Shown in pieces: positions 1 to 64,000 of a stretch of DNA of 64,000 bases. Position 1 is the stretch's first letter, and every line of letters starts with the position of its first letter. Source of the stretch: a virus; the IMG/VR virus record IMGVR_UViG_3300025840_000011, one strand, 5' to 3'. The position numbers were made by a program, and so were the translations under genes. The notes beneath the pieces were generated by a model that was given only the letters and a program-made list of their open reading frames with translations, made no database searches and was not told where the DNA came from.

Positions 1-240
1 AAAGAGGGTAATGTAAGGTGCGACATCCTTCGGTTTGAGAACTACAACGATGATATCAAAGCCTATTTCAAGGTACTGTTCGATCCGGAACCTCGTAACG
101 TAACAGGACTCTTGACAGACCCCTATCAGTCCATGTATAATGATAAGACTATACAGGTAGTTGCGGACTGGTACAGGAAGGACATTGACTACTGGGGGTT
201 CGACTTTGATACAGGGGCGACTAAGAACTACTGGCGATGA
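1..240 (+). CDS. Sulfotransferase family 2-like protein, C-terminal part (5' truncated by window)
   Basis: Frame 1 is open to TGA at 238-240: ...CDILRFENYNDDI...YNDKTIQVVADWYRKDIDYWGFDF, resembling Sulfotransfer_2 C-termini; not in the ORF track. Confidence 0.6.
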   Translation, partial: KEGNVRCDILRFENYNDDIKAYFKVLFDPEPRNVTGLLTDPYQSMYNDKTIQVVADWYRKDIDYWGFDFDTGATKNYWR

Positions 241-1181
241 ACTTGGTAGAAAGAATACGTATGGCGAATGAGATAGAAAATGCAGAACCCACGGTTACCG
301 ATTTAGATGGTGACCGTCATATTAAAGCAGTCATCATCTCTCTGTTCCATAACGCAGCTGCGACACACGCAACTCGTAACCTCTTAAAGAGTATTGAGAT
401 AACGGGTTCGAAGATCAATCCGGTTGTGATGGATGCCACTACACCCACCACACTGGGTAAAGGAATGGGTGAGATTTATTACCTCAAGGGTAAACACCTT
501 CAGTGGACTTGGCCTGCAACACCAGAAACAAGTGGGTTGGATCTTGCAACCGGACTGTACAAGAAAGCGTATATCGCCAACGATCAGAACAAAGTCATTG
601 CATGTATGGTATCTCACATGAGAGCCTGGCAGTACTGTATTGACATGAACGAACCTGTTATGGTTCTGGAACAGGACGCCCTGTTTATTCGCAAGTTTGT
701 GTGGAAGGACATCTCAGATCCCGAACCACTTAGACTAACAACGGACTGGTTTGATAGGTGGAACGACACAAAGGAGATGATGGTCACAGGATGGGATATT
801 CCTAAAAGAAGACAGGTCATGGATGAGTGTTTGTCCAGAGAACCTATTGGTAGTTTTGCGGGAGGTATCCTTGGACTCAACAGTCCTATCGGTGCAACAC
901 GCAAGGCATCTGTTTTCCACAATGCGTTGTTTGGTAAGTATGGGTTCCATAAGGTTCCCTCTGTTGATCAGATCGGAGACGATCCTCTACCTCAAGGTCT
1001 TGCAGGAAACTCTGCATACATCATCAAACCTTGGGCCGCAAAGAAACTCCTAGATAAAGTGAATGAAATTGGAATGTGGCCTAACGATGCACTGATGTGC
1101 AAACAGTTCTTCCCTTGGATGCAAGTGATGTGGCCTTATTACACTGTAGTGCAGGGAGTGAAGTCTACTACAACAGGATAG
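237..1181 (+). CDS. Glycosyltransferase family 25-like
   Basis: ACMVSHMRAWQYC...VMVLEQDA and GNSAYII motifs of GT25. Confidence 0.75.
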   Translation: MNLVERIRMANEIENAEPTVTDLDGDRHIKAVIISLFHNAAATHATRNLLKSIEITGSKINPVVMDATTPTTLGKGMGEIYYLKGKHLQWTWPATPETSGLDLATGLYKKAYIANDQNKVIACMVSHMRAWQYCIDMNEPVMVLEQDALFIRKFVWKDISDPEPLRLTTDWFDRWNDTKEMMVTGWDIPKRRQVMDECLSREPIGSFAGGILGLNSPIGATRKASVFHNALFGKYGFHKVPSVDQIGDDPLPQGLAGNSAYIIKPWAAKKLLDKVNEIGMWPNDALMCKQFFPWMQVMWPYYTVVQGVKSTTTG

Positions 1182-1183
1182 TT

Positions 1184-1837
1184 ATGAAGAGTTTTGTTAT
1201 CACTATTATGGACAATCCTAAGTCCGTCGAGTCCGCAGATCGATGTATCGCAAGTGCAAAAAAGATCGGGTTACAGGTCGAGAAGTTCAAGGCGATTACT
1301 CCAAACGATAGTCCCTTCTCAATCGCAAAGAGTGAGGGTATAGACCCTGATGGTTTCTCTGAGGTTTATTCTCGACACGCAAACTGTCTGTCTGCGTTCC
1401 TGTCACACTATTCTCTGTGGAAGAAGTGTTTACTTGAAATCGGTCAACCTATAGTCATCTTTGAACATGATGCAGTTGTGATCAATGAGTTACCCGCATC
1501 TAATATTTTTAAGGGGGCAGTAAATCTGGGTGCACCTAGTTACGGTAAATTCAATCAACCCTCTTTCTTTGGTATGGGTCCACTCACAACTAAGAGATAT
1601 TTTCCCGGCGCCCATGCGTATATGGTAAACCCTAAAGGTGCGGAAGCGTTCATAAGAACCGCAAAAATATCTCCAAAACCCACCGATGTTTACCTAAATA
1701 TAGATACATTCCCTTGGTTGCAAGAACATTACCCCTTCGTCGCAAAAGCAGATGATAGTTTCACAACCATACAAAAAGAAGAGGGATGTCTCGCAAAACA
1801 CAACTATGGTGAAGGATATGTCATCGAGAATTTATAG
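1184..1837 (+). CDS. Glycosyltransferase family 25-like
   Basis: MKSFVITI start, AFLSHYSLWKKC, IVIFEHDA, GAHAYMV, PTDV. Confidence 0.8.
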   Translation: MKSFVITIMDNPKSVESADRCIASAKKIGLQVEKFKAITPNDSPFSIAKSEGIDPDGFSEVYSRHANCLSAFLSHYSLWKKCLLEIGQPIVIFEHDAVVINELPASNIFKGAVNLGAPSYGKFNQPSFFGMGPLTTKRYFPGAHAYMVNPKGAEAFIRTAKISPKPTDVYLNIDTFPWLQEHYPFVAKADDSFTTIQKEEGCLAKHNYGEGYVIENL

Positions 1838-2579
1838 AAAAGTCACGTTCGGTACACCACCGGCAGAACCACCTTATAGGTTACCGGACGATTTTCCGGA
1901 AGCGAACCTAATGCCTCGTTCTCTTTGGTTAGAGAACAGAGAATCGAACATCCAAGTGACTACCGAAGGTGGTCAAATATTAACCTTTATCTGGAACCCC
2001 AATACTGGGATGGATAGAATCAAATCTTGGTTGTTCGAACACATTAGAAAATTTCGAATTGAAGATTTCTCCACAACCGATACCATGTATCAAACGCAAT
2101 CGGAGTTCGCCGCCACGTTGACGGATAACAATGTGTTGGATGGTCTGGGTACAACAATCACGGTAGTCAGAGACCCCTACACTAGGATACGTGAACAATA
2201 CGAACAGTGGCACAGAGGTAACGCAACGTCCACAGATCCGGATAGAAAACGTTTTGCAAATCACAGTTTTAACAGATTCATCGAAACTGAGATCCCTTGG
2301 AGACACGGCCGGTTCTTAGAACAAAAGAGATTTGTCGAACCCGCTGACATTGTGTTGAAGTATGAGGATCTAGAAGAAGAGTTTATGTCTAAGGTTGTTG
2401 TGCCTTACTTCGATACCTCGTTCGGGGGACTAAGAACCCTACCGAAGGTTGACCTACGGGGCGCACTAGACGATAAGAGTTTTTTGTTAGAGTGCAGTGA
2501 CATGACCATCTCATATATAAACCAGTACGATGAGTATGTGTTCAATGGAGATTATGGGTATAACACACATGTTGGATAA
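1818..2579 (+). CDS. Sulfotransferase family 2-like protein
   Basis: TVVRDPYTR (3'-PSB-like), DIVLKYEDLEEEF; RBS gaagga before ATG 1818; 5'-PSB motif looks degenerate. Confidence 0.55.
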   Translation: MSSRIYRKVTFGTPPAEPPYRLPDDFPEANLMPRSLWLENRESNIQVTTEGGQILTFIWNPNTGMDRIKSWLFEHIRKFRIEDFSTTDTMYQTQSEFAATLTDNNVLDGLGTTITVVRDPYTRIREQYEQWHRGNATSTDPDRKRFANHSFNRFIETEIPWRHGRFLEQKRFVEPADIVLKYEDLEEEFMSKVVVPYFDTSFGGLRTLPKVDLRGALDDKSFLLECSDMTISYINQYDEYVFNGDYGYNTHVG

Positions 2580-3231
2580 GACTTTCCTTACGGGTTGTGA
2601 CGAAGTGACCGAATGGCAGTTGCCTTGGTTCATCCGCAACTATTTTGAAAATAATGACACGCACCTGTTTGTGTGTGACTTTGGTATGAGTGAAGACATG
2701 GCGGACTTCGTTGACAAACTCGAAGAGAATGTCACTCGTTATGAAATCAAGACAGAGGCGGTGGGGTGGTTCAAGAAACCTCGCGCCATGTTGGATATTT
2801 CCTTCCAGTCAAAGAAGTCTTGTTGGCTTGATACGGACTGTGAGATATTCGATAACATCGACAGTATCTTCGAACACACTGTTCCTTTCAAAATAAGTAT
2901 GTGTGAAGACAGACCGTGGACTCGAAGACGGGGTGAACATGGAATGTGGTACAACTCTGGAGTAGTCGTATTCGAAGGAACACCCAACATCCTACGTGCA
3001 TGGGCGTCTGAGTGCATCAACAAACCTATACAGGGAGATCAAGAAACTCTCTATGCAATGTTCGCTGGTGACGATATTGCAAAGATGGCAGTCATAGAAC
3101 CGTTACCGCATAAATACAATACACTACGGTTAGACTACATAGATAATATCGCAGTAAAGAACCCTCTGATTGTACACCACACTGGTAAGAAGGGTAAGGA
3201 CTTGATCAGGGAGATCATGCAGAATGTTTAG
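2569..3231 (+). CDS. GT-A fold glycosyltransferase (GT8-like)
   Basis: WFKKP, WLDTD (DxD), YNSGVV, GDQETL, HHTG. Confidence 0.7.
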   Translation: MLDKTFLTGCDEVTEWQLPWFIRNYFENNDTHLFVCDFGMSEDMADFVDKLEENVTRYEIKTEAVGWFKKPRAMLDISFQSKKSCWLDTDCEIFDNIDSIFEHTVPFKISMCEDRPWTRRRGEHGMWYNSGVVVFEGTPNILRAWASECINKPIQGDQETLYAMFAGDDIAKMAVIEPLPHKYNTLRLDYIDNIAVKNPLIVHHTGKKGKDLIREIMQNV

Positions 3232-3628
3232 TAAAATTTTACTTGGAGTTGTTCTCGCAATGGGCGCTGGTGGTTACATCTACTACAATACCACCGAAAC
3301 CAAGATTAACACCTTGGAGGCAAGAGCGATAACTCAGGCGAATGAAATCAACGCACTAAAGATTGCACAACAAGAACAGGTCAACACCATCGAGGCGTTA
3401 CAGGTTAACCTAGAAAGACAGACAACCGCACTCAATGATATGACCCAACGTAACAACGAGATCGAACAGGAAAAACAGAGATATCTCGACATCTTTGCAC
3501 GTCATGACCTTGCAAGACTTGCAGCTGCCAAACCAGGCCTAATTCAAACACGTATTAATAGGGGAACAAAAGATGTCTTTGACACCATTGAAGCTGAGTC
3601 TGCTTTTATTGACAACCTTGATAACTAG
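3224..3628 (+). CDS. Inner-membrane spanin (i-spanin, Rz-like)
   Basis: N-terminal TM helix then coiled coil, AKPGLI motif; overlaps the downstream lipoprotein gene. Confidence 0.7.
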   Translation: MFSKILLGVVLAMGAGGYIYYNTTETKINTLEARAITQANEINALKIAQQEQVNTIEALQVNLERQTTALNDMTQRNNEIEQEKQRYLDIFARHDLARLAAAKPGLIQTRINRGTKDVFDTIEAESAFIDNLDN

Positions 3629-4007
3629 TGGTTGTGCGAGTTTTCTTGGGGGACCGAAGATTCCCGCCCCCGCCCCTGTAGAGATTCGTACCGTTGAGGT
3701 ACAGATTCCTATCGTTCACCCCACTATGCCCCGTGCGATTGATCTGAAGGATCCGCAGTGGTATGTGGTGTCTGATGAAAACCTAGACACATTCCTAGAT
3801 GAGATTAGGGATATGAATAATGGTGGTGTTGTATTCGTTGCCATGTCAGTAGGTGATTACGAACTCATGTCTTACAACATGCAAGAGATTCGTAGATATG
3901 TTAATCAGTTGAAAGAGGTTGTGGTATACTACCGAACCGTCAACACCAAAGAAGATAAGGAAGAAGAAGATGGTGTCGAAGAGAACAGTGATTCTGGAAA
4001 GTCTTAG
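3573..4007 (+). CDS. Outer-membrane spanin lipoprotein (o-spanin, Rz1-like)
   Basis: Signal peptide with lipobox LITSGC and a Pro-rich segment; paired with the upstream coiled-coil TM gene. Confidence 0.7.
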   Translation: MSLTPLKLSLLLLTTLITSGCASFLGGPKIPAPAPVEIRTVEVQIPIVHPTMPRAIDLKDPQWYVVSDENLDTFLDEIRDMNNGGVVFVAMSVGDYELMSYNMQEIRRYVNQLKEVVVYYRTVNTKEDKEEEDGVEENSDSGKS

Positions 4008-4182
4008 GGTACACGCCGAAGGACAGATTGCGTTACACAAGGCGAACGTTGAAATTTATCTAGATAACCCTGCGGGTATCGGAGAACATTCGGATGTTAT
4101 GCAAGCGATTGAGTCTGAACTCCACAAGATTGCAGAGTGGGAAGACCAGTTGTTTGTCCTAGAAAAATATTTCGGAGAGTGA
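3970..4182 (+). CDS. Conserved hypothetical T4-like phage protein
   Basis: HKANVEIYLDNPAGIGEHSD motif familiar from marine T4-like phages. Confidence 0.65.
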   Translation: MVSKRTVILESLRVHAEGQIALHKANVEIYLDNPAGIGEHSDVMQAIESELHKIAEWEDQLFVLEKYFGE

Positions 4183-4183
4183 T

Positions 4184-4666
4184 GTGTACGAGTATCGAGC
4201 AAGACTAAAGAGGGTTGTTGATGGAGACACCGTGGATGTCGATATTGATTTGGGCTTTGGGATTTGGCTTCATAACGAGCGTGTTCGTATTATGGGAATT
4301 GATACACCAGAATCCCGAACTAGAGACAAGGTTGAAAAACTTTTCGGCCTCGCTGCAAAGAAAAGAGTAAAAGAACTACTTGGGAAGAACCCCAAGTTGA
4401 AGACTATCGCCGCAAAAGACGGTGAGGATATGAAAGGTAAGTATGGTCGAATTCTTGGGGACTTCGAGGTCTACTACGGACCCCAAGATCGTTGGATGCG
4501 ACTGACCGAAGTCCTAGTACTAGAGGGACACGCCTGCGCCTATAATGGTGGTAGTAAGGAACAAATTAGAATCCGACATCTAGAAAACCGACAAAAACTT
4601 CTTGACGAAGGTGTGGTTAATAGAGTACAATACGACAAGTTAAATCCCAACAAATTAAGGATGTAA
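4184..4666 (+). CDS. Thermonuclease (SNase-like) family nuclease
   Basis: RVVDGDTVDVDIDLGF, RIMGIDTPES, KYGRILG. Confidence 0.85.
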   Translation: MYEYRARLKRVVDGDTVDVDIDLGFGIWLHNERVRIMGIDTPESRTRDKVEKLFGLAAKKRVKELLGKNPKLKTIAAKDGEDMKGKYGRILGDFEVYYGPQDRWMRLTEVLVLEGHACAYNGGSKEQIRIRHLENRQKLLDEGVVNRVQYDKLNPNKLRM

Positions 4667-4667
4667 T

Positions 4668-5297
4668 ATGCGAGTTAACGTATTGGGGAATGGTGATTCC
4701 GCCTTTATGTTCAAACGTGGGACTGCCGGTAAACTGTTGATCTGCAACATGCCACCCTTCGAAATTCCACGTAATGAGGTTTATGCGACATGCATGGTAG
4801 ACTTCAAGATGATGAAGGCCCTACAGGATGGTCAGATTCGTCTTGACATGTATGACTGGGTACTGGGTGCGAGACCAAGAAAGTGGATGGAGATGCAACC
4901 ATCTTTCTATCTCAAGTACTCGCAGAACATTAAGGGGTTTCATCAAAACATTCCCCGATACGCACAACTGCCTGGCCAGAGTGAAGGACAGGCGGCAACG
5001 AACTACTCGTGTGGACACATGGCTGTGGACTATGCGTGTAGAGCATTGAAAGCCGATGAAGTTCACATATACGGATTCGACTCAATGTTTGATTTAAATC
5101 TACGGTCCTCTACGGACCTCATACTTGAGAGTGACCGGAGTGTTGGAAATACTCACAGACTCGCCAGTAATTGGAGACCAATCTTTACGAAGATTTTTCA
5201 AGAGTTCAAGGGTACGAATTTTTACTTACATAACACTCACAAGAATATTAAAATCGCTATCCCTGATAACGTAACCATAACCACAGAGGAAAACTAA
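4668..5297 (+). CDS. Putative sialyltransferase-like/MAF-like GT fold protein
   Basis: VNVLGNGDS, SCGHMAVDYA, VHIYGFD resemble GT29/GT42/DUF115-type motifs. Confidence 0.45.
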   Translation: MRVNVLGNGDSAFMFKRGTAGKLLICNMPPFEIPRNEVYATCMVDFKMMKALQDGQIRLDMYDWVLGARPRKWMEMQPSFYLKYSQNIKGFHQNIPRYAQLPGQSEGQAATNYSCGHMAVDYACRALKADEVHIYGFDSMFDLNLRSSTDLILESDRSVGNTHRLASNWRPIFTKIFQEFKGTNFYLHNTHKNIKIAIPDNVTITTEEN

Positions 5298-5298
5298 A

Positions 5299-5442
5299 AT
5301 GGAAACTCTTAACAAAGCCTTCAACTGGACTTGGGACTATGTAAAAGGTACTGTCGCTGACTTCAGAGAAGTTGTGACCAATTACCCGAATGTCCTAATT
5401 TGGACTGGTGTAATTGTTCTGTTAGTAACTTGGATTGTATAA
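5299..5442 (+). CDS. Small membrane protein (47 aa)
   Basis: METLNKAFNWTWDYVKGTVADFREVVTNYPNVLIWTGVIVLLVTWIV; RBS gagga; C-terminal TM helix; below ORF-track cutoff. Confidence 0.6.
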   Translation: METLNKAFNWTWDYVKGTVADFREVVTNYPNVLIWTGVIVLLVTWIV

Positions 5443-5445
5443 ATA
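5438..5445 (+). promoter_or_regulatory. T4-type late promoter TATAAATA
   Basis: Exact consensus about 30 nt before ATG 5475. Confidence 0.7.
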
Positions 5446-5474
5446 TAAGTAAACTAACATAGGTTCCCCCTGCC

Positions 5475-6347
5475 ATGCAGAAATTCAAAGCACATATGGA
5501 TGAGACAACTTTTCTTTTCGAGGAGGCGGAATCGCTCCTTGAAAAGTTGATCACTTTTGGTGGAGAAGCGTATCCTCGTTTTGGAAACATTGTCTTCATG
5601 GCGGGGGGAGCGGGTTCCGGTAAAGGATTCGTTCTCTCTAACCTCGTAGGTATCGAAGGGAAGACTCTGGATGTCGATGAACTTAAAACTCTCGCGTCCA
5701 GAGCCCCTAGCATTCGTGCAAGAGTTCAGAAAGAACTTGGTGTTGATCTTGCTGACCTTGCAGCGAACCTAAAGAATCCTGAGAACGTATCGAAACTTCA
5801 CGATATCATGGGTGACTATTTGGATCTGGACAACCGGAAACAGAAGGCACTCTTTCGTGGAGTTTTGTTACAACCCAAAGACAAGAAACCCAACATCATC
5901 TTTGATACCACACTCAAAGACCTACCCAAACTGGAAAGACTCACCCGTCAGGCCGCAAGTCTTGGATACGATAAGGAGAACATCCATATCGTCTGGGTTG
6001 TCAACGACATCGAAGTTGCAAAATCTCAAAACCAGGCACGTTCACGTCGAGTCCCATCTGAGATCCTAGTCAACACTCACCGTGGTGCCGCCAATACAAT
6101 GGGTGACATCATCAACATGGGTAAAAAGTTGAAGAGGTACATGGACGGAGATATCGTCTTTGCGTTCAACAAGGTTGGGGTGGATGCGAACCTCGCAAAG
6201 TCTGGAAGGGGTGGATCCTACGTCAAGGACGCAAATTACTTCTACGTCAAGAAGAAGGGTCAACCACCCACGTCAGTTGCGGATCTGGATAAAGAGATTC
6301 GTCGTAAGATTAAAGACTACGTACCCGCAGGCGTAGACTGGAATTAA
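5475..6347 (+). CDS. P-loop kinase (zeta-toxin/AAA_33-like)
   Basis: MAGGAGSGKG Walker A, IIFDTT, NQARSRRVP lid. Confidence 0.7.
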   Translation: MQKFKAHMDETTFLFEEAESLLEKLITFGGEAYPRFGNIVFMAGGAGSGKGFVLSNLVGIEGKTLDVDELKTLASRAPSIRARVQKELGVDLADLAANLKNPENVSKLHDIMGDYLDLDNRKQKALFRGVLLQPKDKKPNIIFDTTLKDLPKLERLTRQAASLGYDKENIHIVWVVNDIEVAKSQNQARSRRVPSEILVNTHRGAANTMGDIINMGKKLKRYMDGDIVFAFNKVGVDANLAKSGRGGSYVKDANYFYVKKKGQPPTSVADLDKEIRRKIKDYVPAGVDWN

Positions 6348-7213
6348 TACGCTGTGATGGTTCTACGGAACCCATCATAATGCACGGGTCTTCCCATCAA
6401 CATTGTTCTATCCGTCTCTGCTCTTGCGGAGAAAGACTTCTGGATCTGAGGTTCTAGGTCCAGTTGATTGTGGCGGTCAGAATATCTCAATGGATCGTGT
6501 CCCTGATATGAGATGTCCATGATCTCAAAGTTGGGTTGACAGTAAGGCGCCCACTCTTCTTTGATATCATTACTGGTAAAACTAGTATCTGCATATTTCT
6601 TAGGCACACCCGCAAACACCACCGCATCATACAACAGTTCACCTTCACCCAAAGGTTCTTGTAGAACCGTAGACTCACTACCATACTTGTACTGTTTGTT
6701 TGCGGGAGTTGTCTGTACACCTGTTGCATCATACATGTACTTAACCACACCCCTGTTACGTTCAGCGGGTGGTAACAAGACAGTCATGTCGAACCCGTAG
6801 TCGTAGAATTTTTGGAAGACCGGAATCATCTGGTAACTCAATTCCATTGGGGCAGCGTGACTTTGATTGCGAACTTCGATAGGAATCTGATCGTGTTTCG
6901 CAACCTCTTCCATAGATGCAACCCACTCGTTGGTTTCGTTTTCGTTGTAGTAACCCACGAACAGAACGTTCCTGTATCCACGTCCGGCGATGATGTTGCA
7001 CACCAATGGAATTCTAGTCATGATAGACGGTGTGGGATCTACGTTATTCTTTCGAACAACCAGATTGCGGTTTACCCCATTTCTATACGTGGCGAACGCT
7101 TCGTCCATGAGTAAACGTAGTTCGTTTCTCGTTTGTCTGTGGACCGTCTTACCCTGATAGAGTTCATTCTCACGGGTAGTCACGATGACTTCATTGATGT
7201 CTTGATAGTTCAT
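6344..7213 (-). CDS. Hypothetical protein
   Basis: 289-aa ORF, co-oriented with the upstream minus-strand gene. Confidence 0.7.
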   Translation of the reverse strand: MNYQDINEVIVTTRENELYQGKTVHRQTRNELRLLMDEAFATYRNGVNRNLVVRKNNVDPTPSIMTRIPLVCNIIAGRGYRNVLFVGYYNENETNEWVASMEEVAKHDQIPIEVRNQSHAAPMELSYQMIPVFQKFYDYGFDMTVLLPPAERNRGVVKYMYDATGVQTTPANKQYKYGSESTVLQEPLGEGELLYDAVVFAGVPKKYADTSFTSNDIKEEWAPYCQPNFEIMDISYQGHDPLRYSDRHNQLDLEPQIQKSFSARAETDRTMLMGRPVHYDGFRRTITAY

Positions 7214-7217
7214 TTAG

Positions 7218-7481
7218 TTAACCCTTGTAGATACCTTGGATGTAGTCTTCGAACTGTTCTATCTTATCTAGTCTGTTCGGCCACAATATATATTCCTTCT
7301 CAGGGTTCTGTTTCAGATTGTTCAGTAGCGGTTGAATTGCATTGAACAACTTGTCTAGTTTCTCCTGAGTGGAGATGACCGCAGTTGTATTCAACTGATT
7401 GGTCTGTTGTGCCTGTTGCACAACTTCGAGTTCATCCTCATTTGCGAATGTGAACCCAAAATCGAATAACTCTTCACTCAT
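7218..7481 (-). CDS. Conserved hypothetical T4-like protein
   Basis: MSEELFDFGFT...PLLNNLKQNPEKEYILWPNR; start inferred at 7481. Confidence 0.7.
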   Translation of the reverse strand: MSEELFDFGFTFANEDELEVVQQAQQTNQLNTTAVISTQEKLDKLFNAIQPLLNNLKQNPEKEYILWPNRLDKIEQFEDYIQGIYKG

Positions 7482-7513
7482 ATTTATACCTTTTCCTAAT
7501 GGCGCTTTTCTTA

Positions 7514-7521
7514 TATTTATA
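7514..7521 (-). promoter_or_regulatory. T4-type late promoter (minus strand)
   Basis: tatttata on + strand, 33 nt upstream of ATG 7481. Confidence 0.65.
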
Positions 7522-7533
7522 TGAAAAAAAGAC

Positions 7534-7562
7534 TTGACAATTCCTGCGGGGTGTTGTATTAT
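7534..7562 (+). promoter_or_regulatory. Sigma70-type early promoter
   Basis: TTGACA-17 nt-TATTAT with upstream A-tract. Confidence 0.75.
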
Positions 7563-7595
7563 AAACAAGTAATTGAGAGAAAAGTGAGGTTTGAA

Positions 7596-7775
7596 ATGAT
7601 TCTGATTCCTAACATTAATGAGTTCGAAGGTATGATTCCGGTTGGATATAACTTGGTTGTCTACGAGGCAAAAGAAGATCCTATGGATGGATTTGTCCTG
7701 TACGGTTTTGATGAGATTGGTCTCTATGACAACAATTTCAAGGTTCCTGCTTACGCTATGGTGGAGTTTCAATAA
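7596..7775 (+). CDS. Hypothetical early protein
   Basis: RBS gtgagg; follows the promoter. Confidence 0.6.
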   Translation: MILIPNINEFEGMIPVGYNLVVYEAKEDPMDGFVLYGFDEIGLYDNNFKVPAYAMVEFQ

Positions 7776-8071
7776 TGATTAAAATGTTTAAGGAAAATTT
7801 TGATAGAGGTGCGGAGAAGGGTAACTTCGCCATCAAATTCGAAAACGGATTCACCGTATCCCTTGCGATGGGTGATGGTATGTACTCTACGGGTACTTTC
7901 TCCGGAGGGTTCGCTTCGGTGGAAGTGGCCGCATGGGACGCAAATGGTGATTGGGTTCCATTGGTTGAAGGTGAGAATGTCGAGGGTTGGGTCAGTCCCA
8001 ATGGTGTCCTTGAGATCATGAATCGGGTTGCAGCGATGCAACCCATTGATTCGCAAGGAAAAGAAAATTAA
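7775..8071 (+). CDS. Hypothetical early protein
   Basis: FENGFTVS...EVA...VEGWVSP motif; coupled to the upstream stop. Confidence 0.65.
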   Translation: MIKMFKENFDRGAEKGNFAIKFENGFTVSLAMGDGMYSTGTFSGGFASVEVAAWDANGDWVPLVEGENVEGWVSPNGVLEIMNRVAAMQPIDSQGKEN

Positions 8072-8090
8072 CTTTTTTTCAAAAAAAGTG

Positions 8091-8119
8091 TTGACATTTC
8101 TTGCAGAGGACTGTATAGT
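8091..8119 (+). promoter_or_regulatory. Sigma70-type early promoter
   Basis: TTGACA-17 nt-TATAGT with upstream T/A tracts. Confidence 0.75.
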
Positions 8120-8152
8120 ATACAGGTAAGATTGAGAAAGAGAGAGATTCCT

Positions 8153-8395
8153 ATGTTCCGTATTCCCCATTTCCACCAGATCGAAGAGATGTCGTTTGAC
8201 GAAGCTGTTCAGATCATGAAGTCCCGTGCCAAGGGTGACCTCCTTGCGGGTCTCCAGTCGATGGACGTTCTCTGGAGCGACTACGTTGCCCTGCCCGGCG
8301 ATGAGCAGGACGATGATGAGTTCTTCTCCAACTGGTGTTACGAAGTCAACGCCTACAACGTGGTCGTTGAAAACATGCGCCCCCTGTTCGCTTAA
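8153..8395 (+). CDS. Hypothetical early protein
   Basis: ORF after promoter and purine-rich leader. Confidence 0.65.
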   Translation: MFRIPHFHQIEEMSFDEAVQIMKSRAKGDLLAGLQSMDVLWSDYVALPGDEQDDDEFFSNWCYEVNAYNVVVENMRPLFA

Positions 8396-8407
8396 GGAGA
8401 TTTGATT

Positions 8408-8710
8408 ATGCAAGTTGCAGTTATTCACACCGCATTCGAGGATACGCCTCGGACAGTTGCACTGGTTGAGGTTGGTGACCTAGAGGGTACAGAAGCCCTT
8501 GAGTATGCATATCGTTGGACTAACAACGTTATGGGTTCTTGGAGTCGGACTGACATCGAAGACAATGGTGATTTCAATCCCAACGTTACTGTTATGGCTC
8601 CTCTACACGAAGGTGGTATGGGTCTTCGGTCTACATCTATGGGTGACCAGATGCTTCTTGGTAACAAGAAGTTCAAGGTCGCTGCGATTGGTTTTGAGGA
8701 GATTGCGTAA
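8408..8710 (+). CDS. Hypothetical early protein
   Basis: RBS aaggag; LRSTSMGD motif. Confidence 0.65.
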   Translation: MQVAVIHTAFEDTPRTVALVEVGDLEGTEALEYAYRWTNNVMGSWSRTDIEDNGDFNPNVTVMAPLHEGGMGLRSTSMGDQMLLGNKKFKVAAIGFEEIA

Positions 8711-8904
8711 TGCGAGTTATTGATACTAGTGGTCCTGATGGGAATGCGTTCGTTTTGATGGGTTATGCAAAAAGGTTTGGTAGACAACTTGGTTGGAGTC
8801 GGGAAAAGATCGACACCCTCATCAAAGAGATGATGTCCGGTGATTACGATAACCTGACTGCAACATTCGAAGAGGCCTTCGAGGGTATCGTCGAACTAGT
8901 ATGA
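8710..8904 (+). CDS. Conserved hypothetical phage protein
   Basis: GPDGNAFVLMG...EMMSGDYDNL motif. Confidence 0.65.
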   Translation: MRVIDTSGPDGNAFVLMGYAKRFGRQLGWSREKIDTLIKEMMSGDYDNLTATFEEAFEGIVELV

Positions 8905-9323
8905 CCATGCATTTGATGGGTCATGCGTACTCAACCCTAAATACACGTAAGAAGAAACGCAAGATCACCAAGGCGAAACTCGCACGGTGGGAGACGGAAC
9001 TTCGAGAGTACAACAAGTTGATGAAACGTTGTGGTAGTCCTAAGTTGACTCTGGAACAGTACATCGACAAGGTGCACGGTAAGGTTGAGACCAAGCGAGA
9101 GTTTGTCCCTATGGAACGCAAGGAGAGTCTCTTCCAGAGACAATCGCGGGAACATAGGGAGAAGTACCCTAGTCACGATACCATGTCTGGTTCGACGCCT
9201 AAGAAAGAACCACAACGGTATACAGGGACTCTGGTGAAGGGTATCGCAACCATGCACAAGTCCAATGCGGTTCCGGTCATAGACTCGAAACAGGCCACAG
9301 AAATCTCCAAGATGGGGAAATGA
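8901..9323 (+). CDS. Conserved hypothetical T4-like protein
   Basis: C-terminal YTGTLVKGIATMHKSNAVPV motif. Confidence 0.7.
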   Translation: MTMHLMGHAYSTLNTRKKKRKITKAKLARWETELREYNKLMKRCGSPKLTLEQYIDKVHGKVETKREFVPMERKESLFQRQSREHREKYPSHDTMSGSTPKKEPQRYTGTLVKGIATMHKSNAVPVIDSKQATEISKMGK

Positions 9324-9348
9324 TGGGGTTGTCACCTAATAGACACGC

Positions 9349-9379
9349 GAGGGACCACGGTAAGTCCCTCAACTTTTTT
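9349..9379 (+). terminator. Probable intrinsic terminator
   Basis: GAGGGAC-8 nt loop-GTCCCTC then aactttttt. Confidence 0.55.
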
Positions 9380-9421
9380 CTAAGTCCTTGATTTCCCTAA
9401 ACTTATTTTTGAAAAAAGTTC

Positions 9422-9450
9422 TTGACATTTCTTGCCCGATACCCTATAAT
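9422..9450 (+). promoter_or_regulatory. Sigma70-type early promoter
   Basis: Perfect TTGACA-17 nt-TATAAT. Confidence 0.85.
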
Positions 9451-9481
9451 GTATATGTAAGATTGAGAAAGAGAGGTCGTT

Positions 9482-9667
9482 ATGCAATACATCGTGAAAA
9501 CTCTAGACGGTAAACCCATGGCGGGTTTATTCACTCCCATTTATTCTCTTCAGAAGGCTCGGGATTACGCCCGTTCCATCTGTTTCACCGCCCAGTTGCC
9601 AGATATCAAATCTGTCAACATCTTTTCTTTCGATGGTGAGGAACAAGTCCTCGTGGAGGTAGTGTAA
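9482..9667 (+). CDS. Hypothetical early protein
   Basis: RBS gagagg after promoter. Confidence 0.6.
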   Translation: MQYIVKTLDGKPMAGLFTPIYSLQKARDYARSICFTAQLPDIKSVNIFSFDGEEQVLVEVV

Positions 9668-9921
9668 TGAACGCTGAAGATATCGTTGGGTCTGGTGGTC
9701 AGACCTATGGTTATTTGGAAGAGTGTCTTAAGTTGATCGAGTGTCCGGACCATTGGAAGGGCCCTCTGTCTGGTGTTATTCACATATCCATGTTTGATGA
9801 TTGTAGAGAGGCGGCCGCATACTTCTGTGGGTCTCCCCTAGAGATCGTCAAAATAGTGTCCGGTGAAAAACAGACCATTGAGGTCTTCGGACGTGGTTAT
9901 TGGCAGTGCGTAGGAGCCTGA
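9667..9921 (+). CDS. Hypothetical early protein
   Basis: TAATG coupling, RBS ggaggt. Confidence 0.6.
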   Translation: MNAEDIVGSGGQTYGYLEECLKLIECPDHWKGPLSGVIHISMFDDCREAAAYFCGSPLEIVKIVSGEKQTIEVFGRGYWQCVGA

Positions 9922-9925
9922 AAAT

Positions 9926-10036
9926 ATGTCAAAGGTTAAATACAACAAAGAGTCGGTTGAGAAGGCCCTCAAACAGGCGAAGGTCAAACCCAAGAATCGC
10001 AAAATTTATCACGCTTTATTGAAGGGTAGGGGTTGA
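9926..10036 (+). CDS. Small basic protein (36 aa)
   Basis: MSKVKYNKESVEKALKQAKVKPKNRKIYHALLKGRG; RBS aggag; below ORF-track cutoff. Confidence 0.55.
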   Translation: MSKVKYNKESVEKALKQAKVKPKNRKIYHALLKGRG

Positions 10037-10061
10037 CAATTCCTGTTAGGGCTGATACACT
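10033..10061 (+). promoter_or_regulatory. Sigma70-type early promoter
   Basis: TTGACA-17 nt-TACACT. Confidence 0.65.
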
Positions 10062-10091
10062 GTACTTGTAGATTGATGAGAGAGGGTAGTT

Positions 10092-10532
10092 ATGGATTGT
10101 TTCATTGAAGGTCGCATCGCTAATCAACCCGTTGTCGAGGAGTTCATCCTCAACTTGGTCAAGGAATTGGGGATGAATCGTCTCCGCAATCCTTGGATCG
10201 ACGTTCAGTTTACTAACAAAGATATCGGTGCGTATGGTCTCTGCAATGGAGATAACGACTACGCAGAAATTCAAATCGCTAAGAAATGTCCGGAGACTGG
10301 TCGTAAGTTTGGGTTCATCGAAATGATGCAGACCCTTGCACACGAGATGGTTCACGCTCGACAGTTCATTCGCGGTCAACTCGACGCAGAGGGTGCGAAG
10401 GGTTGGAAGTGGAAAGGTCGTAACGCTGAGGGTTTTCAGTACGAGAACCAACCTTGGGAGAAGGAAGCGTATCGACTGGAAGGTCAGTTGTTCTTAAAAT
10501 GTTTTCCGTTCGAGGCGAAGTTTACAAACTAG
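10092..10532 (+). CDS. Zincin-type metallopeptidase-like protein
   Basis: TLAHEMVHARQ (HExxH) and QPWEKEA. Confidence 0.75.
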   Translation: MDCFIEGRIANQPVVEEFILNLVKELGMNRLRNPWIDVQFTNKDIGAYGLCNGDNDYAEIQIAKKCPETGRKFGFIEMMQTLAHEMVHARQFIRGQLDAEGAKGWKWKGRNAEGFQYENQPWEKEAYRLEGQLFLKCFPFEAKFTN

Positions 10533-10541
10533 GGGGTCTAG

Positions 10542-10706
10542 ATGTCATACGAAACTTGGTTAAGAGAGATGTATTTTCTCCACAATGAAGAAAGAAGAAC
10601 GTGGGGAGAAAAACCAATACCGTATGAAGAATACGTGACCAAAAATTCTGAGTGGTTGGAGAGGATGTATGAAGAACAAGAAAAAAGTGTTTCGAATCAA
10701 AACTAA
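10542..10706 (+). CDS. Small hypothetical protein (54 aa)
   Basis: MSYETWLREMYFLHNEERRTWGEKPIPYEEYV...; read by hand. Confidence 0.55.
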   Translation: MSYETWLREMYFLHNEERRTWGEKPIPYEEYVTKNSEWLERMYEEQEKSVSNQN

Positions 10707-10812
10707 TCCAGTCGCACGAACTATCAATAAGTTCAACAAGCCTGCTACGCATGTTGATCGTAAGAAACGTGACCGTAATGGTTACCGCAAACACAAGGGG
10801 GTTGAAGAGTGA
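10669..10812 (+). CDS. Small basic hypothetical protein (47 aa)
   Basis: NPVARTINKFNKPATHVDRKK...GYRKHK; read by hand. Confidence 0.55.
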   Translation: MKNKKKVFRIKTNPVARTINKFNKPATHVDRKKRDRNGYRKHKGVEE

Positions 10813-11336
10813 ATATATTTGGTATTGAGTATGACGATAAACGGGGTTTCAAGTTTCCTTGTGCAATAGACTCCGCACGTTCTCAATGCGATAAACATAT
10901 CGTGAAGATGCCCCTTGAGTCTTGCCAGATGTTGTGTACTGTACATCGTGTACTTGATGGTGGTAACGATCACTTGTACAAGATCGCGCATCCCAAACAT
11001 CCATCGACTCTCTGGACTATGGAGTCACGTGCTAACTACTATTGGCACTACCGTCACTGGCAAGAACTCTGCAAGGAGTACACGTTCCGGTATGGTAAGG
11101 TACACAAGTCTTGGGAGAAGTATGGTGAATACCTTATGTGGGCACCGCAAAACATTCCTGACTCACGGGCTTTGACCCCATTCAAACTTGCATTCAAAAC
11201 ACATCCTGAGTGTGTGGTCGAAGGTGATCCGGTTCAGTCCTACCGGAACTTCTACAAAACGAAACAAGAACGTTTTGAGATGAAGTGGACTAAACGTAAA
11301 ATTCCAAATTGGTTCTTGACAGAGGAAGTGGATTAA
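10809..11336 (+). CDS. Pyrimidine-dimer DNA glycosylase-like (DenV/Pyr_excise-related) protein
   Basis: DKHIVKMPLESCQML, HPKHPSTLW, EYTFRYGKVH. Confidence 0.65.
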   Translation: MNIFGIEYDDKRGFKFPCAIDSARSQCDKHIVKMPLESCQMLCTVHRVLDGGNDHLYKIAHPKHPSTLWTMESRANYYWHYRHWQELCKEYTFRYGKVHKSWEKYGEYLMWAPQNIPDSRALTPFKLAFKTHPECVVEGDPVQSYRNFYKTKQERFEMKWTKRKIPNWFLTEEVD

Positions 11337-11342
11337 TGTATA

Positions 11343-11609
11343 ATGGATTCCAGTAAACAACTTAATTCAGCAGAAAGGTATGCACTGTTTATGAAAGTTG
11401 CGAATCGTATGAACGCACAAAACCGAAAACGGCAGTCTGACCGTAGACGCCAACAAAGACTGATGAATGAGTATGATGACAATACTGTCAGCAGTCTTGA
11501 CAACCGTGACGATCTGTATTGGGGAGATGAACAGAATTACATCTCAACTCACTACAGTGACTCTATATCCGTTAACCGTAACAGAGGAAACTTTGATGAT
11601 GAGTATTGA
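11343..11609 (+). CDS. Hypothetical protein
   Basis: ORF in operon context. Confidence 0.6.
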   Translation: MDSSKQLNSAERYALFMKVANRMNAQNRKRQSDRRRQQRLMNEYDDNTVSSLDNRDDLYWGDEQNYISTHYSDSISVNRNRGNFDDEY

Positions 11610-11865
11610 TATGTCCCGTGATGACATGTTATCCGCCCTACGAGAAGGTGTAGTGTCCCTATCCTTCGAGAAGGTTAAGGATGGCCTGATCCGTGAAATG
11701 AAAGCGACACTGGTGTCCGATAGGATCCCAGCCGACAAGATGCCCAAGGGTGGTTCTGTCGATCAGTCTGTCGGTGGTGACGCAACCCTTCGAGTGTTTG
11801 ATACAGACATTCAAGAGTGGCGGTCCTTCCGTGTAGACAAAGTACTAACGTTCGAGACTGCGTAA
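11599..11865 (+). CDS. WYL/SH3-like beta-barrel phage protein (DUF2693-like)
   Basis: FEKVKDGLIREMKATL...VFDTDIQEWRSFRVD. Confidence 0.7.
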   Translation: MSIDMSRDDMLSALREGVVSLSFEKVKDGLIREMKATLVSDRIPADKMPKGGSVDQSVGGDATLRVFDTDIQEWRSFRVDKVLTFETA

Positions 11866-12443
11866 TGGCAAATCATGTAGAATTTAGTCTCTCTTTTCAA
11901 CGCCTCACTGATGAGGCGTTGGACTTTTTGGTCGAACTGTTTGATGGGGTTGAAGACCTTCATGAAATTGAGTGTATCGATGACGTTGGTGCAAAGTGGG
12001 CGACAGTAGAGGATGCGGCGGAAGACAGGGATGGAAAAGAGTTTTTCATTCTTGGTACTGCGGCATGGAGTGCACCTTGGGGTATCCAAGACATACACAC
12101 CAAACTACTGGAGTTCGCACCTGACTGTATCGGTGTGTTCTTCTACTCAGATGAGATGCCACTGTTTGCTGGTGCGTACACACTAGAACCCTATCGTGAT
12201 GAAGATACGGATGAGTTGTTTTCTTCGGAAGACGGTGCACACTGGGAAGACGCTGACATCTATGACAAGTTGAAGGAGACGAACCCTGAGTTCTTTAAAG
12301 AACATGATGTGGACCCCGACTTGGATCTCTATGAGGCGCAAGACGAACACGAAGAACTCGAAGAGTTGTGGAACGATACCTGTTGGGATGTCATATCTGA
12401 TCTGCAACGGGTAATGATTGAGGACAACATGAGTTATCTCTGA
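11865..12443 (+). CDS. Acidic hypothetical protein
   Basis: TAAWSAP and YSDEMPLFAG motifs; TAATG coupling. Confidence 0.6.
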   Translation: MANHVEFSLSFQRLTDEALDFLVELFDGVEDLHEIECIDDVGAKWATVEDAAEDRDGKEFFILGTAAWSAPWGIQDIHTKLLEFAPDCIGVFFYSDEMPLFAGAYTLEPYRDEDTDELFSSEDGAHWEDADIYDKLKETNPEFFKEHDVDPDLDLYEAQDEHEELEELWNDTCWDVISDLQRVMIEDNMSYL

Positions 12444-12459
12444 TATAGATAGAGGTGTT

Positions 12460-13119
12460 ATGACTAAGGGCGAAAAGGCGGCTAAAACCCGTAAGAAAAA
12501 AGAAGAGGCCATGTTACGTGCAATGGGGGTTGATCCTGAGCGTAAAAAGACGAAAGTCAAACGTAAACGGAAACCCATGACACCAGAACAGAAAGCGGCG
12601 GCGGCAGAACGTCTCGCAAAGGCTCGTGAAGCAAGAGGTCATGATGGATCTGCATCTATCCACGAATCTATTCGTGATTTACCCGAAGATCATTTTATAC
12701 ATTGGAAGAAGGTCAAGGCGTGGATCAAGGATAGTGAACAGATGCTAAAGAGTATCAGTCATATGAAGAACTCCAACAATTGGAAGGAACGTTCTGAGTA
12801 TAATGATCTCAAAACTTATATTCAAAACATGAAGTCTTATCTCAGTAATGGTGTGTGGTTAGATTTTCGTTATGGTGACAACAGACAACACAAGGTATTG
12901 CGATACTGTGTTGCCATGTCGTATCATCCTAACGGGGAACCAAACCGACAGTTCGGAGTATACTATCCCGACATCAACGCTGTGTGGACTATCGAACTAC
13001 AGGATGCATGGTATGGAGAAGGCGTTGACCCAAGAGGACTCAAAGTTCCTGACAAAAAAGAACTTTTCGATGATGGTCGAGGAGACGGTGAAGAAGACGA
13101 GTCTGGGGTACTTGGATAG
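12460..13119 (+). CDS. Conserved hypothetical protein upstream of gp33
   Basis: RKPMTPEQKAAAAERLAKARE basic N-terminus; RBS agaggt. Confidence 0.7.
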   Translation: MTKGEKAAKTRKKKEEAMLRAMGVDPERKKTKVKRKRKPMTPEQKAAAAERLAKAREARGHDGSASIHESIRDLPEDHFIHWKKVKAWIKDSEQMLKSISHMKNSNNWKERSEYNDLKTYIQNMKSYLSNGVWLDFRYGDNRQHKVLRYCVAMSYHPNGEPNRQFGVYYPDINAVWTIELQDAWYGEGVDPRGLKVPDKKELFDDGRGDGEEDESGVLG

Positions 13120-13258
13120 TATTATCCACTTGTGCGAAGAGAACAAGATTGAAGTCGAGGACGTGAAGAAGTATCTCAACGACAACATCAAACAGAAACT
13201 CGAAGTCGAGGCGATGAGTCTCAACTTCATTCCCAAGGTAAACACACTAGATGTTTAA
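13013..13258 (+). CDS. gp33: Late promoter transcription co-activator gp33
   Basis: F..MVEETV....GYLDSIIHLCEENKIEVEDV...KLEVEAMSLNF; synteny before gp32. Confidence 0.8.
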   Translation: MEKALTQEDSKFLTKKNFSMMVEETVKKTSLGYLDSIIHLCEENKIEVEDVKKYLNDNIKQKLEVEAMSLNFIPKVNTLDV

Positions 13259-13814
13259 GACCGTTCGTGTCTTATCAGAAGAACAACTCGAAGAACTCCG
13301 GAGATTTGACGCTCCGTGGGTGAACTCGCATGTGGATGACGGTTCTTCTGAAAAGAGTTACCTAGATAAGTTTAACTCGAAGAGACACGAACAGTACACC
13401 AACGTAAGGCGTGGTCACACCGCCCGCAAGAGTGTGAACAAAGTCATCCTGCACGAATGGTTCGAGGATGTCAACCAGTCCATAGAAGAAGAGACTGGTA
13501 TCCCGATCACTGATTGTAACTACCTACGTTACGATGAAGGAGATTTTTTAGTACCTCACAGAGACACGTTCGATGGTTCCGAAGACTATCAGTATGTCGA
13601 GGGTGAAGGTAAAAGCAGAACACTGACCACGATTACAATGGTCAACAAGTCAGAAGACCTAGAAGGTGGCATTCTGATTATCAGACATCTGGATGATGGT
13701 CAAACGTACCATGATCTAGAGATAGGGGAGACTGTAATCTTCCCGTCAAATCTAGTCCACGAGTGTACTCTAATCACCAAAGGGTGGAGAGAGGTATATG
13801 TTGGTTGGGCTTGA
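13251..13814 (+). CDS. 2OG-Fe(II) oxygenase
   Basis: Y..GD...HRD, LEGG, IFPSNLVHEC..IT.G.R. Confidence 0.85.
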   Translation: MFKTVRVLSEEQLEELRRFDAPWVNSHVDDGSSEKSYLDKFNSKRHEQYTNVRRGHTARKSVNKVILHEWFEDVNQSIEEETGIPITDCNYLRYDEGDFLVPHRDTFDGSEDYQYVEGEGKSRTLTTITMVNKSEDLEGGILIIRHLDDGQTYHDLEIGETVIFPSNLVHECTLITKGWREVYVGWA

Positions 13815-13822
13815 TTTAACTC

Positions 13823-13852
13823 TTGACAGGAGTATAAATACTGGTATATAAT
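13823..13852 (+). promoter_or_regulatory. Overlapping sigma70-like and late promoters for gp32
   Basis: TTGACA 13823, TATAAATA 13833-13840, TATAAT 13847. Confidence 0.7.
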
Positions 13853-13912
13853 ATGCATCAAGTGGATACAAATATACACTAATACAATATACGCAAATAT
13901 ACGGAGAAACAT

Positions 13913-14839
13913 ATGTCTTTTGCAAATCTTAAGTCCAAGTCTATGGACGTGTCTAAACTGGTCACAGCAGCAGCCGAAATGAACGGTGGTGGTACTACCG
14001 AAAAGAAAGGTTATGGTGATGACCGATTCTGGAAACCCACAGTAGATGAGAGCGGAAACGGTTACGCCGTAATCCGGTTCCTTCCCGCAGCGGAAGGTTC
14101 TGATCTCCCTTGGGCTCGTTACTGGGATCACTTCTTCAAGGGACCAACAGGTCAGTGGTACATTGAGAAGTCTCTGACTACTATTGGTCAGAATGATCCT
14201 GTCTCTGAATTGAACTCCCGTCTGTGGAATTCTGGTGTCGAGGATGACAAGGAAACTGCACGTAAACAGAAGCGCCGTCTTCACTATGTGTCTAACATCC
14301 TTGTGGTCAATGACCCTGCGAATACCGCAAACAACGGTAAAGTGTTCCTCTATGATTTTGGTAAGAAAATCTTTGACAAGATCATGGATGTCATGCAACC
14401 TCAGTTTCCGGGCGAGGAACCAATCAACCCCTTTGACTTCTGGAATGGATCCGACTTTCAGTTGAAGATCCGTAACGTTGCGGGTTACCGTAACTACGAC
14501 AAGTCTGAGTTCAAGGCGGTGTCTGCATTGTTCGATGCGGATGAGACTAAACTCGAAGCGACTTACAACCAGTTGTTTGATCTCACTGAGTTCACTGCAC
14601 CTGCTTCCTTCAAACCTTATGAAGAACTGAAGGGTCGCCTTCAGATTGTTCTGGGTGAGGCAGTTGGTGGAAATGCAACTGCACGTAACGAGGCGTTAAC
14701 TCAGACTGCGGAGTCGAACGTTGGTCGTTCTGCACCTGAACCTCAGATCGTTGCTGCACCCGAACCTAGTGTAGGTGCGGAAGCGGACGATGATGAGGAT
14801 ACCTTGTCCTACTTTGCAAAGATGGCGAATGAGGACTAA
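13913..14839 (+). CDS. gp32: Single-stranded DNA-binding protein gp32
   Basis: DDRFWKP, GNGYAVIRFLP, WYIEKSL, GKKIFDKI, NYDKSEF, acidic C-terminus. Confidence 0.95.
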   Translation: MSFANLKSKSMDVSKLVTAAAEMNGGGTTEKKGYGDDRFWKPTVDESGNGYAVIRFLPAAEGSDLPWARYWDHFFKGPTGQWYIEKSLTTIGQNDPVSELNSRLWNSGVEDDKETARKQKRRLHYVSNILVVNDPANTANNGKVFLYDFGKKIFDKIMDVMQPQFPGEEPINPFDFWNGSDFQLKIRNVAGYRNYDKSEFKAVSALFDADETKLEATYNQLFDLTEFTAPASFKPYEELKGRLQIVLGEAVGGNATARNEALTQTAESNVGRSAPEPQIVAAPEPSVGAEADDDEDTLSYFAKMANED

Positions 14840-14850
14840 GTAGTACCGGC

Positions 14851-15285
14851 ATGAAAATTTTAATACTTGGATTGCCGGGCAGTGGGAAGTCAACTCTCGC
14901 AAGGGAGTTGGCTTACCATTTTCTGATTCCGCATCACAATGCGGATACGTACCGTGAGATGTTTGATGACTGGGACTTCTCACCCGAAGGTAGGTTAAGA
15001 CAGGCCAAAAGAATGGCCGATCAGGTTGGAATTCTGGATTTTGTTTGTCCGTTGAAGGAGCTCCGTGATATCGTAGAAGCCGACTTCACCATCTGGATGA
15101 ATACAATCGATGAAGGACGATTCGAGGATACTAATAAGTTATTCGAAGTACCTGATTCATATGATCTGGAGGTTAAAGAATGGATCGACTTAAACCAACT
15201 ACGCAACTCCTTGGAAGGTTTCAACCGTGGCACCAAGGGCATACTAAGTTATTTGAACGGGCCCTTTCAAAGACTGGTCAAGTAG
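14851..15285 (+). CDS. Adenylyl-sulfate kinase-like P-loop kinase
   Basis: GLPGSGKSTLA, DWDFSPEGRLRQA, DFVCP, EDTNKLFE. Confidence 0.7.
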   Translation: MKILILGLPGSGKSTLARELAYHFLIPHHNADTYREMFDDWDFSPEGRLRQAKRMADQVGILDFVCPLKELRDIVEADFTIWMNTIDEGRFEDTNKLFEVPDSYDLEVKEWIDLNQLRNSLEGFNRGTKGILSYLNGPFQRLVK

Positions 15286-15539
15286 CGATACTACTTCGTG
15301 ACACTGAGGTAGACGAAAGTAATCCTTACACCGTAGAGGAACGTAAGGCAAACATCATACTCGAACTTGCAAAAGAAGGGTATGAACACCATAAAGACTT
15401 TGTGATAATCGCTGTACCTAACATCACCCATATCACCTATGGTCGGGATGTTGGATACACGATTGAGCAGGAAGATCTGGGGGAAGAGGTTGAGTCAATC
15501 TCCGCAACCAAGATACGTCAACTGGAACTAGGTCTTTAG
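15180..15539 (+). CDS. Cytidylyltransferase-like (HxGH) nucleotidyltransferase
   Basis: GRFQPWHQGH, YGRDVGY, ISATKIR; own RBS ggagg. Confidence 0.8.
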   Translation: MDRLKPTTQLLGRFQPWHQGHTKLFERALSKTGQVAILLRDTEVDESNPYTVEERKANIILELAKEGYEHHKDFVIIAVPNITHITYGRDVGYTIEQEDLGEEVESISATKIRQLELGL

Positions 15540-17839
15540 GTTATAGGTAATGCGCCCGCCTGATTGTTCGTCAAGAAGGCGGCGTTTACATCCCACACAC
15601 TTGGAATGACTGCCGCTTGAGTACTGTTATTATTGACTTGTGTTGACGAAGAAGACCCACCAACGTTAGTCTGCATAATAATAGGATTACCACCACCCGC
15701 ACCCATATTCCCTGCATTTGCAAGTTGAGTTCCCGCCATGGTTCTTGATGTTGTGCCAGGCGCTTGTGGAGAACCTGGCGCTGGTATACCTCTCGCGTTC
15801 ATTGATGCCAATCGTTCTCTTCGGTATTCAGCCGTTCCTTCTTGAGTGCCTTTAGACACATGCATGTGATCCATGTGACCACCAGTTCTCCACATCACAC
15901 TATAACCTGCGGTTTCTAATTTATCGCGTAGTACATCGAAGACCGCAGCCTGTTCGGGATTGTCTGCCTCAACATAACGTTCATCATTAGGACCGACAAA
16001 GTTAATATCTAATGCGTCACCCCTATAGTGTCTGGAGTTTTCACCATGTGTTCCAACTTCACCAAATGCCTCGTGGCCAGATACATGTAGTCCTTTTCCC
16101 TGCAACCATTCACCCAAAGCAACAATATCGTCTGATGGTGGTAAACCTGACATGGGTTCTTCTGGTTCTTGACCGGATGTCCCTAATTGAGGGCGAGGTC
16201 GGTTACGAGTCCTACGTGAGGCTGTCTGAGGTCTCTCAGGCGGAGGAGGAGGTGGTCGAGTTTCGGTATCTACTGCATCATTAGTCTCTGGTGGATTATC
16301 TCTCATTGCGGCAGTATCAGTTTCATCATCCCACCAATCCGTCAATGCATCCCATGCATCTGAAAATATATTGCTTACCCAATTTTTAATATCTTCCCAA
16401 AGTTGGGTAGCTGAATCCACCATACTTCCCCATTTGTCGGGTTCATTTTCCCACCAGTCAATTACTGCATCATAGGCGCCCATAAACGACTCACCTATTC
16501 TGCCCGGAATTCCCATAAGATAATCAAATGTCTCTGATGCATACGTAAATAGGGATTCTTTAAATGCGGTCATTGTCTCATCCAACCACGCGAAGAGACT
16601 AGGGAGAACGTCAGTGAATACGTAGGTCAGACCTCCCCATATCCCCTTCAATCCCCACTTAACCATGTCTGCGAGATTCATGAACATGGTCTGTGCAAAT
16701 TGACCCATCCAAGGTATGAACTGGGTGAAGATATCTTTCAACGCTTCGATTGGTGAACTGAATAGTTTACGAACCCAATCAAATATGGATGCTATCATTC
16801 CACTAATACCGCCAGGCATTAGTTCGTTGATTCTATCCGTAACAGAACCAAGACCAATCTTGTCCAGTATCCACTTCATTCCGTCTTGCAGTAAATCACC
16901 AATAGTACCGAAGAAACCAACGAACACACCTTTGAGACCTTCCCAAGTTGCACTTAGAATTCTGGTAAAGATGTTCATATCAGATTCGGCGGTTCTTTGC
17001 CAGTCACCCAAGAATCCGGTGAAGAAGTCGAAGAGTGAAATAATAATTTGAATAGGCCAAAGAAGTTTGGTGAATACACCTTTCACCAAAGACATGATCT
17101 TATTACCGCCAGCCTTGAAAAGATCATCACCAACACCAATGGTAGCCTTAAGTGTGTCTCCTAGAAAACCAAATATTTTTCCAAAAAAACCAAACACTTT
17201 TTGGACGATAGAGTTTGTGAACGAACCAAGTTTGGATGCATTCCACCATTTGATAATCGCATTGAATGGTCTTGCTATGAAACCAAATATCTTCCCTATA
17301 TTAGAAACCATTCTTTCGGCAAAATTCATTTTCTTGAATTTACCGTTGGCCTCTCTAAGGTTGTATCTTAATGATCCATCTAGGGCTTTGAAGAAACCAC
17401 CTCTAAACGCTTTGTAGAAATTTGTTATAGATCTCTGGAGACCTTTCGTTAGATTCGTTATACCAGCTACAGAAAATAGTCTAGAAAACGCCAGTTTAAC
17501 AGCACCGAAAAACCGTTGCACCATGTCTTTGATTCTTCTTACGGTCTCGCCTATCACAGCGCCAAGACCCAAAAGGATACCACTAAAGGATTTGTCTAAT
17601 TTTATTTCAGGTGCTTTGAAAATAGGTGCTTTTTCTTTTTTCTTGTCTCGTCGATCTTCTTCGTTCTGCAAACGATCCTGTTTTATCTCTGCGAGAATCT
17701 CACGCATAGTCTTATTGAGATCAGAGGTATTCTTCTCTGTCCCTTCTTGACTTCTTTGGAGCGCTTGGTTACGGTTATTATTTTCTTGACGCATCAAGTC
17801 AATAACATTACCCAAACCACCTATTGTTGCTTCTGCCAT
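15536..17839 (-). CDS. Tape-measure/baseplate hub (gp29-like) protein with C-terminal M15-type peptidase domain
   Basis: Long amphipathic Trp/Phe-periodic helices; SRHYRGDALD...HMDHMHVS; lies downstream of gp26/gp51. Confidence 0.65.
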   Translation of the reverse strand: MAEATIGGLGNVIDLMRQENNNRNQALQRSQEGTEKNTSDLNKTMREILAEIKQDRLQNEEDRRDKKKEKAPIFKAPEIKLDKSFSGILLGLGAVIGETVRRIKDMVQRFFGAVKLAFSRLFSVAGITNLTKGLQRSITNFYKAFRGGFFKALDGSLRYNLREANGKFKKMNFAERMVSNIGKIFGFIARPFNAIIKWWNASKLGSFTNSIVQKVFGFFGKIFGFLGDTLKATIGVGDDLFKAGGNKIMSLVKGVFTKLLWPIQIIISLFDFFTGFLGDWQRTAESDMNIFTRILSATWEGLKGVFVGFFGTIGDLLQDGMKWILDKIGLGSVTDRINELMPGGISGMIASIFDWVRKLFSSPIEALKDIFTQFIPWMGQFAQTMFMNLADMVKWGLKGIWGGLTYVFTDVLPSLFAWLDETMTAFKESLFTYASETFDYLMGIPGRIGESFMGAYDAVIDWWENEPDKWGSMVDSATQLWEDIKNWVSNIFSDAWDALTDWWDDETDTAAMRDNPPETNDAVDTETRPPPPPPERPQTASRRTRNRPRPQLGTSGQEPEEPMSGLPPSDDIVALGEWLQGKGLHVSGHEAFGEVGTHGENSRHYRGDALDINFVGPNDERYVEADNPEQAAVFDVLRDKLETAGYSVMWRTGGHMDHMHVSKGTQEGTAEYRRERLASMNARGIPAPGSPQAPGTTSRTMAGTQLANAGNMGAGGGNPIIMQTNVGGSSSSTQVNNNSTQAAVIPSVWDVNAAFLTNNQAGALPIT

Positions 17840-17843
17840 TGGT

Positions 17844-18035
17844 TTATCTCATTTTGGATTCTTGTTGTCTACGTTCATTCTCTTCTTTAATCCACTCAAC
17901 CAATAATGTAACATAAATTTCCCTTTCCCATGGCATCATCATTTCAAGTTCTGTTAGACTGTAATGATGATGTTGCATTAATGAAAAGTTGGTCTTAAAA
18001 TAATTGACCAAATTATCATGAGAAAGGTTTATGAT
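17844..18035 (-). CDS. gp51: gp51-like baseplate/tail assembly ORF (no good own start; probably reached by -1 frameshift from gp26)
   Basis: NFSLMQHHHYSLTELEMMMPWEREIY motif. Confidence 0.7.
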   Translation of the reverse strand: MINLSHDNLVNYFKTNFSLMQHHHYSLTELEMMMPWEREIYVTLLVEWIKEENERRQQESKMR

Positions 18036-18736
18036 AAAAAATCCGACATTCCCCTTAACATCTGTTTGTTTTCTTCCCCACACTTATTACAGGTATATTC
18101 TGCATTGTGTCTCAGTGCGGGTAGACTCTCAAGGTAGTCTGCCAGTTTCTTAAACTGACCCTGCGTCATTGACTCAAGAAACTCATTGATCTCTGTCTTG
18201 GAAACTTCGTCCGCCTCGATCCTTTCGTCTCCTGTGATGACGGCCTGAATACACGCACCAACCATAGCGAATCCAATTTCAATTTCCTTTCCGGTGAAAT
18301 TGACTTTACTGACATGTTCGTACATTGGGTATCTCATTTCAACACTAACACCGTCACTCAGTTCAATAACATTTTCGGTATTGGGTGCTTCTACTTTAAC
18401 GGAGGAGATGTCTATCTCATACTCGTTCTGTGCATCACATGATTCACATCTCAACAAAATAGTAGATACCTCACCAACTGACTTTGACCTAATCTGAGTG
18501 AACAGATACTCAATGTCAAAGGTTGTCAACTTCTTTCCCTGAAAACCTTCACTCGTGATACACGCATCGATTGTATCTACAATCGCACGTAGTGCCTGTT
18601 TCTGGTCTTGAGTCTCCATTGCCATCATCAAGACCTTTTCTTCTTTAACCAAGTAAGGTCTGAATGAAACTTTTTTCCCCGTCGAGGGAATCGTACATTC
18701 ATACGATGGACTGGTGTTTAACTTTGGTAATGCCAT
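18029..18736 (-). CDS. gp26: Baseplate hub assembly protein gp26
   Basis: MALPKL, FRPYLVKEEK, IRSKSVGE, two CxxC. Confidence 0.85.
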   Translation of the reverse strand: MALPKLNTSPSYECTIPSTGKKVSFRPYLVKEEKVLMMAMETQDQKQALRAIVDTIDACITSEGFQGKKLTTFDIEYLFTQIRSKSVGEVSTILLRCESCDAQNEYEIDISSVKVEAPNTENVIELSDGVSVEMRYPMYEHVSKVNFTGKEIEIGFAMVGACIQAVITGDERIEADEVSKTEINEFLESMTQGQFKKLADYLESLPALRHNAEYTCNKCGEENKQMLRGMSDFLS

Positions 18737-18759
18737 TTCACGCTCCTAATTTAGCAATG

Positions 18760-19467
18760 TTAAAATACTCTATCAAGTATCCCTGATAGAATTGAACCAC
18801 CAAAACCGCTTGTTGGTCCGTCTGCTTCTTTTGACCGCCAGTCTCTATAAGACAACTGTACGGTAAACTCCGTAATCTGATCAGTCTGATCGCCCCCTAA
18901 CTGTATCGCATTGACAGTGACCGGAAACGCCTCAAGTAATTTTATGTGACGAATAACCGCAGCGTCTTTTCCAAAACCGAAGTCAATCTCACCCTGTTGG
19001 AAGTCTGGGTTACCGTCAAAAATCCTCGCACGGATCGATGAGGGTATACTATCTAGGAACCCTAATTGTTTCTTAAATAGACTAAACGCATACCCTTTCT
19101 GAAGTTGTTTGATGTCGATGTCCTGAACGTAATCTTTGTAATATTGTATTTGATTTGATTCCTGATCGTAACACGCCTTCATCCACTCATCGAAGTAGGA
19201 TGTAATTTTGTGATCGTTCATGACATAGAAGGTTAAGTTCAAATCTACGGTTGCGAACCCGTTGACAACTTTTCTAAGAACTGTACCTACCTGTTGATCC
19301 TGTGTCATCATCTGTCTGCCAGGCAGTTCTGTTGATTTACAGATGACGTTAATGTCTCTCGAACTCATACCAAACTTACTGGGTAGGACAATCTCGAACA
19401 TGTTCGACATTGCGAACCCTTCGCTCTTACTCGCGGCCGCCTTGAGTTCTTCTATACTAGTAGCCAT
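18760..19467 (-). CDS. gp54: Baseplate-tail tube initiator gp54-like
   Basis: ELPGR, LTFYV, EAFPVTV...FTVQLSYRDW tube-fold motifs. Confidence 0.7.
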   Translation of the reverse strand: MATSIEELKAAASKSEGFAMSNMFEIVLPSKFGMSSRDINVICKSTELPGRQMMTQDQQVGTVLRKVVNGFATVDLNLTFYVMNDHKITSYFDEWMKACYDQESNQIQYYKDYVQDIDIKQLQKGYAFSLFKKQLGFLDSIPSSIRARIFDGNPDFQQGEIDFGFGKDAAVIRHIKLLEAFPVTVNAIQLGGDQTDQITEFTVQLSYRDWRSKEADGPTSGFGGSILSGILDRVF

Positions 19468-20062
19468 TTATAATACGCCTTGAATCGTAGTAGACCTTCT
19501 GTCTATTCCTCTTTCTCCAGTCTGCGGTTGGTAGGAAAGTTGCGATCTCCCACTCCGGTGCCGGAACCTCTGCGAACTTACTCTGGACTTGACTGTTCAG
19601 GTAATGTTTCAGACAGGGTTTGTAATACTTCAGTTTCGATGCCTTGACCAATACCTCGTATGATAGATCCAGTTTGGTTCCGTCATCGATGTTCTTTCCC
19701 GCAATGTCCATAAGTGCATCCAGAAACTTTGCACGTAACAATGGGGGTAGGTAGTGGATGTTTAACCCCATGAACCCACCCTTGGCAGGACCAATGATGA
19801 ACACGAGAGGAAACGCATCGTAGTAGGGAAGAGTCTCTTTGTGTTTGGGGTCATAGAAGAACATGTACATTCTACCCACAACACTCGTACCCTTCCTCTT
19901 AATAGGATCCGATGACATCAATCCTTCACGGTTAATACTGCGTAGGTTAGACGCCTTCTTTAGAAACCATGCGCGACTTTCCTTTGTACGGGGTGTGATC
20001 CCTGCACGGAACGCCTGTTGTTCCAATCTGTTAATTACATTTGATTTCGCTGTAGTTGCCAC
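19457..20062 (-). CDS. gp2: DNA end protector protein gp2
   Basis: MFFYDPKHKETLPYYDAFPL, GLNIHYL. Confidence 0.9.
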   Translation of the reverse strand: MATTAKSNVINRLEQQAFRAGITPRTKESRAWFLKKASNLRSINREGLMSSDPIKRKGTSVVGRMYMFFYDPKHKETLPYYDAFPLVFIIGPAKGGFMGLNIHYLPPLLRAKFLDALMDIAGKNIDDGTKLDLSYEVLVKASKLKYYKPCLKHYLNSQVQSKFAEVPAPEWEIATFLPTADWRKRNRQKVYYDSRRIINGY

Positions 20063-20086
20063 ACCGGACCCTCTTAGTTACTTCTT

Positions 20087-20094
20087 TATTTATA
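20087..20094 (-). promoter_or_regulatory. T4-type late promoter for the gp2-gp54-gp26 operon
   Basis: tatttata on + strand, 25 nt upstream of the gp2 start. Confidence 0.7.
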
Positions 20095-20110
20095 CGATTT
20101 ACAATGGCAT

Positions 20111-20587
20111 TTATCTTTTCTTTTTGGGAAATGGTTTGAGTGGTTTGAATGCCTTGGGTAGAATTCCCATTGCAGATAATCTCTTCTCTGTCCAGATTTC
20201 AAACTTCCAACCCCGTTCCTTTGCGTACTTCTCTGCCGCCTTCCATTTGTTCTGGTTCTTGACATAGGTCAACGATTGTTCTACCAGTAACTTGGTTTTA
20301 CGTTTTCCGGTAGGTGGGCGTGTCTCTTTGTCTGGTTTGATCTCCACGAGGACTATGTTACCGTCCTTATATTCGATCACCAGATCCATAAAGTATCTGT
20401 GATATCTCTTGTCAACCTCATATAGATATGGTATAATAACCTCTTCACTACCCCAACGTTTGACATTGGAGTTGTTGTCACACCACTTAAATGCGTGTTT
20501 CTCCCAAAGAGATCGATACACCACACCATTGGGGTCTCCAAGATACTTAGATTTATTTTTAACGGGATATCTACCTGAGTACGCCAT
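20111..20587 (-). CDS. gp4: Head completion nuclease gp4
   Basis: MAYSGRY...KYLGDP..VVYRSLWE, HRYFMD, EIKP, NKWKAA. Confidence 0.9.
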   Translation of the reverse strand: MAYSGRYPVKNKSKYLGDPNGVVYRSLWEKHAFKWCDNNSNVKRWGSEEVIIPYLYEVDKRYHRYFMDLVIEYKDGNIVLVEIKPDKETRPPTGKRKTKLLVEQSLTYVKNQNKWKAAEKYAKERGWKFEIWTEKRLSAMGILPKAFKPLKPFPKKKR

Positions 20588-20596
20588 ACAAAACCA

Positions 20597-20604
20597 TATA
20601 AATA
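20597..20604 (+). promoter_or_regulatory. T4-type late promoter
   Basis: TATAAATA upstream of gp48. Confidence 0.7.
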
Positions 20605-20643
20605 AACGTGTAAAACTACACAACTTATTTAGTAGGTTAAGAG

Positions 20644-21768
20644 ATGCGCTATCCATTAGAATACTCAGACGAATATGCGGGAACAGTTACTTTTGCCATC
20701 CAAAAGTCCGCTAGTTCTGGCGGTGCGGTGGGAGAAGGAAATACAGATATGGAATCTGATCCCTCTGGAGCAGCTGCGACTCAGGCGGAGGAAGAAGCAA
20801 CAAATCCCCCCGAATCGCCTGATAATGATAATACTGACACCAGAACAGAGGATGCGGAGACGAATACTGATCCCACCCAAGAAGAACATACATCGTTTGA
20901 TGGACAGAATGAAGAACAACAATCTATTTCGAACGATGAAGTTCAGGTGGATGGTGACGCAACAGAGGGAAACGAAGGTGAAGAAGCACCTGAAGAAAAT
21001 GACGAAGAGGGTGGTTCAGAAAATCCACCCGCCCAATCGAAAGCGGAGACGAATACTGGAGGAGGTGTAACTCTATATCTCCCGCCTGGCTTACAGTACA
21101 GAGACAATGTTGTATATGATGCAATGGATCTTGGATTTCTGGGTGGTATAACCGCAGACAAGATTAGGGGGGCGAGTAATGCAACCGTTGGACAAATTGC
21201 CCGTGGTGCGGGTGGTTCTGTCGTAGATAGTATCCAAAATTTGATTACTCAAATTAGAACCGCTGCCACTGAGGGTGGCAAGACCGATCAGGCGAGACTT
21301 GGTATGACTCAACTCGCAACCCTCATTCCGGATCAAGGAGTTCGAGGTGCGATTAAAAACGAATTGGGTGTAACCGCAAACCCCAACACTCGTGTACTAT
21401 TCAATAAAGTAAACCTTCGAGAATTTCAATTTGCGTTCAAAATGATTGCAAGAAGTCAAAAAGAGGCAAAGGCGATCCAAGCGATTATCCAGTTTTTTAG
21501 AGAATCATTATATCCAGAAACTTTTGACGTTGCTGGGGTCAGTGGTTTGGGTTATAAGTTCCCCGACAAGTTTGATATCACTATCGATTATGGTGGCGAA
21601 TGGAAAGCGCCCAAAATAAAAGAATCATATCTCAGGGATGTCAGTACTACATTCAACGCTTCAACGATGGCGATTCTGCCAGGCGGTGAACCTTTAGAAG
21701 TTGACCTAACGTTGTCGTTTATTGAAGCCGCTGCACTAGAGAAGAAAGATATAAAGTCGGGGTACTAA
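20644..21768 (+). CDS. gp48: Baseplate tail-tube cap gp48
   Basis: LRYP-like start, LYLP, NPNTRVLF..VNLREFQFAFKM..RSQKEA, LTLSFIE. Confidence 0.8.
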   Translation: MRYPLEYSDEYAGTVTFAIQKSASSGGAVGEGNTDMESDPSGAAATQAEEEATNPPESPDNDNTDTRTEDAETNTDPTQEEHTSFDGQNEEQQSISNDEVQVDGDATEGNEGEEAPEENDEEGGSENPPAQSKAETNTGGGVTLYLPPGLQYRDNVVYDAMDLGFLGGITADKIRGASNATVGQIARGAGGSVVDSIQNLITQIRTAATEGGKTDQARLGMTQLATLIPDQGVRGAIKNELGVTANPNTRVLFNKVNLREFQFAFKMIARSQKEAKAIQAIIQFFRESLYPETFDVAGVSGLGYKFPDKFDITIDYGGEWKAPKIKESYLRDVSTTFNASTMAILPGGEPLEVDLTLSFIEAAALEKKDIKSGY

Positions 21769-21769
21769 G

Positions 21770-22909
21770 ATGTCATCAAAATATTTCTCCAACACAAAAC
21801 GACTCAGGTATAAATTCGGTGATGGTGAAGCGCCGGTACTCTACCAGAATCTATCGACTTATGTTGATCTACTGGATCAGGTTAAAACGGAGTCTTCCTT
21901 TTATCAGGACTATGTGATCAAGTCCGGAGAACGTCCGGATAGTCTTTCGTTGAGATTGTACGGAGACGATCAGTACTACTGGACGTTCTATATGATGAAC
22001 GACAAATTGAGAGAGTGTGGTTGGCCTGTTGCAAATGAACTGATACTGGATACGGTAAAAGAGAAGTATCCCCACAGAACTATCACAACCAAAGAGGACT
22101 TCACAACCGACAACGCGCTCGAACCAGCGTTCAAGGTTGGACAGATAGTCTATGGATCTGAGTCTGGTACTATTGGTACTATCTTGAGAAGGGATCCGAC
22201 TTTGGGTCAACTTATTATCGATACAACAAATACGGTGATACCGTTGACAAGATCGATTACCTTTGAACCCAACGTTAACGGGTATGCAACTTATGAGTTG
22301 ACACTAGAGAATGAAAAGTTCCATAGTCCTTCACAGTGGAGAGTCTTTCAGGACGATATCGAAATATCTAGTGATGTGGAAATCACACTACCCAAAGGTA
22401 AAAACAACCGTATATTCGAAATAAACAACGTGAACTATAAAGAGGGTTCTTCGTATTACGTATCGGCAGAAATCTTTATTTCCAACCCACTAGACAATAA
22501 CTTTGGTGAGGGTGAGTCTTTGTACTTCGTCAACCCTAGAACTGGATTGAACGTGGTTGCGGTTATCTGGAAAGAGTCGGAACAGTACAACGCTGTGCAT
22601 CATTACGAGAGAAGAACGTACACTGCGTTTGACCTTGACACAAACACAAATATTTTAGTCTCGTATGAAAAACAAGAGGCAGTAAATGCAGTCGAAAACT
22701 TTGACAATGCAGAGGTAAGAATATCAAGTGAATGGGTGCACATAGATCCGTACACTGGAATACTTCCTGCGGGTGCGTATCCGGTTACTGTACGAGAACG
22801 ATTTGAAGAATTCAATGACGATCTCAAGAAGATCAAGATTCTTAAAAAAAGTGTTATTGAAAGAGTCGCAAAAGAATTCTATAACAAACAAGCGGGTCGT
22901 ACCCCATAA
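21770..22909 (+). CDS. gp53: Baseplate wedge gp53
   Basis: YF start, GERPDSLSLRLYGDDQYYW (LysM-like), HHYE. Confidence 0.8.
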   Translation: MSSKYFSNTKRLRYKFGDGEAPVLYQNLSTYVDLLDQVKTESSFYQDYVIKSGERPDSLSLRLYGDDQYYWTFYMMNDKLRECGWPVANELILDTVKEKYPHRTITTKEDFTTDNALEPAFKVGQIVYGSESGTIGTILRRDPTLGQLIIDTTNTVIPLTRSITFEPNVNGYATYELTLENEKFHSPSQWRVFQDDIEISSDVEITLPKGKNNRIFEINNVNYKEGSSYYVSAEIFISNPLDNNFGEGESLYFVNPRTGLNVVAVIWKESEQYNAVHHYERRTYTAFDLDTNTNILVSYEKQEAVNAVENFDNAEVRISSEWVHIDPYTGILPAGAYPVTVRERFEEFNDDLKKIKILKKSVIERVAKEFYNKQAGRTP

Positions 22910-24279
22910 TGTTTAATACTAAGAGTACTCAACAGTGGCGTCTCGAATACGCCGTAATCACAGCGGATCGTGGTGTAAAAAAAGAAGTAACCGATTTCGT
23001 TGCAGAGATCGTGTTGTATGAAAACATCTACGTACCTTATGTTACTGGTCGAATCGCATTCGCTGACAACACGGGTATCTTTACTAAAATGAAACCTATG
23101 GGTAGTGAGAGACTTGATCTTGTCATCAAGGCAGAAACCCCTGGCGTGGACCACCCTGTTAGTGGAGGACTTGAAGGTAAAACATTTGTTATGAAAAGAT
23201 TAGAAGATAGTGTAAAGGCGAACGCAGAAGGAACATCGTCTTTGGTCATATTTGAAATAATCGAAGAACACGCTGTTGCAAGTAATCTAAAAAAATTATC
23301 CAGAACAATCAAAGATAATTTCGTTCTTGAGATACTTAAGTGTGGCGCTGACATGGGCGCGGCTGTGAACATTGATCGTGCCAGACCTTCTAAACAAACG
23401 AAATGGAAAGGTTACATTCCTTATCTTAGTCCTTTAGATGCGATAAGGTGGATGATGAACAGAGCGACAAACCATAAAGAGATGCCATACTTTTTATATT
23501 CCAACATACACGAGAGTAATATTCGACTGGCCTCTCTAGACATCCTAATGGAACAGACTCCTTTTAATGCGGCAAATCCTTATGTTTTTAGTAGTGCAAC
23601 TGTTCAAAGTCAAGAATATGAAACTGGTGGTCCTACTCTAGAGTCACTAGAGAAAAAACACTGGCACATAAATTCAATACGTGCAAAGAACATGGGAGAT
23701 CAGATGGCTCAGGTTCAGAAGGGTGCGAGTACTGGATCTAGATTGTCGGTCACCAACATCAATGGTGACAATCCGATTATCGCCAGTAGACACAACTCAA
23801 TGATGGAGAGTGTTGGTAAGATGGGACCGTTGTTTAGAGGTAATCCACAGAACATATATGATCCTGCATTTAATGTTAGGGGCGCGGGACCAATGCATGT
23901 CAATGACGCTGCTCAGTATCATACGATTGTTTCGGAGAATATTTACACACAAGAATTTAAGAGTTTCCACTATGAAGAATCTATCGATGAATATATGCCT
24001 GTTTTGACTGCAAACGCAGTGAGGGCGGCTATGCAAAAAAATACATACGAGGTTTCTATCAACGGTGCAAAGTTTCTCCAAAACAAAAAGGGTGTGGGTG
24101 ATCTGGTTGAACTCAGAGTGTATGCGGATAATACTGACTTAGAAAACGCACCTGAACAAATAGATAAGATGAAGAGTGGTACGTTCTTGGTTACTGGAAT
24201 TGCACATACATTTTCAATTCCAACCCATACCATTACTATGGAAGTGACCAAGTTTTCGTATGACCCAAGTTTAGGATAA
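22909..24279 (+). CDS. Baseplate hub protein (gp27-like)
   Basis: LYENIYVPYVTG, SGTFLVTGIAHTF; synteny between gp53 and gp5. Confidence 0.6.
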   Translation: MFNTKSTQQWRLEYAVITADRGVKKEVTDFVAEIVLYENIYVPYVTGRIAFADNTGIFTKMKPMGSERLDLVIKAETPGVDHPVSGGLEGKTFVMKRLEDSVKANAEGTSSLVIFEIIEEHAVASNLKKLSRTIKDNFVLEILKCGADMGAAVNIDRARPSKQTKWKGYIPYLSPLDAIRWMMNRATNHKEMPYFLYSNIHESNIRLASLDILMEQTPFNAANPYVFSSATVQSQEYETGGPTLESLEKKHWHINSIRAKNMGDQMAQVQKGASTGSRLSVTNINGDNPIIASRHNSMMESVGKMGPLFRGNPQNIYDPAFNVRGAGPMHVNDAAQYHTIVSENIYTQEFKSFHYEESIDEYMPVLTANAVRAAMQKNTYEVSINGAKFLQNKKGVGDLVELRVYADNTDLENAPEQIDKMKSGTFLVTGIAHTFSIPTHTITMEVTKFSYDPSLG

Positions 24280-24282
24280 CAG

Positions 24283-25134
24283 ATGAAAGAGTTACCTGTA
24301 CAGTTCTACGGAGACAATGTACGTTGGTTTATAGCCACCGTTGTTGACGCACGTCCCCCTAAAGGAGAGAAACTAGAGGGACGTGTGTGTATCAGAATTC
24401 ACGGTACAATGTCTCCATCGACTGCGGACATACCACAAGGTGATTTACCTTGGGCGCAAGTATTGATCCCCACTACTGAAGGTGGTACTTCTGGACTTGG
24501 TGCAACACCAAGACTAGAGGCGGGAACCAACGTCTTCGGATTCTTCATGGACGGTAAGGCGTCACAAACACCTATAGTTCTGGGATCACTACCTCAGTAC
24601 GAGTTCGCCTCTCCAGTACAGGTCGGAAATGATCCGGGCTTCATAGAACAGGCTTTGGAGGCGGTAATAAGTTTTATTAACAAAGATTTGGTGGAAGACG
24701 ATAATACTGGTGCAATCACTCAAGAAACCAGACTCGCCAGACAATCCGAAACTATACGGTACTTAATGGATCAGGGGTACACCAGAGACCAAGCGATAGG
24801 TATGGCGGCGGCTTTGGACATAAGTTCTGGTATGGTTACTGGATATAGTGAAGACGAAACGCGATATGGAATTGGTGGTTGGAGTGCAACTGACCAAGAA
24901 AGACTTCGAAACTCTACAGAGCTCTGGGATACCTTTTCAGGTCAAATGGAATATATTGTTGAGAAGGCGAAAGAGTCGAATCTGAATAGGGCGACAACAA
25001 TTAGTAAAAATACTCAGAACAATAGTAACACAGTATTTGCAAGTTTGGAAGCTTTAAACCAGTTCCAAGAAACTAATAGAGATCTTGCACTTGACGCAGC
25101 GAATAGAATCAATGATGATATGGGTGGTGGATAA
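24283..25134 (+). CDS. gp5: gp5 N-terminal OB-fold part plus phage-tail-lysozyme-like remnant
   Basis: WFIATVVD, GRVCIRIHG, LPWA, VFGFFMDG..SQTPIVLGS. Confidence 0.75.
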   Translation: MKELPVQFYGDNVRWFIATVVDARPPKGEKLEGRVCIRIHGTMSPSTADIPQGDLPWAQVLIPTTEGGTSGLGATPRLEAGTNVFGFFMDGKASQTPIVLGSLPQYEFASPVQVGNDPGFIEQALEAVISFINKDLVEDDNTGAITQETRLARQSETIRYLMDQGYTRDQAIGMAAALDISSGMVTGYSEDETRYGIGGWSATDQERLRNSTELWDTFSGQMEYIVEKAKESNLNRATTISKNTQNNSNTVFASLEALNQFQETNRDLALDAANRINDDMGGG

Positions 25135-27059
25135 TGTCACTAACTAAACAACAAGTCAACCAAACTCTAAATCTACAGAACCAGAGTAGTAAACGTACAC
25201 ATTCAAGTAATTTGAATAAGGCGGTATCTCTGGTTCGGGACAACCAGATTACGAACAACGTAAACAAGGCCGTTGAACATGGTCCTGTGGGTACTAGTGG
25301 TATCATCTCTCTGAACTCCACGGACAATGCGGCGCAGAAGGGGAACGGTACTAACCTTGTTCAAGCGGATGATTTTGCACTTAAGTCTGGTGCAAAGACC
25401 GCAACACAATTGCAGAATGAAACCGTGGTTCAAATGGGTGGCCACGGTGATAGTGATGGTAAAACAACCATCAGCGAAGACAACTGGAATGTACTGTCGG
25501 TAGAATTCTGGACAGACTCTTCTGACTTGTCTGCGTTGAGTGCAGAGATTAATAGTATTGGTGGTGGTATAGGTGACACTATTGCGGGACTCATGAGATT
25601 GATTACCGCACTGGGTGCACTTGCAGACCTTGCATCAAATCTGAATGTGGGTGCGGCGACTGGTTCTGCGGCAGAAAAAGCCGGTACTATAATGAAAGAC
25701 AAAGCGACTCAGTTAGGTAACGACTTGCAAGGTGGACTGAATGGTATCGGAGATGCATTCCAAGGATTTGGAGATATCTCAAATATCCAAGAACTGGGTA
25801 ATCAATTCGATACATTGGGTAATGCGATCAACAACTTTACTGGACCACTTCTGACTGCAACGGATATCATCACAAATCCTGCGGACGTATTCCTCGACAC
25901 TCTTACTGAAGAGACGGGAATTGGAAATGCGTTTAAAGAAGTTGAGGCTGGTTTCAATGATATAACAACGGGTATCAACGACACCTTAAATTCTATTGGT
26001 GATACGATAGATGCAGCGGTGGCTATTGCAGATCCTATTATGGAAACAATCGCAAAGGCGGAAAGGTTAGGTGCGACTATCAGTGCAAACGCTGGTATCC
26101 TTCAAAACCTGAACGAAATCTACAGTGCGAACTTGGGTAAGGACATTACTAAAATCACTGGTGGTGCATCTCTAAGTAGGTCAGAGACAGGTAAGATCAT
26201 GGATCAGATCAACTCTGGAAAGGAAAAGGATATTGCAAATGCAGTCAAGACGATTGTAGGAAAGAACACTAACTTGCATCCCGATATGATACCGATTGTT
26301 AACGCAACCGTTTCTTTCAATAACACGTCTCAACTACAGGATAACATCGTTGATCGCGCAAAGTTGGCGGGTGTTGATCCTGCGATAATTGCAGACTTTG
26401 AAGAAATCTTTGTCAACATCGAAGACAACGTTTCAATCTTTGACACCACAATGCAAGGAAACTTGTTTGTGTCTCAGAACGATTTCTTTTCTAAGAACAA
26501 GAATCTCAAAGACTATGGTTCACAGTATGAATCAGATGTCAATGTAGATGGAACGCCTAAATTTCTTACGTGTGATTCCTATGAGGAACTCGCACAAGAG
26601 GTTATGGTTACAGACCGTGATATAACCAAAATTGTTATCCACGGTAGTAACACTTACCTCAACCAGTACCTAACTTCTAGAGACATTCATCAAAGGATGA
26701 TAGACAGAGGGTATGATGGTATGCAATACCACTATGTGATCAGGAGAGACGGTACTCTGGAAAGAGGTATACCCTCTAACAAAGTGACTGCGGTCACTGA
26801 TCCAACCATTGCGAATAATTCCATCGATATCATTATGGTTGGTGGTATTAATGCGGCAACCGGAACTGAGAATCCGGACAGATATAAAGGTATCGGATCT
26901 TACACTAGACAACAGTTTAACACCCTAGAGTCTTTGTTGGTAAACTGGTATAGAAGGTATCCAGGCGTAGAGGTAGTAGGTCATCAAGACATTGACACTG
27001 CCTCTTCTGATCCTGCGTTCGATGTTAAAGGATATGTAAAAGATAGGTTTGATGTATAA
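25134..27059 (+). CDS. Baseplate protein with C-terminal N-acetylmuramoyl-L-alanine amidase (Amidase_2-like) domain
   Basis: IVIHGS, YHYVIRRDGTLERG, SIDIIMVGG, VVGHQD. Confidence 0.7.
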   Translation: MSLTKQQVNQTLNLQNQSSKRTHSSNLNKAVSLVRDNQITNNVNKAVEHGPVGTSGIISLNSTDNAAQKGNGTNLVQADDFALKSGAKTATQLQNETVVQMGGHGDSDGKTTISEDNWNVLSVEFWTDSSDLSALSAEINSIGGGIGDTIAGLMRLITALGALADLASNLNVGAATGSAAEKAGTIMKDKATQLGNDLQGGLNGIGDAFQGFGDISNIQELGNQFDTLGNAINNFTGPLLTATDIITNPADVFLDTLTEETGIGNAFKEVEAGFNDITTGINDTLNSIGDTIDAAVAIADPIMETIAKAERLGATISANAGILQNLNEIYSANLGKDITKITGGASLSRSETGKIMDQINSGKEKDIANAVKTIVGKNTNLHPDMIPIVNATVSFNNTSQLQDNIVDRAKLAGVDPAIIADFEEIFVNIEDNVSIFDTTMQGNLFVSQNDFFSKNKNLKDYGSQYESDVNVDGTPKFLTCDSYEELAQEVMVTDRDITKIVIHGSNTYLNQYLTSRDIHQRMIDRGYDGMQYHYVIRRDGTLERGIPSNKVTAVTDPTIANNSIDIIMVGGINAATGTENPDRYKGIGSYTRQQFNTLESLLVNWYRRYPGVEVVGHQDIDTASSDPAFDVKGYVKDRFDV

Positions 27060-28588
27060 TGGCAGATGATAATATTACAATAGAGACAGCGGCAGAAGAA
27101 GCGACTCAACAGGTTCCCCTTTATGGGTTCCAAGATCCTTCCGGTGAGTTTCCCCGTAAACAATACTGGGGAGAAAGTTCTATCAACAAGGCGGCGAGAG
27201 GTGATTTTATCAATGACCTCATGGTCACGGGTTCCTTTCCACAAGTTGATCTCGAACTAAAACCAACCAGACCCTCAGAGTATCCCTACAATCAGGTTAA
27301 GGAAACTTACTCTGGTCACGTCATCGAATATGATGACACGGCGGGGGGTGAGAGAATCTTGATTAAACACCGCACGGGTGCGGGTATAGAGATTCGTCCG
27401 GACGGGACAATCTACATTTCTTCTGTAAACAAGAAATTGGAAACCGTTGGTGGTGACATGCGTATCATCGTAGAAGGTGATACGAAGATGGCGTACAAGG
27501 GTAATGTCGATATGTACGTCGAAGGTAACTACAATGTTGACATTGGTGGTAACTACAATATCCGAACCAAGGGTCACAAGAACGAGAAGGTGTTCAAGAA
27601 CTATCGTGACCAGACTTCCGGTAACCGTGAGTCTACGACTAAAAAATTCCAGACTAACTTGACCGTTGGTGGAAGAATCGATACCACACTTGGTGCACAC
27701 CAGATCAATGCAAAACAAGGATTTAGTGCCGCAACAGAAGGGACAATGCAATTGACTTCTGATGGTACTATTATGTTATCTGGTAAGAAAGAAGTCGCTG
27801 CATCATCTAGGGTTGTTAACATGACGGGTATGCACTGTTCGGTGATTGGTGTAACTGGTTCGTTTGGTGGTACACTAGTTGACTTCGTAGGAAAAACCTA
27901 TATGGGTCCAGCGGGTCCGGTCCCCTATGCATCTGGTGCCGCATTCTATGGTGGTTTCTTGGGTTGTTCGTTGAGTGCGGTTGCGTCGAAGACTTCTATC
28001 ACTTCTGGGACTGCAATCTCTGCGTCCTCACTTGGTGGTTCTGCTCCTACTATTCCAGATTTCACTGCTCCGCCTTTACCGACACCCCCATCTATTCCAA
28101 CTATTCCTAGTGCATTGGTTGCGACTAGTTTGTTGGGTGGACCTTATGGTATCAAGACAGTATCTATTGATGCGGGTGATGATCTCAAAAATAAGATCCT
28201 CAAAAATGATGGATACGGTGGTGTCTTTCATGGTGGTGAAGAAGAAGCCTCCACACAGAATTTAAGATCCGCAATGCGAGATGTCAATAATAGAGACGCA
28301 CTACAGTTACAGGCAATGGCGGATGGACTGATCAATGAAGAATCTGTCTTCTCCATTCCCGAAGCGATTGGTCGTTCTACAGGCGCGGATCCCACATCCA
28401 TCATGGGTATGATACCTTTGGGTAATACAGAAGAACATTTGGGACAACAGGTTACTCTTGGTCTTGATCCACAAACAAGAGAGGACATCCGTAACGCAGA
28501 GGCGCAAAGACTTGCATTCCTCGACAGAGAAGGTATTGAAGATCCTCTCAGGGCATCCACGTTACCCACCACGGAGGATTCTGCATGA
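27059..28588 (+). CDS. gp5: gp5 C-terminal beta-helix spike part
   Basis: YPYNQVKETYSGHVIEYDDTAGGERI, VxGN/D beta-helix repeats. Confidence 0.8.
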   Translation: MADDNITIETAAEEATQQVPLYGFQDPSGEFPRKQYWGESSINKAARGDFINDLMVTGSFPQVDLELKPTRPSEYPYNQVKETYSGHVIEYDDTAGGERILIKHRTGAGIEIRPDGTIYISSVNKKLETVGGDMRIIVEGDTKMAYKGNVDMYVEGNYNVDIGGNYNIRTKGHKNEKVFKNYRDQTSGNRESTTKKFQTNLTVGGRIDTTLGAHQINAKQGFSAATEGTMQLTSDGTIMLSGKKEVAASSRVVNMTGMHCSVIGVTGSFGGTLVDFVGKTYMGPAGPVPYASGAAFYGGFLGCSLSAVASKTSITSGTAISASSLGGSAPTIPDFTAPPLPTPPSIPTIPSALVATSLLGGPYGIKTVSIDAGDDLKNKILKNDGYGGVFHGGEEEASTQNLRSAMRDVNNRDALQLQAMADGLINEESVFSIPEAIGRSTGADPTSIMGMIPLGNTEEHLGQQVTLGLDPQTREDIRNAEAQRLAFLDREGIEDPLRASTLPTTEDSA

Positions 28589-29181
28589 TCTATAGACCAA
28601 ACCCAAAGTACGATCCAAGAAAAACTCAAGGTAGGTTCATAACTTCACAGTTACCTCTTGCAGCCGGTATCAATATTGCAACGTTTCTGGGACACGGTGC
28701 GTCTGGTATTGGTCACCTTGGTACTGCGGAGAAGAGATCACAACTTGCAAGAAACCTGTATCTACAGGCGCAGATGATCAATGCAGTAAACATGGACACC
28801 AAACTATTCAGAACTATTCGAGTTGCGGTTTCTGAGGGTGTCTACGAACCAGGCCCAAATGAAGTCTGTAAGGGAGATAACGCCCTGAAAGAAGATGGGA
28901 GAATGATTGTATATCAGGTGTATGGTGGAAACGGAAAGATCGATCATGCGGCAACATATGACGTTGCAAAGTTCTGGAAGGATCACATGAAGTTCAACAG
29001 GTTGGTTCTGGATTATGATATCTTTAATCCTGATGGATCACTTACCTCTCAAATCCTGATAGAGATGCCCAACGTGCCTAAGAACTTTGATGTCACATAC
29101 ACGAACGTGGTTCAGACTCAGTACAACGGATACTTATTTTCTAACAAAGAACTTGTTGAGGTTCTTGAGAAAAAGGTATAA
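28585..29181 (+). CDS. Hypothetical baseplate-region protein
   Basis: ORF between gp5-C and gp25; possibly a degenerate M15A-like fold. Confidence 0.55.
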   Translation: MIYRPNPKYDPRKTQGRFITSQLPLAAGINIATFLGHGASGIGHLGTAEKRSQLARNLYLQAQMINAVNMDTKLFRTIRVAVSEGVYEPGPNEVCKGDNALKEDGRMIVYQVYGGNGKIDHAATYDVAKFWKDHMKFNRLVLDYDIFNPDGSLTSQILIEMPNVPKNFDVTYTNVVQTQYNGYLFSNKELVEVLEKKV

Positions 29182-29184
29182 ATA
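29177..29184 (+). promoter_or_regulatory. T4-type late promoter
   Basis: TATAAATA before gp25. Confidence 0.7.
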
Positions 29185-29211
29185 AAGATATTATAACACA
29201 CGAGAGTCAAC

Positions 29212-29667
29212 ATGGCAATTAAAAGAGCGCTTGCCACCGAAGATTTTGGTCTGGACACAGTAAGTCTTGCGACTACAAGAAACCGCAAGTATATTGATCT
29301 AGATATTGCATTCAAGGCAAAACCAGTATCCGGTGACATTTACAAGAAGACTGAGGCGGCTGCGGTGAAACAGGCCGTCAAGAACCTCATGTTGACTAAT
29401 TATAGGGAAAGACCCTTTAAACCGTATTTTGGTACGAACATAACATCGTACCTGTTTGAACTTACCGAAAAAGAAATAGAAAAGAAACTGGCTAGGAACA
29501 TTCGTAATGCGATCAAGGCATACGAACCTAGAGTCAACAGTAGAACTCTAAAGATCGTGGTAAACGTTCAACCGGATTATAACTCAATAGACGTAACACT
29601 TGTTTTTAATGTGATTAACTCGTCGGAAGAAGTTACGTTAACTACGTCGATAAACAGGTTAAGGTAA
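29212..29667 (+). CDS. gp25: Baseplate wedge gp25
   Basis: YIDLD, AVKQAVKNL..TN..ERPF, YEPRV. Confidence 0.9.
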   Translation: MAIKRALATEDFGLDTVSLATTRNRKYIDLDIAFKAKPVSGDIYKKTEAAAVKQAVKNLMLTNYRERPFKPYFGTNITSYLFELTEKEIEKKLARNIRNAIKAYEPRVNSRTLKIVVNVQPDYNSIDVTLVFNVINSSEEVTLTTSINRLR

Positions 29668-29668
29668 G

Positions 29669-31498
29669 ATGACTACAACAATTAAATCCTCTGCACTAGA
29701 CTTCAACAACATCAAGAACAACCTGAAGAATTACTTGATTGAACGAGGAGAGTTTGCAGATTATAATTTCGAGACATCCGCACTCTCCAACCTGTTGGAC
29801 GTTCTTGCGTACAACACTCACCTGAATGGTCTTACCGCCAACTTTGCATTAAACGAGTCATTCCTCTCTACTGCACAACTTCGTAGTTCTCTGGTATCTC
29901 TTGCAGAGGGTATTGGATATATTCCTGATTCTAAGACATCCGCTGAGGCGAGGATTCGAATGGCGTTGAACTTGTCTTCAATCGAAGACAGACAAGACTC
30001 TATCAGTCTCGCGTCTGGGTTTGAATTTACTTCGGTCATTGACTCAACGATATACAGATTTCAGACTCAAGAGACTATTATTGCAACGGATGATGGAGCG
30101 GGATATTACAGATTCGCCACCTTAGATGGTAACGTCAACATTCCTATCTACGAGGGGACGCAACAGACTCGTACCTTTATCGCGGGTGAAAATGATGAGT
30201 ACGCTCTCTACATAATTCCTGATCCCAATATGGACATCAACACCGCTGTCGTAAAAGTCTACGAGAGTCCTACGTCATCAAACTTTGTGACATACACTAA
30301 TATTCTTAAGGCGACAACGATCAGTGAACAGTCAACCCTTTATATCCTGAAAGAGACACCCAACGGATACTTCGAACTATCGTTCGGTAACGGTACTACT
30401 CTGGGGCAAACACCTGAGGCGGGATATAAGATTGTGGTGGACTATCTGTCTTGTAACGGAGTTAACGGTAATGATGGTGTTATCTTCCAACCCCAAACAC
30501 AAATCAAGATTAACAACACCACTTACAGAACACCTTCGGTAACAACCAGAAGTAAATCGGTTGGTGGTGCGGAGAAGGAGTCCTTGGAGTCCATTCGTAA
30601 GAATGCGCCTTACCAGTACGCCGCACAAAACAGGATGGTAACTCACGTTGACTATTCTTCTCTTGTACTGCGGAACTTTTCAAACCTAATCTATGACATC
30701 AAGGCGTGGGGTGGAGAAGACAACACCGAACCAGAATTTGGAACTGTGTTCATGTCAATCAAGTTTAACGCTGATGTTCCTGCGGATCGTATTGAAATCA
30801 CAAAGACTGCGGTTGAGGATCTGTCGAATCAACTGGGTGTCGCTTCTTTTGATATTAAGTTTACTGATCCTATCATCACTTATGTAGAACCGGAAGTGTT
30901 CTTCCAGTTTAACCCAAGACTGACCACACTGTCAATTAACACGATTCAGGACAGGGTACGTAAAGTCATTAACAACTACTTTACCGGAGCGGTGGGTAAA
31001 TTTGAAACCTCTTTCCGTAGATCAAACATGTTAGCGTTGATCGATGAAGTCAGTCCTGCGGTACTATCATCTCGTGCAAACATTAGAATGCAACAGAGAC
31101 TTACTCCTGCACTGACTCAGGAGAAAGATTACACATTTACTTTCCCTGTTCCGATTGCGGATCCTGATGACGTACAGTATCGTATCACTTCTGGTTCTTT
31201 CAACTTTAGAAACCAGACGTGTCAGTTAAGAAACAAACTGTCAAGTAACAAGTTACAGGTTGTTAACCTTGCCACCAATAAAATTGTTGTTGACAACGTT
31301 GGAACATATAATGCAACGCTAGGTATTGTCAACATTATTGGACTACAGGTTGACTCTCTTGTGGGTGGTGGGACAACAATAAAGATTGCGGTAGTTCCTG
31401 CAAACCAGAGTGCGATCACTCCACTCAGAGAATACATTTTGGAACAAGACGTTGATCGTACTACCGCTAAGGGTGTACTAGTAACTGCGACTAATTAA
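29669..31498 (+). CDS. gp6: Baseplate wedge gp6
   Basis: LDFNNIK, DYNFE, LLDVLAYNTH, ESFLSTAQLRSS, QNRMVT..DY. Confidence 0.9.
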   Translation: MTTTIKSSALDFNNIKNNLKNYLIERGEFADYNFETSALSNLLDVLAYNTHLNGLTANFALNESFLSTAQLRSSLVSLAEGIGYIPDSKTSAEARIRMALNLSSIEDRQDSISLASGFEFTSVIDSTIYRFQTQETIIATDDGAGYYRFATLDGNVNIPIYEGTQQTRTFIAGENDEYALYIIPDPNMDINTAVVKVYESPTSSNFVTYTNILKATTISEQSTLYILKETPNGYFELSFGNGTTLGQTPEAGYKIVVDYLSCNGVNGNDGVIFQPQTQIKINNTTYRTPSVTTRSKSVGGAEKESLESIRKNAPYQYAAQNRMVTHVDYSSLVLRNFSNLIYDIKAWGGEDNTEPEFGTVFMSIKFNADVPADRIEITKTAVEDLSNQLGVASFDIKFTDPIITYVEPEVFFQFNPRLTTLSINTIQDRVRKVINNYFTGAVGKFETSFRRSNMLALIDEVSPAVLSSRANIRMQQRLTPALTQEKDYTFTFPVPIADPDDVQYRITSGSFNFRNQTCQLRNKLSSNKLQVVNLATNKIVVDNVGTYNATLGIVNIIGLQVDSLVGGGTTIKIAVVPANQSAITPLREYILEQDVDRTTAKGVLVTATN

Positions 31499-31507
31499 GG
31501 TATTTAG

Positions 31508-32560
31508 ATGGCGCACCTACGTGACAGAACTCTATTAGATATAGGAAGACGTAATCTTAACGTACAAGACTACTATATCGAAGAGGTCATACCGGATTGG
31601 ATTGTCCAAGATTATCCCAATCTGGTAAACTTCATAAAAGAGTATTATTCGTTTGAGGAAGATGACCTATCTCCCTCACATATCATCAAGCAGTTATTCT
31701 TTGCACGTGATATTACGCAAACTGAATTGGAACTATTGTCGTTCATTGAGGACGAACTTCTTCTTGGTCAAGCGTACTTCGAAGGGTTCCCTGATAAAAG
31801 AGAGGCCGCAAAATACTCGAATACACTTTATCGTTCGAAGGGTACGAAGTTCACGATACAACAGTTCTTCCGTACATTCTTTCAGATTGACCCCGATGTC
31901 ATCTACGGTAAAGAACAAGTTTTCTTTGTTGGTGAAGATCACATTGGTCCAGAGTCTCAGAGGTACTTAACCAACGACAAACTATATCAGATGTTCGCCA
32001 TCCTGATTAAGACAGAACTCTCTATAGAGACGTGGAGAGAGGTATACAAATTATTTGCACACCCTGCGGGAATGTATCTTGGGGGTGAGGTACAGATCGT
32101 TACCTCCGTGGATATGGATATTGAAGATCAACCAAATCCGGGCGTATTCGATGTACCGCCATTTATTATCGAAACAGAGGCTGCAATAACTCCGATTGCG
32201 AGAACAAGTGCAACTGGTCTGTTCGATTTCAACGCACCAGACGGGACAACGCAATTGTTTAGAACGACACTGGGTAACCAGACAACACAACCGAATCAGT
32301 ACGGTAACGATCTTAGTGACGTTAAGGATGCGACTCTCGAAGAGGTCGCCAACTTGTACACCAGTATCGCTGAGATGATCGAAGTCGATTCTCCGACTCT
32401 TGATGAAGATTCGGATGGTAACACTGGTGCAGTTTCACACAGTGGTTTCGATATCAGTTCTACAGAAACTATCGACCAAGACAAGTTTGATTGGAAGGAT
32501 TCGGACGATATCAGTAACCTTGACGAATTATTTGATTCAGATTACAACAACAATCTGTAA
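31508..32560 (+). CDS. Baseplate wedge gp7-like
   Basis: YRSKGT, HPAGM; synteny after gp6. Confidence 0.7.
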   Translation: MAHLRDRTLLDIGRRNLNVQDYYIEEVIPDWIVQDYPNLVNFIKEYYSFEEDDLSPSHIIKQLFFARDITQTELELLSFIEDELLLGQAYFEGFPDKREAAKYSNTLYRSKGTKFTIQQFFRTFFQIDPDVIYGKEQVFFVGEDHIGPESQRYLTNDKLYQMFAILIKTELSIETWREVYKLFAHPAGMYLGGEVQIVTSVDMDIEDQPNPGVFDVPPFIIETEAAITPIARTSATGLFDFNAPDGTTQLFRTTLGNQTTQPNQYGNDLSDVKDATLEEVANLYTSIAEMIEVDSPTLDEDSDGNTGAVSHSGFDISSTETIDQDKFDWKDSDDISNLDELFDSDYNNNL

Positions 32561-32566
32561 TACTAG

Positions 32567-32574
32567 TATAAATA
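32567..32574 (+). promoter_or_regulatory. T4-type late promoter
   Basis: TATAAATA. Confidence 0.7.
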
Positions 32575-32602
32575 GACGTATAGGATTTTAGGGTAACTAA
32601 AG

Positions 32603-33646
32603 ATGACAAGACAACTTCTTAATAGAGGGACTACCGCCAACGATGGTACAGGTGATACACTTCGTGCGGCAACCCTAAAGATAGAACAAAACCTTACCGA
32701 ACTCTACCTCAAACTGGGTGGAGACAGTACCGTTTTGATGCCACAAGTCTCGTTTGATAGTAACCACTTAGTTTTTGATAGTGCAACTTATGAAGTAAGG
32801 TTGGGACCACCTACACCGACTTCAAATCAAATTTTGACACTACCAGATCATACTGGTGTGTTGATTTCAGACTCGGCGACACAGACCCTCACAAACAAAA
32901 CTTTAGTTACTCCGTATTTCAAATCATTGGGCCCGGACTCTTCGGCCGCAATTAAAATTTGGGACACAGACTCAAGTCACACATATGATCTGGTGTCTTC
33001 GAACATTGCGGCAAGTCGTACAATCACATTACCCCCATTGACTGATAGTGATGAGTTTACGTTCAACAATCACCAACAGACACTAACAAATAAAGAACTT
33101 CACGCACCCGTCATCGAAAATGCGAAGATTGGTGGTGTTTCGGGAGGCGGTAACTTCCAAGACAGTAATGGTAATGAGTATCTGGAATTTGCGAGAACTG
33201 CTGGGGCGATTAACCACGTTAAGATTCAGAACAACACAAACAACAACCCACCCACAATTTCTGCCGTTGGAGATGATAACCACATCGATCTGGATATTCA
33301 GTCCAAGGGATCAGGTGCAATTAAGTTGTCTACCAGACTGCAACTTGGGTATGAAAACTTTACTACCGCAACCGGAGGATCTGTAAACACAAACGTTCCT
33401 TTAACTTGGTTTAACTTGGGTAGTGGTATCACGTGTGGTATGGGGGATCTATCAAACGACGATAAAGGTACAATTAAGTATCTTATAAATCAGAATAGTG
33501 GATCGGCGGTAATCACACCAACTAATTTGCAAAATTATTCGACGATTACATTACTCGTAAATCAATCTGCTACATGTCTTTGGGACGGAACGGAATGGAT
33601 TGTGTTGAACGTTGGTGGTGATTCTGAAGGCGCTATATTGGCATAA
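32603..33646 (+). CDS. Baseplate wedge/tail-fibre connector (gp9/gp10-like N-terminus)
   Basis: GTTANDGTGDTLRAA; QTLTNK repeats. Confidence 0.7.
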   Translation: MTRQLLNRGTTANDGTGDTLRAATLKIEQNLTELYLKLGGDSTVLMPQVSFDSNHLVFDSATYEVRLGPPTPTSNQILTLPDHTGVLISDSATQTLTNKTLVTPYFKSLGPDSSAAIKIWDTDSSHTYDLVSSNIAASRTITLPPLTDSDEFTFNNHQQTLTNKELHAPVIENAKIGGVSGGGNFQDSNGNEYLEFARTAGAINHVKIQNNTNNNPPTISAVGDDNHIDLDIQSKGSGAIKLSTRLQLGYENFTTATGGSVNTNVPLTWFNLGSGITCGMGDLSNDDKGTIKYLINQNSGSAVITPTNLQNYSTITLLVNQSATCLWDGTEWIVLNVGGDSEGAILA

Positions 33647-33661
33647 AATAGGACGAGATAA

Positions 33662-35074
33662 ATGGCTGCGGTTATTACAGATAAATTAAAAAAACAACTC
33701 CTTGTTGACATATATAAGGATTTTAAAGATTCCGATAATTACTATTATGCGGGAATTGGTCGTTCTCAGGATTGGAATGATTCTGATGTTGCACCTGTTC
33801 CTCATAATACTGTTCGGGATGAAAGAAACCTTCGTCTTGATTTACAGTCAGTAAAAAATATCACAGACATTTCCTTTGTCGTTCCTCGTGAGAACTGGGT
33901 ATCTGGTGCGGTTTATTCTGGATACAACGATAACCAAGACGGTTATCCCACAAACTCCTATTACGCCATGAACGATAACCAACAGGTTTATATCTGTCTG
34001 CAACAGAGTAGAACAAACGCCAACCCGCCTCAGGTAATCGCATCTACAATTCAACCAACAGGAAACACTGAGGGTACTCCGTTCCGAACTGTGGACGGTT
34101 ACATGTGGAAATTCCTGTACTCTATTGGTGCATTGAAGGCGTCTAAGTTTATTTCGTCTGCGTACATTCCCGTTGCGAAAATGCAAGACAGTTCAGGTGC
34201 GACACTTCTGTTAGATCAAATTGGAGTTGACTCCGACTCTCCTGCGGAAGACGTAGAACAACAACTGATTCAACAGGCTGCGGTTGGTGGACAGATTTTG
34301 GGTTACACTATTGTAAATGGTGGAACCGGATATACAAGTGCACCTACTGCCACAATAGTTGGAGACGGTACAAACGCAAAGGCGGTTGTTGAGACTGCGG
34401 GTAACACAATCACTAAAGTTTATGTCAAGGATAGTTCCGATGGTTCTATCGCATTCGGTCAAAACTATACTTACGCAAACGTAACCTTGACTGGTGGTGG
34501 TGGCGCCGGTGGGTCAATCAGACCCATCATTGGACCCGAAAAAGGACTTGGTTTTGATGCACGTAATGACCTCAAGTCTTCTGCAATTATGTTTAACACT
34601 AAACCAGATGGTGGTGAGGCGGTAAATGGTAAGAACACATTTGTTGTGTCACAAGATTTCCGTCAAATCGGATTGTTCAAGAACATCATGAAATCTCAAT
34701 TGGTGGATTCTGCATTTACAGAAGAGACCGGACTTGCACTCAACTCTCTAGACTTAACTTCAATTACGGATGGTCCTTTTGTAAACGACCTCGTAATTCA
34801 AGGTGGTACTTCTGGTGCTAAGGCATACATTGTCGATACAGACTCGAACAGTGTGTTTATCTCACAGAACGAATACACCGGATTTACGGTATTCGATTCT
34901 GGCGAAACTATCTCTATCGTAGAGGGTGGTGGTGCAACTACTGCTACAGTGGACAAGGTTCTTACGGGAGTTGTAGATAAACACTCCGGAGAACTTCTAT
35001 ATATTGATAACCGCGCAGCGGTCTTTAGGTCTAACGATCAGACCGAAGATATTAAAATAGTAATTCAACTCTAA
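33662..35074 (+). CDS. gp8: Baseplate wedge gp8
   Basis: VVPRENW, VYICL, DGYMWKFLY, SGELLYIDNR, EDIKIVIQL. Confidence 0.85.
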   Translation: MAAVITDKLKKQLLVDIYKDFKDSDNYYYAGIGRSQDWNDSDVAPVPHNTVRDERNLRLDLQSVKNITDISFVVPRENWVSGAVYSGYNDNQDGYPTNSYYAMNDNQQVYICLQQSRTNANPPQVIASTIQPTGNTEGTPFRTVDGYMWKFLYSIGALKASKFISSAYIPVAKMQDSSGATLLLDQIGVDSDSPAEDVEQQLIQQAAVGGQILGYTIVNGGTGYTSAPTATIVGDGTNAKAVVETAGNTITKVYVKDSSDGSIAFGQNYTYANVTLTGGGGAGGSIRPIIGPEKGLGFDARNDLKSSAIMFNTKPDGGEAVNGKNTFVVSQDFRQIGLFKNIMKSQLVDSAFTEETGLALNSLDLTSITDGPFVNDLVIQGGTSGAKAYIVDTDSNSVFISQNEYTGFTVFDSGETISIVEGGGATTATVDKVLTGVVDKHSGELLYIDNRAAVFRSNDQTEDIKIVIQL

Positions 35075-35086
35075 GGTTGTGAAGAA

Positions 35087-38000
35087 ATGGTAAAACCGTA
35101 TACAGAACAGATTTTTAGAACTTCCTATAAGGATGATTTTAAAGATAGTGATAACTATCATCGAATCCTCTTTAACAGTGGACGTGCACTTCAGGCCCGT
35201 GAGTTAACTCAACTTCAAACCATAATCCAATCGGAGATTGAGAGGTTTGCAAGTAACATCTTTGTTGATGGTGCACCTGTAAATCCAGGCGGTATGTCAC
35301 ACTATAATGACCTACCGTTTATTAAAATTGCAGCGACTACCCCTTTACCCGCAGATAAAACAACTCTGAGAAACGTAATTCTCACAGGTGGTCAATCAGG
35401 ACTGAAGGTAAAGGTAGTACATGCTATTGCCGCAGATACCAATACGGGTGATCCCGAAACACTTTACGTTCAATATCTGGACGCTGGAGACCAAGCGGAT
35501 TCTGATGGGTTCGGTGGACCAGTTTTAGCAACCAACCCAAGAGTAACGCCCGGCGAAACGTTGACTGGTAATATTGGACTGTCAGCAGTAGCCTTTGACG
35601 TACAAACAACCAACACTTCAACAAACCCCGCAATCGGATTGGGTAACCTTTTTGAAGTAAACGCTGGTAGTTTCTATGTTCAGGGACACTTCGTGTTCAA
35701 CGAAAATCAAATTATTGTCACACAGAAGTATGCACAAAACTTTACTGGAGAGGTTGGATTTAAGGTTACGCAAGACATTGTAACTTCTTCTGATAACGAG
35801 GCGTTGTTTGACAACCAAGGTGCGACTCCAAACAGATCCTCGCCCGGCGCTGATCGATACAGAATTAGATTAACTCTTATTAAGAAAACAGATCTTGCGG
35901 CAGACGAAAACTATGTACGTGCGGCGAATATTTACCTTGGTGTGATTACCAGTCAGGCGAAGAAGGTTGATGGTTTCAATTCGGTAAAAGATTTTGTCGC
36001 TGTACGAAATAAAGAGATTTCTGGTAACTTCATTAAGAAGTATTTCAAGGCGAACTTTACACCCAATGATGATGACACATTCAAATTAAAGGTAACGCCT
36101 GGCACCGCATACATTAATGGTTATCGTGTTGATATCAGAGCACCTTCTACACTTCTGGTAGACAGACCAAAACAGACGTATACCTTTAACAACGAAAGTG
36201 TGCCGGTTGATTACGGTAACTACTTTGTGGTATCTAATACGGCTGGTGGTCAAGGTATGCCCGATTTCGGTTCGTGTGAAGAGATGACTCTTTATGATTC
36301 CGCAAATCTTGGTGGTACTGCAATTGGTACATGTAGAGCCCGTGCAATTACAGAGTGGCAGAACGGTCTCTATAAGTTACACGTGTTTAACATTCGAATC
36401 ACCACAGCGAACAAGAGTTCGAGAGATGTTCGTTCGTTCGGTAGTGCGGGAACATACTACAACAACTATGTAGCGAACAACCAGACTCTTTTTGATACCA
36501 AGAAAAAGAAACTGATGTTTGACCTTCCCTTCCCAAGACCTCAGTCTTTCAGTGATATGTCTGTCACGGGTCAAAGGGTAAAGAGTGGTACAGCAGATGG
36601 TTCAGGTAACGTTACAATAACATTAACCAGTCTTGACGAAGCGTTTACAAATACTGGTGATTGGGTAATCGCTAGTTCAACTGATGCGTTTGTTACGGGT
36701 TGGACTGTATCTGTTGGTGGAGGAGGAAACACTGCTACGATTAGTGGTCTGAGCAGCGGTACTATCTACGAGATTGCAACTTACGTTCGAAAGAGTAATG
36801 CAACTATTCGATCCAAGACTTTGCAAGAGACAACGACAACAGCGACTCTGGATTCGGATGGAAACGGAAACAAGTACATCGAACTTGGTAAGTCCGATAT
36901 CTATCAACTTTTGAGAGTCCGAAAATACGACTCCGATGGTGATAACATCTTCGGTAACTTCATTCTCGACACGGGTTTGAAAGACACTCACTACGATGAC
37001 GGTAGACTCATCTACAAAAACACTGGTCTTGACTCAGATCAGGAACCAGTATTCGTTCGATACAAATATTTCGAACACGGTAACGGTGACTTCTTTGCTG
37101 TAAACTCCTATACAGGACAGGTAAACTACAGAGATATTCCGGTACACAGAACAGATGATGGAAGACTTGTCTCACTTAGAGACGTAGTTGACTTCCGTCC
37201 TGCAACTAACGGTTCTGGATCTTTTAACGTTGTCAACGAACTACCACAACCTTCGGATCTAGTTTCCGCTGACGTGGCGTATTATGTTGGACGTAAAGAC
37301 AAGTTGATTCTCTCTCAGAACGGTGAGTTGAGATACTTGCAAGGTGTTCCTGAGTTGGATCCTTCTTTCCCAACAACACCCGTTGACTGTATCGATTTGT
37401 ATAAGTTCCACCTCGAACCTTTCACTCTTCACACCAAGGACTTGAAATCGCGTCTTCTTCCCATGAAGGGATACACAATGGAAGACATTGGTAAACTGGA
37501 TAAGAGGATTGATAAGGTAGAAGAGATGGCGACACTCTCTCTATTGGAGTTGTCAACCCTAAGTTTACAGGTACAAGACTCCAATGGTTTGAGTAGAACT
37601 AAGTCCGGTTTCTTTGTGGACAACTTTGCAAATCACCTATTCTCAGATACAAAGAACGTAGAGTATCGTGCGTCACTTGACCCACAAGAAAAACTTTTGC
37701 GTCCTTCACACAGAACACACAACATCGATTTGTTCTGGGATTCTGCACAGGCTGCACAAGATGCGGTGACTAAGAAAGGTGACTTGATATTACTTGATTA
37801 TACCGAAGTTAATTGGTTAGAACAACCTGTTGCGTCTAGGACAGAAAACCTAAACCCCTTCCACATCGAAAAGATCGAAGGACACATCGACTTGTCTCCC
37901 GCATCTGATCACTGGAGGGAGACGGAAATTGCAGCGCCTCACGTTATTGATCAGGGTGCGGTACTTGATACTTCTCAGGCGGTTCTTTGGAACTCGCACC

Positions 38001-40804
38001 AGTGGGATTGGGGTGGAGTAGACATTAACGATCTTCAAGTTGGTGCAACTTCATCTCAGGTAACAGGTACAAATACAACCACAACGGTAGATGTTAGTAC
38101 ACCTCGTATTACAGGTGTATCAGTAAACGTTTCTCAGGGGGAATGGGTTGTAACTGGTACTACTTCAAATACAGAGTCTTTGGGTACACAGTCCGAAATT
38201 GTTTCGCAAGGGACAGAAGAATTTGTGACTACTGAAGTGAACGGTTGGGAAATTGTACCTTGGGGGCCGGGCGATGTATGGGAATTTGGTCAAGGTGGTA
38301 GAGACACGTTTGTTCGTGCGGGTGTGGGAGGTGCGTTTGGATCTATCGTAACTACGACTGATACTGTGACTACAACTGATATCGAAACAAGAGAACAGTT
38401 CGAGACCGTCACAAACACCAGTTTGGCACAAACAACTACGACATCTACTGATACTGAGTGGACCACAGATACAACTACCACAACATCAACTAGTACAACC
38501 ACAACGGTTAACCGTGTGGCTGGTGAACATACAATTAGAGAAACTGTGGGTACTAACGTTATCGACGTTCTTACTATTCCTTTCATGCGTTCTCGTGTGG
38601 TAAGTTTCCGTGGTACTGGTCTCAGACCGAACACTCGTTACTTCCCATTCTTTGACCAAACTTACGTTGGTACATTCATCAAAGGAACTACAGATTTCGA
38701 AAGAATTTCGCAACGTAATCCTGAGTTCCGTAGAACTAACCTAATTCCTTCGGTTGGTCACAGTGAAGATGTCGCCGATGCACTTCTTCTTTCTGATGCA
38801 AACGGTACAGTAACAGGTGAGTTTGAGATTCCTAATAACAGTGCTATGCGATTCCAATGTGGTACAAGAGAATTTGCATTGATCGACATTAGTGTGTATA
38901 ATAAGGATGAGTCTCTCTCATTCGCAACGGCGTTGTATGATGCGGTTGGTCACATCGATGTAATGCAAGACACGGTTCATAGTACACGTGTATTGGAGAT
39001 TGTCGGTGAGTCCACTACAGTAGAAGACGTGAATTCAAATACAGAATCTACTGTTACGACAAGTAACGCTATTACGTCAAGTACTGCTACAGACATTCAG
39101 ACAGAATCTACTATCACCGAAACTGTAACGAACACAACAGAAACGGATACGGTAACGGACGTAACAGTCGTACCAATTCCACCTCCTGTCTATAGTGACC
39201 CTCTCGCACAGACGTTCTCTATTGACGAACAGAACGGTATATTTGCGACTGAGATTGAAGTTTACTTTGCAACTAAGGATGCGGGAGACATTCCGGTTCA
39301 ATTGCAACTTAGACCAGTTGTGAATGGTGTACCTAGTGCACATACTATTGTGCCTGGATCTACTGTATTCAAAACTCCCGCTCAGGTTACTGCGATCAAA
39401 GATCCGGATGATGTAAATATTCAAGATCCAACTACTGCGGAAATGTTGGCGAATGGAACGACATTTAAATTTGATGAACCGATCTTCCTGAAAGGTAGGA
39501 CAGAGTATGCAATCGTTCTTATCTCTGCCTCGATGGAATACAAGGTGTTCATCTCACACGTGACCGATTTCGAACTTGGATCTACAGAGAAGAGAATTGC
39601 GAAACAACCATACTTGGGATCGTTGTTCAAGTCTCAGAACTCTACGTTGTGGGAACCTTCTCAGGACGAAGACCTTGCATTTAAAATCAAGAGGGCGGAC
39701 TTCGTTTCTCAGGGTAACGCATATCTTGAAAACGTTAATGTACCCCCATTGGTTCTGTCGAAGAATCCCTTCCGTAGTTACAACGGTAGTAATACAATCA
39801 CCGTTATCAACAAGAACCACGGTTTGAGGTATGGTGACAAGACTAAGATTTTTGGACTTGACTCTTCGACAACTTACAACGGTATTCTTGGTTCGGACAT
39901 TATGGGTGAAAGACTCGTTACCCGTGTAGACGGAACTGCATTCCAGTTCGCCGCTGACTCATCTGCAAATGCGGACGGAAGGTTTGGTGGTGGTAAGTGT
40001 ACTGCACATACTAACATGACTTTTGAAATTGTCAACCCCACAATTATGACAATGAAACCTGAGACAACTAACATTACTATGGTTGGTAAGTTCTTGTCAC
40101 AATCTTCTCTGGTTGACTCTGCCGATGGTAGATTTAGTCAGTCCGCAGCTTGGCAACCATTGAAGAATGGTTCGAACTATTACTTTGATGCACCTAGGAT
40201 GATTGCGAATAGAATGAATGAGGCGGACGAATTGGGTGTCTATTCATATCCCAAGTCTTCGGTAATCAGGATGTACATGACTACAACTGACAGTAGGGTT
40301 TCTCCGGTAATCGACATGCAACGTGCGGGTCTGACTCTTGTTGGTAACTTGATTGACAAACAAGATTCTGCTGCTACGAATGGTTTCAACGTACCAATTA
40401 GTTGGGTTGATGAAAGACACCCATTCGCCGGTACGCACCTTGCAAAACACGTTACAATTCCAGTAACTCTGGAACAGGATGCAATTGGACTTAAAATCAT
40501 ACTGGCTGCAAACAGACACCCCTCAACAGATTTCGATGTCTATTACAAGACTACTGATGCGGAAAGTGGACTGTTGAACAGTTCTTGGGTTCCTGCATAT
40601 TCGGACAATACAATGCCTACCGATACCAACCCGTCAATCTATCGTGAGTATCGATACACGATTGGTGGTTTTGGGGATACCAACAATACAGGTGGTACTG
40701 ACTTGACTGCGTTCCGGAAGTTCCAAGTAAAGATTGTTTTCAAATCAACAAATAGTGCGAAGGTTCCAATCGTTCGAGACTTGAGGGTCATCGCTGTAAT
40801 TTAA
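35087..40804 (+). CDS. Large virion structural protein (VrlC/DUF4815-like)
   Basis: YHRILFNSGRALQARELTQLQ, PGADRY, GFFVDNF, DPLAQTF, GSLFKSQN. Confidence 0.8.
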   Translation: MVKPYTEQIFRTSYKDDFKDSDNYHRILFNSGRALQARELTQLQTIIQSEIERFASNIFVDGAPVNPGGMSHYNDLPFIKIAATTPLPADKTTLRNVILTGGQSGLKVKVVHAIAADTNTGDPETLYVQYLDAGDQADSDGFGGPVLATNPRVTPGETLTGNIGLSAVAFDVQTTNTSTNPAIGLGNLFEVNAGSFYVQGHFVFNENQIIVTQKYAQNFTGEVGFKVTQDIVTSSDNEALFDNQGATPNRSSPGADRYRIRLTLIKKTDLAADENYVRAANIYLGVITSQAKKVDGFNSVKDFVAVRNKEISGNFIKKYFKANFTPNDDDTFKLKVTPGTAYINGYRVDIRAPSTLLVDRPKQTYTFNNESVPVDYGNYFVVSNTAGGQGMPDFGSCEEMTLYDSANLGGTAIGTCRARAITEWQNGLYKLHVFNIRITTANKSSRDVRSFGSAGTYYNNYVANNQTLFDTKKKKLMFDLPFPRPQSFSDMSVTGQRVKSGTADGSGNVTITLTSLDEAFTNTGDWVIASSTDAFVTGWTVSVGGGGNTATISGLSSGTIYEIATYVRKSNATIRSKTLQETTTTATLDSDGNGNKYIELGKSDIYQLLRVRKYDSDGDNIFGNFILDTGLKDTHYDDGRLIYKNTGLDSDQEPVFVRYKYFEHGNGDFFAVNSYTGQVNYRDIPVHRTDDGRLVSLRDVVDFRPATNGSGSFNVVNELPQPSDLVSADVAYYVGRKDKLILSQNGELRYLQGVPELDPSFPTTPVDCIDLYKFHLEPFTLHTKDLKSRLLPMKGYTMEDIGKLDKRIDKVEEMATLSLLELSTLSLQVQDSNGLSRTKSGFFVDNFANHLFSDTKNVEYRASLDPQEKLLRPSHRTHNIDLFWDSAQAAQDAVTKKGDLILLDYTEVNWLEQPVASRTENLNPFHIEKIEGHIDLSPASDHWRETEIAAPHVIDQGAVLDTSQAVLWNSHQWDWGGVDINDLQVGATSSQVTGTNTTTTVDVSTPRITGVSVNVSQGEWVVTGTTSNTESLGTQSEIVSQGTEEFVTTEVNGWEIVPWGPGDVWEFGQGGRDTFVRAGVGGAFGSIVTTTDTVTTTDIETREQFETVTNTSLAQTTTTSTDTEWTTDTTTTTSTSTTTTVNRVAGEHTIRETVGTNVIDVLTIPFMRSRVVSFRGTGLRPNTRYFPFFDQTYVGTFIKGTTDFERISQRNPEFRRTNLIPSVGHSEDVADALLLSDANGTVTGEFEIPNNSAMRFQCGTREFALIDISVYNKDESLSFATALYDAVGHIDVMQDTVHSTRVLEIVGESTTVEDVNSNTESTVTTSNAITSSTATDIQTESTITETVTNTTETDTVTDVTVVPIPPPVYSDPLAQTFSIDEQNGIFATEIEVYFATKDAGDIPVQLQLRPVVNGVPSAHTIVPGSTVFKTPAQVTAIKDPDDVNIQDPTTAEMLANGTTFKFDEPIFLKGRTEYAIVLISASMEYKVFISHVTDFELGSTEKRIAKQPYLGSLFKSQNSTLWEPSQDEDLAFKIKRADFVSQGNAYLENVNVPPLVLSKNPFRSYNGSNTITVINKNHGLRYGDKTKIFGLDSSTTYNGILGSDIMGERLVTRVDGTAFQFAADSSANADGRFGGGKCTAHTNMTFEIVNPTIMTMKPETTNITMVGKFLSQSSLVDSADGRFSQSAAWQPLKNGSNYYFDAPRMIANRMNEADELGVYSYPKSSVIRMYMTTTDSRVSPVIDMQRAGLTLVGNLIDKQDSAATNGFNVPISWVDERHPFAGTHLAKHVTIPVTLEQDAIGLKIILAANRHPSTDFDVYYKTTDAESGLLNSSWVPAYSDNTMPTDTNPSIYREYRYTIGGFGDTNNTGGTDLTAFRKFQVKIVFKSTNSAKVPIVRDLRVIAVI

Positions 40805-40812
40805 GGTACGTA

Positions 40813-41037
40813 ATGAGTAAATTGACGAAGATAGAAGACGCTGATGGTTTTTTCCGAAATCAGTCTGGGGTTGTGGTTAATATAAATAAAGAAGACGTTG
40901 CATTAACACAACAAAGAAGACAGAAACGAAAAGACCAAGAAGCGGAACATGTTCACATGGTCGAAACTGTAAAATCATTGGAAGAGGAGATGAGTGAAAT
41001 TAAATCCCTTCTTTCGCAACTAGTAGAGAAATTATAG
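40813..41037 (+). CDS. Small coiled-coil protein
   Basis: VVVNIN...EIKSLLSQL; typical position after the VrlC-like gene. Confidence 0.65.
   Translation: MSKLTKIEDADGFFRNQSGVVVNINKEDVALTQQRRQKRKDQEAEHVHMVETVKSLEEEMSEIKSLLSQLVEKL
40881..40888 (+). promoter_or_regulatory. T4-type late promoter
   Basis: TATAAATA, intragenic, 150 nt before 41038. Confidence 0.5.
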
Positions 41038-43644
41038 ATGGCACGCCCTATTACACTCATAACAGATACGTTTAAGGTACTTAGAGATAACATCAATACT
41101 ATCTCTAATAACGTTGGCGATCCGGATCTTCTAACCACAACGACGAGAGCGTTCACTCTAGGAAACACTGGGGTCGCGCAAAGATCAGACTCTTCTGATG
41201 TTGTTAGTGCGTTAAACGAACTCGACTCTGACCTTCACGGTGCAGGCGGTGGTGATGTAAAGAATGATCTGAACTACATCTCCTACGCAATCAATCGTGT
41301 CCGTGATAGTGGTATGACGGGTGCAATGAACGCTATCGATGCATATATCGGTGGTGACTCAGATACTCTAAATGTTGAAGCGAACACGATCAAAGATGCG
41401 ATCAACGAGATCGAAGCGGTCTTTGACGCAAGTACACTCAAGATTAATGCGGGAGGTGACTTCCGATTTGATGGTGCGGGTGACCTAGAGGTTAACTTAG
41501 ATGGAGGGGATGTTACCTTCCTCAGTGACTCCGATCAGTACGCACATTTTAATCTTAGAGACAGTGCCGCCGATTTTGTACAAACATACACCCACAGTCT
41601 CAGGATTAGAACTGCGGACTCTGCGGCCGGTAACGTATACTTAGATGCGGGGGGAGACATTACTCTCGACGCAGACGGAGGTAACGTATATCTTAAGGAC
41701 GGTGGTGCAACGCATTTTGACTACTCTCTGGGTTCAACCAACACGGTAACAGTAACCGGAAACTTGACACATGATGTTTCTGGTGATATAGTACTGGACG
41801 CCGGTACTCTTAACATAGATTTCTTAGGGGCGGGGACAACACGTTTCGCCTATGGTCTTGGTGCATCTAACACACTAGATGTCACAGGTAATCTTTCCGA
41901 AGTGGTTTCAGGAACCTACACAGAGAGTGCGGGTGGAAACTATCATGTCGGAAACACTGGGACATACGAAGTAGTACCTACCGGAAACGCTACTGTGGAT
42001 GCGGGTGGAGATATCATCCTTGACGCAGATGGTGGTAACGTCACACTCAAAGATGACGATAGTGCGGCATTTGATTTCAGTCTCGTAGACGGTATTGTCT
42101 CTAGAACTGGTCACACTACACTTGATGTTTCTGGTAACATTACTCTTGACGCTGATGGTGGTAACACCTACATCAAAGACGGCGGTACTACTCAGTTCCA
42201 GTTCATTGCGGGAACCAACAAAGAGATTGACGTTCCGGCTGGCAACTTGACAGTTGACGTTGCGGGTGATATAGTACTCGACGCAGACGGCGGAGACATC
42301 GACTTTAAAGATAATGGAACTGCAAGGTTCTCTTATGGTCTAGGTGCAACGAATACACTTGAGGTTAACGGTAATCTGACTCAGACAGTATCGGGTAACG
42401 TAATCGATAGTGCTAATGGGACATATACTGTAACTTCTACAGACGATATGTCACATACTACTCTTGGTAGATACACTCTATCAGCAGATAGTGCTGTTAT
42501 TATAACATCTGATTCTGCAATTGTCAATAGTGCCATTGGTTTTGCTGTAAACACAACTAACGGTTATATTGATCTTAATGCTTCTGGTGCATACGGAACA
42601 GTAAGAGTTGATGCCGATCATGCTATTGTCCTTGATGCTGACGATGGTGACATCTATATTAATGATGGAGGAATCACTGCTTACCACATTATGTCATCTG
42701 GTACAATTTCTCGTGACGGAGACTTGACACTAGACATTTCTGGTGATATAACACTAGATGCAGATGGCGGAGACGTATTCCTCAAAGACGGTGGAACTCA
42801 GTACGGTGCGTTAACCAACACATCCGGTAACCTCATCGTCAAGTCCGGTACGACTACTGCACTGACATTCTCTGGTGCGAACGTTACTACGGGTGGCAAC
42901 ATCACGGTAGGTGGGAACACCATTAGTAGAACAGGTGCATTGACACTAGATGTTTCTAGTGGTATTAGTCTTGACGCTGGTACTGGTATCGTATACCTGA
43001 AAGACAATGGTATCACTTACGGATCGTTAAGAAATCCTGCCGGTGCAAAAACCCTTGACATCTATAGTAATACGACCAAGGCAATCGGGATCGATAGTTC
43101 TTCGAACGTCACGATTACCGGAACGGTCACTGAGGGTACTACACTTGGCACAACATCAACTCACTTGGGTGGTGCGATCAACGAAATCCACACTGAGTTG
43201 GATTCCGCTACTACTGATCTTCAGACAACCAAGGGTAGGGTAACTAATCTCGAATCTCAGATGGATTCTAATGAGGGAATCATTGGTGTCTCAGTAGAAT
43301 GGAATGCGGACAATACCTACAGTTGGATTCACTCAACGTCTAACAGGGCCGCAATCAACGATCTCGACTCTGCGATTGGACATCTTGCAGACTTAGACAA
43401 TACCACTTTCGCTGGTGCAAATGATAAAGACAATGTTGTGACTGCATTGAACGTACTTGCGGGTGACGTGCAAGACGTTCAGGGTGATGCGGGAACACTA
43501 GATAGTAGAATCGGTTCACTTGCAAACCTGGCCGCCTTCTTCGATAGTGCGGGGGCGACATCAAGTATTGTAAACGCCCTAAATCACATGGCAAGTAGAG
43601 TGGTCAATGTGTATGACGAAAATGGCACTCTGTTAAACACTTAA
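41038..43644 (+). CDS. Tail fibre/whisker-like structural protein
   Basis: About 8 copies of GDIxLDADGGxVxLKDxG; AINE/ALNE coiled-coil segments. Confidence 0.7.
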   Translation: MARPITLITDTFKVLRDNINTISNNVGDPDLLTTTTRAFTLGNTGVAQRSDSSDVVSALNELDSDLHGAGGGDVKNDLNYISYAINRVRDSGMTGAMNAIDAYIGGDSDTLNVEANTIKDAINEIEAVFDASTLKINAGGDFRFDGAGDLEVNLDGGDVTFLSDSDQYAHFNLRDSAADFVQTYTHSLRIRTADSAAGNVYLDAGGDITLDADGGNVYLKDGGATHFDYSLGSTNTVTVTGNLTHDVSGDIVLDAGTLNIDFLGAGTTRFAYGLGASNTLDVTGNLSEVVSGTYTESAGGNYHVGNTGTYEVVPTGNATVDAGGDIILDADGGNVTLKDDDSAAFDFSLVDGIVSRTGHTTLDVSGNITLDADGGNTYIKDGGTTQFQFIAGTNKEIDVPAGNLTVDVAGDIVLDADGGDIDFKDNGTARFSYGLGATNTLEVNGNLTQTVSGNVIDSANGTYTVTSTDDMSHTTLGRYTLSADSAVIITSDSAIVNSAIGFAVNTTNGYIDLNASGAYGTVRVDADHAIVLDADDGDIYINDGGITAYHIMSSGTISRDGDLTLDISGDITLDADGGDVFLKDGGTQYGALTNTSGNLIVKSGTTTALTFSGANVTTGGNITVGGNTISRTGALTLDVSSGISLDAGTGIVYLKDNGITYGSLRNPAGAKTLDIYSNTTKAIGIDSSSNVTITGTVTEGTTLGTTSTHLGGAINEIHTELDSATTDLQTTKGRVTNLESQMDSNEGIIGVSVEWNADNTYSWIHSTSNRAAINDLDSAIGHLADLDNTTFAGANDKDNVVTALNVLAGDVQDVQGDAGTLDSRIGSLANLAAFFDSAGATSSIVNALNHMASRVVNVYDENGTLLNT

Positions 43645-43661
43645 GTTAAGGGACGGTAGTA

Positions 43662-46256
43662 ATGCCAATTGCGAAGAGTAAGCCATTAAAACTCAACAGT
43701 CCCGATCAAGGCGATCTAAAGAGACTTAGTAGTACAGAAGAAAATTACCTATCATATCTGATTGGGCAACACTTCTGTGCGGATAGTGATGGCGACAATG
43801 AGATTGGAAATCTAACACTTACTAGTACTAATGCAAACACCGTAGGTTCGTTTGTTGATACCCTCATAAACGAACCAAGTGGAACGCATCCAACTTCTGC
43901 AATTACGTCAACATCAACTACGACTACTCTGTACCAAAAATACGGTACAGCGGACGAGACTGATTCCGACTTCACAAAACCTATTGCATACTACAACCCT
44001 CTCACAGACGGTAGTACCGATCTTGGTGCGGAAGGTGTTTATGAGATGGCGGATTCTGACATGAATCGTTTAGTCGATAGACTAAATGGTCGAATCGCGT
44101 TGTCCGATTATCTTGGATCTTTTAAACTCAGTAATAGTACGACATCGCCTGGGGCAGGATATGTCAAATTCATAGAAGACGTTTTTACAGATAATATCGA
44201 AGTCGATACGAATACTACAGACAATTTTTCTATCTGGAGAAGAGAGAGTCAGACTGCACCTTCGTCTATTACAGACAGTGATGGTAACACAACACTCCTA
44301 TCCTGCATAAACAGAGACAGTGGTGGTAACTACCTCGGCATTGGTGTGATGTCGGATCGTGCGATAAAAGTTTCTCTTGGACAACGTGCAAAGACTAGAC
44401 GTTCTGCTTCTGATGGGATTGGTTCATATGTTTTGAGATCAAGTTCTCAGGGTGCACCTTCTGGTAGTGGTAGTTGGAGAGCAGTGGGTTCTGCGACAAA
44501 CCGTAGAAGAGACCTAATTCAAACTTCGTATACTCGTACCAGAAACTCCACGTATACCAGAGACAGACAGTCAACCTATGCGGGAATTTATAACAGAACT
44601 AGAGTATCGAATTACACTAGGAATAGAACGTCCACATATTCTAGAAATTTCGTAGGCGACTTTGTTGCGACTTATCAAGGCAACTACATTGCAAACTTTA
44701 TAGGTAACTATTCTCGTGGTTTCGTAGGTAATTACTCACGTAATTTTGCGGGTAACTATATTGGAGACTTTATTGGTAACTATCAAAGAGGGTTTGTCGG
44801 TAACTATACCGGAGACTTTACTGGTAACTACGCCCGTAACTTTCTTACGGGGTATTCCCGAAACTTCACTCGTGATAGGACATCAAATCAGACCGCTGTA
44901 AGAACGCAGACTCGTACCTCTTCATATTCTAGAACTTTCTCTAGGGTAAGAAGTTCAGCGTATACCAGAACGAGGACTTCTTATTACTCAAGAAATAGTG
45001 TTGCAAATAGAAACTCTCAGTACAACAGAACCTCTACACGTACTAGGTATGAATACTACTCTCGTTCTTTTGCGGGTAACTACGCACGTGCGTATACCAG
45101 AGATCGTCAACAAACTAGACACTCGACTTATAATAGAACCTTTATAGGTAACTATTCCCGTAACTATACACGGTTCTTTACTGGAGACTACACAAGAAAC
45201 TCTTTTTATAACAGAACGGCATATTACAATCGGTTTCGTCCGAATCCAAACTGGGATCCTTGGAATGCAGCTCAAGGCCCCATATATTACTTAGGAGTCT
45301 ACTCCCGAAATATCGCAACGGAAGGGCCTCTGTCATATAGTAGATCGTTTACCGGAAACTATTCAGGTAATGCACCGAACTACAGTAGAACTATTGTTTC
45401 GATTGGTCCACCTTGGCAGTGGAACTGGATTGCGGGCGAGTTCCCATCAGTCTATACTAGAACTTCACAATATACAGCGGCTTTCCAAAGAGTTCGTGTA
45501 GAAACTTATAACGCGAATTTTACCAGAAACCGAACCTCGAATTACGCAAGAGCGTTTACGAGAGATCGGATCTCATCGTATGCAAGACTTTTTGTCGCCA
45601 ACTATATTGGAAACTATCAGCGAGTATTTACAAGAAGTCGGTCCTCAAATTTCTCACGTAATTTTGGGGGGAACTTTATAGGTGACTATGCGAGAACTTT
45701 CATAGGTGACTTCACTGGTAATTACTCACGTGATTTTGGGGGTAATTACTCACGTAACTTTACACGAAACAGGAATTCTGCATACAGTAGAAATTTCATT
45801 GGTAACTACACTGGGGACTTCTTAGCGAATTATATTGGTAATTACGCACGTAACTACTTTAGAGTAACACGGACATCTACATATACTAGAAACTCAACTA
45901 GAGATTCTCAGAGAACTATAGGTAGTGATTACACTCGAAATTCTACAAGAGACTCGACTAGAGTAAGATCAAGTACTTACACTAGAACTCGAAGTTCTAC
46001 GTATACTAGAGACAGTACCGTTGGTCCTTATACAAGAAACAGGAACTCAAATTTCACGGCAACTAGAACGTCCTCATATTCTAGAGATTTCATAGGCGAT
46101 TATACTAGAGGATTTTTAGGAGATTATATTGGCGATTATGCAAGAGGGTTTATTGGAAATTACTCTCGAACCTTCACTGGTAACTACACAGGTGAGACTG
46201 TCGGCAGTTCAACGGAACTTATCGAAACGTATACCTTGTATGTTAAATATGCATAA
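43662..46256 (+). CDS. Fibre-region protein with mirror-complementary tetrapeptide repeats (paralog A)
   Basis: N-domain similar to 46278; repeats xRxR/xSxY/xGxY/xRxF from 44532 to 46187; C-terminus TYTLYV. Confidence 0.8.
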   Translation: MPIAKSKPLKLNSPDQGDLKRLSSTEENYLSYLIGQHFCADSDGDNEIGNLTLTSTNANTVGSFVDTLINEPSGTHPTSAITSTSTTTTLYQKYGTADETDSDFTKPIAYYNPLTDGSTDLGAEGVYEMADSDMNRLVDRLNGRIALSDYLGSFKLSNSTTSPGAGYVKFIEDVFTDNIEVDTNTTDNFSIWRRESQTAPSSITDSDGNTTLLSCINRDSGGNYLGIGVMSDRAIKVSLGQRAKTRRSASDGIGSYVLRSSSQGAPSGSGSWRAVGSATNRRRDLIQTSYTRTRNSTYTRDRQSTYAGIYNRTRVSNYTRNRTSTYSRNFVGDFVATYQGNYIANFIGNYSRGFVGNYSRNFAGNYIGDFIGNYQRGFVGNYTGDFTGNYARNFLTGYSRNFTRDRTSNQTAVRTQTRTSSYSRTFSRVRSSAYTRTRTSYYSRNSVANRNSQYNRTSTRTRYEYYSRSFAGNYARAYTRDRQQTRHSTYNRTFIGNYSRNYTRFFTGDYTRNSFYNRTAYYNRFRPNPNWDPWNAAQGPIYYLGVYSRNIATEGPLSYSRSFTGNYSGNAPNYSRTIVSIGPPWQWNWIAGEFPSVYTRTSQYTAAFQRVRVETYNANFTRNRTSNYARAFTRDRISSYARLFVANYIGNYQRVFTRSRSSNFSRNFGGNFIGDYARTFIGDFTGNYSRDFGGNYSRNFTRNRNSAYSRNFIGNYTGDFLANYIGNYARNYFRVTRTSTYTRNSTRDSQRTIGSDYTRNSTRDSTRVRSSTYTRTRSSTYTRDSTVGPYTRNRNSNFTATRTSSYSRDFIGDYTRGFLGDYIGDYARGFIGNYSRTFTGNYTGETVGSSTELIETYTLYVKYA

Positions 46257-46277
46257 ATACTCACAACAGGAGTAAAT

Positions 46278-49200
46278 ATGTCATCTAACATACCATTGAA
46301 ATTAGAGGGAACCGCAGGCGATCTGCAAGAGATGACCTCTGGTGAGGAGAACTACATCTCTTATATCGTCGGTAAGGATAACCTTGCCGCGACTACTGGT
46401 GTGTCGGATTTAACTCTAACATCTACTGGTAACACCTCTATTGGATCGTTCGTTAACACCTTCTACAACGAAGCGGTGGGAACTCACCCAGCGTCTTCAA
46501 TTACTTCGGGGTCAACGACTACAACAGTATATCAGGTTGCGGGAACAGAATCTCCGGACACTGGTAGTCTTCGTCCCATAGGTTACGCAACAGATGGCGG
46601 TTCCACTCCTAGTTTTTATGAGATGCCTGATTCTGATCTGAACGTTCTTGCGCGTCGAGTAAACTCACGTATTGCAACTTCGGACTATCCGGGCATCTAC
46701 AAGTTAGCGACTGCCGCACCTAGTGGTGACTATGCAGTAAAAGTTTCTAACGTATTTACGGATACACAGACAGACGGTACTACAACACAATATAACATCT
46801 ATCAAAGAACCGCAATGACCGCACCCACCACAGTCAGACCCGTTGGTCTTAGTGGTGGCGATCTTAAAGAGATGGCGGACAGTGACATCTCAGACTTGAT
46901 AGGATCTTTTGTGCGTACACTTCGTGCAACGTCTGGAGAAATAGGATCATACCAACTGAGATCCTCATCACAAGGTGCACCAACAGATGCGGGTACTTGG
47001 ACTTCGGTAGGAACTGCAACAGATACGAAGAAAAATATTGTTGAAACAAACTACACCCGAAACAGGAATTCTGCATACAGTAGGACTCGAAGTTCGAACT
47101 ATACACGGACACGGGGTTCTACGTATACTCGCACGTCTCTTAGAAGCCGTGTCTCGAATTACGCTGGTGATTATGTTGGTAATTATACCAGAAACTTTAT
47201 TGGTGATTACACCCGCGATTATCTGGGTAATTATATTGGCGACTTTATCGGGAACTACTCTCGCACCAGAGTATCAACATACTCTCGAACCAGAATAACA
47301 GACTACGCCGGTAACTTTATTGGTAACTACTCCAGAACTAGAGTATCCAATTATACAAGGGATAGTCAAAGGACTTCGGTTCGCACCAGAGTCTCTGCGT
47401 ACTCCAGAACCAGACCTTCTACTTACCAAAGGGATAGAGTGACCAACTTTGTCGGTGACTTTATTGGTAACTACACTCGCAATAGAATATCCAACTACAC
47501 AAGAACTCGTGTGTCATCTTACGCTGGGGACTATGTTGGTAACTACGCACGTAACTTCCTTGGTAACTATAACAGAAATTTCTTGGGTAACTATCAGAGA
47601 AGTTTTGCCGGTGATTACGTAGGTAACTATACTAGAAACTCAACTAGAGATTCTCAGAGAACCAGAACTTCTACCTACACTCGAACGAGTACACGTACAA
47701 GACTTTCAACATATACTCGAACGAGTACACGTACAAGAAGTTCAGCGTACACACGAAACAGTACCAGAAACCGTGTATCTAACTATCTGGGTAACTACAA
47801 CAGAAACTTCGCTGGTAATTACGTAGGTAACTATAACAGAAGTTTTGTGGGTAACTACGTAGGTAACTTCCTTGGTAACTACGTGGGTGATTTTGTTGGA
47901 GACTATACTCGACAAGGTGCATACGCTCGCGCATATGCGGGTGACTATCTGGGTAATGTCAACTACGTAGGTAACTACGCAGGAACCGTAAACTATCAAC
48001 GTACTCGTGCAACCAATTATCAGAGGACTAGTACTGCGCCTCTTGATTATACTCGTGCACGTCCCGCAACTTTAGATTATACACGTACTCGTGCAACCAA
48101 CTACGCAAGAACTGTAGCATACACTCGTGCACGTCCTGCAACTTTAGATTATACAAGGACCAGTACACGTACAAGTACTGCAACTGGTAACTATACTAGG
48201 AACCGTGTAGCTACACTGGACTACACCAGAGATCGTCAGCAAAACTATGCACGTACTTTGTATTACACTAGAACCAGTACTGGATCGGCCTCATATACCA
48301 GAAACAGAGTTGGTTCACAAGGATACAGTAGAACACTTAACTACACACGTGATGTCTACTATTACAGATCGACTCCGGCTCCGTATGGTTCGGTGTATGG
48401 TAGAACCCAAAACTTCTCTCGTACACTTACGTACTACAGAAACGCAACGTTCACCGGAAACTACAGTCGTAACCTCAGTTATACGGGTGACTATTTCCGT
48501 CTCGTATACTACTTGGCGAACTTCGTAGGTAACTACACTCGTAACGCTACATATACCGGAGATTATACTCGTACATTCAGTTACGCTGGTAACTTTACAG
48601 GTAACTACACTCGTAGCGTAACCTATACTGGTAACTACGCTCGTACCATAAACTATACGGGTGACTTCGTTGGTAACTACACTCGTAACGTAACCTATAC
48701 TGGTAACTATTTAAGAACCGGATCATATTTGGGTGACTACGTTGGCAACTTCGTGGGTGACTATGTTAATGAAAATGCGGTTGCCTATGCGGGAGACTAC
48801 ATCAACGAAAACGTAAATTACGTTGGTAACTATGCACGAAACTTCTATCGAACACTCAACTATCAACGTACCCGTGTAACCGACTATCAACGTACCCGTG
48901 CAACTGATTACACACGTACTCGCGTGTCTGCTTACAGTAGAACAAGTACCCGAACCAGAGTATCCGCTTATTCTCAAAACTACGCAAGGACTTTCGTAGG
49001 GGACTTCACTGGTAACTATGCGAGAAACTTCGCCGGTGACTATGTGGGTAACTACTCAAGAGGTTTCGCTGGTGACTATGTGGGTAACTATGCACGTAAC
49101 TTCCTTGGTAACTATACTGGGGACTTTATTGGCAACTACACAAGAACTTCTTTGAGGACTCGTTATTCACAATATACAAGAACTCGCGTATCGTCCTATA

Positions 49201-49784
49201 CTAGAAACAGATCGTCAACCTACGCAAGAACCTCTACACGTACTAGTAACAGAGATTTCATTGGTGACTACACTCGTGGGTTCCTTGGTAATTACACACG
49301 GAACAGCGTCAATACCTTTGCGGGTAACTTTATAGGTGACTACGCCAGAAACTTTATTGGTAACTATACACGCAACTTCGAAGGTAACTACCTTGGTAAC
49401 TATGTCGGAGACTATACACGTGACTTCGTGGGTAACTACTCAAGAGACAGAGTAACTATATTCACGGGTGACTTTATCGGTAACTATGCGAGAAACTTCA
49501 TTGGAGAGTATTCAAGAAACTCAACCAGAGATTCGCAGAGAACCAGAACCTCAGCGTTTACTAGAACCCGAAATTCTGCGTACACTCGTACATCAACAAG
49601 AACAAGTACACAAACCTTCGCTGGAGATTACGTGGGTAACTACGCACGTGACTTCATTGGAGACTACAGTCGTGGGTTCATTGGAAACTATCAAAGAACT
49701 TTCGTTGGTAACTACACAGGTACAACCATCGATTCCGGTTCGTCCACAATCCAAACATACACGTTATATGTGAGATCCGCTTGA
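46278..49784 (+). CDS. Fibre-region protein with mirror-complementary tetrapeptide repeats (paralog B)
   Basis: RBS aggag, upstream CATAAATA; repeats from 47055 to 49715; C-terminus TYTLYV. Confidence 0.8.
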   Translation: MSSNIPLKLEGTAGDLQEMTSGEENYISYIVGKDNLAATTGVSDLTLTSTGNTSIGSFVNTFYNEAVGTHPASSITSGSTTTTVYQVAGTESPDTGSLRPIGYATDGGSTPSFYEMPDSDLNVLARRVNSRIATSDYPGIYKLATAAPSGDYAVKVSNVFTDTQTDGTTTQYNIYQRTAMTAPTTVRPVGLSGGDLKEMADSDISDLIGSFVRTLRATSGEIGSYQLRSSSQGAPTDAGTWTSVGTATDTKKNIVETNYTRNRNSAYSRTRSSNYTRTRGSTYTRTSLRSRVSNYAGDYVGNYTRNFIGDYTRDYLGNYIGDFIGNYSRTRVSTYSRTRITDYAGNFIGNYSRTRVSNYTRDSQRTSVRTRVSAYSRTRPSTYQRDRVTNFVGDFIGNYTRNRISNYTRTRVSSYAGDYVGNYARNFLGNYNRNFLGNYQRSFAGDYVGNYTRNSTRDSQRTRTSTYTRTSTRTRLSTYTRTSTRTRSSAYTRNSTRNRVSNYLGNYNRNFAGNYVGNYNRSFVGNYVGNFLGNYVGDFVGDYTRQGAYARAYAGDYLGNVNYVGNYAGTVNYQRTRATNYQRTSTAPLDYTRARPATLDYTRTRATNYARTVAYTRARPATLDYTRTSTRTSTATGNYTRNRVATLDYTRDRQQNYARTLYYTRTSTGSASYTRNRVGSQGYSRTLNYTRDVYYYRSTPAPYGSVYGRTQNFSRTLTYYRNATFTGNYSRNLSYTGDYFRLVYYLANFVGNYTRNATYTGDYTRTFSYAGNFTGNYTRSVTYTGNYARTINYTGDFVGNYTRNVTYTGNYLRTGSYLGDYVGNFVGDYVNENAVAYAGDYINENVNYVGNYARNFYRTLNYQRTRVTDYQRTRATDYTRTRVSAYSRTSTRTRVSAYSQNYARTFVGDFTGNYARNFAGDYVGNYSRGFAGDYVGNYARNFLGNYTGDFIGNYTRTSLRTRYSQYTRTRVSSYTRNRSSTYARTSTRTSNRDFIGDYTRGFLGNYTRNSVNTFAGNFIGDYARNFIGNYTRNFEGNYLGNYVGDYTRDFVGNYSRDRVTIFTGDFIGNYARNFIGEYSRNSTRDSQRTRTSAFTRTRNSAYTRTSTRTSTQTFAGDYVGNYARDFIGDYSRGFIGNYQRTFVGNYTGTTIDSGSSTIQTYTLYVRSA

Positions 49785-49809
49785 CACGAATGATCTAGTG
49801 TTGTATAAT
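49781..49809 (+). promoter_or_regulatory. Perfect sigma70-type promoter inside the late region
   Basis: TTGACA-17 nt-TATAAT. Confidence 0.8.
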
Positions 49810-49853
49810 AACACACTATATACTATTAATTTCGCCAATTAGGAGATTATGAA

Positions 49854-50321
49854 ATGAGTTATAGGAAATGGCTTGACAACGCCTTCTGGGAAACCAGTGA
49901 AAAAGAAATGTTAAACTGCATCCTTGAGATGGAGGATGATGTTGGTCGAGTAACTCGACAAGTAATGAAGTTAAAAAAGACTGACTCCGAAGGAAACGAG
50001 AATCCGGACTTCGTTGAGGTTGTTGAATTCTTGGGTCAAGAACTCATTGACGAGAACACCGAAGAACGCAACGTTCGCAAGAAGAGAGAATCTGAAGAAG
50101 AGAAACAACGACAACTTGAACACGCTAAGGCGAGAAAGTTGGAAGAACTCTTCAACTACAAGTTGGAAGCCTTTGAGGTTCCGGAGATCAAAGACTCTAA
50201 AAACCGTCCTCTAAAATCTAAACTTCGTCGGGCAAAGAATAAGGTCGAAGTGAACCTATATGCAATTATGATCCTGATGGATGAACTCAAGAAGGCGGAA
50301 GAGAGTGACGGAGAAGAGTAG
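49854..50321 (+). CDS. Hypothetical protein (helical C-terminus)
   Basis: RBS aggag; LFNYKLEAFEVPEIKDSKN. Confidence 0.7.
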   Translation: MSYRKWLDNAFWETSEKEMLNCILEMEDDVGRVTRQVMKLKKTDSEGNENPDFVEVVEFLGQELIDENTEERNVRKKRESEEEKQRQLEHAKARKLEELFNYKLEAFEVPEIKDSKNRPLKSKLRRAKNKVEVNLYAIMILMDELKKAEESDGEE

Positions 50322-51039
50322 AGGTTTTGTAATTGTCGCATCTAAGAAAATTAATTTCTATAGGTACGCAATCAATCTGGCAGAGTCTATCCTTGACTAT
50401 TACGAGGATGCGAAGATCACACTCTTTTGTGAAGAGTGGATGTTCGAAGAGATCCATCGTGAAATCTTTGATCAAGTAATCTGGTGTTCCGATCACTATC
50501 GTGCAAAGTTATGGGGTATGGCGAAAACCCCATATGATCAAACGATGTACCTTGATGCGGATATGGAAGTCGAACATGAAGACATCCTAACCTGTTGGGA
50601 CGAATTCGATAAGGGTGATGTAGTATTCTCCAAACTCACCGAAGAAAGAAGTTACACCTATGCAGAGTGGGAGTTCGACACACCGGAAGGAAAGACAGCG
50701 TTTACTTTGTGTGGTGGTATATGTCTCTATGATATGACCGTCCCTCTGGTAAAAGAATTCATGGATGACTGGTGGGATTTGACAAGGCGTCAAATGGATC
50801 ATGAATGGTGGCCAAAAGGATACGCTGAGTCTCTTCGTTCTTGGGATCAGTTCTCACTCTGGTGGTTGACCACCAAAGAAGAGAAGTACAAGGACTTGAA
50901 GATCGGTGTCTTTGAAGACGATGTTCGTTGGAATTATTATAACGCATGGAACTGGGCAAGGACAAAACCCGAATCGGGTAAACCAGTAATCATTAGACAT
51001 TACTCATGCGGTCTTGATAAGGATGGATATATTTTATGA
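50305..51039 (+). CDS. GT-A fold glycosyltransferase
   Basis: TPYDQTMYLDAD (DxD), WDQFSLW, IIRHYS; GTG start inferred. Confidence 0.75.
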   Translation: MTEKSRGFVIVASKKINFYRYAINLAESILDYYEDAKITLFCEEWMFEEIHREIFDQVIWCSDHYRAKLWGMAKTPYDQTMYLDADMEVEHEDILTCWDEFDKGDVVFSKLTEERSYTYAEWEFDTPEGKTAFTLCGGICLYDMTVPLVKEFMDDWWDLTRRQMDHEWWPKGYAESLRSWDQFSLWWLTTKEEKYKDLKIGVFEDDVRWNYYNAWNWARTKPESGKPVIIRHYSCGLDKDGYIL

Positions 51040-51743
51040 TGACAGACATACCTCTCCGGAACTCTGAGTTCCTAGAGATGTTGGAAAACTGTAGAAAACT
51101 GTTAACCGATGACGTAGAGGGTTTTCAAAAAAATCTTAGATATCACTGTGAGTCCGAACTTGATGACACCGAAGGTCAACGAGAGAAGTGGACCAGCGAA
51201 GATTATCTCAAGTATGTGGTTGAGGTTGAAGGTGATAAACATGAAGGGTTTCCTGATCACCTAGTTGGGTATGGTTTCAAACCACACCAACCAGATCAAA
51301 ATGTCAAGTTGTTCAAACCTGGCCACGATCCAGTGTGGACTAATGAGTTCATCACTAAACTCTACGCGCACAATACAGATCTGGTAAATTTTCTTGGTGC
51401 AAAGAACAATGCGTTGTTCTGTTACTATCCGCCAGGCGGGTACATCTCATGGCATAACAATTGGAATGCGTCTGCATACAATTTGATATGTTCTTGGTCT
51501 GAGACTGGAGATGGGTGGTTCAAGTATCTTGATCCCAAAACAAGAGAGATAGTAACCATTCCGGACGAATCTGGTTGGCAGATCAAGGCCGGATACTTTG
51601 GTGGTCAACACGAAAAGGATAGGGTGTGTTATCATGCAGCGTCTACGGACTGTTGGAGGTTAACGGTATCCTTTATCTGGAACCACATGGAGAACTCACA
51701 AAACCTTCAGGACGATCTGTTATACGAAATTAGTTCTGAATAA
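51036..51743 (+). CDS. 2OG-Fe(II)/cupin-like oxygenase
   Basis: YYPPGGYISWHNN...CYHAA....RLT (HxN..H..R). Confidence 0.65.
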   Translation: MMTDIPLRNSEFLEMLENCRKLLTDDVEGFQKNLRYHCESELDDTEGQREKWTSEDYLKYVVEVEGDKHEGFPDHLVGYGFKPHQPDQNVKLFKPGHDPVWTNEFITKLYAHNTDLVNFLGAKNNALFCYYPPGGYISWHNNWNASAYNLICSWSETGDGWFKYLDPKTREIVTIPDESGWQIKAGYFGGQHEKDRVCYHAASTDCWRLTVSFIWNHMENSQNLQDDLLYEISSE

Positions 51744-51766
51744 TCCGATTTCCAGTTTCCCGTTTA

Positions 51767-51774
51767 TATAAATA
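51767..51774 (+). promoter_or_regulatory. T4-type late promoter within an RBS-sequestering inverted repeat
   Basis: TATAAATA between arms 51748-51760 and 51798-51810. Confidence 0.75.
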
Positions 51775-51808
51775 AAAACATAGTATTCATCTAGGTTGGA
51801 AACTGGGA

Positions 51809-52168
51809 ATGGCACACTACGAAGATATTATAATTGATCAGGGTGCAGACGTTGCAATCGAGTTAAATTTGGTGGAACAAGATGGTTCCAAAAAGAATTT
51901 GACTGGGTACAGCGCTGCCGCCAAATTGAAACGAAATTACAACTCTACAGATAGTGCAGACGTTATCGACTTCACATCTGTAATTGCAGATCCCGCAACT
52001 GACGGGGTTCTCATACTTTCCCTCACCAATAGTCAAACCGATGCATTGAGTTCTCGTGGTAGATATGTCTATGACGTAGAAATCTCGCATCAAGACTCCA
52101 ATTCCAACACACTTATAGAAAGAGTACTACAAGGTAAAATATCAGTTTCACCATCTGTTACAAGGTAA
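51809..52168 (+). CDS. Virion structural protein (Ig/BppU-like adaptor)
   Basis: IDQGAD, GRYVYDVEI, RVLQGKISVSPSVT. Confidence 0.65.
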   Translation: MAHYEDIIIDQGADVAIELNLVEQDGSKKNLTGYSAAAKLKRNYNSTDSADVIDFTSVIADPATDGVLILSLTNSQTDALSSRGRYVYDVEISHQDSNSNTLIERVLQGKISVSPSVTR

Positions 52169-52175
52169 TTGATCG

Positions 52176-52559
52176 ATGGCTATAAGAATACGTACAGGAT
52201 CAAATACTGTAAACGTTGATAATGTTGCAACAAAAAATGTCACGATTGTAAAAAAGGTAACGGTTGGTAAACCTGTAAGAAAAGTTGATCCAAGGATAAT
52301 CAACATTGATGAAATCCGTGGTATTGATACTTCAGGTAAAGTAGACGGTGACTCTCTCGTATGGAACGCAACTGAAGGACTTTGGAAACCTCAAAGGGTC
52401 GAATCCGCCGAGGAGGGCGCATTAACTCTCGACGAGTTGTCGGATGTAGATACATCCTCAAAAGTCAATGGAAGTGTGTTAATATACAACTCGACATCTG
52501 AGAATTTTGAAGCGAGTACGTCACTGGAACAACAGACTATTAACGGAGGCCAATACTAA
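52176..52559 (+). CDS. Small fibre-associated protein
   Basis: Two DTS.KV.G..L.(W/Y)N repeats; INGGQY end. Confidence 0.6.
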   Translation: MAIRIRTGSNTVNVDNVATKNVTIVKKVTVGKPVRKVDPRIINIDEIRGIDTSGKVDGDSLVWNATEGLWKPQRVESAEEGALTLDELSDVDTSSKVNGSVLIYNSTSENFEASTSLEQQTINGGQY

Positions 52560-54571
52560 TGGCATCAATTATAAGAATAAAACGTTCTGGGACTAGTGGT
52601 AATCCCACAACGCTCGCGCAAGGCGAACTCGCGTATTCCTATTTTAATGGTGCCGGAGGGGATAGACTTTACGTAGGTACAGGGACAGAAACAAACGGAG
52701 ATGCCGCAAATCATGAAGTGATCGGTGGTAAGTATTACGTTGATCTTCTTGGTGGTACAGGTAACGCTCCTTTCGGTACACTCACTGCGAATACCGCATT
52801 AATTGCAGACTCGAATTCAAAACTAGATCACCTGATTGTAGATAATATCGACCTAAACGGTGGTGCGATCACTACCACTACGGGCGGTCTGTTAATTGCA
52901 CCAGACAACAGTAACATCAATGTTAGTGGTTCACGTATCCTTAATGTCGCAACTCCGATTGCGGATAGTGATGCGGTCAACAAATCATACGTTGATACAC
53001 AGATTGCTAATGTATCGTTTACTATTGCGGATGACGCTTCAGACTCAGATTCGTTCTCTTCTGTATCGGGTGTTCTCACGTTTGCAAGTGGGGTCGGTCT
53101 AACCAGTGTTGTAACTAATGACACGATAACCTACACCCTAGACGATACTGCGGTAACGCCTGGCAGTTACGGATCCGCAACCACAATACCAACGTTCACG
53201 GTAGACCAACAAGGCAGACTAACCGCTGCGAGTACCGTTGCGGTTGCAACAACACTTACCGTCAACAACCATGCGATTTCTATACTAGATTCAGATTTGA
53301 CTCTGGCGGCGTCCGGTAATCTGACGGTCAGTTTAGATTCTGCGTCCAACACGTTTACGTACAATCTTCCGGACGGAGGTATCTCTACCAAGGGTGCGGT
53401 CTCTCTAGATTCAGCTGACTTCGATGTTTCTTCCGGACACGTCACACTAGAAGACACCGTAGTCAAAAACATTGGTACAGACGGTAGTGACGTAGGTGTA
53501 AGTGGTCACAAGTTTGACATTGTTGGTAATAGTATTCAAGGTACGAGTACCTCTGCTTCGGGTTCTACACTAACCGTTACCGTTGCGGATGCGGACTCTA
53601 ATCAGAAGGGTGTTGCATCGTTCTTGGTGGATGACTTTACCGCAAACGGTGGAGACATATCTCTTGTTCAGTCCGTAATTAAGTCAGTACAGACGGACAC
53701 TGGTTCTATAGTACCGAATAACCATACCATCGCCATCTTTGGTGGAGAGGGTATGGATGTCACCCACAGTGGTACGATTATCACAGTTGCGGGTGAGGAT
53801 GCGAACGACTCAAATAAAGGTATTGCATCGTTCGATGCGAACGACTTTACTGTCACTGCGGGTAACGTGGTTATCGCTGCTGGTGGTGTTGACAATGCAC
53901 AACTTGCAAACGATGGAATTAATATTGGTTCCACGGATGTGAGTCTTGGTGACACGATCACCGATGTGGTTGGGTTAACTTCTCTTGTAGTAGACAACAT
54001 CAAAATCGACGGTAATACCGTTAGTACTACAGACTCTAATGGTATCATGTATCTTGACCCGAACCCGACTGGGGATTCTGGGGACGTATACATTCTTGGA
54101 AATTTAACCGTCCAAGGCACCACTACAACCATCAACTCAACAGAGTTGACCATTAATGATCTTAAGATCACACTTGCGGACTCCGCTGCAAATGCAGCTG
54201 CCGCTGACGGTGCGGGTATCGCAATTGGTGGTGCAAACGCAGAATTCACTTATGCCGCTACGGGTGATAAGTGGGTTGCAAACAAACCTCTAGATGTTAC
54301 AGGTGCACTTACTGTTGCGGGTAACGTAGAGGCAACGTCTCTCACTATTAACGGTGTCACATTTGAACAACTGGTTGATAGTGAAGTTGCAAACCTTCTG
54401 ACTGCTGGAGAAGGTATTGATTTAACATATAACGATGGTACAAATGAACTAACCATCGCAGCAGAACTCGCCACGGTAAGTAACCTTGGCGTTGCGTCAT
54501 TTGATTCGGATCAGTTTACTGTCACGTCTGGTGCGGTAACTATCTCCACGTTGGATGGCGGTACATATTAA
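52559..54571 (+). CDS. Tail fibre protein
   Basis: IRIKRS..LAQGELAY N-terminus; KGVASF repeats; LDGGTY end. Confidence 0.75.
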   Translation: MASIIRIKRSGTSGNPTTLAQGELAYSYFNGAGGDRLYVGTGTETNGDAANHEVIGGKYYVDLLGGTGNAPFGTLTANTALIADSNSKLDHLIVDNIDLNGGAITTTTGGLLIAPDNSNINVSGSRILNVATPIADSDAVNKSYVDTQIANVSFTIADDASDSDSFSSVSGVLTFASGVGLTSVVTNDTITYTLDDTAVTPGSYGSATTIPTFTVDQQGRLTAASTVAVATTLTVNNHAISILDSDLTLAASGNLTVSLDSASNTFTYNLPDGGISTKGAVSLDSADFDVSSGHVTLEDTVVKNIGTDGSDVGVSGHKFDIVGNSIQGTSTSASGSTLTVTVADADSNQKGVASFLVDDFTANGGDISLVQSVIKSVQTDTGSIVPNNHTIAIFGGEGMDVTHSGTIITVAGEDANDSNKGIASFDANDFTVTAGNVVIAAGGVDNAQLANDGINIGSTDVSLGDTITDVVGLTSLVVDNIKIDGNTVSTTDSNGIMYLDPNPTGDSGDVYILGNLTVQGTTTTINSTELTINDLKITLADSAANAAAADGAGIAIGGANAEFTYAATGDKWVANKPLDVTGALTVAGNVEATSLTINGVTFEQLVDSEVANLLTAGEGIDLTYNDGTNELTIAAELATVSNLGVASFDSDQFTVTSGAVTISTLDGGTY

Positions 54572-54601
54572 AATCCCTTTATAGGGTCTAAAGGATGACA
54601 A

Positions 54602-55957
54602 ATGTCAAATACTACGTTCCGGCTTAAAAGGAGTGCCGTAGCGGGTAAAATACCAACTGTAGGTCAGCTTGCGCTGGGTGAAGTTGCGATTAACACATAC
54701 GATGGTAAACTGTACATCAAGAAAGATGTCAATGGAACAGAGTCCATTGTAACAGTAAATCCATCCGCAACTACTACCGCCCTAACCGAATTTTACTATG
54801 AAGCAGCTGATTCTGGACAGACGGCTTTTACTGGCGCGGATGAAAATGGGTTAACCTTAACGGTTACCCCCGCTCTAATAGATTTGTATCTCAACGGTGT
54901 TCTACTTGATCCTAATGTAGACTACGCCGTTGATAGTGACAGAACCACAGTCACGTTGACAGCGGGAGCGGATTCTGGTGATAAGGTCCAGATCGTTAGT
55001 ATTACGAATGACATCCAGATCCAAGAATACAACTATACTGCGACTGCTCTCCAAACAACATTTACTGGTTCTGACAACAATACAAGAACTCTTAATTATG
55101 CGGCAGGATATCTTCAGGTCTATAACAACGGTGTCTTACTTGACCCCAACATAGACTACACTGCCTCGAATGGTACAAGTGTTGTTTTGACAACAGGAGC
55201 GACTGTAGGTGACTACCTTCAGATTTTCGCATTCCCTCAGTTCAATACTTCATCAAGTACCTTTAACGAATATTTCTTCGAACCGACTGAAGGTCAGACG
55301 GTTCTTAGTGGTGTAGACACAGAAGGTAACACACTACAATATAACGCCGGTTCTATCAAGGTGTTTAACAACGGTGTGTTGATGAATCCGGATACGGATT
55401 ACACTGCAATAAACGGAACTTCGGTGACGTTTACTGTAGGACTTTCGGGTACAGATGAAGTACAGATAAACTCTTACCCGACACCAGACGCAAGACCGTC
55501 TTACGAGGATGTAAAGGTTGATGCGGGTATTTACATTGGGGGAACAACAGACGCCTACCTGATGGAAGAATACAAGACCGGAAGTTTCACTCCGGTTATT
55601 GCGGGTTCTACATCGGCAGGAACAGGAACATACGCTACGCAAGTTGGACGATATAACCGAATAGGGGATACCGTCAACTTTACATTACAACTTGTGTGGA
55701 GTGGACATAATGGTACAGGAGACATCAAGGTTACGGGACTACCCTATACCTCAGAGGACTCTTCGGGACAACATTATGTATTTTCGGCGGCAACTGATGG
55801 GGGACTATCATATACAGACGGGGACACATTGGTTGCACGATTACAGGCAAATTCAAGTGAAATAACATTGGAGACAGAGGACGGCGCTGGTAACAACAGT
55901 GGAGTAACGATGGATTCAAGTGGTCGGGTTAATATCACCGGCCTGTATTTCATTTAA
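54602..55957 (+). CDS. Tail fibre/receptor-binding protein
   Basis: RLKRSAVAGKIP..LALGEVAINTYDGKLY; three NGVL.DP..DY repeats; GRYNRIGD C-domain. Confidence 0.75.
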   Translation: MSNTTFRLKRSAVAGKIPTVGQLALGEVAINTYDGKLYIKKDVNGTESIVTVNPSATTTALTEFYYEAADSGQTAFTGADENGLTLTVTPALIDLYLNGVLLDPNVDYAVDSDRTTVTLTAGADSGDKVQIVSITNDIQIQEYNYTATALQTTFTGSDNNTRTLNYAAGYLQVYNNGVLLDPNIDYTASNGTSVVLTTGATVGDYLQIFAFPQFNTSSSTFNEYFFEPTEGQTVLSGVDTEGNTLQYNAGSIKVFNNGVLMNPDTDYTAINGTSVTFTVGLSGTDEVQINSYPTPDARPSYEDVKVDAGIYIGGTTDAYLMEEYKTGSFTPVIAGSTSAGTGTYATQVGRYNRIGDTVNFTLQLVWSGHNGTGDIKVTGLPYTSEDSSGQHYVFSAATDGGLSYTDGDTLVARLQANSSEITLETEDGAGNNSGVTMDSSGRVNITGLYFI

Positions 55958-55958
55958 G

Positions 55959-55966
55959 TATAAATA
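55959..55966 (+). promoter_or_regulatory. T4-type late promoter
   Basis: TATAAATA. Confidence 0.7.
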
Positions 55967-56017
55967 GAAGAGAATGTTGGATATGACCAACACGAAATGA
56001 GTTAAAGGGAACGACTA

Positions 56018-59000
56018 ATGGCACAATCAAAAGCGAGATATTTGTCAAGTCTTCTGACAACATCTGGTTTTGTAAAAGACGATAGGTCGCAACTGGCGGG
56101 TTCGGATGGTACGATTGATGTAATCAATCTACCCACAATACCCAATAGTTCGCTAGAGAACTCTACTACGACCATCAACGGAACGTCCATATCATTGGGG
56201 GACTCCAATTCCTTTACAACAGATGCGTTTTCAGAGGGTAACAATAATCTATACTACACGTCAGTAAGAACAGATTCGGATGCGAAGAATGCGATATCGG
56301 GTGGAACTGGTATCACATACAACGCTTCGACTGGTATTATTGAAGTTACGGCTACAGGGGTTACCGCTGGGACTTACGGTAGTGCAACACTCGTTCCCGT
56401 TGTCACTGTCGATTCTCAGGGTCAAGTTACCTCTATCACAACCGCTACTGCCGCGACCCTAGACTCATTTGGATATAATCCGACTAACGCAAAACTTACA
56501 ATTACTGCAAGTGATACGACTACGTATGAAGCAGACGTTACTCTTGCACCTTTTAGTACTGCGGATCTTCAAGAAACCACAAACCTGTACTACACACAAT
56601 CTCGTGTAGACAGTGCTTTCGATGCAAGACTCGCCCAGAAAAATACCGGCGACATTTCGGAAGGTAGTAATCTTTACTACACAACGAATCGTTTTGATAG
56701 TGACTTCTCTGATAAGTCAACCACAAATCTGTCCGAAGGGACCAATCTGTATTATACGGACGCTCGGTTCGATAGTGCATTTGGAACTAAAACAACGACG
56801 AACGTTGCGGAAGGAACTAACCTTTATTATACAGACACTAGGTTTGATACAAGACTCGCTACAAAAACGACTTCGGATATCTCTGAGGGAACCAACCTGT
56901 ACTACACAAACGGTAGGTTCGACTCAGACTTTGGACTGAAGACAACCAACTCTTTATCTGAAGGTAATACCAACCTATACTTCACGGACACCCGTGCACG
57001 TAACGCAATTGGTGCACAACAGAATGGTGGAGATGGAACGTTCTCCTATGACTCCGCCTCCGGTAGATTTACCTTTATTGGTCCTTCTGCAACAGAGGTT
57101 CGTGCACACCTTGTACAGGGTACGGGATTAACGTATGACTCCGCTTCGGGTGTATACTCTATTACTGCGAGTGGTGTAACTAGTGGTACGTATGGTGGTG
57201 ACTCTTCTGTTGTTCAACTTTCGATCAACGCACAGGGTCAGATAGACAGTGCGAAGGCCATTACACTCAACACCAGTAACATGACAGAAGGGACAAATCT
57301 CTTCTACACGGATACTAGGGCCCGTAACGCACTCAACGTTGGTGGTGATCTGACATACGACTCAAGTACAGGACAACTTACTTTCACAGAAAGAACAGAC
57401 GCAGAAGTAAGAAATCTTCTGTCAGTATCAGGTGACTTAACGTATGACAGTGCAACCGGACAATTCTCTTTCACAGAAAGAACGGACGCAGAAGTCCGTG
57501 GTCTTATCTCTGCAAGTGGTGGTGTAAACTACAATAGTTCTACTGGTAACATCTCTATCGATTCTTCGGAAACTAGAGCATTGTTCTCTGGTGGTACTGG
57601 AGTCACAATCACAAACGGTTCTGTCGCAATCGGACAGGCTGTTGCAACAACAAGTGACGTAACGTTCGCCAAGATCACAGGTGACTCTGCATCTATTGGA
57701 CAGATTAACTTCAAGACTAACTGGGCAGACAGTCACATTGGATTCGCTGAAGGTGCAATGTGGTATGATCCACATCACAAGAATCTAAATTTCTACACAG
57801 ACGTAGACGTAGCAATTGAACTTGGTCAACAGGTCATGGAACGAGTGTACAATGACACTGGTTCTACGATCTCAAAGGGTAAACCCCTCTACTACAGTGG
57901 TAACAGAACAGCAGATGATGGTAGGGAATGTCCTACCGTTGCACTTGCAAATGCAACAGATGACTCCAAGTATAACGTACAAGGTCTCGCTGCAGAAGAC
58001 ATTGCGGATGGTACGTATGGTATGATCTGCGTTGCGGGTGTACTGAATGACTTCGACACCTCGCATCTAACCGCTGGTCAAAACTTCTTTGCGGGTCTGA
58101 CAGATGGTGCAACTCAGAATGCATCTCCCACATACCCGAACTATCCAATGTGTTTGGGTTGGGTTATTGAATCCTCTGTCACAAACGGTAAGGTTATTAT
58201 AAACCAACAGAACCACTCTGTCAATAGTTTCCGTGTAAGAACTTCTGCACACATTGGTGATGACCTACAGGTCGATGGTAACCTCACAGTATTGGGTACT
58301 CAGACTATTGCGTCTTCGGAGAACGTCTCTATCGGTGCGGCGTTTAACTACCTCAACGCTGGTGACACAATCGGTGAGACCAACACCGCCTTTACGGGTA
58401 GTGGTCTGGACGATGCGTACTTTGCAGGACACTTCTCTGGAACTGCATCTACAAACTTCTATGTGAAGATTGGTACAACAGGGACACCCGATCAGTTTGA
58501 ATGGGGTTATGATTCCGCATCACCTCAGGCAACCGGAATCAATATCACGGGTGGTGATCAGTTACTTGACGCCGGTATCTCTATCAACTTTGGTGCGACA
58601 ACTGGTCACACCACAGGTGATAAGTGGACTGGTACTGCCGCTCCTACAGACGTAGACACTGGTTTCTTCTCTAACAGAAACACGGGTGGTACGGGTGTTG
58701 GATATACCCACGTGGGTATGTTCTACGATGTGTCCGCAAGTAGATGGAGACTGGTTGACGAATACTATCCAGAACCTTCTGGTTCAATCGATATCACGGA
58801 CTCTTCTTTCTCCGCCGGTATCCTTGTAGTTGACACATTAGAAGGTAATGTGACAGGTAATGTGACAGGTACGGTGTCAGGTAACGCTGGGTCTGCAACC
58901 ATTCTACAGAACTCACGTAACTTCTCTATTACGGGAGACGTGACTGCGAGTGCGGTTTCGTTTAACGGAAGTGGTAACGTAACCCTCACTGCAACTATTG

Positions 59001-59470
59001 ACAGTGATGGTATCAACCACCTGAAGACCGACGATCTTCCTGAAGGGTCAACCAATCTGTACTACACAGACACAAGGGCCCGTAACGCTCTGAACGTTGG
59101 TGGTGACTTAACTTACGATTCTGCAAGTGGACAATTAACATTCACTCAGAGAACAGACGCTCAAGTTCGTGGACTGATCAGCGCGGGTGGTGACCTAAGT
59201 TACAACTCTGGTACTGGTGTGATGAGTTTCACTGAACGTACCGATGCAGAAGTAAGAGGGTTGGTAAGTGCAGGTGGAGACTTATCCTATAACTCTGGGA
59301 CGGGTGTGTTCTCATTCAGTGAGACATACTCTACCGCAAACGAACTCTTGACTGCAATCAAAACTGTGGATGGTGCAACATCCGGCCTAGATGCAGACTT
59401 ACTTGATGGTCAACACGGTTCTTACTACAGGATCAACGTGTATAATTCTAGTGGAACTTTGTTGAACTAA
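56018..59470 (+). CDS. Long tail fibre protein
   Basis: SEGTNLYYT and GDLTYDS..G..FTERTDAEVR repeats; LDADLLDG motif. Confidence 0.75.
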   Translation: MAQSKARYLSSLLTTSGFVKDDRSQLAGSDGTIDVINLPTIPNSSLENSTTTINGTSISLGDSNSFTTDAFSEGNNNLYYTSVRTDSDAKNAISGGTGITYNASTGIIEVTATGVTAGTYGSATLVPVVTVDSQGQVTSITTATAATLDSFGYNPTNAKLTITASDTTTYEADVTLAPFSTADLQETTNLYYTQSRVDSAFDARLAQKNTGDISEGSNLYYTTNRFDSDFSDKSTTNLSEGTNLYYTDARFDSAFGTKTTTNVAEGTNLYYTDTRFDTRLATKTTSDISEGTNLYYTNGRFDSDFGLKTTNSLSEGNTNLYFTDTRARNAIGAQQNGGDGTFSYDSASGRFTFIGPSATEVRAHLVQGTGLTYDSASGVYSITASGVTSGTYGGDSSVVQLSINAQGQIDSAKAITLNTSNMTEGTNLFYTDTRARNALNVGGDLTYDSSTGQLTFTERTDAEVRNLLSVSGDLTYDSATGQFSFTERTDAEVRGLISASGGVNYNSSTGNISIDSSETRALFSGGTGVTITNGSVAIGQAVATTSDVTFAKITGDSASIGQINFKTNWADSHIGFAEGAMWYDPHHKNLNFYTDVDVAIELGQQVMERVYNDTGSTISKGKPLYYSGNRTADDGRECPTVALANATDDSKYNVQGLAAEDIADGTYGMICVAGVLNDFDTSHLTAGQNFFAGLTDGATQNASPTYPNYPMCLGWVIESSVTNGKVIINQQNHSVNSFRVRTSAHIGDDLQVDGNLTVLGTQTIASSENVSIGAAFNYLNAGDTIGETNTAFTGSGLDDAYFAGHFSGTASTNFYVKIGTTGTPDQFEWGYDSASPQATGINITGGDQLLDAGISINFGATTGHTTGDKWTGTAAPTDVDTGFFSNRNTGGTGVGYTHVGMFYDVSASRWRLVDEYYPEPSGSIDITDSSFSAGILVVDTLEGNVTGNVTGTVSGNAGSATILQNSRNFSITGDVTASAVSFNGSGNVTLTATIDSDGINHLKTDDLPEGSTNLYYTDTRARNALNVGGDLTYDSASGQLTFTQRTDAQVRGLISAGGDLSYNSGTGVMSFTERTDAEVRGLVSAGGDLSYNSGTGVFSFSETYSTANELLTAIKTVDGATSGLDADLLDGQHGSYYRINVYNSSGTLLN
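56550..57005 (+). repeat. Six tandem ~25-codon repeats (TxxxSEGTNLYYTxxRFDSxF)
   Basis: Visible in the translation of 56018-59470. Confidence 0.8.
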
Positions 59471-59481
59471 AGGAATAACAA

Positions 59482-60243
59482 ATGGCGACACCAAATACTA
59501 GAGACGAGTTTATAGATTATTGTTTACGTGCACTTGGACATCCGGTCATCGAAATCAATATAGATGACGAACAACTGGATGACAGGGTTGATGAGTCTTT
59601 GCAATGGTTTCGGGAACATCATCCGGATGGGTCTCGCCGTTTCTACGTGTCTCATCAATTGTCACAGACGGACATCAATAATGGATATCTGGATCTGGGG
59701 AATACAGACATTAACACTGTGGTCCGTATGTTCCCTGTTAATACTGTGTCACAAACAACCAACTTCTTCGACATCAAATATCAGATGATGTTGAACGATA
59801 TCACCGATCTAAATAATTATGCCGGTGATATTGCGTACTACGAAATGTTGCAACAACACCTGTCTCTACTTGATATGAAACTAACGGGTATGCCCGAAGT
59901 GACATTTTCAAAACAAGAGAACCGACTCTACTTCTATATGAGTAGCGAGAAGGTGAGTGTGGGTGACTATGTTGTTATTGAGGTTTACGGTATTCGAACT
60001 CCGTCTTCTGGTAGTTCGGACTACTTGTCTCTGTGGAACCACAAGTTCCTAAAAGAATACACAACTGCAATCATCAAAAAACAGTGGGGACAGAATTTAT
60101 TGAAATTTGAAGGGATGCAACTTCCTGGCGGTGTCACCATATCTGGGCGACAAATCTACGAGGATGCACAAACTGACATCGAAAGAATCTTAACTAAGTT
60201 TAGGGAAGAGGAAGATGTTGGACCTATGTTCTTTATAGGATAA
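59482..60243 (+). CDS. gp13: Neck protein gp13
   Basis: YCLRALGHPVIEIN, KKQWGQNL.KF.G.QLPGGVT. Confidence 0.9.
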   Translation: MATPNTRDEFIDYCLRALGHPVIEINIDDEQLDDRVDESLQWFREHHPDGSRRFYVSHQLSQTDINNGYLDLGNTDINTVVRMFPVNTVSQTTNFFDIKYQMMLNDITDLNNYAGDIAYYEMLQQHLSLLDMKLTGMPEVTFSKQENRLYFYMSSEKVSVGDYVVIEVYGIRTPSSGSSDYLSLWNHKFLKEYTTAIIKKQWGQNLLKFEGMQLPGGVTISGRQIYEDAQTDIERILTKFREEEDVGPMFFIG

Positions 60244-60247
60244 CAGT

Positions 60248-61993
60248 ATGCCAACCAACCCATATATCAGTCAGTCTGTAAAGAGTGAACAGAACTTATA
60301 CGAAGACTTGGTGATTGAGTCACTGAAGTTTTACGGACAAGACGTATACTACATTCCACGAGAGATCGTCAATAAAGATAAAGTCTTTCTTGATGACGTT
60401 CCGTCACGCTTCACTGATGCGTATAAGGTGGAGATGTATATTGAGAACGTGGAAGGATGGCAGGGTGAGGGTGACTTGTTTACGAAATTCGGTATTGAGT
60501 TGCGTGACCAAGCTACCTTTGTTGTTGCACGTAGACGTTGGAAGAAACTGATCGGTGACTATCTGACCGAAAATAACTTCCGTCCACGTGAGGGTGATGT
60601 AATCTACACACCATTGTCAGAGTCTATCTGGCAGATCACTAAGGTAGAAACCGAAACTCCTTTCTACCAACTCAGTCAACTACCTACGTTCAGACTTCAG
60701 TGCGAACTCTTCGAGTACAGTGACGAAGACTTTGACACGGGTATCGACGATATTGACATCATCGAATATGAGGGTGCATATCAGTATGCACTGACAATGC
60801 ATCCTAATGATACTACGGGTAGTATCGCCACCGCAACCGTTGATGGATTGGATTTCAACGGAGGTATTACAGGACTTACAGTTACTCACGCCGGTGCGGG
60901 ATATGATAGTGCGGGTGCGGTTGTTGCAACATTCTCTGGTTTCGACTCGGCCGGTAACACCGCTAAGTTCGGTGAAAACTCTATCAACATGTCCCTCTCT
61001 AGAGGTATTGAAGGTAACGATCTTAAACTCATCGACAGTAGTGGTTTTGTCGAATACTTCCTGAGACTCAATGCATATCCGACTTCGGGTCAAGGTGCCA
61101 TGTTCACCATTGGTGGTGGACAAGACGGAGGTACTAAACAGTATATCTTTGGTGTCGGTTCAGGCGGAGGTATTGTATACTCTCGTGCAGACAATGAGGG
61201 AGACTCTGCACAAATTGTTGGTGGTGTCACTCTCAGTTTGGGATCTTGGAACCACATAGGTATCGGTCAAGACAGCGATACCATGTACATGTTCATAAAC
61301 GGAAGTAGAGTCACACCAAACGTTACCCTTCCAAATACTGCGGACTTTATCAGTGGTACGTATTCGTTTGGTGCGGTTGCCGCCCGTGATCTGGATGGTA
61401 TATCTTATGGTGGTCTCTCCGGTCACATCGATGAGATCAAGGTTTCTGCGGGTACAGAAAATCAGATTCTCGCAAGTCGTTATTCCGGAGACTCCGACAC
61501 AATCACTGTTCCTACTGTAGAACATGATAGTGACTCAAGAACATCTCTACTTGAACACGCTAACGGAACTCTACCTACGGTTACTGCGGTGTTGAACTCT
61601 TCGGGTGGAATTGGATCTTTAACAGTAGACACTGCTGGTTTCAACTACAACGGTACACCTACTGTATCTTTCAATACACCTGTAAACGGAGGAAACTTCG
61701 CTACGGGACAGATCGTTACTCAGGTATTCCCTACATACACAATGAAGGGCGAGGTAACAGACTGGTCAGATTCAGATCGTGTACTGCAACTCGCACACGT
61801 AGGTGCGACAGACGGGAAGTTCCACGAGTTCAATACAACACGCATGGTTACTAGTGGTTCGGTGCAACACGTTCCTTCATTGGTGACTGAGTTACAGGAG
61901 ATTCAGAATACCGCACAGAATAAGATATTCGATGACTTTGAGGGCGACTTCTTAGACTTCTCAGAAAGTAACCCGTTTGGAGATATGAGTTAA
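60248..61993 (+). CDS. gp14: Neck protein gp14 with inserted LamG-like domain
   Basis: EQNLYEDLVIES..YGQDVYYIPR, RPREGD, DFSESNPFG. Confidence 0.85.
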   Translation: MPTNPYISQSVKSEQNLYEDLVIESLKFYGQDVYYIPREIVNKDKVFLDDVPSRFTDAYKVEMYIENVEGWQGEGDLFTKFGIELRDQATFVVARRRWKKLIGDYLTENNFRPREGDVIYTPLSESIWQITKVETETPFYQLSQLPTFRLQCELFEYSDEDFDTGIDDIDIIEYEGAYQYALTMHPNDTTGSIATATVDGLDFNGGITGLTVTHAGAGYDSAGAVVATFSGFDSAGNTAKFGENSINMSLSRGIEGNDLKLIDSSGFVEYFLRLNAYPTSGQGAMFTIGGGQDGGTKQYIFGVGSGGGIVYSRADNEGDSAQIVGGVTLSLGSWNHIGIGQDSDTMYMFINGSRVTPNVTLPNTADFISGTYSFGAVAARDLDGISYGGLSGHIDEIKVSAGTENQILASRYSGDSDTITVPTVEHDSDSRTSLLEHANGTLPTVTAVLNSSGGIGSLTVDTAGFNYNGTPTVSFNTPVNGGNFATGQIVTQVFPTYTMKGEVTDWSDSDRVLQLAHVGATDGKFHEFNTTRMVTSGSVQHVPSLVTELQEIQNTAQNKIFDDFEGDFLDFSESNPFGDMS

Positions 61994-62766
61994 TGTTTGG
62001 TACTTGGTTTTACAACAAGAGAGTGAGGACTGCGGTATCCGTATTCGGATCGTTGTTCAATAACCTTTATGTCCTAAGACAGAACGCAAGTGGACAGACT
62101 ATATCTACCGCTAAGGTTCCTCTGTCCTATGCACCCCGAAGAGACTTTATCGAAAGACTTGAAGCCATGCAGAGAGGTGAAGAGGCAGAACGTAGAGTTG
62201 CAGTCAAACTACCTAGAATGTCTTTCGAGATCACCAACATGCGGTATGACTCACTCAGACAGTTACCCAAGGTAAACTCTTTCTACGAAAACGTAGCGGG
62301 AGATGATTACAAACGTAAACGGGTGTACACATCTGTACCCTACGACATCGACTTCCAACTCAGTGTGTTTGCAAAGACACAAGATGATGCACTACAGATT
62401 GTAGAACAAATCATTCCATACTTCAACCCACAGTATTCAATTACTGTAAAACCCTTTGCGGATGAGATGAATATTAAAGAGGACGTGCCAATCGTCCTCA
62501 CAGGAATAACCTTTCAAGATACCTACGATGGACCTTTAGAGACAAGAAGGACAATCGTTTATGATCTAACCTTCACCATGAAACTGTCTTTCTATGGACC
62601 GGAGAAAACTCAGAGTATTATTAGAGAGGTTAATAACAATCTGTATCTCATGGGTGCAGACAGTGACACCTTTATTCATAACATAAATATTACACCGGAT
62701 CCAATTGATGTGAGTCCGGATAGTGACTATGGTTTTAATGTACAGTATTTGGATAGCGCCGGATGA
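61993..62766 (+). CDS. gp15: Tail sheath stabilizer/terminator gp15
   Basis: FGSLFNN, VPLSYAP, LPRMSFE, QIVEQIIPYFNP. Confidence 0.9.
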   Translation: MFGTWFYNKRVRTAVSVFGSLFNNLYVLRQNASGQTISTAKVPLSYAPRRDFIERLEAMQRGEEAERRVAVKLPRMSFEITNMRYDSLRQLPKVNSFYENVAGDDYKRKRVYTSVPYDIDFQLSVFAKTQDDALQIVEQIIPYFNPQYSITVKPFADEMNIKEDVPIVLTGITFQDTYDGPLETRRTIVYDLTFTMKLSFYGPEKTQSIIREVNNNLYLMGADSDTFIHNINITPDPIDVSPDSDYGFNVQYLDSAG

Positions 62767-63110
62767 GTGAAGACAACAAGAATATAAAGACAGACTACGA
62801 GTATTCTAGGGAGACGTATTACGACATCCTTGAGAAGGGACGTGAGTCTATGGATCTGATGATTGAGGTCGCTCGACAGAGTGAACACCCTCGTGCGTTT
62901 GAAGTCCTGTCCACCATGATGAAGAACATGGCAGACATCAACGACAAGTTGATGGAACTGAACAAGAAGAAAAAGGACGTAGAGAAAGAGGAACCCAAAC
63001 AAGTCGGTACTACAAACAACAATCTCTTTATCGGGTCTACGACTGAACTCCAAAGATTTCTACAGAATGAACAAAAGGTGATTGATGCAGAGCCCATACG
63101 AGAAGAATAA
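62763..63110 (+). CDS. gp16: Terminase small subunit gp16
   Basis: DYEYSR, SEHPRAFEV, NNLFIGSTTELQ. Confidence 0.9.
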   Translation: MSEDNKNIKTDYEYSRETYYDILEKGRESMDLMIEVARQSEHPRAFEVLSTMMKNMADINDKLMELNKKKKDVEKEEPKQVGTTNNNLFIGSTTELQRFLQNEQKVIDAEPIREE

Positions 63111-64000
63111 TTACCTTGGTAATCCTAACGTTAAAAAGGATGGGGTTAACGAGGAATGGGATTCTCACAAGGTTTCGGAATATCAGAAATGTATGCAAAA
63201 TCCCGCATACTTTGCGAAGACCTATGTCAAGATTATATCACTTGATAAGGGACTTGTCAACTTCGACTTGTATCCATACCAAGAGAAAATGTTCCGACAC
63301 TTCAACGAGAACAGATTTTCTATTGTACTCGCTTGTAGACAGTCCGGCAAATCTATTTCGTCTGTGGTCTACCTTCTATGGTATGCAATCTTTCATCCCG
63401 AAAAGACTATTGCAATTCTTGCAAACAAGGGTTCAACTGCAAGGGAGATGTTAGCGCGTGTTACACTCGCCCTTGAAAATTTACCTTTCTTTCTCCAACC
63501 GGGCTGCAAAGCACTCAACAAAGGTAGCATCGAATTTTCCAACAATAGTCGTATTATCGCTGCTGCTACCAGTGGCAGTTCTATCCGTGGTATGTCTGTT
63601 AACCTTCTATTTCTTGATGAGTTTGCTTTCGTTGAACGGGCTTCTGAATTCTATACTTCTACCTACCCTGTCATCTCTTCTGGAAAGGACACAAAGGTTG
63701 TCATCACATCTACTGCAAACGGTATCGGAAACACTTTCCACAAGATATGGGAAGGGGCGGTACAAAAAGTTAATGAGTATCAGGCATTCACAGTAAACTG
63801 GTGGGATGTGCCAGGCCGTGATGAGGAGTGGAAGAAACAGACTATATCAAATACATCTCAACTCCAGTTTGATCAGGAGTTCGGGAACACATTTTTCGGG
63901 ACGGGTGATACTTTAATCAATGCAGAGACTCTGCTTGACTTTCGATCAAAACCGCCAATTGAAGTTCTCGAAGGTGGGAACTTCTTGGTATATCAGACCC
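63085..64000 (+). CDS. gp17: Terminase large subunit gp17 (runs off the window)
   Basis: Hand translation: YLGNPNVK...LYPYQ...CRQSGKS (Walker A)...LDEFAF (Walker B)...STANG; absent from the track because there is no stop. Confidence 0.92.
   Translation, partial: MQSPYEKNNYLGNPNVKKDGVNEEWDSHKVSEYQKCMQNPAYFAKTYVKIISLDKGLVNFDLYPYQEKMFRHFNENRFSIVLACRQSGKSISSVVYLLWYAIFHPEKTIAILANKGSTAREMLARVTLALENLPFFLQPGCKALNKGSIEFSNNSRIIAAATSGSSIRGMSVNLLFLDEFAFVERASEFYTSTYPVISSGKDTKVVITSTANGIGNTFHKIWEGAVQKVNEYQAFTVNWWDVPGRDEEWKKQTISNTSQLQFDQEFGNTFFGTGDTLINAETLLDFRSKPPIEVLEGGNFLVYQT

Follow-up and report, generated by a model that had tools for sequence, protein, structure and literature searches.

Genomic setting of paralog A

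What kind of protein is encoded by a gene whose second half repeats the first as a mirrored, complementary sequence, and what would such a design be good for? The question is raised by the gene for paralog A (43662..46256, plus strand; 864 aa, P0001) in the window, the whole 64,000-nucleotide stretch of viral DNA that was analysed (IMG/VR record IMGVR_UViG_3300025840_000011). The gene is an open reading frame with conserved syntenic orthologues, its product is predicted to be a fold-back fibre protein, and a second gene of the same kind, paralog B (46278..49784, plus strand; 1168 aa, P0002), lies next to it. Neither paralog matches a family in Pfam or PHROG, a PDB sequence search with B as query returned no match at E<=1, and the matches in the ESM Atlas were only viral clusters labelled "hypothetical protein", with the Atlas' own model at a pLDDT of 0.28.

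Upstream of paralog A are gp6-, gp9/10-, and gp8-like baseplate genes together with a giant protein of the DUF4815 (VrlC) type, and this order, from the baseplate genes over the DUF4815 giant to paralog A, is kept in related phages. Further conserved open reading frames, of 155, 252, 235, and 119 aa, follow paralog B at 49854-52168. In marine T4-like phages, the genes downstream of VrlC form a tail-fibre and host-recognition cluster (PMC7029224). We therefore predict that paralog A is a fibre protein within the baseplate/host-recognition block of an uncultured marine T4-like myovirus.

A tetrad code is mirrored between two arms

Large parts of paralog A can be read in four-residue units of four classes, namely g (xGx[YF]), f (xRx[FY]), r (xRx followed by a non-aromatic residue), and s (x[ST]x[YF]), for which the canonical antiparallel pairs are g:r (xGxY with xRx[R/S]) and f:s (xRxF with xSxY). 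Tokenisation and hairpin alignment delimit an N arm (44532..45191, plus strand; aa 291-510) of 55 tetrads with a net charge of +28, and a C arm (45522..46187, plus strand; aa 621-842) of 55 tetrads and two 1-residue bulges with a net charge of +23. In the best antiparallel self-alignment these arms form 55 tetrad pairs, 44/55 of them canonical and 11/55 non-canonical. One bulge is T786 (nt 46017-46019), the other is an extra residue within aa 733-737 (nt ~45858-45872). The original prediction of about 55 self-pairing units with two single-residue bulges between nt 44532 and 46187 is thus borne out, and the facing units that it quoted are all correct, for example TRTR opposite TGNY, NSTY opposite SRTF, and AGNY IGDF IGNY opposite TRVR TRDS TRNS. 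Together the arms contain no Trp, one Pro, and one His in 442 residues, and within these 442 residues no His-x-His metal-binding motif was found (0 HxH). Furthermore, the G-type blocks show an 8-residue period with Gly, whereas the Arg-type blocks are without Gly. As the second half mirrors the first half under the pairing rule, the chain would fold back into a very long two-stranded ribbon.

Since the arm alignments were optimised under the very rule being tested, shuffle, parallel, and shift controls were used to address this bias. The self-pairing score of A was 72.5 versus 30.8±5.3 in block-preserving shuffles, and 0/1000 shuffles reached it, so that an anti-diagonal signal above shuffled controls is indeed present. 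When only the blocks of the C arm were shuffled, the score was 35.0±6.8, again with 0/1000 at 72.5. Reversing the C arm, as a parallel control, gave a score of 29, and among ungapped register shifts, shift 0 yielded 44/55 canonical pairs versus at most 20/53 for all others within ±12.

Low-complexity composition, block structure, or an inverted duplication of the DNA might also leave a mirror pattern as a by-product, without any structural meaning. A few unit types arranged in blocks do raise the background, as block shuffles of A scored up to 69. However, none attained the score of A itself, the parallel and shifted registers stayed at background, and relatives with differing barcodes match their own partner arm, as detailed below. 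A search for long DNA inverted repeats found none, and the tandem periods are weak (12-72 nt), so a DNA-level effect was rejected. After the shuffle, parallel, shift, inverted-repeat, and relative-arm tests, we rejected the by-product explanation altogether and give it practically no chance of being correct.

Relatives keep the rule with other barcodes

The rule is kept, with other barcodes, in paralog B, in orthologues on at least seven other phage contigs, and in about 20 diverse homologues. The arms of B (aa 260-549 and 857-1146) align without gaps, with 64/72 tetrad pairs canonical and a score of 116.5 versus 47.9±8.4 in shuffles; hence A carries more mismatches than B, as had been noticed (80% versus 89% canonical). 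The two barcodes also differ in the way that had been claimed, as cross-pairing between A and B is at background, with cross scores of 22 and 23.5 versus self scores of 72.5 (A) and 116.5 (B), corresponding to the 5th-10th percentile of shuffles. The further idea that distinct barcodes might prevent mispairing of A with B is compatible with the background level of cross-pairing, but paralogues of the same genome show no extra orthogonality, scoring 27.4 for A×B within the same genome and 27.7 between different genomes. Within this phage group, the presence of two paralogues whose barcodes do not cross-pair is conserved.

Changes on one arm are accompanied by changes on the other. For instance, the B counterpart (B') in a related phage has 80/102 canonical pairs and an insertion that is matched on both arms. 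In A-like orthologues 19/35 variable columns, and in B-like orthologues 18/27, contain at least two different canonical pairs. The hairpin z-scores of the roughly 20 homologues, whose barcodes differ, range from about 3 to 19. In 11/13 proteins the N arm scores highest against its own C arm; of the two exceptions, the N arm of P0007 scores equally well with the C arm of P0005, a close relative, and that of P0024 scores slightly higher with the C arm of P0020 (64 versus 60). The rule thus survives two-sided changes and matched indels in B, the orthologues, and the diverse homologues, which argues for selection on pairing, as originally proposed from the two paralogues.

The family is defined by a conserved N-terminal domain of ~260-290 aa, and a profile built from 19 such domains retrieved 552 representative clusters (50% identity) at E<=0.001, with the own entry of A at 3.8e-102. 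Every complete family member ends in the C-terminal motif (T/I)ETYTLYV(R/K)xA, and the outermost arm pair lies 22 residues from the C-terminus in A, in B, and in almost every relative whose hairpin signal is clear, a few giving 26-42. Relatives shorter than A include P0009 (657 aa) and P0108 (616 aa). Most of the 552-cluster family uses other tetrad alphabets, in which the g/f/r/s code gives no signal. In the 3347-aa homologue of Phage C48C1, a long internal hairpin (aa 324-1294 versus 1371-2404) is unanchored at the termini.

Residue-level reading of the rule

The most economical residue-level reading would be that position 2 of one unit faces position 4 of its partner. Across 813 aligned tetrad pairs, such 2-to-4 rungs are enriched in Gly-Arg (2.8x), Gly-small (2.8x), and aromatic-Arg (1.4x) and depleted in Arg-Arg (0.07x) and Arg-small (0.05x), although the 2-to-4 and 2-to-2 registers cannot be told apart by mutual information. 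Rungs read in this way would be Tyr-Arg, Arg-Tyr, Phe-Ser, and Gly-Arg/Ser, forming an Arg-aromatic ladder with large-over-small packing, and the tolerated self-pairs g:g and f:f would be explained by the same reading. Positions 1 and 3 hold only small or β-branched residues (V, I, T, A, S, N, D), and no co-variation was seen between them (e.g. Asp with Asp). Owing to the irregular order of units, i.e. the barcode, only a single register would be correct.

Predicted closure of the base domain by the C-terminus

The N-terminal base domain of paralog A (43662..44531, plus strand; aa 1-290) is modelled by AF2 as globular and β-rich, with pLDDT mostly 80-94. It is weakly similar to β-prism domains such as the C-terminal domain of Mp2Ba1/MACPF and MABP (VIA-align, Z 5.7-7.4), in matches that extend as far as residue 864; a Foldseek search of the model against the PDB gave no match at E<=0.001. 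At the other end of the chain, the closing segment (46188..46253, plus strand; aa 843-864) terminates in the family motif ETYTLYV(K/R)xA, reading ...IETYTLYVKYA in A. In the AF2 model of full-length A with 21 homologues, the C-terminal ~25 residues are packed on the N-terminal domain with pLDDT 74-94, and a long strand E821-862 runs alongside E272-311. This packing favours an intrachain hairpin in which the central 110 aa would be the distal tip, and with its base closing in the model, the hairpin originally predicted for A gains support. The arms and tip themselves are unusable in the same model (pLDDT ~25 over aa 293-839), as is a model of aa 431-700 alone (pLDDT 37.6).

The central tip and its putative fork

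Between the arms, the central tip (45192..45521, plus strand; aa 511-620) contains 5 Trp and 9 Pro and lies outside canonical pairing. Read from the translation, two Trp loops are found where they had been described, PNPNWDPWNAAQGP at 45240..45281 (plus strand; aa 527-540) and GPPWQWNWIAGEFP at 45405..45446 (plus strand; aa 582-595). Among 5.8 billion proteins, no homologue of this tip was detected beyond its own database entry (P0004, 100% identical); in the closest relative, the second loop of the tip is weakly similar to the second Trp loop of A (W..GE.P..Y.RTS). The centres of relatives range in length from 41 to ~980 aa and are unrelated between orthologues, so the expected combination of a hypervariable tip with a conserved stem rule is what we observe. 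The position of the gene in a fibre and host-recognition region, together with the uniqueness of the tip, suggests that the Trp loops may bind a receptor or the membrane, and receptor binding would then be a function of the central tip of A.

The original prediction went further, in that the hairpin was thought to end in a Y-shaped three-way junction, with a Trp loop at the end of each of two short sub-hairpins. The units named for it are present, NRFR/LGVY flanking loop 1 and SRSF TGNY/QRVR VETY flanking loop 2, but their pairing is not above chance, because these segments can pair just as well in other ways. The proposal thus comes down to three tetrad pairs (one for the first sub-hairpin and two for the second), and the segments would fit equally well if the main stem simply ran on or if they enclosed an internal loop: QRVR VETY could instead prolong the main stem opposite FYNR TAYY, and LGVY can pair with SRTI, giving a stem, an internal loop, and a short stem in which the Trp segments would face each other. 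In favour of a fork, the closest relative (L006, with a 66% identical N-domain) has two Trp clusters ~35 residues apart in its tip, and the unanchored internal hairpin of C48C1 indicates that branched topologies may exist in the family. On the other hand, the AF2 models of the tip, both at full length and for aa 431-700, are without confidence, and co-variation within the tip has no homologue to rest on. We consider the fork rather improbable.

Discussion

Our favoured model is that paralog A is a fold-back fibre, which we regard as probable though well short of certain. The chain would run outward along the first arm (aa 291-510), turn at a Trp/Pro-rich distal tip (aa 511-620), and return along the second arm (aa 621-842), with the two arms antiparallel and in register across 55 four-residue units. 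Its last 22 residues would come back to the N-terminal domain and complete a single base domain with it, from which the fibre would project as a hugely extended β-hairpin, its register set by the code of four tetrad letters that positions 2 and 4 carry. What we observe is the mirroring of the code, with its statistics, the co-variation across relatives, and the closure of the base in the model; from these we infer the physical contact of the arms and a β-ribbon geometry, which would measure ~70-75 nm if extended.

Phage fibres are usually trimers and often intertwined. The arms might accordingly pair between chains rather than within one, either as an antiparallel homodimeric "duplex" or by domain swapping in an oligomer, with the N arm of each subunit meeting the C arm of the next. 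A self-complementary sequence alone cannot separate hairpin from duplex, just as in palindromic nucleic acids, and gp37, with its three intertwined chains, illustrates the habit of phage fibres (PMC9659904). In the AF2 model, however, the C-terminal 25 residues lie on the N-domain of the same chain, and the centre is Pro-rich, not self-complementary, and so variable in length that it suits a turn or tip better than the middle of a duplex; moreover, a head-to-tail dimer would put attachment domains at both ends. Pairing between chains therefore seems quite unlikely to us. A domain-swapped trimer, for its part, may still form, and would keep the fold-back topology intact.

A slightly better, though still low, chance is given to arms that are co-constrained without forming a hydrogen-bonded ribbon, packing instead face to face in two steric-zipper-like layers or as a trimeric six-stranded tube or β-helix. 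To our knowledge, no solved structure shows a two-stranded ribbon whose arms are 220 residues long, and the real geometry may differ in just these ways (six-stranded trimer, two-layer packing). Large-small pairing (Gly-Arg, Ser-Phe) would be expected of interdigitating faces, the small and β-branched residues of positions 1 and 3 would fit into the narrow core of an oligomer, and in the gp37 needle, the one fold-back segment of a fibre whose structure has been solved, the trimer has six strands (PMC9659904). Single-residue bulges, in turn, fit most easily as classic β-bulges in a hydrogen-bonded ribbon; nothing speaks directly against such packing, which would refine the geometry of the fibre and leave its topology as it is.

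The closest parallel to the fold-back fibre is the needle of the T4 long tail fibre, gp37 (Bartual et al. 2010), for which the summary in PMC9659904 describes a chain that reaches the distal end and returns. The resemblance would lie in a chain running out and back, in antiparallel strands, and in a receptor-binding part at the turn, which in A is putative. The gp37 needle is short, with tens of residues per strand, and its trimer of six strands is stabilised by His-x-His metal sites, whereas the arms of A comprise 220 residues each, lack HxH, and would find their register by a co-varying tetrad code. Nor is there a sequence relation of A to the distal region of gp37, given the searches of Pfam, PHROG, and the PDB (E<=1), and the distal reversal of the chain in A is deduced from mirror complementarity with co-variation and from base closure in AF2 rather than from a solved structure. 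Another T4 tail protein, gp5, has a C-terminal domain built as an octapeptide triple β-helix of VxGxxxxx repeats, in which three parallel chains run without reversal. Paralog A would share with it the T4-type tail setting and an elongated β structure, and its G-type blocks have a Gly-containing 8-residue period, but it has a complementary second arm, for which the mirror rule implies antiparallel partners, and no Pfam or PHROG match.

Our model is also reminiscent, as an analogy only, of the fold-back coiled coils of SMC and Rad50 proteins, in which the N- and C-terminal segments form one head and a long intramolecular antiparallel stalk carries an apical element at its turn. Joined termini, a long antiparallel stalk, and an apical turn element would recur in A, although its stalk would be of β type with a 4-residue period of aromatic, Arg, and Gly units instead of α-helical heptads, and there is no homology. 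Arg-aromatic (cation-π) ladders are known from thrombospondin type-1 repeats and the WSXWS motif of cytokine receptors, where 3-6 rungs stabilise a small disulfide-bonded or Ig-like domain. In both, Arg is interleaved with aromatics across antiparallel strands of a thin, elongated β structure; the ladder of A, as read from its sequence, would have ~110 rungs, with Tyr/Phe instead of Trp. Paralog A also resembles an RNA stem-loop and its covariation signature: the two arms are antiparallel and complementary, changes on one side are compensated on the other, indels are matched, there are bulges and a variable loop, and the paralogues are orthogonal. The chain in question is a protein, though, its unit is a tetrapeptide, and a "pair" would consist in the packing of side chains where RNA has hydrogen-bonded bases.

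In the published literature, we found no description of such a self-pairing fold-back fibre. The "Tentaclins" (PMC10743442), considered as possible relatives, have C-type lectin and Ig domains and are unrelated. Taken at its boldest, the pattern would amount to a true protein "pairing code", in which a four-letter tetrapeptide alphabet sets antiparallel partner and register across hundreds of residues, evolves like an RNA stem through compensatory substitutions and matched indels, provides orthogonal barcodes for co-expressed paralogues, and possibly allows branched architectures, as might be represented by the forked tip of A and the internal hairpin of the C48C1 protein; we advance this reading tentatively, as an idea somewhat more apt to fail than to hold. 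If true, it would be a natural co-varying rule for β pairing, comparable to coiled-coil heptads or base pairs, by which the length and shape of a fibre could be programmed from sequence and reused in protein design, and it would help structure prediction, where AF2 fails on the arms of A. Should the arms zip together, the result would be a novel construction for long, thin proteins, one chain doubled back over ~70 nm or more. A large unannotated family of 552 clusters, which sits where abundant T4-like phages of marine origin encode host recognition, would thereby obtain a structure and a probable fibre role, and its likely receptor-binding part would sit in the middle of the gene, not at its end.

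Mirrored tetrads in the two putative fibre paralogs

Beyond its globular N-terminal part, paralog A (P0001, 864 aa; 43662-46256, plus strand), a putative fibre protein, consists almost throughout of four-residue units, which we classed by positions 2 and 4 as g (xGx[Y/F]), f (xRx[F/Y]), r (xRx plus a non-aromatic residue, mostly R or S) and s (x[S/T]x[Y/F]). When the protein was cut into tetrads by dynamic programming and aligned with itself, locally and antiparallel, with only g:r and f:s as matches, the arm limits of the original prediction were recovered exactly (N arm aa 291-510, nt 44532-45191; C arm aa 621-842, nt 45522-46187). Of the 55 tetrad pairs formed, 44 are canonical, and the C arm has two bulges of one residue each. 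Irregular runs are mirrored too, such as g g g f g g g f opposite r r r s r r r s. The anti-diagonal signal rises well above shuffled controls: a score of 72.5 was reached by none of 1000 block-order shuffles (30.8±5.3, maximum 69), compared with 35.0±6.8 when shuffling was limited to C-arm blocks and 29 in a parallel control with the C arm reversed. The mirror observation is thus confirmed and highly non-random. Moreover, the barcode, that is, the order of tetrad classes along an arm, demonstrably makes the correct register unique, since shift 0 gives 44/55 canonical pairs and the other shifts between -12 and +12 at most 20/53.

Paralog B (P0002, 1168 aa; 46278-49784, plus strand), which starts 21 nt after A, pairs gap-free with 64 of 72 pairs canonical (116.5 versus 47.9±8.4 for shuffles). 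Because the DNA holds no long inverted repeats underlying the pattern and its tandem repeats show only weak periods, in multiples of 12 nt, the mirror pattern is maintained at the protein level. The centre of B (aa 550-856, 47925-48848) is not a random loop but is made of different repeats, with TRARPATLDY-type units on its N side and units such as TGNY+ARTINY on its C side, each 10 residues long. A second code that g/r/f/s scoring does not read may carry the hairpin on through this region.

Conservation and covariation among relatives

Neither paralog has a family match in Pfam or PHROG or a sequence match in the PDB. Their N-terminal domain defines an unannotated family, with 28 relatives in a word-based search and 552 representative clusters at E<=0.001 in a full profile search, and every complete member has ETYTLYV(R/K)xA as its C-terminal motif. 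About 20 members with the Gly/Arg alphabet follow the mirror rule (z-scores of ~3 to 19 against block shuffles), each with a differing barcode, and in nearly all of these exactly 22 residues separate the outermost pair from the C-terminus, regardless of protein length. The claim that pairing was kept independently in diverged paralogs therefore extends from A and B to their orthologues and these wider relatives. When the arms of 13 proteins were scored all against all, the best partner of the N arm was the C arm of the same protein in 11 cases; P0007 scored equally with that of its close relative P0005, and P0024 slightly higher with the C arm of P0020.

Among A-like orthologues, 35 of the first 40 columns from the base are variable and 19 of these carry at least two different canonical pairs; for B-like orthologues, this holds for 18 of the 27 variable columns among the first 60. 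In such columns the change occurs on both sides, a protein counterpart of covariation in RNA stems. Likewise, an N-arm insertion in the B orthologue of locus L002 is matched on the C arm, with 80/102 canonical pairs kept, and one site reads f g f g / s r s r in P0024 but r s r s / g f g f in P0020 and P0021. Two-sided covariation is, in our view, the strongest evidence for a mutual constraint between the arms.

Several relatives depart from the common form. P0025 (598 aa), P0015/P0016 (~800 aa) and many of P0033-P0172 have a 4-residue period in other alphabets; most of the 552-cluster family likewise keeps this period, with an aromatic residue at position 4, in non-Gly/Arg alphabets that include Pro/Cys-rich (TPAQ PTSF, xTDPCSF), acidic (TQEY LFDY) and generic xxxY units. 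P0020, P0021 and P0024 (1105-1214 aa; L004/L005 10001-13318) contain four copies of a 16-residue GAQGTGASIVSGEGVF-like insert, two each on the N and C sides, where their positions roughly mirror one another; the copies resemble bulges or knobs set in pairs along the stalk. A giant protein of Phage C48C1 (L001 11995-22038, OQ984149.1, a 3347-aa 'hypothetical protein') has an internal hairpin (aa 324-1294 versus 1371-2404; 134 of 238 pairs canonical), mostly of 12-residue 'g r s' units opposite 'g g f' units, in which xGxY also pairs with xGxY. As the C-terminal motif comes only after a further ~900 residues, its sequence suggests a branched or multi-domain topology.

Probable fold-back from a base domain

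An AF2 model of A, built with 21 homologues, has pLDDT mostly of 80-94 over aa 1-290 and of 74-94 over the last ~25 residues, with ~25 throughout the stretch between, and contains long strands at 272-311 and 821-862. Its base matches beta-prism domains (Mp2Ba1 and MACPF C-terminal domains, MABP) at middling Z of 5.7-7.4; since these matches cover model residues up to 864, the C-terminal strand is, in the model, part of the N-terminal base domain. The arms might alternatively pair between chains, as a swapped trimer or an antiparallel dimer, which we consider unlikely: the modelled base closes, the offset from the C-terminus is fixed at 22 residues, and N-domain and C-terminal motif always occur together, which in combination favours one chain. 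A single chain folded back on itself as an intrachain hairpin is well supported by co-variation and by the modelled base, and the fibre would be a hugely extended hairpin growing from its base domain, with arms of 220 residues reaching ~70-75 nm if extended.

As to pairing chemistry, the information in the tetrads (consensus [VITAL]-G-[NDE]-Y, T-R-[TND]-[RS], [STA]-R-x-F and x-S-x-Y) is carried by positions 2 and 4. A residue at position 2 may lie opposite position 4 of the partner unit, which would yield Gly-Arg/Ser, Tyr-Arg, Arg-Tyr and Phe-Ser rungs. Across 813 aligned tetrad pairs from 20 proteins, such rungs are enriched for Gly-Arg and Gly-small (2.8-fold each) and aromatic-Arg (1.4-fold), and depleted for Arg-Arg and Arg-small (0.07 and 0.05 of expectation). 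The commonest other classified pairs are f:f (26), g:s (23), f:g (11) and g:g (8), and an unclassified aromatic unit 'a' is often paired as well (a:g 46); f:f and g:g yield allowed rungs as well in this register, and g:g pairing is systematic in the C48C1 giant. Mutual information did not separate the 2-to-4 register from the alternative register, nor was finer residue co-variation found beyond the code of positions 2 and 4. On one face, the proposed rungs suggest a ladder of Arg and aromatic residues in which large side chains pack over small ones; the opposite face would have small or beta-branched residues only and could line an oligomer core. Each arm of A (44532-45191 and 45522-46187) has 36 Arg+Lys that acidic residues do not offset (net charge +28 in the N arm, +23 in the C arm), a composition by which the whole stalk would be a polycation and could itself aid contact with anionic cell surfaces.

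Barcodes and the proposed distal tip

The original prediction held that distinct barcodes prevent mispairing of A with B. Cross-pairing scores (22 for the A N arm with the B C arm, 23.5 for the reverse, versus 72.5 and 116.5 for self) do lie at or slightly under shuffled-arm values (5th-10th percentile), and at the nine listed loci with both paralogues, which represent the window and seven distinct phages, self-pairing scores 46-128, compared with 21-36 for cross-pairing within a genome. These loci gave no sign of selected extra orthogonality, A-by-B scores being equal between different genomes (27.7 and 30.8) and within the same genome (27.4 and 29.7). Barcodes would hence disfavour mispairing, and an insulator role is compatible with the data, but paralogues sharing a genome are no more orthogonal than others.

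Residues 511-620 of A, outside canonical pairing, are a unique Trp/Pro-rich distal element, with 5 Trp and 9 Pro versus 0 Trp and 1 Pro in 442 arm residues; its two Trp loops had been located correctly. A hypervariable tip on a conserved stem was borne out among relatives, which keep the stem rule around a centre of 41 to ~980 residues that is not conserved between orthologues. The A tip has no homologue beyond its own database entry. In the closest relative of A (L006 4401-7139, A-like, 912 aa, N-domain 66% identical), the 110-aa tip is unlike that of A in sequence and also has two Trp clusters (7 Trp), the second loop resembling A's only as W..GE.P..Y.RTS; the two-cluster layout may thus be a lineage feature despite unconserved sequence. 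Variable centre length, lack of tip homologues and the differing tip of the closest relative fit a fast-evolving distal end with a probable role in receptor binding. That this end forks into a Y-junction, as had been proposed, seems improbable: one plus two tetrad pairs would form it, and the identical units could just as well prolong the main stem (TRNS:NANF, FYNR:VETY, TAYY:QRVR, NRFR:TAAF) or allow a stem, an internal loop and a short stem, with the Trp segments facing each other (LGVY:SRTI). Over the tip, both AF2 models of A, that of the whole protein and that of aa 431-700 (pLDDT 37.6), are too low in confidence to favour any of these topologies.

Comparison with known systems

Among solved structures, the T4 long tail fibre protein gp37 comes closest with its needle, which is six-stranded and antiparallel, comprises three chains and bears its receptor-binding head at the turn (PMC9659904). 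Fold-back topology is common to gp37 and A, for the latter as judged from sequence and model, whereas A differs in sequence, scale and the absence of metal motifs, its arms having no His-x-His. Looser analogies are SMC/Rad50 fold-back coiled coils in architecture, the Trp-Arg ladders of thrombospondin repeats and WSXWS motifs in chemistry, and RNA stems in evolution. In the literature we found no description of a mirror-coded fibre, and the structural principle of a mirror-coded fold-back fibre appears new.

Genomic setting

All genes of the A/B block lie on the plus strand, in a window of ~44% G+C. Upstream of A are gp6-, gp9/10- and gp8-like baseplate wedge genes, a 1905-aa DUF4815 protein, which we take to be VrlC, and an 868-aa repeat protein. 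The nearest cultured relative of the gp6-like gene is in Phage C48C1, filed under Kyanoviridae (41.5% identity), followed by Pelagibacter phage HTVC008M (32%) and Synechococcus myophages (~31%); given these relatives and the baseplate context, the source is an uncultured marine T4-like myovirus. In marine T4-like phages, the genes downstream of VrlC have been described as the tail-fibre/host-recognition cluster (PMC7029224).

Gene order is conserved in relatives (gp9/10, gp8, DUF4815, 76 aa, ~800-1060 aa, A-like), and contigs reaching further continue with a B-like gene and four small genes; the A-like and B-like pair occurs in at least seven further distinct phages among IMG/VR contigs. The 868-aa protein directly upstream of A (P0003; 41038-43644, plus strand) has GGDI(T/V)LDADGGN(V/T)YLKDGG-type repeats, a coiled-coil-like C-terminal part and weak matches to baseplate hub/assembly PHROGs, keeps its position in relatives (794-1059 aa) and is probably another fibre or spike of the module. 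The four ORFs at 49854-52168 (plus strand; 155, 252, 235 and 119 aa) recur in equal sizes and order after the hairpin-fibre gene or genes in a related contig (L002/L003) and in Phage C48C1 (L001). The first three gave nothing significant in Pfam; the only family match among the four is that of the 119-aa ORF to phrog_3304, 'L-shaped tail fiber protein assembly' (E 1e-16).
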